DNA from: a virus
Taxonomy: Duplodnaviria > Caudoviricetes
Reading direction: 5' to 3' (one strand)
Length of the DNA stretch: 31,470 nt
Virus record (IMG/VR): IMGVR_UViG_3300017565_000037
Location: 1-31,470 of that record
Position 1 is the stretch's first letter. The number at the start of each line of letters is the position of its first letter. The position numbers and the translations under genes are program-made. The notes below the pieces were generated by a model. That model made no database searches. It was not told the origin of the DNA and saw nothing but the letters and a program-made list of their open reading frames with translations. Of this stretch, positions 1-31,470 are shown piece by piece.

Positions 1-341
1 CATCGGTCAATCGGTACTGGCGCAGCGTCAATGGCCGGGTGCTGATCGCCGCGGCTGGGCGGAAGTACCGGACAGACGTAGAGCTGATTGTACTGCTGGC
101 AAAGCTGGTCAGGTTCGGCGCCGAGCCGGTCGTGGTCCGAATCCAGGCTTGGTTCCCGGACGCCCGGCGGCGGGACATCGACAACGTGCTGAAGGCTCCG
201 CTCGATGCGCTGACCCACGCGGGTCTGTGGGACGACGACAGCCAAATCGTGGCGCTATCGATCGAGCGGGCAGGGATGGACCGGGAGCGGCCTAGGCTGG
301 AAATCCACATTGAGGGGAAGAGCGATGAGCAACGTTCGTGA
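1..341 (+). CDS. rusA: RusA-family Holliday junction resolvase (5'-truncated by window)
   Basis: Frame is open from position 3 (SVNRYWR...). Contains RRRDIDNVLKAPLDAL...GLWDDDSQIV, the RusA DxDN/K/DD catalytic motifs. Sits just upstream of Q as in lambdoid nin regions. Confidence 0.9.
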   Translation, partial: SVNRYWRSVNGRVLIAAAGRKYRTDVELIVLLAKLVRFGAEPVVVRIQAWFPDARRRDIDNVLKAPLDALTHAGLWDDDSQIVALSIERAGMDRERPRLEIHIEGKSDEQRS

Positions 342-1035
342 ACTGCTGGCCCGGCTGAATCCGCAAACGGTCAAGATGGACATCGGCCGGGGCGGGGTAG
401 CCGAACTGACCAACCAGGACATCGCGGCGGCGCTGGCCTTCGTAACGCCCGGGCTGGGACGGGAGGTGTTGATCGCGTGCTGGTGGCCGGATGGTGGATA
501 TCTCAGTCGCACGAAGCTGAGGGCGGCCGTACTGGGGCTGGTGCACCCGGAGCTACGTCGGCAGGCGGCGAGGCTCACTGAGGCGCGTACCGATCTCGGG
601 ATAGCTGAGGCCATCATGGGGTGGGGTGGGGCTGTTACAGCCGAGCAGCGTTCGGAGCGGGACAGGGCGCGGGCTCGCTTGGAGCAGGTGGCGGCTCAGG
701 CGTGGCCCAGGAATACCCTACAGAGCCTTCCATCGCTAACCGGCGCGGTGCTGAAGGAGATCGCCACCGCCCATAGGTGCGCAGACTGCGAGGGGAGGGG
801 CGAGATCATCAAGGCCGAGCTGCTAATCAAGTGCCCGAACTGCAAGGGGACAGGGTTGGACCCCAACCCCGACCTTCGCCGAGCCAAGGCCTTGGAGACC
901 GATTCAAGGAACTTCGTCCGCCACTGGAAGCCGGTCTATGAGTGGCTGCTGGGCCGATTCAGGGAGGCGGAACAAGAGGCGGTGAGGCAGCTTTCGGACG
1001 CGCTGGGTCACGACCAAGCGGGGGCTGCCGCATGA
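325..1035 (+). CDS. Late-gene antitermination protein Q-like
   Basis: ATG at 325. Zinc-finger pair CADCEGRG...CPNCKGTG and C-terminal 'RHWKPVYEWL' resemble lambda-type Q. Positioned before a promoter/terminator and the lysis genes. Confidence 0.75.
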   Translation: MSNVRELLARLNPQTVKMDIGRGGVAELTNQDIAAALAFVTPGLGREVLIACWWPDGGYLSRTKLRAAVLGLVHPELRRQAARLTEARTDLGIAEAIMGWGGAVTAEQRSERDRARARLEQVAAQAWPRNTLQSLPSLTGAVLKEIATAHRCADCEGRGEIIKAELLIKCPNCKGTGLDPNPDLRRAKALETDSRNFVRHWKPVYEWLLGRFREAEQEAVRQLSDALGHDQAGAAA

Positions 1036-1532
1036 CCCGTGCTGTTAGAGGGTATGGCCGGAGATCGCTGGAGCCATGTGAGGTTTACGTTCTATTGGCG
1101 CGCGATGGCAACGGGCCCGCCTACGTGAAGATCGGAAGGAGCAACTGCCCTGAGGCGCGCATTCCTTCGGTGCAGACGGGCTGCCCGGTCAGGATCACAT
1201 CGGCCAGGGCGATCAAGTGTTCATCATTGGCAATCGCTAGGGCTATGGAGGAATCCCTACACGAGCACTTGGCATCGTTCAGATGCTCTGGGGAATGGTT
1301 TAGGTTCGACTGGGACGACGATGCGCACCGTTCGCTATTGGACCGAGCTGTTGAGAAGCATCTGGCGGGGATGGGGCTCGAAATTCGAGAGATTGACCTG
1401 GCCTTAGCGGGGAAGGTTAGGTCAAAGCGCGTCAAGGATCGGGTGCAGCAGCGCCGGAAAGTTGCGGAAGACCGGTTCCGGAAAGAGCAAATCGCGGTCT
1501 ACCATCGGTCACCGTCCAGCATTGGGTTTTGA
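1032..1532 (+). CDS. T5orf172/MUG113-type GIY-YIG nuclease-domain protein
   Basis: ATGA overlap with the Q stop. Motifs VYVL...YVKIGRS..PEAR...QTGCP...E..LH..LA.FR..GEWF are typical of T5orf172. Confidence 0.8.
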   Translation: MTRAVRGYGRRSLEPCEVYVLLARDGNGPAYVKIGRSNCPEARIPSVQTGCPVRITSARAIKCSSLAIARAMEESLHEHLASFRCSGEWFRFDWDDDAHRSLLDRAVEKHLAGMGLEIREIDLALAGKVRSKRVKDRVQQRRKVAEDRFRKEQIAVYHRSPSSIGF

Positions 1533-1558
1533 CTGGACCCATTTGGCGACCCTACTCT
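1529..1558 (+). promoter_or_regulatory. Putative late promoter (pR'-like)
   Basis: TTGACT (1529-1534), 18-bp spacer, TACTCT (1553-1558), directly upstream of a terminator and the holin. Confidence 0.55.
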
Positions 1559-1581
1559 ACGCGCGAGCAAAGTTGCCTCCG

Positions 1582-1612
1582 AAGCCCTGGCCTAACCCGC
1601 CGGGGCTTTTTT
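1582..1612 (+). terminator. Intrinsic terminator (tR'-like)
   Basis: Stem AAGCCCTGG/CCGGGGCTT running into a TTTTTT tract, between the putative promoter and the holin. Confidence 0.8.
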
Positions 1613-1636
1613 GTGCCCGACAGGAACAGGGGACCG

Positions 1637-1831
1637 ATGAAAACAGACGTAGGGATGGCGGCTGCCAAGGTCGCCCCGCCGGCCGTTGTGAGCGCCGCTA
1701 CGGCAGTGGGCGGCATGACGCTGGACAAGTGGGTGATGGTGGCCACGCTCGCCTACATCGTCCTGCAGGCCGGCTGGCTGATCCTCAAGGGCATATGGGC
1801 GTGGCAGGACCGGAGGCGGGGTCTCAAGTGA
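1637..1831 (+). CDS. Holin (pinholin-like), 64 aa
   Basis: ATG after AGGGGA. Two hydrophobic segments and a basic C-terminus (DRRRGLK). GTGA overlap with the endolysin start. Confidence 0.8.
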   Translation: MKTDVGMAAAKVAPPAVVSAATAVGGMTLDKWVMVATLAYIVLQAGWLILKGIWAWQDRRRGLK

Positions 1832-2361
1832 ACCCGGTTGTCCGCTATGCCGTCGCCGGCCTGGTGCTGAGCGGCGCCGGCCTTGCGACCTGGAAGATCA
1901 ACGAAGGGTTCACTGAGCGCCCGGTCATCCCGACCAAGGGCGATGTTCCGACCATCGGCCACGGATCGACCCGGTACGAGGACGGCACGCCGGTTCGCAT
2001 GACGGACCCGCCGATCACCCGGGACCGGGCGGCCGAGCTGGCGAGGAACCTGCATTCCGAGGAAGAGGTCCGGTTCCGGGCCAGCCTGCCTGGGGTGCTG
2101 ATGACCCAGGGCGAGTACGACCTGTACGTCGATTTCGTCGGGAACTTCGGCATCGGCAACTGGCGGCAGTCGTCCATGCGGCGGCATCTGCTGGCTGGCC
2201 GGTATCGGGAGGCCTGCGATGCGTTGCTGCTGTACCGGCGAGCCGGCGGCCGTGACTGCTCGCTTCCGACGAGCTGGGGGCCGAAGGGCTGCAAGGGCGT
2301 CTGGACCCGACAACTTGAGCGCCATGCTAAGTGCGTGGCCGAGCAGGGAGAGAGCAAGTGA
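1828..2361 (+). CDS. SAR endolysin, GH24 phage lysozyme
   Basis: N-terminal Gly/Ala-rich weak TM segment (YAVAGLVLSGAGLATW) followed by a T4-lysozyme-type E...D...T triad (NEGF...KGDVPTIGHG). Confidence 0.9.
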   Translation: MNPVVRYAVAGLVLSGAGLATWKINEGFTERPVIPTKGDVPTIGHGSTRYEDGTPVRMTDPPITRDRAAELARNLHSEEEVRFRASLPGVLMTQGEYDLYVDFVGNFGIGNWRQSSMRRHLLAGRYREACDALLLYRRAGGRDCSLPTSWGPKGCKGVWTRQLERHAKCVAEQGESK

Positions 2362-2474
2362 CCGTGACGCAGATAGTCCTGCTGGGCATCGTCGCTTCGT
2401 GCGGGTTGTCGCTGGCCTTCGTGCTGGGCGCCTGGTGGAGCGGGGCGCCGAGAGGGGATGAGGGGGATGAGTGA
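2358..2474 (+). CDS. Small single-TM protein, 38 aa (not in ORF track)
   Basis: GTG overlaps the endolysin stop (GTGA). Translation MTVTQIVLLGIVASCGLSLAFVLGAWWSGAPRGDEGDE*. Confidence 0.55.
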   Translation: MTVTQIVLLGIVASCGLSLAFVLGAWWSGAPRGDEGDE

Positions 2475-2542
2475 TGGCCCTGTTTGGGATTATCTGTGTA
2501 GCCATCGCTGCCTTCCTTTTGTCAGACGTCGATATCTTCTGA
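2474..2542 (+). CDS. Micro-membrane peptide, 22 aa (not in ORF track)
   Basis: TGATG overlap, with AGGGGG SD-like sequence upstream. Translation MALFGIICVAIAAFLLSDVDIF*; stop is 1 nt before the spanin ATG. Confidence 0.45.
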   Translation: MALFGIICVAIAAFLLSDVDIF

Positions 2543-2543
2543 C

Positions 2544-3017
2544 ATGACCCGCATCCTGCTCGCCCTGGTCCTGCTGCTGGGTTCCGCCCTGGGCTGGTCC
2601 CTGTGGTCAAAGAGCCTGTCCGATGCCCGTGCTGTAAAGGCTGAGGCTGCAGTTGAGCAGATGGCCGTGCTGCTTGAGCGGGCGACGGCGATTGTTGAGG
2701 TAGAGCGGGCACGGTCCGCCGAGCTGGCCGCCATTGGCGCCCGATACGAACAGGAGAAACAGGATGCACAGGCTGCTGCTGACCGCGTCATCGCTGATTT
2801 GCGCGCTGGCAATCTCCGGCTGCACCAGCGCTGGCAGGACGCGCTCGCAACCTCCGAGCTGTCCGCAACTACCGCCGCCGCCGTCATCGCTGATGCAAGA
2901 GCCCAGGACCGAGCAGAGAGTGCGGGCCGAATTGTTCGAGCCGCAGCCGAGTGCGACGCCCAGGTCCGAGGGCTCCAAGCCGTCGTCCGAGCAGACAGAG
3001 CCGAGGTGAACCTATGA
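2544..3017 (+). CDS. i-spanin (Rz-like)
   Basis: N-terminal TM anchor, Ala-rich coiled coil, 'ADLRAGNLRL' and 'ECDAQVRGLQ' motifs typical of Rz. Confidence 0.88.
   Translation: MTRILLALVLLLGSALGWSLWSKSLSDARAVKAEAAVEQMAVLLERATAIVEVERARSAELAAIGARYEQEKQDAQAAADRVIADLRAGNLRLHQRWQDALATSELSATTAAAVIADARAQDRAESAGRIVRAAAECDAQVRGLQAVVRADRAEVNL
2764..3009 (+). CDS. o-spanin lipoprotein (Rz1-like), embedded in Rz
   Basis: +1 frame inside Rz. Signal peptide with lipobox (LAISG-C) and Pro-rich mature part (PPSCPQLPPPP). Confidence 0.85.
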   Translation: MHRLLLTASSLICALAISGCTSAGRTRSQPPSCPQLPPPPSSLMQEPRTEQRVRAELFEPQPSATPRSEGSKPSSEQTEPR

Positions 3018-3136
3018 GCAAGCCACGCTACCGCTATCGCAGTGCAATCTCAGGTCGCTGGGTCAAGGCCGCCTACGCCAAGCGCTATCCCAAGCGGACA
3101 GTCCGAGAGAGGATCAAGCCATGCCCACGTGGCTGA
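3014..3136 (+). CDS. Small highly basic protein, 40 aa
   Basis: GAGGTG SD and ATGA overlap with the Rz stop. Translation MSKPRYRYRSAISGRWVKAAYAKRYPKRTVRERIKPCPRG. Confidence 0.6.
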   Translation: MSKPRYRYRSAISGRWVKAAYAKRYPKRTVRERIKPCPRG

Positions 3137-3288
3137 GCGGCAAGTCCATCGCGATCATCAAGACCCAGAACGGTTGGGCTATTGGGCCTGACGCAAAGAC
3201 GCCGATAGAGCAGTGCGTCGTGTTCGAGACCTGGGACGCGCTGGTCGCGTACATGTCGGCAAACTTCGCTGGGCAAGCGCAGGGCTAA
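3121..3288 (+). CDS. Hypothetical protein, 55 aa (not in ORF track)
   Basis: GAGGA SD. Translation MPTWLSGKSIAIIKTQNGWAIGPDAKTPIEQCVVFETWDALVAYMSANFAGQAQG* fills the gap before terS. Confidence 0.6.
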   Translation: MPTWLSGKSIAIIKTQNGWAIGPDAKTPIEQCVVFETWDALVAYMSANFAGQAQG

Positions 3289-3309
3289 TGGCAATCTGCC
3301 ATAAGAGCG

Positions 3310-3585
3310 ATGGCTAAGGGCATAAAGACCGGTGGCGGCTCAAGGAAGGGCAGGCCGAACAAGGACACGAAGGAGTTCCGCGAGACCGTCCGCAAGCTTC
3401 TTGAGGACAACGCCGAGAACGTGGCGCTGTGGCTGGCTGAGGTTGCCGCCAAGGATCCGGACAAGGCGCTGGACAAGCTCGTGAAGCTGGCTGAGTTCGC
3501 CGCGCCCAAGCTGGGTCGAGTTGAGCATGTGGGCAAGGACGGTCAGGACTTGCGCGTAGAGGTGACATTCCGTGGCGCTGGCTGA
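3310..3585 (+). CDS. Terminase small subunit (putative)
   Basis: N-terminal KTGGGSRKGRPNK motif, helical core and C-terminal 'RVEHVGKDG'. Overlaps the terL start. Confidence 0.75.
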   Translation: MAKGIKTGGGSRKGRPNKDTKEFRETVRKLLEDNAENVALWLAEVAAKDPDKALDKLVKLAEFAAPKLGRVEHVGKDGQDLRVEVTFRGAG

Positions 3586-4837
3586 GTTCCCCGACAAGCT
3601 GCGCCCGTTGTTTGAGGCTCACCGCTACAAGGTGGCCCACGGCGGACGAGGCGGGGCAAAGAGTTGGGGGTTCGCACGAGCGTTGCTGATCAAGGGGGCC
3701 GAAAGGCCCCTTCGCATTTTGTGCACTCGTGAAATCCAGAAGTCCATCAAGGACTCGGTGCACAAGCTGCTGGGCGACCAGATTCAGGCGCTGGGCTTGG
3801 GCGCGTTCTACGAGGTGCAGGCGTCGGTCATCAAGGGCGCCAATGGCACGGAGTTCCTCTTCGCCGGCCTATCGGACCTGACGGCCGAGTCGATTAAGTC
3901 CTTCGAGGGCGTGGACATCGTCTGGTGCGAGGAAGCCCAGGCGATCAGCAAGCGGTCGTGGGACATCCTGGTGCCGACGATCCGAAAGGACGGCTCGGAA
4001 ATCTGGATCAGCATGAACCCCGAGCTGGACACGGACGAGACGTGGACGCGGTTCGTTCTGAACCCGCCGCCCGATGCGGTGGTGATCCAGATCAACTACC
4101 CGGACAACCCGTGGTTTCCGGAAGTGTTGGAGAAGGAACGCCAGCACGCGCAGGCAACGATGCCCAAGGCGGACTACGAGAACATTTGGGAAGGCAAGTG
4201 CCGGCCCACGGTAGCGGGTGCGATCTACGCAGACGAGGTGGCGGCGCTCACGTCGTCCGGTCGCTACACCGACGTTGCCTACGACCCGGCGCTCAAGGTC
4301 CATGTCATCTGGGACCTGGGGTGGAACGACGCGATGTCGCTGATCCTCGTGCAGCGGCACCTGTCCACGCTCCGGGTCATCGAGTACTTGGAGGACAGCC
4401 ACAAGACGCTGGACTGGTGGTCGGGCGAGCTACGCAAGCGCAACTACAACTGGGGATCGCTGTGGCTGCCTCACGATGGCACGCACGGCAACATCCAGAC
4501 GGGGCGGACGGCGCAACAGATTCTCGCGGGGCTGAATTGGGACGTGGAGATCACGCCGAACCAGTCTGTCGAGACCGGTATCCGCGCTGCCCGCATGTCG
4601 CTGGGGCAAACCTACATCGACCGGATCAAGGCAGCGCGGCTGCTTGAGTGCCTGAAGCGCTACCGGCGCGGCGTGCCTGTCTCCACTGGCGAGCCCGGTA
4701 GGCCGGTGCATGACGAGTGGAGCCACGGCGCTGACGCGTACCGATACCTGGCGATCAACGCCGAGAAGCTGACGAACGAGGTCTGGGGCGCTGGCAAGGG
4801 CTCACGGATTGAGTACCCCGAACTGAGGTTTGTTTGA
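3572..4837 (+). CDS. terL: Terminase large subunit (PBSX/XtmB-like)
   Basis: Walker A HGGRGGAKS, Walker B VWCEEA, SMNP motif, nuclease WDLGWND and C-terminal SHGADAYRY. Confidence 0.95.
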   Translation: MALAEFPDKLRPLFEAHRYKVAHGGRGGAKSWGFARALLIKGAERPLRILCTREIQKSIKDSVHKLLGDQIQALGLGAFYEVQASVIKGANGTEFLFAGLSDLTAESIKSFEGVDIVWCEEAQAISKRSWDILVPTIRKDGSEIWISMNPELDTDETWTRFVLNPPPDAVVIQINYPDNPWFPEVLEKERQHAQATMPKADYENIWEGKCRPTVAGAIYADEVAALTSSGRYTDVAYDPALKVHVIWDLGWNDAMSLILVQRHLSTLRVIEYLEDSHKTLDWWSGELRKRNYNWGSLWLPHDGTHGNIQTGRTAQQILAGLNWDVEITPNQSVETGIRAARMSLGQTYIDRIKAARLLECLKRYRRGVPVSTGEPGRPVHDEWSHGADAYRYLAINAEKLTNEVWGAGKGSRIEYPELRFV

Positions 4838-5016
4838 TGCGCACTGCACCACACACATCCACGAACCCAGGTAAGCGGGTTCGACTCCGGCTGCGTGATG
4901 GTCGCGCGATAGAGGGCCGTTTCGTGGAGCGCACAGGGAAATTCGTTGTGCTGGACGCAGGACGCTTCCGTGGCAGTGAGATCGAGCGGTTCCACGTATT
5001 GAAGGGCGCGGCATGA
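4837..5016 (+). CDS. Small basic beta-rich protein, Sm/LSm-like by motif
   Basis: TGATG coupling to terL and ATGA coupling to portal. Contains GKRVRLRLRDGRAIEGRF and FRGSEI. Confidence 0.65.
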   Translation: MRTAPHTSTNPGKRVRLRLRDGRAIEGRFVERTGKFVVLDAGRFRGSEIERFHVLKGAA

Positions 5017-7034
5017 AAATGGACGACTCCCAGCTCTGCGCAGCCATTGAGAAGCTGTCGCGGCAGTCTATTGGCGTCGATGACCTGACGGCCGACCAGC
5101 GCCAGAAGGCGATGGAGTACTACCTGGGCGAGGCGAAGGGCGAGCTTGCCCCGCCTGACACGCCTGGGCGGTCCAAGGTGGTGTCCAAGGACCTGATGGA
5201 TACCATCGAATGGGCCATGCCGTCGCTGATGGACATTTTCGCCAGCTCGGACGACATCATCCGGTTCGAGCCGGATGGTCCCGAGGATGAGCAGGCGTGT
5301 TCGGATGCCACGAACTACGTCGGATACCTGATCCACCGCAAGAACGAGGATGGTTTCACCACCGTCCACGACGCAGTGAAGGCCTCGCTGTTGATGCGTG
5401 CGGGCTGGGGCAAGTGCTATGTGGATCGGCGCCAAGAGTACAAAGAAGAGCGCTACAGCGGGCTGAGCCAGGTCGAGGTAGAGGCGCTACGGAACGATCC
5501 TGAGATCGAGATCGTCGAGGAATACATCGAGGGCCAGGTTCCATCGGCTGGCGCTATGGAGGGCGTCCCGCCTGAGCTGCTGGTGACGTACGGCGTGGTG
5601 GCAAAGCGGGTGACGGAGACCATCGAGTTCCGCAACGAGGGCATCCCGGGGGAGGAAATCCGAGTAGCGAAGGACACCCGCGTTCTGTCCGACTGCCGGT
5701 TCATCGAGCATCGGCGGACTGTCACGTTGTCGTACCTGCGGGAAATGGGCTACGACGGCGATAAGATCGACGGACTTGCCGCTGACGATGAGCTGGACCT
5801 GTCGGGTGACGAGGCATCCAGGCACTCCTACGATGGCACCGAGCCGGGCGGCGACGACGAGCCGGACGAGTCGCAGCGTGAGGTCGAGCTGTCCGAGTCG
5901 TATCTGCGCATCGACTTCGACGGCGACGGGCGGTCGGAGTACCGGCGCGTGGTCAAGGCCCACAACGTCATCTTCGAGAACGATGTGGTGGACGACCATC
6001 CGTTCTGGCTGATGACGCCGATCCTGATGCCTTACAAGGTGGTCGGCCTGGGGTTCTGGGATTTGGTCGAGGATTTGCAGCGGATCAAGACCTCGCTGTC
6101 CCGCCAGGTGCTGGACAACGTGTATCTGTCGAACAACCCGAGGACCGAGGTTGTTGTTGGCAAGGTGGACCTGGACGACGTGCTGTCCCCGCGCCCTGGC
6201 GGACTGGTTCGGGTGAAAGAGCCGGGCATGGTCCGCGAGGTCGCGGTGCCTTTCGTGGCCGGCGCTGGCCTTGAGCTGATCAACCAGATCGACCAGATCC
6301 GCGACACCCGGACCGGCGTCACCGAGATGAACTCGGCGGTGAATGCTGAGTCGCTGTCGAAGGGTAGCGTGGGCAGCGAGGGCGTCCAGGCGCTCATGAA
6401 CGCCGGCGCCCAGCGCCTGCGCCTGATTGCCCGCGTGTTGGCCGAGACCGGCTTCAAGCGCATGTACTACCTGATGTTGAAGAACGTCACCCAGCATCAG
6501 GATCGCGTGCAGCAGGTGAAGATCAACGGCCGGTGGCTGTCGGTCGATCCGCGCGAGTGGAAGAACCGCTACAACATGAGTGTGTCGGTGGGTGTGGGCA
6601 CGTTCGGTCGGCAGCAGCAGGTGGCCAACCTGACCCTCATCGGGCAGGCCCAGGAGCGCGTGATCCCGCTGGGTCTGGCGACTCCGGCCAACGTGTACCA
6701 GACGGTCACCCGCATGGCCGAGGCGATGGGCTATCGCGATGCAGACCAGTTCTTCACTGCGCCGCAGCAGGGCCAGCAGCCCCAGGGTGGGCAGCAGGAG
6801 GGATCGCCCGAGGCGCAGGCGATCATCGCGGCCGAGCAGATCAAGGCTCAGGCGTCGCTCCAGCGCGGCCAGATGGACAACGAAACGAAGCTCGTCATTG
6901 AGCGCGAGAAAATCGCCAGCCAAGAGCGCGTCGCAATGTTTGAGGCTCGCGAGAAGCTGGCACTTGAGCAGCAAAAACTCATCGCGCAGGCCAATCGGCC
7001 GCAGAACCCGCCACCTGAAGGGATGGCCGAATGA
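5013..7034 (+). CDS. Portal protein (P22-like size, 673 aa)
   Basis: Follows terminase. Motifs 'AMEYYLG', 'GRSKVVS', 'DLQRIKT', 'TRTGV' and a Gln-rich coiled-coil C-terminal barrel. Confidence 0.9.
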   Translation: MKMDDSQLCAAIEKLSRQSIGVDDLTADQRQKAMEYYLGEAKGELAPPDTPGRSKVVSKDLMDTIEWAMPSLMDIFASSDDIIRFEPDGPEDEQACSDATNYVGYLIHRKNEDGFTTVHDAVKASLLMRAGWGKCYVDRRQEYKEERYSGLSQVEVEALRNDPEIEIVEEYIEGQVPSAGAMEGVPPELLVTYGVVAKRVTETIEFRNEGIPGEEIRVAKDTRVLSDCRFIEHRRTVTLSYLREMGYDGDKIDGLAADDELDLSGDEASRHSYDGTEPGGDDEPDESQREVELSESYLRIDFDGDGRSEYRRVVKAHNVIFENDVVDDHPFWLMTPILMPYKVVGLGFWDLVEDLQRIKTSLSRQVLDNVYLSNNPRTEVVVGKVDLDDVLSPRPGGLVRVKEPGMVREVAVPFVAGAGLELINQIDQIRDTRTGVTEMNSAVNAESLSKGSVGSEGVQALMNAGAQRLRLIARVLAETGFKRMYYLMLKNVTQHQDRVQQVKINGRWLSVDPREWKNRYNMSVSVGVGTFGRQQQVANLTLIGQAQERVIPLGLATPANVYQTVTRMAEAMGYRDADQFFTAPQQGQQPQGGQQEGSPEAQAIIAAEQIKAQASLQRGQMDNETKLVIEREKIASQERVAMFEAREKLALEQQKLIAQANRPQNPPPEGMAE

Positions 7035-7324
7035 CCCCCGAAGAAGAGTCCCGCCGAGGCGATGAGGCTGCACGTCTGTTGCAGCACCCGTTGCTGATCG
7101 AGGCATTTGAACTGATCGAACAGGAGTACACCGAACAATGGAAGAACAGCCCCGCAAGAGACGAGGACGGCCGCCAAAGCATTTGGCTCGCCCTCAAGAA
7201 CCTGCACAAGGTCAAGGGCCATCTGGAATACACGATGGAGACGGGCAAGGTGGCGAAAGCCAGCCTGCTGCAACAAGCAGCGGAAGCTGCCCGCAATCTT
7301 GGTCGGAAGTTCTCGTCCGACTGA
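7031..7324 (+). CDS. Hypothetical head-module protein
   Basis: ATGA overlap with portal. Helical 97-aa protein of the kind commonly found between portal and scaffold. Confidence 0.75.
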   Translation: MTPEEESRRGDEAARLLQHPLLIEAFELIEQEYTEQWKNSPARDEDGRQSIWLALKNLHKVKGHLEYTMETGKVAKASLLQQAAEAARNLGRKFSSD

Positions 7325-7479
7325 CCGAGCTGGCCGATGCTGGCCACATGATTTGCAGAGTAACAGTGCCTTTCGAGGGTGCGCCGGCACTGTGGAGTAC
7401 CAACCGATTCGGTGCGCCCGTCATCCACGGTGACCGGTACGAGATTGTCCTCTCGGACGGCACCCGCCTAGGAGCCTGA
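7138..7479 (+). CDS. Overlapping ORF with AT-hook-like motif
   Basis: Begins MEEQPRKRRGRPPK, AGGAG upstream. Covers the otherwise empty 7325-7479 and stops 1 nt before the next ATG. Confidence 0.45.
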   Translation: MEEQPRKRRGRPPKHLARPQEPAQGQGPSGIHDGDGQGGESQPAATSSGSCPQSWSEVLVRLTELADAGHMICRVTVPFEGAPALWSTNRFGAPVIHGDRYEIVLSDGTRLGA

Positions 7480-7480
7480 A

Positions 7481-7717
7481 ATGACCTCCCCCGCAAATGT
7501 ACTGGTGGTTGTACCCAACACGGAAGGCAAGCTGCCGACCGGCTACGCCACGTTGCTGAACCCGGATAAGACGCCGTTCGCGCCGTTGCAGGCCGAGAAA
7601 GCGGCCTTCGTTGCCGACGCTGACGACACCAACGAAGCGTCCCTCGCGGCATCCATTGACGCCATCCGCGACGCCCTGGTGGCCGCCGGCCTGATGGAAG
7701 CCGACGAGGAAGAGTAA
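7481..7717 (+). CDS. Small acidic protein, possible head decoration/fibre
   Basis: AGGAG SD. C-terminal 'ASIDAIRDALVAAGLM' helix resembles head-fibre C-termini. Confidence 0.6.
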   Translation: MTSPANVLVVVPNTEGKLPTGYATLLNPDKTPFAPLQAEKAAFVADADDTNEASLAASIDAIRDALVAAGLMEADEEE

Positions 7718-7770
7718 CCGCACCACACAACCTGACACGCGGGAAGGCATCAGCCTCAACCCGCTCACCG

Positions 7771-7794
7771 AAGCCCGCGAAAGCGGGCTTTTTT
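7771..7794 (+). terminator. Intrinsic terminator upstream of scaffold gene
   Basis: AAGCCCGC-GAAA-GCGGGCTT followed by TTTT. Confidence 0.85.
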
Positions 7795-7810
7795 ATTGGG
7801 AGAAGGAAAA

Positions 7811-8725
7811 GTGAGTCAACCGGATACGGAACTCGAAACGGGTGAAGTTGACCTGGATTCGATCACGGCCGCCATGGGTGAAGAAGGTGGTGAGATAGAG
7901 GTCGAGGACGAGGAACTGCCCGAGGGTGAGGAAGAGGAAGTCCTCGAAGACGGCCAGGACGGCCAGGACCCGCCGCAAGCCGACGAAGACCCCGAGTTTG
8001 AGGTCGAGGTTGCCGGCGAGAAATCCCGCGTCAAGCTCTCCGAGCTGCGTGCGGGGTACATGAAGGATGCCGACTATCGCCGTAAGACGGCCGAGGTCGC
8101 CGAACAGCGCCGCCAGGTGGAGCAGGTGGCCCAGCATATCGTGCAGAAGCAGCAGGCCGCTGCTAATCAGCTCGATGTGTTCCTGGGCGCGCTCCACAAG
8201 GAGCTGATCGGTAGCCAGCCGGATGCGAGTTTGATCGACTCGGACCCTCAGGAGTTCATGCGCCAACAGGCCGCGTACAACACGCGCGCCCAACAGTTCC
8301 AGCAGGCCCTACAGCAGCGCCAAGCGATCCAGGCTCAGCAGGAGCAGGAGCAGCAGCGCCGTATGACCGAGGTGGTGCAGGCCGAGCAGCAACGGTTGCT
8401 CGATGCCGCACCGGAACTGCGCGACGAGAAGCAGCGCGTAGCCGCCCTGAACGGCGTTGCGCAGCTCCTGACCAGTATTGGCTACACGCAGGAAGAGCTA
8501 TCTCAGCTCGTGGACCACAGAGCGCTCCTGGTAGCGCTCAAGGCCGCGAAGTTCGACCAGCTCCAGGCCGCCAAGGCCAAACAAGCACCGCCCGAAGTCC
8601 GCCGCACGGTTCGCCCGGGCGCAGCGGCTGCGGGCGCACAACCCAATGCCCAGAAGCTCAAGTTCCGCGAACAGTTGAAGCGCGACCCGAACAACTTGGA
8701 CGCGATCGCAGGGCTGATGGATTGA
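7811..8725 (+). CDS. Capsid scaffolding protein
   Basis: GTG after AAGGA. Very acidic N-terminus, 'VKLSELRAGYMKDADYRRKT' motif and coiled coil. Immediately before the capsid gene. Confidence 0.85.
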   Translation: MSQPDTELETGEVDLDSITAAMGEEGGEIEVEDEELPEGEEEEVLEDGQDGQDPPQADEDPEFEVEVAGEKSRVKLSELRAGYMKDADYRRKTAEVAEQRRQVEQVAQHIVQKQQAAANQLDVFLGALHKELIGSQPDASLIDSDPQEFMRQQAAYNTRAQQFQQALQQRQAIQAQQEQEQQRRMTEVVQAEQQRLLDAAPELRDEKQRVAALNGVAQLLTSIGYTQEELSQLVDHRALLVALKAAKFDQLQAAKAKQAPPEVRRTVRPGAAAAGAQPNAQKLKFREQLKRDPNNLDAIAGLMD

Positions 8726-8740
8726 TCGAGGAATAAGGAA

Positions 8741-9724
8741 ATGACCACGCAATTGCTCGTAAGCACCCCCGTCGTCCGTCTGGCTGAGGATGTCGAGGAC
8801 ACCATCTACAACTACCGGCCCACCGATGCGCCCCTCACCTCGTCCATCAAGCGGACGCCGGTCAAGGCCGTCTACCACGAGTGGACCGCCGACGTGTACC
8901 GGAATCCGAACCCGGACAACGCGGCCATTGAAGGCGCGGATGCGACTTTCGCGGCTGCTACCCAGCCCGGACAGTACAACAACCGCACTCAGATCGTGCA
9001 GGACACCATCAGCGTTTCGGGCACTGCCGAGGCGGTGAGGAAGTACGGCCGCAAGTCGGAAGTGAAGCGCCTGTTTGCAAAGAAGGCTGTGGAGCTGAAG
9101 CGCGATATCGAGGCGGCTGCCATCGGCAACCCCGTCGCTGTCACTGACAACGGCTCAAACACCGCTGGCAAGATGCGCGGCCTGTTCGGCTGGATCAAGA
9201 CCAACAACAGCCTGAACTCGGACACTGGCGTTGCGCCTGATCCGCAGACCAACACCGGTCCGGTGGCTGGCACCCTGCGGGCCTTCGGGGAAGCGCTGCT
9301 GAAGCCGGTGATTCTGGGTGTGTACCAGAACGGCGGCGATGCGGACGTGCTGATGGTCAGCCCGGCGCACAAGCAGGCGGCGTCTGCCTTCTCTGGCAAC
9401 GTGCAGCGCGTCAACGAGGTGGGCAAGAACTCCAAGTTCCTGCAAACCGCGATTGACGTGTATGGCCACGACTTCGGCAACACCAAGGTCGTGCCGAACC
9501 GTGTCATGACGGTTGCGGGCAAGCCTGGCTTGATCAACACGGCTTACATCTTGGATTACGACAAGATCAAGCTGGGCCAGCTCCGTCCGTTCCAGCGCAC
9601 CCCGCTCGCCAAGGTGGGCGACTCCGAGCAGCACCAGATTCTCACGGAAGTGACGCTGGTGGTGGGCCAGGAATCGACCCTGGGCGCGATCCGCGACCTG
9701 ACCGCTACCGGTCTGGCGCCGTAA
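8741..9724 (+). CDS. Major capsid protein (DUF5309-like)
   Basis: TAAGGA SD, strongly biased codon usage, motifs 'YHEWTAD', 'NRTQI', 'ELKRDIE', 'LAKVGDSE'. Follows scaffold and is followed by a terminator. Confidence 0.9.
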   Translation: MTTQLLVSTPVVRLAEDVEDTIYNYRPTDAPLTSSIKRTPVKAVYHEWTADVYRNPNPDNAAIEGADATFAAATQPGQYNNRTQIVQDTISVSGTAEAVRKYGRKSEVKRLFAKKAVELKRDIEAAAIGNPVAVTDNGSNTAGKMRGLFGWIKTNNSLNSDTGVAPDPQTNTGPVAGTLRAFGEALLKPVILGVYQNGGDADVLMVSPAHKQAASAFSGNVQRVNEVGKNSKFLQTAIDVYGHDFGNTKVVPNRVMTVAGKPGLINTAYILDYDKIKLGQLRPFQRTPLAKVGDSEQHQILTEVTLVVGQESTLGAIRDLTATGLAP

Positions 9725-9748
9725 CTCCACCCGTCAGTGGACTGAATT

Positions 9749-9778
9749 GGGGCCGGCGAAAGTCGGCCCCTTTCTTTT
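9749..9778 (+). terminator. Intrinsic terminator after capsid gene
   Basis: GGGGCCGGC-GAAA-GTCGGCCCC followed by TTTCTTTT. Confidence 0.85.
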
Positions 9779-9787
9779 GGGGCAACA

Positions 9788-10090
9788 ATGAGACGAGAAC
9801 TGATCCACGACGATGGTGGGTTCCGCGACCTGATCCACGTCAGCGCGGAGGAAATCGACGGCGCTCTGGAAGCCTGCAAGATGCAGCGGGAAATCGGCGC
9901 GACCGGCGACAAGGAAATGCCGAAGTTGGCGTCCTATCCGACGTGGCTTGTCGAGCAGTACTGCATCGTCAACGGCATCACCTTCGCCGAGTGGATGCAG
10001 AACCCGGTCCATGTGCAGAGGATGCTGCGCGACCCGCAGTTGAGTGGATTCCGGGTCGATGAACGGAAGGTAGGGCGGGTGGTCGAATGA
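9788..10090 (+). CDS. Hypothetical protein of the morphogenesis module
   Basis: 100-aa ORF with ATGA coupling to the next gene. Confidence 0.7.
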   Translation: MRRELIHDDGGFRDLIHVSAEEIDGALEACKMQREIGATGDKEMPKLASYPTWLVEQYCIVNGITFAEWMQNPVHVQRMLRDPQLSGFRVDERKVGRVVE

Positions 10091-10683
10091 TTACCGACTA
10101 CGCCAGCCTGCGGACGGCGATTGCGAACTGGCTAGCGCGTGCTGACTTGAGCGCCGCCATTCCTGAGTTCATCCAGTTGGCCGAGGCCAACATGAACCGG
10201 GATTTGAACGCTCGGCAGCGGCAGGTCGAGGTGGCTGACACGTCGTCGGGTGGCGTGATCCCGATCCCTGCTGACCTGTACGGCATCCAGTCGCTGCGTG
10301 TGGCGCGGGGCGGCGGGTTCTTCCGCATCGGTGCGGTGACGCCCGATCAACAGTACGACATGCCCTCGGTCCCGGTGGCCTACACCGTGGTCAACGAGGA
10401 AATCCGCCTGATCGGCACGGCAGACACGGATTACAAGCTGATCTATCGCCGACAAATTCCGGCGCTGGGTGAGAGTGCACCCCAGAACTGGCTGATCCTG
10501 CGAGAGCCGGGGCTGTACCTGTACGGCGCGCTGGTTGAGGCATCGCCCTACCTCAAGGACGACGAGCGGACGCTGGTGTGGGCGACCCAGTACCGGCGGA
10601 TTCTGGACGCCTGCAACGCTCAGTACGACCTAGAGCGCTTCGGCCCGTCCAGCACGCAGAAGGTTGATTTCCGTGCGCCTTGA
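10087..10683 (+). CDS. Head-tail adaptor (tail tubular protein A-like)
   Basis: 'ITDYASLRTAIANWLARADL...IPEFIQLAE' and 'PGLYLYGAL' are typical podoviral adaptor motifs; position fits. Confidence 0.75.
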   Translation: MITDYASLRTAIANWLARADLSAAIPEFIQLAEANMNRDLNARQRQVEVADTSSGGVIPIPADLYGIQSLRVARGGGFFRIGAVTPDQQYDMPSVPVAYTVVNEEIRLIGTADTDYKLIYRRQIPALGESAPQNWLILREPGLYLYGALVEASPYLKDDERTLVWATQYRRILDACNAQYDLERFGPSSTQKVDFRAP

Positions 10684-12118
10684 GCTGAAGGGGTTTGCGC
10701 CGGACATCGATAGCGCAACGCCTGGGATATTGGTCGATTGCGATGCCATCGTGCCCACGCTCAAGGGCATGGCGGCTGCGAATACTCCGGTCGATGCTGG
10801 GTTCCCGGCGCTCTCTGAGCCGCCCACGAGCGCCTACGTCGCCGAGTTGCTGGACGGCACCAAACGCACCTTTGCTGGCACGGCAGCGACGATCCAGGAG
10901 GCCACAGGCGGCAACTGGGTAGACCGGTCTCGTGCTGGCGGGTACTCCGGCAACAACCGGATGCGGTTCTGCGAGTTTGGCAACGTGGTGCTGGCGACCA
11001 ACCGCGCGGAGGTCATCCAGAAGGCTGGGCCGGGGGATGACTTCGAGGACATCGACGATGCGCCTCTCGCCCTGATCCTGGTGTCCGCAAACGGGTTTGT
11101 GCTGGCGTTGAACATCAATGGCATGACCCTGGGTGATGTGGCGGACGGCTGGGGTTGTAGCGCCATCCGCAACCACGAGGACTGGACGCCCAGCGCGGCG
11201 ACGCAGTGTGTCGCAGGGCGGCTGCTGGACAGCCCAGGCCCGATCACCGCAGGGGCGGCCTTGGGTGACCTGGTGGTGGCCTACAAGGGCACTTCGATGT
11301 ACCTGGGCCAGTACGTCGGTCCGCCCATTGTGTGGAGCTGGACGCGGATTGCGGGCGACATCGGGTGTGCTGGCGCTGAGGCGCTGGTGGCGCTTGAGAC
11401 CGAACATTTCTTCATCGGCCCGGACGACATTTACCGGTTTGACGGAACCGTGCCCCGCGCGATTGGCGCGCCGATCCGCGAGTGGTTCTTCGCCAACCTG
11501 TCGGCCGGCCAGCGGCACAACATCGTCGGCACGGTGGACCGGGCACGCAGCCTGGTCTACTGGTACTACCCGAGTGTGAATAGCCAGGATGGGGAGTTGG
11601 ATTCCTGCCTGGTCTACAACTACAAGACCGACAAGTGGGGCAAGTGGTCGATCTCGATCCAGGCTGCTGTGCAGTACTCGTCCGGGCAGATTACCTACGA
11701 CGAGCTGGGAGACCTGTACGCCACCTACGACGATCTGCCGAACATCAGCTATGACTCGCCGTTCTGGCTGGCCGATCAGACCGTACCGGGGGTGTTCATC
11801 GGTGACTCGCTGATGTCACTGACCGGAGAGCCCGGGCAGTCGTTCATGGTGACCGGTGATTTCGGCGACCTGACCGATTTTGCCTACGTGGACCGAGTGA
11901 CACCGCGATACACCCGGAAGCCTGCGAGCGCTCAGCTCACGAACTTCTACCGGCTTGAGCTGGGCGAGTCTCTGGTGACGGATGCCACGGCCCCGTTCCA
12001 GCGCGGGCGGTTCGACATGCGCCGTTCGGCCCGGTGGCACCGGTTCCGCATCGTCCAGCAGGGCGCTGCGGTCATCAACGGCCTGGACGTGGCCATTGAC
12101 GGGGATTCGGCGGAATGA
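10673..12118 (+). CDS. Tail nozzle / DNA-stabilisation protein (tubular protein B / P22 gp10-like)
   Basis: About 480-aa beta-rich (propeller-like) protein following the adaptor. Start is GTG 10673 or TTG 10664. Confidence 0.7.
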   Translation: MRLELKGFAPDIDSATPGILVDCDAIVPTLKGMAAANTPVDAGFPALSEPPTSAYVAELLDGTKRTFAGTAATIQEATGGNWVDRSRAGGYSGNNRMRFCEFGNVVLATNRAEVIQKAGPGDDFEDIDDAPLALILVSANGFVLALNINGMTLGDVADGWGCSAIRNHEDWTPSAATQCVAGRLLDSPGPITAGAALGDLVVAYKGTSMYLGQYVGPPIVWSWTRIAGDIGCAGAEALVALETEHFFIGPDDIYRFDGTVPRAIGAPIREWFFANLSAGQRHNIVGTVDRARSLVYWYYPSVNSQDGELDSCLVYNYKTDKWGKWSISIQAAVQYSSGQITYDELGDLYATYDDLPNISYDSPFWLADQTVPGVFIGDSLMSLTGEPGQSFMVTGDFGDLTDFAYVDRVTPRYTRKPASAQLTNFYRLELGESLVTDATAPFQRGRFDMRRSARWHRFRIVQQGAAVINGLDVAIDGDSAE

Positions 12119-12420
12119 GGGTTCAGGAACAGGCGTTTCTCCCGACCGACATCGCGCACCTGGTACGGCAGCTCACGACCCTGCATCGGCAGGTGGCCAC
12201 GCAGTTGAACATGTTGTCGGAGGGTCGGATCACAGCGGCCCATAACGCGGTTACAGCCGCGCCCACGACCGGGGAGTGGCACCAGGGGGATTACTTGCGG
12301 AACAGCCAGCCCGAGGAACTGGGCTCGCCTGGGTCGGCCTACGTGGTGTTTGGGTGGCAGTGTCTGGTGTCCGGGGAGCCCGGCACCTGGGCCGAGCTGC
12401 GGTTTCTGACGGGCAACTGA
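12115..12420 (+). CDS. Small tail-associated protein
   Basis: ATGA-coupled. N-terminal helix followed by 'APTTGEWHQGDY...GWQCLVSGEPGTW', as seen in fibre/spike modules. Confidence 0.65.
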   Translation: MRVQEQAFLPTDIAHLVRQLTTLHRQVATQLNMLSEGRITAAHNAVTAAPTTGEWHQGDYLRNSQPEELGSPGSAYVVFGWQCLVSGEPGTWAELRFLTGN

Positions 12421-12818
12421 TGGGCTACCACGCAGTTCACCCAAGCGACCTTCGCGGTTGCTGGGCAACCGTGCTTGACGGTCTGAAGCAGATGCCTGCT
12501 GAGGACTGGATACCCGAGGACGTGTACCACGCAATTCGGTCAGGGCAAGCAACCCTGTTTGTGTTTGAAGAGGCCGGCGATTACGCCGGCTTCGTTGTTT
12601 TGGAGCGTGTCGTGGAGCGGTTCAGCGGCACGGTCAGTTGTCACGTCTGGCTCGCATACAACGCGAAAGGCCAAGACACCTACGACGCAGCCGTTTCCCT
12701 GTACCGGGACGCGGCCAAGCAAATGGGCGCATCGCGAATCACCTTCAGCAGCCCCCGTCCTGGGTGGGCCAAGCGCTACCGGTTGCTTTCGGCGACCTAC
12801 GAAATCCCCCTCGAATAA
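12420..12818 (+). CDS. Putative GNAT-like virion assembly protein
   Basis: TGATG coupling. Alpha/beta pattern with 'CHVWLAY...AKQMGASRITFSSPRPGW'; lies before the ejection genes as in other podoviruses. Confidence 0.6.
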   Translation: MGYHAVHPSDLRGCWATVLDGLKQMPAEDWIPEDVYHAIRSGQATLFVFEEAGDYAGFVVLERVVERFSGTVSCHVWLAYNAKGQDTYDAAVSLYRDAAKQMGASRITFSSPRPGWAKRYRLLSATYEIPLE

Positions 12819-12830
12819 GGAGATCGCACC

Positions 12831-14123
12831 GTGAGCGGTGGTGGATCTAAGAATCAAACGATCACGCAGACCAGCGAGCCGCCTGCCTACGCGGCACCGT
12901 GGTTTCAGTCGGCGCTGAACCAGGCCGGCAACATCACAGGGCAGAGCTACGTCCCGTACACCGGGCAGCTCGTGTCGGGCATGACGCCCGACCAGACCGC
13001 CGCCATGGACATGGTGCGCCAGCGAGCTACCAACCCCAGTCTTTCGGACTACGGGTCGAACTATGCAGCCGGCATTTTGGGCGGCCAAGGTCAGTACCAG
13101 GGAGGCACCAATCCGTTCCTTGGGATGCAGACTGCAACCCGCAACAATCCCAACCCCCTGATTGCTGGCCTGGGGAGTGGCGGTCCATCGTTCACCGCGC
13201 AAACGTCGCTGGGCAGCAATCCCTATGCCGGGAAGAACCAGTACCTGGAGGACATGGTATCTGCGTCGACTCGGGGCGTGACCGACAACTTCAGCAAAGC
13301 CACCATGCCGAGCCTGCTGTCTCAGTTCCAGCAGGGCGGCGCGTTCGGCGGCACGGCCATGCAGAACCAGATGGACAGCGCCCAGAACACCCTGGCCCAG
13401 AATCTGGGCGAGATCGAGAGCGGGATTCGCTTCAACGACTACACGACGCAGCAGCAGCTTGCTGAGGCGGGGCTCAATCGCTCGCTTGCCGCCCAGCAGG
13501 GTGACAACCAGATCAATGCCCAGATGGCCAACTCGGCAGCAGACCGGCAGCTACAGGGTGGTATCGCGGCTGCGAATCTGTGGGATCAGGGCGCGAACCG
13601 GACCTTGCAGGCTCAGCTTGCAGACCTGAGTCGCAACTCCGGCCTAGCCGAGAACGCACTGAATCGCGATTTGCAGGCGTGGGGCCAGTACCAAGGCAAT
13701 CAGTTGGGCGCGCTCGGCATGACCCCTGGCCTGGATCAGGCTGGATATTTCGGCGCCAATCAGCTTGGGCAGCAGGGCTTGCAACAGCAGGGCCTCAACC
13801 AGACCTGGCTGGACGCCAACTACCGCCAGTTCCTCGATGCCCGCGACTGGGACATGAACCGTCTGAACCCGCTGTTGCAGGCGCTGTCCGCCGTGCAGGG
13901 CGGGACGGTGAGTGGGACCAATCCCAATGGGAGCAGCCCGCTTGCTGGAGCGCTAGGGGGCGGACTAGCCGGTGCCTCTCTCGCAGGAATGTTGGGCGGC
14001 GCCGGCGGCGGTGCAGCAGCCGGCGCAGGCTCAGGTGCCGCAACTGGATCAGCAGTAGGCCCATGGGGCACCGCTATCGGCGCAGGCGTGGGTGCGTTGG
14101 CTGGCTGGCTAGGGAGCAGGTAA
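12831..14123 (+). CDS. DNA ejection/pilot protein
   Basis: TAAGGAG SD with GTG start. Q/N/G/A-rich, with a C-terminal Gly-zipper hydrophobic segment. Confidence 0.7.
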   Translation: MSGGGSKNQTITQTSEPPAYAAPWFQSALNQAGNITGQSYVPYTGQLVSGMTPDQTAAMDMVRQRATNPSLSDYGSNYAAGILGGQGQYQGGTNPFLGMQTATRNNPNPLIAGLGSGGPSFTAQTSLGSNPYAGKNQYLEDMVSASTRGVTDNFSKATMPSLLSQFQQGGAFGGTAMQNQMDSAQNTLAQNLGEIESGIRFNDYTTQQQLAEAGLNRSLAAQQGDNQINAQMANSAADRQLQGGIAAANLWDQGANRTLQAQLADLSRNSGLAENALNRDLQAWGQYQGNQLGALGMTPGLDQAGYFGANQLGQQGLQQQGLNQTWLDANYRQFLDARDWDMNRLNPLLQALSAVQGGTVSGTNPNGSSPLAGALGGGLAGASLAGMLGGAGGGAAAGAGSGAATGSAVGPWGTAIGAGVGALAGWLGSR

Positions 14124-14663
14124 ATGGGACTTTTCGACTCACTGAAGAAGCTGTCGCCGATTGGCAATTCGCTCAGCAAGAAGATGGGTATTGCCGCCCC
14201 CGGCATCGCCGGCCACATCAACCGCATGGAGCAGTTGCCCGGCGGGAACACAATCGACCCGCTCATGTACTACGCCAACAAGGCCAGCGGTGGCAGTGGC
14301 GCAACCGACGCGCAAGGTAATCCCATTGCGCCCGCTGCTGACCTGTCGGGGAACAACCTACAGTCGAACATGGCTGCGTACTACGCAAGCCTCAATCGAC
14401 CGAACAACCAGATGCCGTTCCCGACTGGTCAGCCGTCGTCGTTCTACCTGCCGTCGGCCCCGCCGCAGATGAGCCAGCCTTTGCCCGCTCAGCAGCAGCA
14501 ACCGGCAATGCCGCAGTTGCCAGCGCCGAGTGGGTTTATTGGCGGCATGTTCCCGCAAGCCTACGGCGCACTGGGCGCGGCCAATCTGGTCCAGCAAGGC
14601 CAGATTGATCCACAGCAGTTGCGCAGCGTCCTGATGAACCTCGGCTTCGGAGGGGGGCAGTAA
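14124..14663 (+). CDS. Probable internal virion protein (Q/P-rich)
   Basis: Directly follows the previous stop. Low-complexity, 'MGLFDSLKK' start, lies among the ejection genes. Confidence 0.6.
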   Translation: MGLFDSLKKLSPIGNSLSKKMGIAAPGIAGHINRMEQLPGGNTIDPLMYYANKASGGSGATDAQGNPIAPAADLSGNNLQSNMAAYYASLNRPNNQMPFPTGQPSSFYLPSAPPQMSQPLPAQQQQPAMPQLPAPSGFIGGMFPQAYGALGAANLVQQGQIDPQQLRSVLMNLGFGGGQ

Positions 14664-16270
14664 TGTTCGGTCAGCAGTTCAATCCTTGGGACGATCCGCT
14701 GGCGTTCCTTCGCCTACAGCAGCAGTCGGCCGATCCATTCGCGGGCGGCGTGAACGGCCCCGATGCTCCCCAGCAGCAGGGGCTTATGGCCCGGCTCACC
14801 GGCGCATTGCTTCCCGGCCAGGCCGACATGGACCCGCAGGACCGCCGCGCCCTGATGAACCAGGGTCTTCTGTCCGCCGGCCTGGGCATTCTCGCCAACA
14901 ACAACCAGGGCCGGAATGGCGGTGCCGCTATCGGCTCCGGTCTCCTGGGTGGGTTGCAGGCCATGAACCAAGGCAGCCGGCAGCTTGCGGAGAACCAGTA
15001 TCGCCGGCAGATGATGGATCGGCAGTTGGGTGATCCGGCTGGCCTCAGGGAGTTCAACGCGCTCACGGAAGGGCTCTCCGACGAAGAGAAGGCTCAGGCG
15101 CGCAAGGTCCGCCTCGGAATTGAGGGTAGAGCTTCCAGTGCCGGATTTAGCCAGTTCAAGTTCACTGGCCCGGATGGTCGTGAGCGCCTCGGCGTACTGA
15201 ACGGACGCACTGGCAGAATCGACACGCCGGACGGCTTGAGCTTTGACCCCGCGACCGTTCAGATTACAGGTCAAGTTGAACCGGCTGCGCCCGGCGCATC
15301 TGCTGCTGGTCCTGAGCAGATGGACGCGCAAATGGCGGAAATCGGTCGGAAGGCCACAGAGTACGGGTACAGGTTGAAATCCCTAGGTGCCGACCCTGCA
15401 ACCGTCGATCAGATGCAATCCGCGTACTTCAACGATCTTGTATCGATGTATGCCGGATCGAATCCTGGGTCAGTAATCGACAACGGTGCCGGTCAGCGAT
15501 ATGGCGCTCCCGTGGACCGGGACCCGTCAACGTTCACGCCCGCACCGGCCCTCCCGCGGCCGAGTCCGAGTGCGGGGCAGAATCCATTCGTCAGTCCGAC
15601 TGCCGGAGAAGTGGAGACGGATAAGGAGCGTGCGAGGCTTGCGGCGCAACTTGCAGCGTTGCCTGCGCAGTTGAGAATCCAGGTTGAGTCCGAACTGGGC
15701 AAGCAGCGCGAGGAATCCAAGATCAAGCCCACGAAGGCGCAGGAATCTGTCGATAGCGCCTACGGAAAGGAGTATCTGGATTTCACCCAGGGTGGCGCAG
15801 CCGACGCGAACAAGGCCCTCACCGAGCTGAAAGACGTTCTCGATCAACTGAAGGGTGGTGGTCAGCTTACTGGACCAGTGCTTGGGGCGCTCCCGAATTT
15901 CGTTAAGGCCAGGACCAACCCCGGTGCGATGGCGGCCCAGGAAACGGTTGAATCCACGGTGCAGAGAAGCTTGCGAGTCATCCTCGGCGCTCAGTTTACG
16001 GAGAAGGAAGGCGAGCGCCTGATTGCCCGCGCCTACAACCCGTCGCTCAGCGAGGCCGAGAACGCGATCCGTGTGCAGCGGCTATTCGACCAGCTCAAGC
16101 AAGGTTTTGAAAATAAGGCAGCAGCGGCGCGGTACTACGAAGAGAACGGGACTCTGCGCGGATTCAAGGGCAAGTTGCCGAGCTGGGGAGACTTCGATCC
16201 TGACAACGATACTGGATCGGGGCTGAGTGGCGGCGTCGATGACCTCCTGTCCAAATACGGAATCCAGTAA
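14663..16270 (+). CDS. DNA ejection protein (internal virion protein)
   Basis: TAATG coupling. 535 aa with N-terminal Gly-rich hydrophobic stretches and a helical C-terminus. Confidence 0.65.
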   Translation: MFGQQFNPWDDPLAFLRLQQQSADPFAGGVNGPDAPQQQGLMARLTGALLPGQADMDPQDRRALMNQGLLSAGLGILANNNQGRNGGAAIGSGLLGGLQAMNQGSRQLAENQYRRQMMDRQLGDPAGLREFNALTEGLSDEEKAQARKVRLGIEGRASSAGFSQFKFTGPDGRERLGVLNGRTGRIDTPDGLSFDPATVQITGQVEPAAPGASAAGPEQMDAQMAEIGRKATEYGYRLKSLGADPATVDQMQSAYFNDLVSMYAGSNPGSVIDNGAGQRYGAPVDRDPSTFTPAPALPRPSPSAGQNPFVSPTAGEVETDKERARLAAQLAALPAQLRIQVESELGKQREESKIKPTKAQESVDSAYGKEYLDFTQGGAADANKALTELKDVLDQLKGGGQLTGPVLGALPNFVKARTNPGAMAAQETVESTVQRSLRVILGAQFTEKEGERLIARAYNPSLSEAENAIRVQRLFDQLKQGFENKAAAARYYEENGTLRGFKGKLPSWGDFDPDNDTGSGLSGGVDDLLSKYGIQ

Positions 16271-18375
16271 TGGCGAACCTTCAGCAAATCGAGCAGGCAT
16301 TGCGTGCTGCCGATGCGGCCGGGAACGTGGAGGATGCGCGCCGACTTGCACAGGCGTACGCGGATGCTCGTCGCCAGCAAGGCGATTTCAGCGAAGGCCG
16401 TCCGCTAGAAATCGACATCATCGGCGGTACACCCGAGAGCGTGACTGATGGTATGTCCGGCTTCGGTAGGTTTGCGGCTGGTGTTGGCAAGTCCCTGGTG
16501 GATACCTACCAGGGCGCCCAGCAGCTCGGTGCTGCAATCCAGGATGCTATCCCAGGCGTAGACTTGACCGAGCGCCGCCAAGAGCTCCAGGCCGATATCG
16601 ACGAGCGACGCAGGCTCGATGCTCCGCTGATGGATACCGGAGCGGGCCTGGCTGGCAACATCACGGGTACGGCCGCGCAGATTCTTGCGCCTGGAGGGCT
16701 GCTGCGCGGTACTGCATCGGCGGCTGCATTCCTACCAAGGACATTTGCCGGCAACGCCGCCCAAGGTGGGCTGCTTGGCGCTATGCAGCCCGTGGAATCG
16801 GAAGGCAGTCGGGCAGCAAATGCTGGACTTGGCCTCCTATTTGGAGGTGGTGGCTATGCGGCTGCTGCGGTTCCCGGCGCTATTGGCAGGCAGGCGGCGC
16901 GTCTATCCCCGGCATTCTCGCGCGGGCAGCAAGAGCGCGCTGCCGCCGACCTGATTTCCGGGTTCGCTTCCAACCCATCGACCTTGAGCGCCAATGCAGC
17001 GAACGCCCAGCAGATTGTCCCCGGCTCGCTCCCGACACTCGCCGAGGCGACCGGGGATATTGGAATCTCCGGTCTTGAGCGCACGCTGGCGAACATGCCG
17101 GAGTTCGGGCCTCGACTGACCGCCCGTCGTCTTGCAAATAACGCCGCGAGAGTGGATGCCATCCGAGGCGGATTCCATGGCGCGGACAGCTCCGCCGCCA
17201 AGCTGATTCGGCAGCAGACCCAGCAAGCCGAGGGTCCTGTGATCCGGGATATCAAGAAGCTGGAAGGTGCGCAGGGGATCAAGGTCACCCGCTGGGTGGA
17301 TCGCACGCTCAATTCTCCGAAGTTCCGTGGCAATCCCACTGTAGAGGCATCGTTGGGGCGTGTCCGTCAACTTGTGACGCAGCCCATTGACGATGCGGGC
17401 CGCCTATCGTCCGGCTGGGAGGTTGCCAATCTGGCGCTGGCCCGTGAGGCCCGGATGAGCCCACAGGATCAACGGATGCTACTGGAAGCCCGTAGGCTGG
17501 TTCGGTCTGGGCAGATAAATGGAGCTTCGGCTGACGACGTTATCAAGGAGGTTGGTCGCCTAAAGCCAACGTCCCTCACGGCGCAGTCGATGCTGAAGGA
17601 TGTCCAGAGGGCCATCAAGCCGATCGAGCGCGGCAAGCAGGACGTAGCCAGCCTATACAATGCGCGCAAGCATGTGACGCAGACCCTCATGCCTCGGGCA
17701 TCTGGCGAGGAAATGATTGCCCTGCGTGGGGCGGTTAGAAAGCTGGATGAACAGATTCTTGAGGTTGCTCCTAGCTTCAAGAACTACCTGTCTGACTACG
17801 CTGACGGGATGAGAAAGGCGGATCAAGCTTCGGTTGGACACAGGCTTCTCGGTGGCAGCAATGCCGCTAGAGACGCTAATGACAACCCGGTGCTGAATGC
17901 CAACTTCTTGCGTATGTCTGGTGATATGGACCGCACTGTGCGCGGCGCTACCGGGTTTGGTCGGGGCACTGCATCCAAGACGCTAACCAAGGATCAGCTC
18001 GACACGATCAATAGCGTACGCAGGGATTTGGAGCGCCAGACCCGAGCTATGAATGATGGGCGCGCCATTGGTTCCAACACGGTCCAGAACGCAATCGGCG
18101 GCAACAGAGTGCAGGATGCCGTTGGACCGGTTGGCGCTGCAATGGTTGAGCCGGTCAGCGGTGTGGCGATGCTGGCCTTCAACCAGCTCCGCAAGAGCTA
18201 CGGCAATCGGACGATGGAGATAGTCCAGGAGGTCATGCTGGACCCGGCTCGGGCGGCCGAGATAATGAGTCGCCTACCTTCGCGGGAGCAAAGAGCGGTC
18301 ATGGGGGCGATCCGGCAAATTCCGAAGATAACCGGGACCATAGGACGGAGCGCAGTTCCCGCGTTCTCGGAATAG
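16270..18375 (+). CDS. Large DNA ejection protein (P22 gp16-like position)
   Basis: TAATG coupling. 701 aa, Ala/Gly-rich helical protein; last gene of the ejection block. Confidence 0.7.
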   Translation: MANLQQIEQALRAADAAGNVEDARRLAQAYADARRQQGDFSEGRPLEIDIIGGTPESVTDGMSGFGRFAAGVGKSLVDTYQGAQQLGAAIQDAIPGVDLTERRQELQADIDERRRLDAPLMDTGAGLAGNITGTAAQILAPGGLLRGTASAAAFLPRTFAGNAAQGGLLGAMQPVESEGSRAANAGLGLLFGGGGYAAAAVPGAIGRQAARLSPAFSRGQQERAAADLISGFASNPSTLSANAANAQQIVPGSLPTLAEATGDIGISGLERTLANMPEFGPRLTARRLANNAARVDAIRGGFHGADSSAAKLIRQQTQQAEGPVIRDIKKLEGAQGIKVTRWVDRTLNSPKFRGNPTVEASLGRVRQLVTQPIDDAGRLSSGWEVANLALAREARMSPQDQRMLLEARRLVRSGQINGASADDVIKEVGRLKPTSLTAQSMLKDVQRAIKPIERGKQDVASLYNARKHVTQTLMPRASGEEMIALRGAVRKLDEQILEVAPSFKNYLSDYADGMRKADQASVGHRLLGGSNAARDANDNPVLNANFLRMSGDMDRTVRGATGFGRGTASKTLTKDQLDTINSVRRDLERQTRAMNDGRAIGSNTVQNAIGGNRVQDAVGPVGAAMVEPVSGVAMLAFNQLRKSYGNRTMEIVQEVMLDPARAAEIMSRLPSREQRAVMGAIRQIPKITGTIGRSAVPAFSE

Positions 18376-18510
18376 AGCGTCGACCAGCTTGTTCTTTGGA
18401 AGCAAGTCGTACAGCTTTCTCAGCCCGATGATTACGAATGCGTAATACAGAGCAAAGAAAGCCAACACGATCAGCGGCTTGAGAATAAGCGCCAGCAGCC
18501 AAGGTTCCAT
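18274..18510 (-). CDS. Antisense small membrane protein (78 aa), superinfection-exclusion candidate
   Basis: MEPWLLALILKPLIVLAFFALYYAFVIIGLRKLY... has a long hydrophobic segment then basic residues. AT-richer than the flanks, with its own extended -10. Confidence 0.65.
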   Translation of the reverse strand: MEPWLLALILKPLIVLAFFALYYAFVIIGLRKLYDLLPKNKLVDALFRERGNCAPSYGPGYLRNLPDRPHDRSLLPRR

Positions 18511-18516
18511 CCTCGA

Positions 18517-18525
18517 ATAGTACCA
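18517..18525 (-). promoter_or_regulatory. Extended -10 promoter for a leaderless transcript
   Basis: Minus strand reads TG-G-TACTAT-tcgagg-ATG. Confidence 0.5.
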
Positions 18526-18548
18526 CCACCCACCGCAACCCCTCCAGA

Positions 18549-18573
18549 GACCCCGCCCCGAGCGGGGTTTTCT
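18549..18573 (+). terminator. Intrinsic terminator before tail fibre gene
   Basis: ACCCCGC-CCCGA-GCGGGGT followed by TTTCT. Confidence 0.7.
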
Positions 18574-18592
18574 CGTTTCTGAGGTCCAGAAA

Positions 18593-19315
18593 ATGCCCGT
18601 ACCCAACTCCCCTGGTGACCTTTCCCAGAACCCGAACGACAACTACCCAACCGGGTCGGAGTCTATCGGGAACAGCCTGGACGACTACATTCGGACCCAT
18701 GCTGCCTTTATCCGGCAGATGTACTCGCTGGCCTCGTCCAGTATCTCGGCGGCCTCCACGGTCAACGTAGCCCCTGCCGACGGGGAATCGGTCCTCATCA
18801 CCGGGACCGGCACCATCAACAGCCTGGGTGCGGGCTACGTGGGCTGCAAGCGCGAGCTGCGGTTCGAGGATGTCTGTACGCTCACCCATTCCAGCGATCT
18901 ACAACTCCCTGGCGCGGCGAACATCACGACGGAGGCCGGAGACGCCTTCACGTTCCGGTGCGTCGATAGCGGTGTATGGCTTTACGTCGGCGGCAAGACC
19001 CTGGGCGGTGGCGGTGGCGGCTCGATCACGCCGATCCCGGTTACCGGAAACATCACGCTCGATGCGACCTTCCTGGATCAGATTGCCGAGAAGACGGTCA
19101 CGGGCAACCTCACGGTTACGCTGCCGCCTAGCCTCGGAACCGCAGGCCGGATCATCACCCTGAGCAATGCAGCCGCCAGCGGAAACTGGACCATTTCGCG
19201 AGGGTCGGGTGTGGCGCTCTACCGGTATCAGCAGAACGCCAACATCATCATCCCCGCTCGCCGCATGGTGTCGATCTACCTGTCCGGCACCACCGACACC
19301 TGGTACAGCACATGA
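18593..19315 (+). CDS. Tail fibre protein
   Basis: GAGGT SD. N-terminal virion-attachment-like segment ('NPNDNYP...LDDYIR') and two Thr/Gly beta-rich modules separated by a GGGGGG linker. Confidence 0.7.
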   Translation: MPVPNSPGDLSQNPNDNYPTGSESIGNSLDDYIRTHAAFIRQMYSLASSSISAASTVNVAPADGESVLITGTGTINSLGAGYVGCKRELRFEDVCTLTHSSDLQLPGAANITTEAGDAFTFRCVDSGVWLYVGGKTLGGGGGGSITPIPVTGNITLDATFLDQIAEKTVTGNLTVTLPPSLGTAGRIITLSNAAASGNWTISRGSGVALYRYQQNANIIIPARRMVSIYLSGTTDTWYST

Positions 19316-19767
19316 GCCGCTTGCAGCGTTTGCTGGTCTACGATCCGTATCCGGAGGTTGTATGGGCGCAGTTCGGTTCCACCATCGGCTCAGTGGGCAA
19401 TTTCCACTATTTCCGTATCCGCGTCCTGGGCGGTTTGCTTGAGTGCCACAACACCGCGCCGCCGTCTTACACCCAGACAAACCAGTACGACCAAACCATG
19501 TTCACGGGGAGCCCCCGCTTCTTCGGCGCTCCGGTTGCCTTCTTCCAGGCCGCGATCATCGACAACTACGAATGGCGGATCACAGCGATATCGAACATGT
19601 CTTCGCTGACCGGCGTTACGGTGAACACCTGGAACGCCTTCACCGATACATACGTGAACGGACGGCTGACCTTCACGGGCGGCACGGGCTCATACCGGAT
19701 CGAAATTCGGGACAAGAACACGCTAGAAACGGTGGGCTCGTTCACCTACACGATCACAGGCGCCTAA
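19312..19767 (+). CDS. Putative tail fibre tip / receptor-binding accessory protein
   Basis: ATGA-coupled to the fibre. Aromatic/Thr-rich beta protein; last late gene. Confidence 0.55.
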   Translation: MSRLQRLLVYDPYPEVVWAQFGSTIGSVGNFHYFRIRVLGGLLECHNTAPPSYTQTNQYDQTMFTGSPRFFGAPVAFFQAAIIDNYEWRITAISNMSSLTGVTVNTWNAFTDTYVNGRLTFTGGTGSYRIEIRDKNTLETVGSFTYTITGA

Positions 19768-19884
19768 ATCAGACTCGTCTCGCCCAGGTCATGGGCATAC
19801 TGTCCGGGCCAGCAACGCGCCGGTCCTCGCCCCCGAGGACATCCACCGGCCCGGGTCGGCTCAGGGATGGGCCGGCTGCTGGCG

Positions 19885-20109
19885 CTACACGAACCCGCGC
19901 ATGTCTTCGTCGGAGATCGCCCCGATGCTGTGCAGGATCGCTTGCATAGCCTCCACCACGACGAACTCATCCTCGGGCGGGACTCCATCGCCCAGCGCCT
20001 CCTGGACCTCGTTTGCAGCGGCCCAAAATTCCTCGGAATCGCCATGCCTGGCCCACACCTGCCGCAGTGACATGCTGGCCTGTTGGATGCGTTGGGTAAT
20101 GTCGGTCAT
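19885..20109 (-). CDS. Acidic helical hypothetical protein (74 aa)
   Basis: ATGA overlap with the SRAP stop. Translation MTDITQRIQQ...DMRGFV*. Confidence 0.65.
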   Translation of the reverse strand: MTDITQRIQQASMSLRQVWARHGDSEEFWAAANEVQEALGDGVPPEDEFVVVEAMQAILHSIGAISDEDMRGFV

Positions 20110-20777
20110 GTTGCTACGGGCTCCAAAAGTTCTGGGTCGTCGTTCTTGGGCGTATTCACCCGCCGGCTGACCCGGTGGGCCTTCATCGGCGGCGGCTCGC
20201 TTGCCAGCAGGAACTTCATGGCGTCGTCGGGCGAGGCCGTCAGCCAATCTTCCATCAGGTCGGGGGCGATGGTCACGGGCATCCGGTCATGGATGTCCGC
20301 AGAGACGCCACTGGAGCCTCCGGTGATGATCGTGAACGTGGCAGGCGCACCCTCACCGAGTAGGCGGTGTGGCGGCTCCCATAGGCCAGCCGCCCATAGC
20401 ATCCCCTCGGGGTAGATGTACCAGGGGTCCTTCTTTCCGTCGCCCGGGTTAACCGTCCACTCGTAGTAGCCGGCCATTGGGATGATGCATCGACGGGATT
20501 TGAAGGCCGAGCGGAATGCCGGCTTCGTGGCCACGGTCTCGATCCTGGCATTGATGGTCGAGTAGCCCAGCTTCACGTCCTTGGCCCAGCCGGGCAGCAG
20601 ACCCCAACGCAGGCGCTCTAGGGTCACCCCCGGGCCCGGGTCGTAGATGACCCCGGATAGCTGTGTGGGCGCCAGGTTGTACCGGGGCGGCAGCAGAATC
20701 ATCAGGTCGCGCAGCTCCCGCCAGGTCTGGGGCAGGTTGGGGTTCTCCTTGGCGAGCTGGGCGTACCGTCCGCACAT
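20106..20777 (-). CDS. SRAP (SOS response-associated peptidase; YedK/HMCES family) abasic-site protein
   Basis: N-terminal MCGRY (catalytic Cys2), RYNLAPTQ, RWGL, INARIET, GYYEW, IHDRMP and VSRRVN motifs. Confidence 0.95.
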   Translation of the reverse strand: MCGRYAQLAKENPNLPQTWRELRDLMILLPPRYNLAPTQLSGVIYDPGPGVTLERLRWGLLPGWAKDVKLGYSTINARIETVATKPAFRSAFKSRRCIIPMAGYYEWTVNPGDGKKDPWYIYPEGMLWAAGLWEPPHRLLGEGAPATFTIITGGSSGVSADIHDRMPVTIAPDLMEDWLTASPDDAMKFLLASEPPPMKAHRVSRRVNTPKNDDPELLEPVAT

Positions 20778-20838
20778 GGCCGCAGGGTACACCCGGGGCG
20801 TATACGGCCGTGAGACTGGCCGGGCGTAGGCTGGCCCG

Positions 20839-21174
20839 ATGCCCCTCCCCGAAGGCTTCCGCTGGCGGTACTACAACGGCTACCACAACCTGTGGTTGGC
20901 AGAATACGAGGTGGCCTACTTCGTGAAGGTGACCCGGAGCTACCGAATCCAGACCCACGGCTCCAGGTCCATCATGGACATGCGCATCCATTTCCTGCCG
21001 ACTGCCAACCGGTCCCGGCTGTACGTGGAAGCCTGGGCGACCAAGTGGGAGGTTCGGATCAGACGGGCGTGGCTCGAAGGGTGGGGCGGAGGGGTGGAAC
21101 CGCCGCCTAACACGCAACTAGCACGCACGCCCGATTCCAGCGCTGTTTTTAAGGGGCGATCGGGGGCGTCCTGA
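20839..21174 (+). CDS. Hypothetical protein divergent from SRAP
   Basis: 111-aa aromatic/basic ORF (MPLPEGFRW...YVEAWA) with TAGGCT 6 nt upstream of the ATG. Confidence 0.6.
   Translation: MPLPEGFRWRYYNGYHNLWLAEYEVAYFVKVTRSYRIQTHGSRSIMDMRIHFLPTANRSRLYVEAWATKWEVRIRRAWLEGWGGGVEPPPNTQLARTPDSSAVFKGRSGAS
21108..21129. repeat. Integrase arm-type sites, left pair
   Basis: Tandem 11-mers TAACACGCAAC / TAGCACGCACG matching the pair right of the att core. Confidence 0.7.
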
Positions 21175-21210
21175 TTGTGTAACTTGCTGTTTTTCATAGA
21201 GTCACCTTAG

Positions 21211-21256
21211 CTTGACATGGTAGGGGTCACAGGTTCGAACCCTGTACCGCCCACCA
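21211..21256 (+). mobile_element. attP: attP core: 3' part of tRNA-Val(GAC)
   Basis: C-TTGACAT-GGTAG-GGGTC-ACAGG-TTCGAAC-CCTGT-ACCGCCC-A-CCA supplies the anticodon loop, T arm, acceptor 3' strand and CCA. The 5' half of the tRNA is absent. Adjacent to the integrase 3' end. Confidence 0.92.
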
Positions 21257-21260
21257 ATCA

Positions 21261-21273
21261 TATCAGGCACTTA
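21261..21273 (+). promoter_or_regulatory. IHF-binding-like site in attP
   Basis: TATCAG-GCAC-TTA fits WATCAR-N4-TTR. A weaker inverted copy lies near 21180-21192. Confidence 0.6.
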
Positions 21274-22357
21274 CGTCCGATTGGTTGGCGATCATCAGCA
21301 TTCCTAGCACGCACGTAACACGCACGCGGCTGGCGTATCCATCGATCACTTCCACCGCCTGCCCGAGATAGTCGGGCCGGTACTTGGCGTACACCTCGGT
21401 TCGGCCGCCGAAGGCTCGGTGACCCAGGAAGCCTTGAATCTCTGCCTCGGGCACTCCTGCCGCCCGCAGCTCCGTCGCCATCGTGTGCCGGATCGTCTTG
21501 GGCACCACGTCCTCGCCTAACCCAGCCCGTCGCCGGAGCGCCCGCCATGCCGTCTTGAAGCTGGCGATGGGCTTGCGACGCCAAGCCACCAGAGGCCCGT
21601 CCTGCGCATCCAGCAGCGCCTGTCGCAGGAACCCGGCTACCGGCACCACGGGGCGGTATTTCCGGGTCTGCTTCCGCCCCGCAGGGTTCTGCACCAGGAG
21701 CCACCGCCCGAAGTCAACCTGTTCGCGCGTCAGGTCTAGCGCCGCCTCCGGTCGCGTCAGCGTTCCGTACAGCAGGGCCAGCATCATCCGCTCATGGGGG
21801 AGAGTGGTGGACAGCCACAAGGCGGCTGACTCGGCCACCGTCAGCACTCGGTCCCTCGGTGGCGCGTCCTCGCCCGGCAGGATGTAGGGCACGCTCGCGA
21901 TCTCGCCTTCCTTGTACGCGTGGTTCAAGGCGGCCTTCCCCACGGTGAGGATCCGCTTGATGTACCCAGGCGCCTTGCCGTCCTCGGCCAGCCAAGCCAC
22001 GAACTCGCGCTGCCGGCCCGCCGTGACCTCGGAGACCGTGGCTTCGCCCCAGAACTCGGTCCAGTACCGGAGGGCGATCTTGGCGAACTCCGCCGATGCC
22101 AGGCTGCTGGCGTGCCGCTCCCAGTACCGGACCAGGACCAGGGCCAGGGCCGCGTCCTGCGGCTGCTGCTGGGCGATCCGCCCGTGCTTGGCGAACCACT
22201 CCCAGAGTTTCAGCTTGCCTTCTTGAAAATCTGCTGTGCCAAGTGAAGCGCGTCGTGTTTGTCGGGCGGCGGCGTCGAACCACGTTCGGCACCACTTGTC
22301 CGACCCCTCGCGCTTGCTGAGCCAGTATTCTCCGATTTGGCCGGGGCGTTCCTGCAT
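21263..22357 (-). CDS. int: Tyrosine integrase
   Basis: Catalytic R (LTRPEA), K-x-x-R-H (PKTIRH), LGH and Y (EVYAKY). Adjacent to attP. Confidence 0.93.
   Translation of the reverse strand: MQERPGQIGEYWLSKREGSDKWCRTWFDAAARQTRRASLGTADFQEGKLKLWEWFAKHGRIAQQQPQDAALALVLVRYWERHASSLASAEFAKIALRYWTEFWGEATVSEVTAGRQREFVAWLAEDGKAPGYIKRILTVGKAALNHAYKEGEIASVPYILPGEDAPPRDRVLTVAESAALWLSTTLPHERMMLALLYGTLTRPEAALDLTREQVDFGRWLLVQNPAGRKQTRKYRPVVPVAGFLRQALLDAQDGPLVAWRRKPIASFKTAWRALRRRAGLGEDVVPKTIRHTMATELRAAGVPEAEIQGFLGHRAFGGRTEVYAKYRPDYLGQAVEVIDGYASRVRVTCVLGMLMIANQSDVSA
21305..21326. repeat. Integrase arm-type sites, right pair
   Basis: Tandem 11-mers TAGCACGCACG / TAACACGCACG. Confidence 0.7.
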
Positions 22358-22524
22358 TGCTCTTGATACTCATCCAGAATGGATTGGGTGTAGCGGATTG
22401 TCCTTGGGCCGTGTCTCATGGGATGAATCAGGCTAGCGGCCCTTGCCCGCATAAGAGTGGCCTTGCTGATGCCTAGTCGTCGGGCGGCCTCGGCCTCGCT
22501 GAAGGGGATGTCAGCCGCGCTCAT
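22210..22524 (-). CDS. xis: Excisionase-like winged-HTH protein
   Basis: 'FSEAEAARRLGISKATL...GPRTIRY' MerR/Xis-type HTH, directly upstream of and overlapping int. Confidence 0.75.
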   Translation of the reverse strand: MSAADIPFSEAEAARRLGISKATLMRARAASLIHPMRHGPRTIRYTQSILDEYQEQCRNAPAKSENTGSASARGRTSGAERGSTPPPDKHDALHLAQQIFKKAS

Positions 22525-22687
22525 CCGCCCCTCCTTCCACCATCGTTGCTGGGATCATCAGCACGGTTCCGCCGTCGTCGTAGGTGAGCCAGTAGTACCG
22601 TTCGCCACCCGTGAAGCCAACCGCTCCGACCGTAACGGTCTCGCCCATGTAGTCGATTCTGGTTCCTGGTTGGATCGGGTCAGACAT
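22511..22687 (-). CDS. Small beta-rich hypothetical protein (58 aa)
   Basis: GGAGGA SD. Translation MSDPIQPGTRIDY...; overlaps both neighbours. Confidence 0.6.
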   Translation of the reverse strand: MSDPIQPGTRIDYMGETVTVGAVGFTGGERYYWLTYDDGGTVLMIPATMVEGGADERG

Positions 22688-22886
22688 CGGGTTCCTCCAC
22701 GACCAGCCGGACCAGCTTCCCGTTTCGCACCGGGAGCCTGTTCTCCGCTCTTGCGATGATGAGTGGCGCAGCCTCCACCCTCCGGGCCAGGGCGGCGGCT
22801 TCACTCATCAGTTCCAGGTCGTCGTACATCATTCCGTACTTTGCGGCCAGAGCGTTCAACCTCTCCGACAGGCTCCTAGCGGTCAT
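22680..22886 (-). CDS. Hypothetical protein (68 aa)
   Basis: GGGAG SD and ATGA coupling. Translation MTARSLSERL... Confidence 0.6.
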   Translation of the reverse strand: MTARSLSERLNALAAKYGMMYDDLELMSEAAALARRVEAAPLIIARAENRLPVRNGKLVRLVVEEPDV

Positions 22887-23215
22887 GTGGCGGCTCCCTG
22901 TCCCTGCTGGGCGAGCCGCTCGCGTGCAACCCGCGCCCATCGCCTCGTCTGACCCTGGCTCCGATTGCGGAACTCGAGCCGACGCTTGGCTGCGATCACC
23001 TTTGGGGCTTTACAGCCCTTGCCCGGCGCGCACCAGTAGCGCCAGCCATCGTAGTAGCACTGGACCACAACGTTGGCTGCTCGGTGCCGCTTCCTACAGC
23101 ATTCGCACCAGATCAGTCTTCCGGCCTTCGCACCGAAGGACATGGGCGGATCAAACGTGTGATCTTGGAATCCAGTCGCTGGCTGCATTCTGTCCGAGTA
23201 GATATGCAGACTCAC
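22883..23215 (-). CDS. Cys-rich basic hypothetical protein (possible Zn-binding)
   Basis: GTGA coupling at 23212-23215. Contains CECC...C...WCAPGKGC and an Arg-rich C-terminal helix. Confidence 0.55.
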   Translation of the reverse strand: MSLHIYSDRMQPATGFQDHTFDPPMSFGAKAGRLIWCECCRKRHRAANVVVQCYYDGWRYWCAPGKGCKAPKVIAAKRRLEFRNRSQGQTRRWARVARERLAQQGQGAAT

Positions 23216-23496
23216 TCCCCATCCTCCCCGCGCCCGGCGATGGCGTCTATGGCGGATTCCGCAGTCGGATGCAGAATGCCGTCGTCGTAGTAGTAGCCTC
23301 CAGAGCATCGCACCGGCAGCTTCCCTTTCGTCATCACGATCCGCCACCGCCTCGCATCCCGCCCCGCCGCCTCCAGGGCGTCGGCGGCATCCGTCAGCAT
23401 CTTTGACAGGGAGGCCCGGCTATGCGGTTTCACGAGCCCATGTCGCAATATCGTAGGCGCGTACGCGCGCAGCCGCTCGATCAGGTCGTCATGCAT
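23212..23496 (-). CDS. Hypothetical early protein (Ead/Ea22-like mosaic)
   Basis: 'DDLIERLR...AADALEA...RDARRWR...AIDA' motifs typical of lambdoid accessory early genes. Confidence 0.65.
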   Translation of the reverse strand: MHDDLIERLRAYAPTILRHGLVKPHSRASLSKMLTDAADALEAAGRDARRWRIVMTKGKLPVRCSGGYYYDDGILHPTAESAIDAIAGRGEDGE

Positions 23497-23830
23497 GGGG
23501 GCCTCCGAACAACCTCTTGATCAGCGGACGGCGGGTGGCTGGTGCTGCGTCGATGACCTGCAATGCTTGTGACGCCGGGAGCTTGACCTCGAACGCTTGG
23601 AAGCCACCGGCCAGAGCCTGCTCCACCAGCCGTGGCACCTGGTCCCGCAGCTCGCGCGGCATGTCGGCCCAGTTCACGCAGTGCAGCGGGTGCAGCATCT
23701 TGTATGCCTCGCGCTCCGGGTGGATGCCCAGCATTTCCGCGACCTCGCGGAGGGTGCAGATGCTGAAATGGCTGCTGCGGAACATCTTGTTCAGGGCTGT
23801 CGCGGCAATCAGAACCTTAGGATCAGCCAT
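23489..23830 (-). CDS. Hypothetical protein (113 aa)
   Basis: GGAGGA SD; overlaps both neighbours. Confidence 0.65.
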   Translation of the reverse strand: MADPKVLIAATALNKMFRSSHFSICTLREVAEMLGIHPEREAYKMLHPLHCVNWADMPRELRDQVPRLVEQALAGGFQAFEVKLPASQALQVIDAAPATRRPLIKRLFGGPHA

Positions 23831-24329
23831 CGCTGCGGTCCTCCGGCTTCATGAACGTGATCCAGTGCGTGCCGCCACGCTTCCCAGAGGGATGCCCGAA
23901 CAGGGGGCGGTGCGGCGTCAGCGCCAGCACCTCGCGCGTGGCCACTTGGACCTCGGACCATTTGAAGATCAGCACACCCTCCGGGCGCAGCACCCGGAAG
24001 CACTCGGCGAGTCCGGCCCGAAGGTCGTTTCGCCAGTCGACGCCCAGCTTCCCGTACTTCGCGGCCAGCCAGCTACGGGGGCCGGCACGTACAAGGTGCG
24101 GAGGGTCGAACACTACCAGCGGGAACGTATCGTCCGCGAATGGTAGTCGACGGAAGTCCATGCGCGCCTCGGGATGGATGGATAGCACCCGCGTCCCGTC
24201 CTCGCGGTGGGACCGATCCACCACCGTGATCGTCTCGTCGCGCAGATCGCCGAATAGAGCGCGCTGGTCGGCGGGATCGAACCACATCATGCGGCTGCCG
24301 CAGCAGGGGTCTAGGACAGCGGCATTCAA
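23823..24329 (-). CDS. Class I SAM-dependent methyltransferase (phage type)
   Basis: GGAGGT SD with TTG start (TTGA overlap). VLDPCCGSRMMWF SAM motif, VVFDPPH motif IV-like, 'ECFRVLRPEGVLIFKW'. Confidence 0.85.
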   Translation of the reverse strand: MNAAVLDPCCGSRMMWFDPADQRALFGDLRDETITVVDRSHREDGTRVLSIHPEARMDFRRLPFADDTFPLVVFDPPHLVRAGPRSWLAAKYGKLGVDWRNDLRAGLAECFRVLRPEGVLIFKWSEVQVATREVLALTPHRPLFGHPSGKRGGTHWITFMKPEDRSDG

Positions 24330-24826
24330 GGCGCACCTCCATCCGCAGGCTGCGGGGCTGATCCGTTCAGGACGAAAGCCGCAATGTGCCGGCCAGTTCC
24401 CTTTCCTGGCGAGCCATCTTCGGTAGCAAGCCACTTCACGTCGCCCAGGTTGCGTACCTCGGCGCCGGCCTGAATCAGCATGAGGATCCATTTGTCGATG
24501 GGGTATACGAGAACGACACGCTTGCCCTGCTGGGCCTCCGCTATAGCCTTTCTCGCCCAGGCAGTCGGCCCCTTCTTCTTGCCCTCGTGGATGATCGAGC
24601 CAAACGGAGGGTTGACATAATTGGAGTCGCCCCACGGCATCGTAAGGCCATCGAATCCAGCCGGCAGTGGATACGGACACGGGTCGAACGTGAAATTGAA
24701 CTCCGCATTCAACGGCTCATATACCTCCGGCGGTGTCAGCCAATAGTGCTTTCCGTCGGATCCGTTGCCCTTGTGGAACTTATTGTCCTCGGGGAGCAAC
24801 TGGGACTGGTGCAGTTTCATGTCCAT
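24326..24826 (-). CDS. Phage DNA N6-adenine methyltransferase (Dam-like)
   Basis: TAATG coupling. 'WLTPPE...F.FTFDPCP...DGL...W...YVNPPF' with NPPF catalytic motif. Confidence 0.8.
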   Translation of the reverse strand: MDMKLHQSQLLPEDNKFHKGNGSDGKHYWLTPPEVYEPLNAEFNFTFDPCPYPLPAGFDGLTMPWGDSNYVNPPFGSIIHEGKKKGPTAWARKAIAEAQQGKRVVLVYPIDKWILMLIQAGAEVRNLGDVKWLATEDGSPGKGTGRHIAAFVLNGSAPQPADGGAP

Positions 24827-25476
24827 TAGCCCACCCCCTCGCCCGGCTGGGCGTCGTGGTTTGGCTCGAACAGGCGGCCTCCACAGTAGGGGCAGAACGC
24901 ATGCAGGTTGTCCGCCGCGTCGCCATCCGTAAACTGGTGCTTGTTTCCGCAGCCCGTGTCCCAGGAGTCGTCGACAGCATCCTGAACCCACATGCAGGGC
25001 GCCGCAGTGTGCGTCCCATCCACCACCGGCTGCACGGGCGCTTCACTCGCGGTAATGCCGGTATACCCCAGTTGGCGCAGTTCAGCCTCAGCACGCTGGG
25101 CGCGCCCCTTCCAGTCCAGCAAATCCTCGCGCGCGCCCTCGTAAGGGTCTCGGTCGGCAGACGGCTGCACGGGCGCTGCGAGGGCGGCTTCCAGGCGGTC
25201 AGCAATGGATTCAAGATATGCGATCTGCTCTGGATCGTAGTCCCCCAGCTTGGCGGATTGCCTCAGGTTGGACACCACATCCCGCACCGCATCCCCGGCG
25301 GGCTGGGTGGGTGGCGAGCCAATTGGATACAGCGTGTCCGCGAACTTCACGATATCCGCGATCATCTTCTCAGCGAAAGCCTTGTCGTTGCCCGACAGTC
25401 CCACGATGGACGTGTAGGCAAGGTCCAGGATATAGCGCTCTCGCTCGGGCAGGTGATCCACGTTCAGGCCATCCAT
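24826..25476 (-). CDS. Modular hypothetical protein with C-terminal Zn-ribbon-like motif
   Basis: GGAGGT SD. Modules separated by APVQP linkers; C-terminal TGCG...FCPYCG. Confidence 0.65.
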   Translation of the reverse strand: MDGLNVDHLPERERYILDLAYTSIVGLSGNDKAFAEKMIADIVKFADTLYPIGSPPTQPAGDAVRDVVSNLRQSAKLGDYDPEQIAYLESIADRLEAALAAPVQPSADRDPYEGAREDLLDWKGRAQRAEAELRQLGYTGITASEAPVQPVVDGTHTAAPCMWVQDAVDDSWDTGCGNKHQFTDGDAADNLHAFCPYCGGRLFEPNHDAQPGEGVG

Positions 25477-26075
25477 CACCGAACCTCCTTTGCGTCGACA
25501 TCGCACTCACACGATGGGCAATGCGGCGGTTCGTGGGTTTCGTGGTAGGGGCGGGGTTTCTCCCCAGCGTATGACTTTGGCAAGGCGTCTTCCCTGTGCT
25601 GCACACCCTGCCCGCGCAGGTGGGGTTGCGCAGCAGCGATGATGGCCCGCACGACCTTGTGCCTCGATAGACGGGCGTCGCTTGCAATCTCTGCTGCACG
25701 GACACCAGCCTCCACCGCCGCATCCAGCCCCTGCGGCTCGGGTATCGGCTCCTTCCGTCCGTCGTGCCGACCCAGCATGTACGCCACAGTCAGGTCGTCA
25801 GGCTCACGTCGCGCCGTATGCACACCAGCGGCGTCGGCGTTGTCGGCGGCACGGAGAAGGCGGGCTTGTTCACGGTAAGATTTATCGCTGAACCCCTTCC
25901 CGAACCGCTCCGCTATGTCGTCCAGCATGTCCGCCACGAGCGCACGGTCATACGCGGGCTGTGCCTGCTGTAGCGCGGCAAGCAGTCGATTGAAATCGAC
26001 AGCCTTCACCATGACGCCAAGACCAAAGACGCTGTAGGTGGGGGTTTTCCCGTCCGCTGCAAATGAGTCGCACAT
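25476..26075 (-). CDS. Modular hypothetical protein
   Basis: GGGAGG SD and GTGATG coupling. C-terminal 'HEPPHCPSCEC'. Confidence 0.6.
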   Translation of the reverse strand: MCDSFAADGKTPTYSVFGLGVMVKAVDFNRLLAALQQAQPAYDRALVADMLDDIAERFGKGFSDKSYREQARLLRAADNADAAGVHTARREPDDLTVAYMLGRHDGRKEPIPEPQGLDAAVEAGVRAAEIASDARLSRHKVVRAIIAAAQPHLRGQGVQHREDALPKSYAGEKPRPYHETHEPPHCPSCECDVDAKEVR

Positions 26076-26950
26076 CACGCGCCCTCCCTGTGCTGGTCTG
26101 ATAGACGCTGCCAGTGCTCCACGACTCCGGCTACCGCGCCTGAGTTCTCCTTCAATTTGGCCTCTGCTTGCTCGGCCAGCCACGGCTGAATGTCCCGCAG
26201 GAACTCGTCCAACCGTCCTTTCAGGTCGTACTGCGGATACAGGGCGTTCTCACCGTCGATCAGGAGGAACGGTCCTTTGATGTTTCGCGTCCGACGAAGC
26301 ACATCCATGTCCGCGCAGGAGGCCTGGAATCCAGTGACGCCGAGCCGCTTGGCCACGTAATTGAACGCGGCGGTTGCCGCCAAACTCATGGCATAGGCGC
26401 TCGTTCCGTAATCGTGGTCGCGATTCACCACGCTGGCTATGAACGATGCCAGCTCGTCACCAGACTCCGGCGTGGGAACCTGGTACTCGCGCATGCCGGC
26501 CTCGTCCGTAGGGATAGCATGGTCCACCGAGGGCTGCGGCTGGGTGAGTTTGGTTTCCTGGTCACCCTCAAATATCGGCAGGATGCCGTAATGTACTTGC
26601 CAGTTGAGCGCAACGGACTTGTCCGCCGTCTCCATCAGATAGTCGTCCGTCCGCCATCCGATCAAGCGGGGCGACTCCGCCTTCGGCTGCTCAGCAATGG
26701 CGGCGCCCCCGACTACTGGTCCAGTCGATTCACCGCCGCGCGAGGCAACGGAGCCGGGGGTGCCATGGAGGGCGAGTGCGGAAAGGGTCTCTTCGATCCT
26801 GTCGCGCCAGTACGTATCCACATCGCTCTGGTGCACGTCTGTGTACTGGCCTTCGACGGTATCGTGATGGCCGTGTGCATAGGCGGTTGAGTAGAGCCTA
26901 CAAAGCAACTCCGGCAGCGCGGCGGGGGCGGGGTGGGGTTGGGTGGTCAT
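26075..26950 (-). CDS. Modular hypothetical protein (291 aa)
   Basis: GGAG SD and ATGA coupling. Three segments joined by P/Q/A-rich linkers. Confidence 0.65.
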   Translation of the reverse strand: MTTQPHPAPAALPELLCRLYSTAYAHGHHDTVEGQYTDVHQSDVDTYWRDRIEETLSALALHGTPGSVASRGGESTGPVVGGAAIAEQPKAESPRLIGWRTDDYLMETADKSVALNWQVHYGILPIFEGDQETKLTQPQPSVDHAIPTDEAGMREYQVPTPESGDELASFIASVVNRDHDYGTSAYAMSLAATAAFNYVAKRLGVTGFQASCADMDVLRRTRNIKGPFLLIDGENALYPQYDLKGRLDEFLRDIQPWLAEQAEAKLKENSGAVAGVVEHWQRLSDQHREGA

Positions 26951-27498
26951 GCGGCTTTCTCCTCATCCGCCCGCTGGACTTGCTTGAAGAAGTCCGAGAG
27001 TTCCTCAGGCTCTATCTCGAAGTCCCACCAGCGAGAGCGGGTTAGCGTGGATAGCGAAATGCTCTGCATGAACCTGCACAACTCGCCGGGTACAGCGAGT
27101 ACGTGGAAACGCCCATCATCGTGGAAGGCGAAGCAGACGAAGAAGTCTGCGACAAGCTCTTGCTTCTTGAGGGAAAAGCAGAATCTGTTATCCCTCCACT
27201 TACTGCTCTTGATGTCAACCGCGTATGGGCCAACCTTAAAATCTACCTTTGCTTGAAACTCAAAGTCGTTCTGATTGACAGCCTCGGGAACATACTGACT
27301 GAATATTCTCTCGGCTCTTGCCGCCAGCCGATCCTTATCGCTCCCATAGCGAGATTTGTCCCCAGTAACCGGCTCTCCAACTGCTCGCAGATGTACGTAC
27401 ACGGTCTGCCAGGGTATGCCAATCTCCTCGGCCACCAATTTGAGATTCTTGATGCGCCTGTAGGATTCGACGCATTTGGCTTGGATGTCGCTCACCAT
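26947..27498 (-). CDS. HTH + PD-(D/E)XK nuclease-like protein
   Basis: N-terminal HTH (NLKLVAEEIGIPWQTVYVHL), then AE...VDF...VDIKSS. Visibly AT-richer than neighbours. Confidence 0.65.
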   Translation of the reverse strand: MVSDIQAKCVESYRRIKNLKLVAEEIGIPWQTVYVHLRAVGEPVTGDKSRYGSDKDRLAARAERIFSQYVPEAVNQNDFEFQAKVDFKVGPYAVDIKSSKWRDNRFCFSLKKQELVADFFVCFAFHDDGRFHVLAVPGELCRFMQSISLSTLTRSRWWDFEIEPEELSDFFKQVQRADEEKAA

Positions 27499-27821
27499 AT
27501 CCCCCTATTCGTGACGAATGGGATGTCTTGGTCCTGGTCAAAGCTGTCCTGCTGCGCCCCAGGCACGCGGTCCTCCGGCTTGTTACGCTGCGGCCTAGAC
27601 GACGAGGCGGCGTTGCCCTGCTTGTTGTCGTCCTGAGGAAACAGGGATGCCTTGCCGTCCCACCAGTTGCCAACCGGCATCGCGGTGAACTCGATGCTGA
27701 TCCCGCCGTCATCCCACTTCGTGGCGCGGCCGATGTTCACCCACTGCTTCTTTTCCTGGCCGTCGCGAGTGGTGTACGGCTTGCCTGCTGAAACGTTGTA
27801 GCGTTCGATTACCTGGGCCAT
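27492..27821 (-). CDS. Single-stranded DNA-binding protein (phage type)
   Basis: Short OB-like N-terminus (YTTRDGQEKKQWVNIG), flexible linker and acidic DQDQDIPF tail. Follows the recombination genes. Confidence 0.8.
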   Translation of the reverse strand: MAQVIERYNVSAGKPYTTRDGQEKKQWVNIGRATKWDDGGISIEFTAMPVGNWWDGKASLFPQDDNKQGNAASSSRPQRNKPEDRVPGAQQDSFDQDQDIPFVTNRGIW

Positions 27822-27823
27822 GG

Positions 27824-28420
27824 TTATGCTGCCTCTAAGTTTGGGGTGTGGTTGGGGAGGTGCAGGGACGCGAACTCGTGGAAGTCCCTCGCGAGGTCCA
27901 TACAGTCGTCGTGCAGGCCCGGGTAGCGGTACTGCTCCAGGATGTGCGGCGACTTGACCATGTAGGTCTTGTCCTCGTCACGGCTGGGTACCAGTTCAAA
28001 GACGTTCCAACGGAAAACGTCAGCGCCGAAGATGTCCAGGTAGAAGCGCCACTGACACCCTTCTAGGTAACCTTCCGGGCGAAAGCTTTGCGTGGACTTG
28101 TGATCGTCTATCCGCTTCCCAAGCAGGCCATCGACTTGCCCGGTCACCACGAGAGGGCCATAGCTTCCGTAGGCCCGCAGCTCCCTCACGTCCGGCAGAG
28201 CGATTTCGCCATCGCCGAACAGGAACGTATAGCCGTTCGCCTCCAAGCGGTCATAGCTTCCAGGGATGGCAAGCTCTAGCGCCCGATGGAATGCAGTACC
28301 TGCAAGCATTCGCTCTGTAGGCTGGAAGTCGACGAGCCGGGCCACAAGGTCAGCAGCGCCCAGTTCCTCGTCCAGACGCCACCGCCTGAAGGTCTCAATG
28401 CTGGATACCCGAGCCAGCAT
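27824..28420 (-). CDS. PD-(D/E)XK exonuclease (RecB/Cas4-like fold)
   Basis: GTAFH, E, GQVDG, DHKST and QWRFY motifs. TGATG-coupled to the ATPase. Confidence 0.8.
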   Translation of the reverse strand: MLARVSSIETFRRWRLDEELGAADLVARLVDFQPTERMLAGTAFHRALELAIPGSYDRLEANGYTFLFGDGEIALPDVRELRAYGSYGPLVVTGQVDGLLGKRIDDHKSTQSFRPEGYLEGCQWRFYLDIFGADVFRWNVFELVPSRDEDKTYMVKSPHILEQYRYPGLHDDCMDLARDFHEFASLHLPNHTPNLEAA

Positions 28421-29316
28421 CAGGCGGCCGCCTTCGTGGGCGCGTATTCCCGAGCGTCCTTGTCGAAGGAAAGCCCGAGCTCTAGAGCCCTGGCGTGCAG
28501 GAGAGCTTTGCCGGAGTTCCCGGCATCCTTGGCCTGAGGAAGAAGGCTGTTGACCGCCTCGGCATCTTCAGCGTCAGCGAGAGCTTCGCGCAACTTCCCG
28601 AGCCGATCCTGGGCCTCTGCCTGCTCGGCCGTCAGCTCGTTCAACTTGTCCTTAATCGACTGTATGACAGCACCCAGGAATCCCGGGTCGCGATCAGGAT
28701 GCGGAATATCCAGAACATCCAGTTGGCCAGGGTTCTTGCCGAATGACCCTTCCCTCGGGCTGAAGTCAAGCTGCCGTGCGCCACCCTTGACGAATACTCG
28801 CCCCATCGCGTCAGCGGCCTTGTATATCTCGCCCTTGCTGCCGCCCTGAACGTCCAGGCGCTCAATCATTTCATCGCCATTGCGCTGCTCGTCCATGTGA
28901 GCGATCAGAACCACGTCCTTGCCAAAACCCTTCAGCAGCTTCAGGAAGGCCGAGAACTCAGTCTTAAGTGTTCCGTAGCCTTGAAGCGTGAGTGCTCCAC
29001 CACGGCCCGCCTTGGGGTTTCTGCGCATGATGTCGGAAGACAGGCAGTCCAGGGCTCGGCCAGCGGTGTCCAGGATGATGGTGTCGAAGTCCGCGACATC
29101 AGATTCACCAATGCCGGCCACATCGCTCCACTGCCGAACCTGCACAGTGTCCTTGCGACCAGTTGCTCGATGCGCGCCTTGGTCGAAGTCCAGCAGGAGC
29201 GGCCGTTCTGCGGTGAACGCAAGCGAAGTTTTGCCAGCGCCAGGCTGGCCGTAGATGCAGATGCTAAGGCGCTCAACAACGATAGGGTCAGAAGCCCGGG
29301 TAATCCTCAGTGCCAT
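28420..29316 (-). CDS. Sak4-like AAA/RecA-fold ATPase (recombinase)
   Basis: Walker A IYGQPGAGKTS, LLDFDQG, Walker B IILDT and VLIAH. Clustered with exonuclease and SSB. Confidence 0.85.
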   Translation of the reverse strand: MALRITRASDPIVVERLSICIYGQPGAGKTSLAFTAERPLLLDFDQGAHRATGRKDTVQVRQWSDVAGIGESDVADFDTIILDTAGRALDCLSSDIMRRNPKAGRGGALTLQGYGTLKTEFSAFLKLLKGFGKDVVLIAHMDEQRNGDEMIERLDVQGGSKGEIYKAADAMGRVFVKGGARQLDFSPREGSFGKNPGQLDVLDIPHPDRDPGFLGAVIQSIKDKLNELTAEQAEAQDRLGKLREALADAEDAEAVNSLLPQAKDAGNSGKALLHARALELGLSFDKDAREYAPTKAAA

Positions 29317-29413
29317 GGTTGTAACCTCCGGTCAGTTCGGCTTGGTCGTCGGTGGGAAGGGCTGGTTCGTTCGGGTCGGTAACATCTGGCGGCTCATCGC
29401 TAAGCCATTTCAT
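29288..29413 (-). CDS. Small acidic ORF (41 aa)
   Basis: GGAGG SD. Translation MKWLSDEPPDVTDPNEPALPTDDQAELTGGYNHGTEDYPGF overlaps the ATPase start. Confidence 0.4.
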   Translation of the reverse strand: MKWLSDEPPDVTDPNEPALPTDDQAELTGGYNHGTEDYPGF

Positions 29414-29432
29414 GTCCGCCTCCGCTGTAGGA

Positions 29433-29484
29433 GCCCGGAGACCCACCGTTGCAGGGGGCACAGGGGGAGGGCGGGCCTCCGGGC
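29433..29484 (-). other. 15-bp RNA hairpin with 22-nt C-rich loop
   Basis: GCCCGGAGGCCCGCC / GGTGGGTCTCCGGGC, with two G-U pairs valid only on the minus strand. Confidence 0.6.
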
Positions 29485-29491
29485 GTAGGGG

Positions 29492-29619
29492 TGAGAGTGG
29501 GCAGGATTCGACACCTGCTGTGCGGGCCTTCGGCGGCTGACCTAGGAAGCCTTCTCGCATCCTCGACGGATGCCCCGCTGGTGGCTGGCCGTGCGTGTCC
29601 TTCCACGCCGCCACTCTCA
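29492..29619 (-). ncRNA. tRNA-like cloverleaf RNA (C4/CI-like candidate)
   Basis: 9-bp closing stem TGAGAGTGG/CCACTCTCA, D-like arm GCGTG-GAAGGA-CACGC, T-like arm GCAGG-TGTCGAAT-CCTGC and internal hairpin GCATCC/GGATGC. Confidence 0.65.
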
Positions 29620-29692
29620 TATTTGGCAAATGCTTCGTACAGCGGACGCCAGTTTCGTTCGCGCTCGCTGCTGTTCAACGGTCGTTCGCAAG

Positions 29693-29845
29693 TCAGAACC
29701 ACAGCAGCACTCCCTTAACGGCGCTACGGAACAGGTCGGGCGCCATCACGATCACGCCGGCCAGGGTGAGCAGTCCGCCCATCGCTGCCATCGGCAGGAG
29801 ACCGTCCGGGCCGGTCCAGGATTCGCGGGACATACGCCGCCTCAT
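29693..29845 (-). CDS. Small membrane protein, 50 aa (not in ORF track)
   Basis: ATGA coupling. Translation MRRRMSRESWTGPDGLLPMAAMGGLLTLAGVIVMAPDLFRSAVKGVLLWF*. Confidence 0.55.
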   Translation of the reverse strand: MRRRMSRESWTGPDGLLPMAAMGGLLTLAGVIVMAPDLFRSAVKGVLLWF

Positions 29846-30129
29846 GACCCCATCCTCGACGTGTAATCCCCCTCGGCGAGCTGGGCGGGGGTGAGGGTTG
29901 GCTTGCTCAGCTCGGCCAGGAGGGCGTCGGTGTACTCAACTGCGCGCAGGGCAATCATTGAAACCACGTCTACATGGATGTGGCCTTTGTACTTCTCTGC
30001 CACATGCGGGTTTGACAGAAACCCTTGCATCGCCAGCGCCGCGATCAGCTCGCGCTTGGTCAGCCCAAACTCATGGCTTCTCGGGTCGTGCATCGGCGGA
30101 AACGCGGGGGCGTTCGGATTAGCGTCCAT
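29842..30129 (-). CDS. Conserved-type small phage early protein
   Basis: GGAGG SD. 'PAFP...GLTKRELIAALAMQG...AVEYTDALLAEL' is a motif widespread in phage hypothetical proteins. Confidence 0.75.
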   Translation of the reverse strand: MDANPNAPAFPPMHDPRSHEFGLTKRELIAALAMQGFLSNPHVAEKYKGHIHVDVVSMIALRAVEYTDALLAELSKPTLTPAQLAEGDYTSRMGS

Positions 30130-30442
30130 CCTGGGCCTCCTTGGCTGGGGTGATGCGAGCGAGTGCAGCGCGAGCCTTGGCAATGGCGTCACCACGCCCA
30201 AGCCATCCCGGGGCATCCTGATGGTGCGGACTCACATAGGCCATGCAATCGAGTGATTCCCGTAGAGCATCCCTCAGCAGCTCCGCGTCGGCCCGCAGCC
30301 CCTCTACCTCAACGCGGAGGGCGTCTACCTCGTCAGCAAGCCCGTACAACCTGTCCAACTGACCGGCCCTGCTGGACAAGTCTCCCTCGCGCCTGATTCG
30401 ATCAGACAACGCCACCGGCTTGACCTCGGTCATGGCGCTCAC
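30119..30442 (-). CDS. Coiled-coil hypothetical protein
   Basis: GTGA coupling; contains 'LRDALRE...AKARAALA'. Confidence 0.65.
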   Translation of the reverse strand: MSAMTEVKPVALSDRIRREGDLSSRAGQLDRLYGLADEVDALRVEVEGLRADAELLRDALRESLDCMAYVSPHHQDAPGWLGRGDAIAKARAALARITPAKEAQDGR

Positions 30443-30777
30443 GCTGCACGCTCCAGATCGTCCGGCCGCGCAGTAGCCCGCTCATATGCGGCCTCGGCGT
30501 CGAGCATTGCTTCAGCGCGGATTGCAGTTGCGACCCGCCCCTGTAGCGTCATGAACAGCGCCAGCCCGGCCGCAGCCATTGCCTCATTCGTCTGTGCGGC
30601 GTCGAACGCTTGGTAGAAGTCAGTCGCAGCCTCTTCCAGCGTGTCGCCAGAGCCAATCGTGAAGAACCAGGAGATTTCGTCGCGGACGCGGCTACTGTCC
30701 TGGATTCGCTGGTCGTACAGCGAGTGGGCGTAGTCGTCTACCCATTCCTCGCGGTCCATGTGGGGAACGGCGCTCAT
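30439..30777 (-). CDS. Acidic hypothetical protein (112 aa)
   Basis: Start/stop overlaps at both ends. Confidence 0.65.
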   Translation of the reverse strand: MSAVPHMDREEWVDDYAHSLYDQRIQDSSRVRDEISWFFTIGSGDTLEEAATDFYQAFDAAQTNEAMAAAGLALFMTLQGRVATAIRAEAMLDAEAAYERATARPDDLERAA

Positions 30778-30893
30778 GCCCGCACCGATGCCTGCTGGGC
30801 CTGCGCCAGCTCGTCCTCGGTCAGCTTTGCGTACACCTGCTCCAGCCAGTCGGCTTGGTAGAGGTAGCCCAGGTAGAGGGGGTTGGCGCTCAT
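30774..30893 (-). CDS. Small hypothetical protein, 39 aa (not in ORF track)
   Basis: GGAGGA SD and ATGA overlaps at both ends. Translation [39 protein letters not shown]. Confidence 0.6.
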   Translation of the reverse strand: MSANPLYLGYLYQADWLEQVYAKLTEDELAQAQQASVRA

Positions 30894-31470
30894 GCGTCCT
30901 CCCCGGGCGTCCACAGCCGCACGTGTTCGTCTATCAGGGCGACAGCAGCCCGGTACTCCTGCGCGTGTTCGTTATCGCCGTGTCGGTCCGCCAGCTTCGC
31001 CAGGAACTCGTCCCGCGAGCCGAAGAAGCAACCAGCCCGAAGCCGAAGCCCCTTGTCCGTGATGTAAGCGACGAACTGCCGCGACTCGCTGCCGATTGGC
31101 CCGAGTTGGAAGTAGGGGCGCTTGCCGACCAGGATCAGGTCGGAGCCGTCATCGTCGAGAATCTTGGCACCGGCCAGGTAGGCATCGGCCAGGTAGGCAT
31201 CGGCCAGGTTGGCACCGGCCAGCTTGGCACCGGCCAGGTTGGCACGGGCCAGGTTGGCACGGGCCAGGTCGGCATCGGCCAGGTTGGCACCGGCCAGGTT
31301 GGCACGGGCCAGGTAGGCATCGGCCAGGTAGGCACCGGCCAGGTAGGCACCGGCCAGGTAGGCATCGGCCAGGTTGGCACCGGCCAGGTAGGCACCGGCC
31401 AGGTAGGCATCGGCCAGGTTGGCACCGGCCAGGTAGGCATCGGCCAGGTTGGCATCGGCCAGGTTGGCAC
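30890..31470 (-). CDS. Pentapeptide-repeat protein (5'-truncated by window)
   Basis: Frame starting at 31468 reads A(N/Y/D/K)LA(D/G/R) repeats, then a globular domain (...GPIGSESR...[13 protein letters not shown]...HAQEY...) ending at TGA 30890. Confidence 0.9.
31166..31470. repeat. 15-bp tandem repeat array (about 20 units)
   Basis: Units of GGCA(C/T)(C/G)GGCCAGGT(A/T) encoding the pentapeptide repeats. Confidence 0.9.

Follow-up and report, generated by a model that had tools for sequence, protein, structure and literature searches.

What kind of RNA, if any, lies in the gap between two short open reading frames (ORFs) in the early leftward arm of a temperate P22-like phage? The phage is represented by a virus record of 31,470 bases (82% complete), and the window analysed here is that entire record. 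Its plus strand carries Q-like antiterminator, lysis, terminase, portal and capsid genes, and its leftward arm leads from a pentapeptide-repeat gene through the Sak4 gene and methyltransferase genes to the integrase (assignments from PHROGs and Pfam). Within this arm, positions 29492-29619 of the minus strand can be drawn as a tRNA-like cloverleaf, flanked on that strand by a 50-codon ORF (end 29693) and a 40-codon ORF (start 29410), with Sak4 176 nt downstream. The pentapeptide-repeat gene (30890-31470, minus strand) is interrupted by the end of the record, and a gene for an SOS response associated peptidase (SRAP) lies past the integrase (20106-20792, minus strand; Pfam E 3e-55). A scan for promoters and terminators returned zero promoters in 26000-31470 and zero terminators at the element.

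Here we report that the cloverleaf is real, conserved, widespread and uncatalogued, and present the features of its family and of a sister family, together with an assessment of what the RNA may do.

Structure of the element

All parts of the preliminary description, i.e., a 9-bp acceptor-like stem, a D-like arm, a T-like arm with an 8-nt loop and a multi-hairpin centre, are present on the minus strand (Table 1), and the 3' end was correctly described as being without an encoded CCA. The closing stem of this copy comprises 9 bp (29619-29611 with 29500-29492), G18 and G19 of the D loop GAAGGA correspond to positions 29600 and 29599, and in the T loop U54 is followed by one additional base.

Table 1. 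Coordinates of the cloverleaf, its parts and neighbouring features in the window
Feature	Position	Strand	Remarks
Acceptor-like stem, 5' strand	29611..29619	-	+1 = 29617 (A), -1 = 29618 (G)
Linker C8-G9	29609..29610	-	2 nt
D-like arm	29593..29608	-	5-bp stem (10-25 to 14-21), loop G15 A16 A17 G18 G19 A20
Variable insert (74 nt)	29519..29592	-	Hairpins 29573-29557 and 29551-29539; terminal near-invariant A48 at 29519
T-like arm	29501..29518	-	5-bp stem; 8-nt loop UGUCGAAU = U54-G-U55-C56-G57-A58-A59-U60
Acceptor-like stem, 3' strand	29492..29500	-	C73 opposite G-1; then A-C-C-C, without CCA
Long GC-rich hairpin	29411..29491	-	Directly 3' of the element, before the ribosome-binding site of the 40-codon ORF; z -1.80
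40-codon ORF	29288-29410	-	Next ORF past the element
Sak4-like ssDNA annealing protein gene	28420..29316	-	PHROG 124, E 1.5e-46; early-left recombination module
Integrase	21263..22357	-	End of the same leftward arm as the element; temperate-phage context

The predicted pair probability is 0.96-1.0 in the inner 8 pairs of the acceptor, 0.95 in the D stem and 0.98-0.99 in the T stem, whether the element is folded alone or with 150-nt flanks. The folding energy (z -2.05; 6 of 200 shuffles as good) is by itself modest evidence, the opposite strand folding at z -2.70, and the case for the RNA rests on its homologues. The insert of this copy folds no better than its shuffles (z 0.13). The complementarity between GACAC in the D-like arm and GTGTC in the T-like arm, from which a long-range or alternative pairing had been proposed, does exist in this copy, but it is not conserved (an equivalent occurs in only 16 of the 207 family members) and forcing the pairing costs 3.2 kcal/mol.

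A coding explanation for the overlapping 100-codon ORF (29400-29702) was rejected. The ORF has no PHROGs or Pfam match, stop codons occur in all three sense frames in 62 of 140 homologues of the element, and insert lengths do not keep to multiples of three (56 of 207 family members); the codon-type conservation that would have spoken against an RNA was not seen.

Distribution and conservation of family A

The element belongs to a family, here designated family A, the 16-base D-arm motif of which is estimated to occur in about 540 viral stretches. Of the exact matches to the D arm, 120 viral ones were fetched, and in 100 of them both a T arm and an acceptor stem that closes the element follow. 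The corresponding figure for genome contigs is 56 of 122, and the remainder are largely chance matches in coding DNA. The complete copies are in contigs labelled Proteobacteria, Acidobacteria, Planctomycetes, Verrucomicrobia, Chloroflexi and Patescibacteria (bins that may contain stray phage contigs). Two isolated phages, Acidovorax phage AP1 and Caulobacter phage DMCA, each carry a complete copy, as found with a 30-nt BLAST query; BLAST with the 321-nt window region yielded zero phage matches and, on plasmids, three 28-nt chance matches.

Rfam gave no match to the scaffold in the window and 80 related loci, and the proposed comparison of the window with C4, c4-2, tRNA and tmRNA models and with ARAGORN was likewise without a match. 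Neither tRNA finders nor covariance models can cope with the variable insert, which is why standard tools miss family A. No account of the family was found in the full texts and readable supplements searched (i.e., outside subscription journals). The accessible parts of PMC8022706, PMC13192938, PMC5331693 and PMC4919922 contain nothing on it, and the letters of the D-arm motif are absent from the searchable supplement files of Fremin et al. 2023; the supplements of Fremin 2023 and Weinberg 2017 may contain a partial model.

In order to avoid circularity, a set of 207 members was picked by the D- and T-arm motifs alone, ignoring the acceptor. All seven acceptor pairs are formed in 175 of these members, compared with a mean of 5.6 (maximum 13) in 500 partner shuffles. 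Pairs 1-7 are each formed in 196-205 members, pair 8 in 159 and pair 9 in 121; the stem varies in length from 6 to 23 bp, many stems being longer than 7 bp, and its letters are freely variable. Covariation among homologues, which had been suggested as a check, is present: in an alignment of 15 sequences both sides vary at 12 of 19 pairs, a count reached by none of 500 shuffles, the members having been chosen as complete elements, which makes the count lean towards structure. The 207 members include 26 types of D stem and loop (all paired by selection), and a scan anchored on the T arm alone recovered D arms with many compensatory stems and a GA(A/U)GGA loop in most. The acceptor stem, the D arm and the T arm are shown by these comparisons to be under selection across hundreds of phages and prophages.

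In tRNA numbering, family A has GG at 18/19, a fifth D-stem pair (14-21) and C at position 8. The 8-9 linker is CG in 189 and CA in 18 of the 207 members (the selection pattern permitted these two only), and A48 precedes the T stem in 139 of 140 non-redundant members. The T loop has 8 nt in most; the commonest loop, UAUCAAGC, occurs in 67 of 140 and that of the window in 11 of 140. The most frequent bases at the ends are G at +1 (100 of 207), U at -1 (86) and A at 73 (94), while CCA is encoded in 9 of 207 and RCC at 73-75 in 20 of 207. Two loci (L093 and L109) may represent a third D-arm type, with loops CGGGGAAG and CGGGAA and a 3-nt linker, combined with a family-A T arm. Elsewhere in the window, a T-arm-like hairpin was noted in the terminase/portal gap (4838-4900, plus strand; loop UUCGACU, one stem mismatch), without an ARAGORN or Rfam call.

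Elbow contacts and the sister family B

A close relative of the window phage (L083; Sak4 87% identical) holds in the same slot an element with the layout and T stem of family A but with the D loop AGGCUGAU and the T loop AGAUCAGCA. This element belongs to family B, which occurs in about 2000 viral stretches, has matches in 176 phage records and is without an Rfam model; one of its members is found in 848 of 5426 E. coli genomes. In other relatives the slot holds neither A nor B (L007), or a permuted phage tmRNA directly upstream of Sak4 (L084, 2568-2860, plus strand). The two families differ in elbow chemistry, yet they use the same slot and share inserts; one contig (L135/L439) has the two in tandem, and phage AP1 carries both.

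The D and T loops of family B are complementary over 5-6 bases. Family-B D loops with an altered central C gave 61 matches, of which 25 are complete and 23 non-duplicate, and in 21 of these 23 the T loop is altered to match (2 are unaltered; the independent events are few). For family A, pairing of G19 with C56 was examined through variants of G19: the nine pattern matches comprise six non-elements, two degenerate T loops and one clean case (L740), in which A19 is paired with U56, a compensatory change that makes a thin case for the G19-C56 pair. Contact of the D loop with the T loop is shown for family B by compensation, and one clean case points to it in family A; the support for the elbow contact is stronger because the loops of family B co-vary.

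One member of family B has been studied experimentally. The RNA sRNA-17 of an mEp460-like prophage in E. coli K1 RS218, whose expression was demonstrated by Northern blot (Sun et al. 2020, PMC7719688), is a family-B member, and its primers match L376. According to the parts of that report consulted, its 5' end by RACE lies 1 nt before the 9-bp acceptor helix and 3 nt before the 7-bp RNase P register (-3), and its 3' end is a terminator about 55 nt beyond the stem, giving 193 nt overall; a tRNA-like fold or an RNA family is not described in those parts. Thus the sister RNA is expressed and starts at the edge of the stem, but its trimming does not exactly match that of a tRNA. sRNA-17 shares with family A an acceptor-like stem, a D-like arm, a variable insert, a T arm of the GCCGG/CCGGC type and the prophage early-left location; it differs in having a Watson-Crick D/T kissing helix instead of GG/UC and in ending at a terminator.

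The variable insert

In place of the anticodon arm, family A carries inserts of 41-190 nt (median 84; 140 non-redundant members), and a set of 216 family-A inserts falls into 203 BLAST clusters. Neither insert clustering nor a metagenome scan revealed a homologue of the window's insert; the scan gave 68 matches, i.e., one complete element identical to that of the window and others that are unrelated. An A and a B scaffold carry the same insert in at least two clusters, both of them clear: L303/L218 with L039, and L252 with L473/L701. In one cargo family of four sequences compensatory pairs keep the stems.

Compared with dinucleotide shuffles, the inserts fold only marginally better (mean z -0.44), and 9% fall below -2. 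Pooled over both families (306 non-redundant inserts), hairpins of the GNRA type (43 vs 12.7 expected), hairpins of the T-loop type (16 vs 3.5) and a motif resembling loop E (18 vs 6.3) are enriched, Shine-Dalgarno words are depleted (28 vs 50.5), and kink-turns and palindromic loops show no enrichment. Ribozyme patterns in 201 inserts were not above shuffles; one family-B insert (L370, minus strand, near 1050-1200) has by eye a hammerhead-ribozyme-like core. The insert is shown by these counts to be hypervariable, rich in predicted tertiary-structure loops and common to two scaffold types.

Nearly whole tRNAs with shortened or damaged anticodon loops occur as cargo in two family-A elements (L576, 219-288, plus strand; L550, 531-601, minus strand). 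At the other extreme, a family-B scaffold (L706, minus strand) is near-empty, with a 6-nt insert; apparent cases of very short inserts in family A proved to be artefacts. Flanking direct repeats had a mean longest length of 4.45 nt (median 4), compared with 4.18 (maximum 4.34) in shuffles, and gave no consistent target-site duplication.

Genomic neighbours

The 172 crude ORFs called next to family members are co-oriented with the element in 115 cases. When 150 of them were compared with PHROGs, 44 had a match, scattered over repressors, HNH nucleases, recombination, lysis and head genes, and no partner gene was found among these 150. A link to Sak4 was rejected, A or B being present in just 6 of 80 Sak4 loci.

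Of 90 long loci, 13 have a tRNA or tmRNA gene within 1.2 kb of the element. These genes, 29 in total, all share the element's strand, and five of them are within 25 nt of it; in the control a gene of this kind was found upstream of Sak4 in 1 of 80 regions. In one locus (L125, 603-1054, plus strand) ARAGORN calls a permuted tmRNA gene whose two pieces are separated by a spacer, and a family-A element occupies that spacer. This neighbourhood is the apparent behaviour of a stable-RNA gene co-transcribed with tRNAs. Tandem copies of the element occur in 10 loci. A permuted tmRNA was also observed 22 nt upstream of a family-A element (L193), and an abiF RNA (L142, 1379-1414, minus strand; 41.1 bits, cut-off 37) about 12 nt downstream of another.

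Comparison with known RNAs

Family A shares with canonical tRNA (RF00005) the 7-bp acceptor and 5-bp T stem and G18 G19 together with U55 C56; the anticodon arm, the 7-nt T loop, U8 (C instead) and an ARAGORN or Rfam call are absent. Of tmRNA it has neither the tag reading frame nor the alanine acceptor identity, and the window has no Rfam or ARAGORN tmRNA call. The preliminary suggestion of a new tRNA-like RNA is supported.

The element would work most like the engineered tRNA scaffold (Ponchon et al., PMC3753655, consulted in part) or the tRNA-like domain of tmRNA, both of which retain the acceptor stem and the D and T arms, with a foreign RNA domain replacing the anticodon arm. It differs from them in being natural, phage-borne and without CCA, and in having a 5-bp D stem, an 8-nt T loop and unrelated inserts. 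Engineered tRNAs with foreign RNA in place of the anticodon arm are, in the same partly consulted source, processed and stable in E. coli (PMC3753655).

Another noncoding tRNA mimic with D and T arms that occurs in phages is the Y RNA YrlA (RF02553), which in one case is cut by RNase P (Chen et al. 2014, PMC4201824, consulted in part). In the portion of that work available to us, YrlA has an acceptor-like stem-loop separating the T arm from the D arm, and lies beside Ro60, whereas the order of family A is canonical. YrlA was not found on the elements, the single match (25.7 bits, cut-off 69) spanning real tRNAs in L196, and no Ro60/TROVE gene was found among the ORFs of the window, an 82% complete record (40 compared with PHROGs, 30 with Pfam), or among 150 flanking ORFs.

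The T4 species 1 (rnaC) and species 2 (rnaD) RNAs are likewise stable RNAs (119-139 nt) of a phage tRNA cluster, and rnaC has a T-like arm at its end like the element. Neither has a GAAGGA D arm, and by motif neither is homologous to family A; the T loop of rnaC is a canonical 7-nt one, and long rods are part of its structure.

The C4 RNA of phages P1 and P7, to which the element had been compared, is also a small structured RNA of an early phage transcript. In the parts of the sources consulted, C4 is processed by RNase P (PMC5320573), is about 77 nt long and consists of three stems with short a'/b' antisense loops (PMC5320573, PMC2864571 supplement), a layout that differs from the cloverleaf. 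The D/T elbow motif is absent from the rows of the C4 Rfam seed that were seen. Neither C4 (RF01695) nor c4-2 matched the window at the gathering score or at E <= 10, and neither matched the 80 related loci.

Interpretation

We give even chances to the reading that the element is a natural tRNA scaffold, likely excised from the early-left transcript by the host tRNA-maturation enzymes as a stable RNA and putatively displaying a structured cargo that probably binds host proteins. This reading was adopted because family A keeps the stack, the elbow and the end biases, and because engineered scaffolds are processed and stable. RNase P takes hold of the elbow and from there gauges the stack of T stem and acceptor (PMC4810234), U-1 is favoured in many bacteria and a 3' RCCA helps the enzyme (PMC11143913; both sources in part). 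Family A has the 12-bp coaxial stack (7+5 bp, conserved) with its GG/UC elbow and the G+1/U-1 bias; the 3' RCCA is not kept. Together with the co-orientation with tRNAs, these features make the RNase P site envisaged in the preliminary description plausible.

The proposed course of events is as follows. RNase P would read the 12-bp acceptor/T stack and the G19-C56 face, and 3' trimming would free the RNA. In this copy the G-1:C73 pair may move the cut to 29618, by analogy with tRNA-His. With no anticodon arm, an 8-nt T loop and no CCA, the RNA would be kept out of translation. The cargo would then act on the host's RNA-binding or defence proteins, as a decoy or an aptamer, and conflict between host and phage would have diversified it; this is the weakest step. 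Its action would probably be through protein binding, not base-pairing.

The completeness of the acceptor stems, the drop in pairing after pair 7 and the biases at +1, -1 and 73 count for the scaffold reading, as do the compensation in the elbow, the clustering with tRNA genes, the cargo clusters, the inserts shared by A and B, the enriched loops, the lack of a partner gene and the expression of sRNA-17 with a 5' end next to its acceptor helix. The rarity of RCC and CCA, the stems longer than 7 bp, the single clean case among the G19 variants and the weak folding of the inserts (none above shuffles for that of the window) count against it, and so does the near-empty scaffold of L706, which suggests that cargo may be dispensable. 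The offset 5' end and the 55-nt 3' extension of sRNA-17 count against tRNA-like trimming.

The same properties of sRNA-17 (a 5' end at the edge of the stem and a 3' end extended downstream), the weak folding of the inserts, the 6-nt insert of L706 and the predominant co-orientation with flanking ORFs would also fit a processing or stability cassette acting in cis, in which the tRNA shape cuts or protects the early transcript (through stability of its segments or as a nuclease or Rho road-block) and the insert is folding filler. We consider this improbable on balance: there is no fixed downstream gene, A and B are absent from most related phages as seen at the Sak4 loci, elements sit in tRNA clusters and in a tmRNA spacer that are processed anyway, and the conserved cargo families and the tertiary-loop enrichment are at odds with mere filler.

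Less probable again is that the elbow itself is the active part, the RNA being a plentiful mimic of tRNA that cannot be charged and that titrates defence enzymes or sensors which bind tRNA, while the insert varies to evade recognition. The near-invariant non-canonical positions (C8, G15, A20, A48 and the 8-nt T loop), the tandem copies and the clustering with phage tRNAs would suit such a mimic, but the elbow chemistries of A and B differ despite the same slot and shared inserts, and neither anticodon nucleases nor toxins of the 3' end would find an anticodon or CCA to bind. The more specific idea of a decoy for anticodon nucleases finds no conserved anticodon arm. As to decoys within the inserts, anticodon-like hairpins number 24 vs 10.5, but several are of the T-loop type and this candidate was rejected.

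That the element is an antisense immunity regulator of the C4/CI type, with variable loops that base-pair to sites on the transcript of the phage itself, is very unlikely. An early-operon position and a hypervariability that fits specificity switching agree with it, the own flanks have slightly more 8-mer complements than foreign ones (4.8 vs 3.8, p 0.034), and upstream, near 30218 on the same strand, there is a 10-nt complement. The 30218 match, however, falls on a paired stem, and the identical-strand control has the same 8-mer excess (p 0.021), which points to composition as the cause. Across 81 loci the longest complement in own vs GC-matched foreign flanks is 8.8 vs 8.6 nt (p 0.21), so that no excess of insert complements was found, nor did loop-complementary a/b sites stand out, split 7+7-nt targets being hard to see in this comparison. 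A search of the whole genome, recommended in the preliminary description, gave 22 complementary sites of at least 10 nt vs 10.4 +/- 4 in mononucleotide shuffles, which were counted differently, and the difference is read as probable word bias. Finally, no Rfam C4 match was found in the window or the 80 related loci, and entire inserts are replaced rather than short loops.

A put-like RNA antiterminator modifying RNA polymerase in cis would suit family B, which often lies just behind the leftward promoter (AP1), and no N-like gene was seen in the window, which stops before the immunity region, but this copy is at least 1.8 kb into the arm and the distances at which family A lies vary widely, with lysis, head and tRNA genes also among its neighbours, so that we regard the proposal as having hardly any claim.

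Significance

Gaps without ORFs in phage early operons are usually ignored, and this one holds a widespread RNA family. Within the tRNA-mimic kind the modular cargo is the surprising feature. Families A and B are a natural counterpart of the tRNA scaffold used in the laboratory, the elbow being solved in two different ways, and the published sRNA-17 gains a structural family. A constant chassis with more than 200 unrelated structured inserts is a library of candidate phage RNA effectors, and with it one can directly test whether RNA decoys are as widely used by phages as small proteins are.

A bolder generalisation, which we put forward tentatively and consider possible though doubtful, is that temperate phages of many bacterial phyla maintain a general-purpose RNA display system, in which hundreds of unrelated folded domains are slotted by recombination into an interchangeable tRNA-shaped chassis with at least two elbow types and are released as stable anti-host decoys. 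If true, this system would be the RNA counterpart of the small anti-defence proteins encoded in early operons, with a cargo including captured tRNAs and a hammerhead-like fold.
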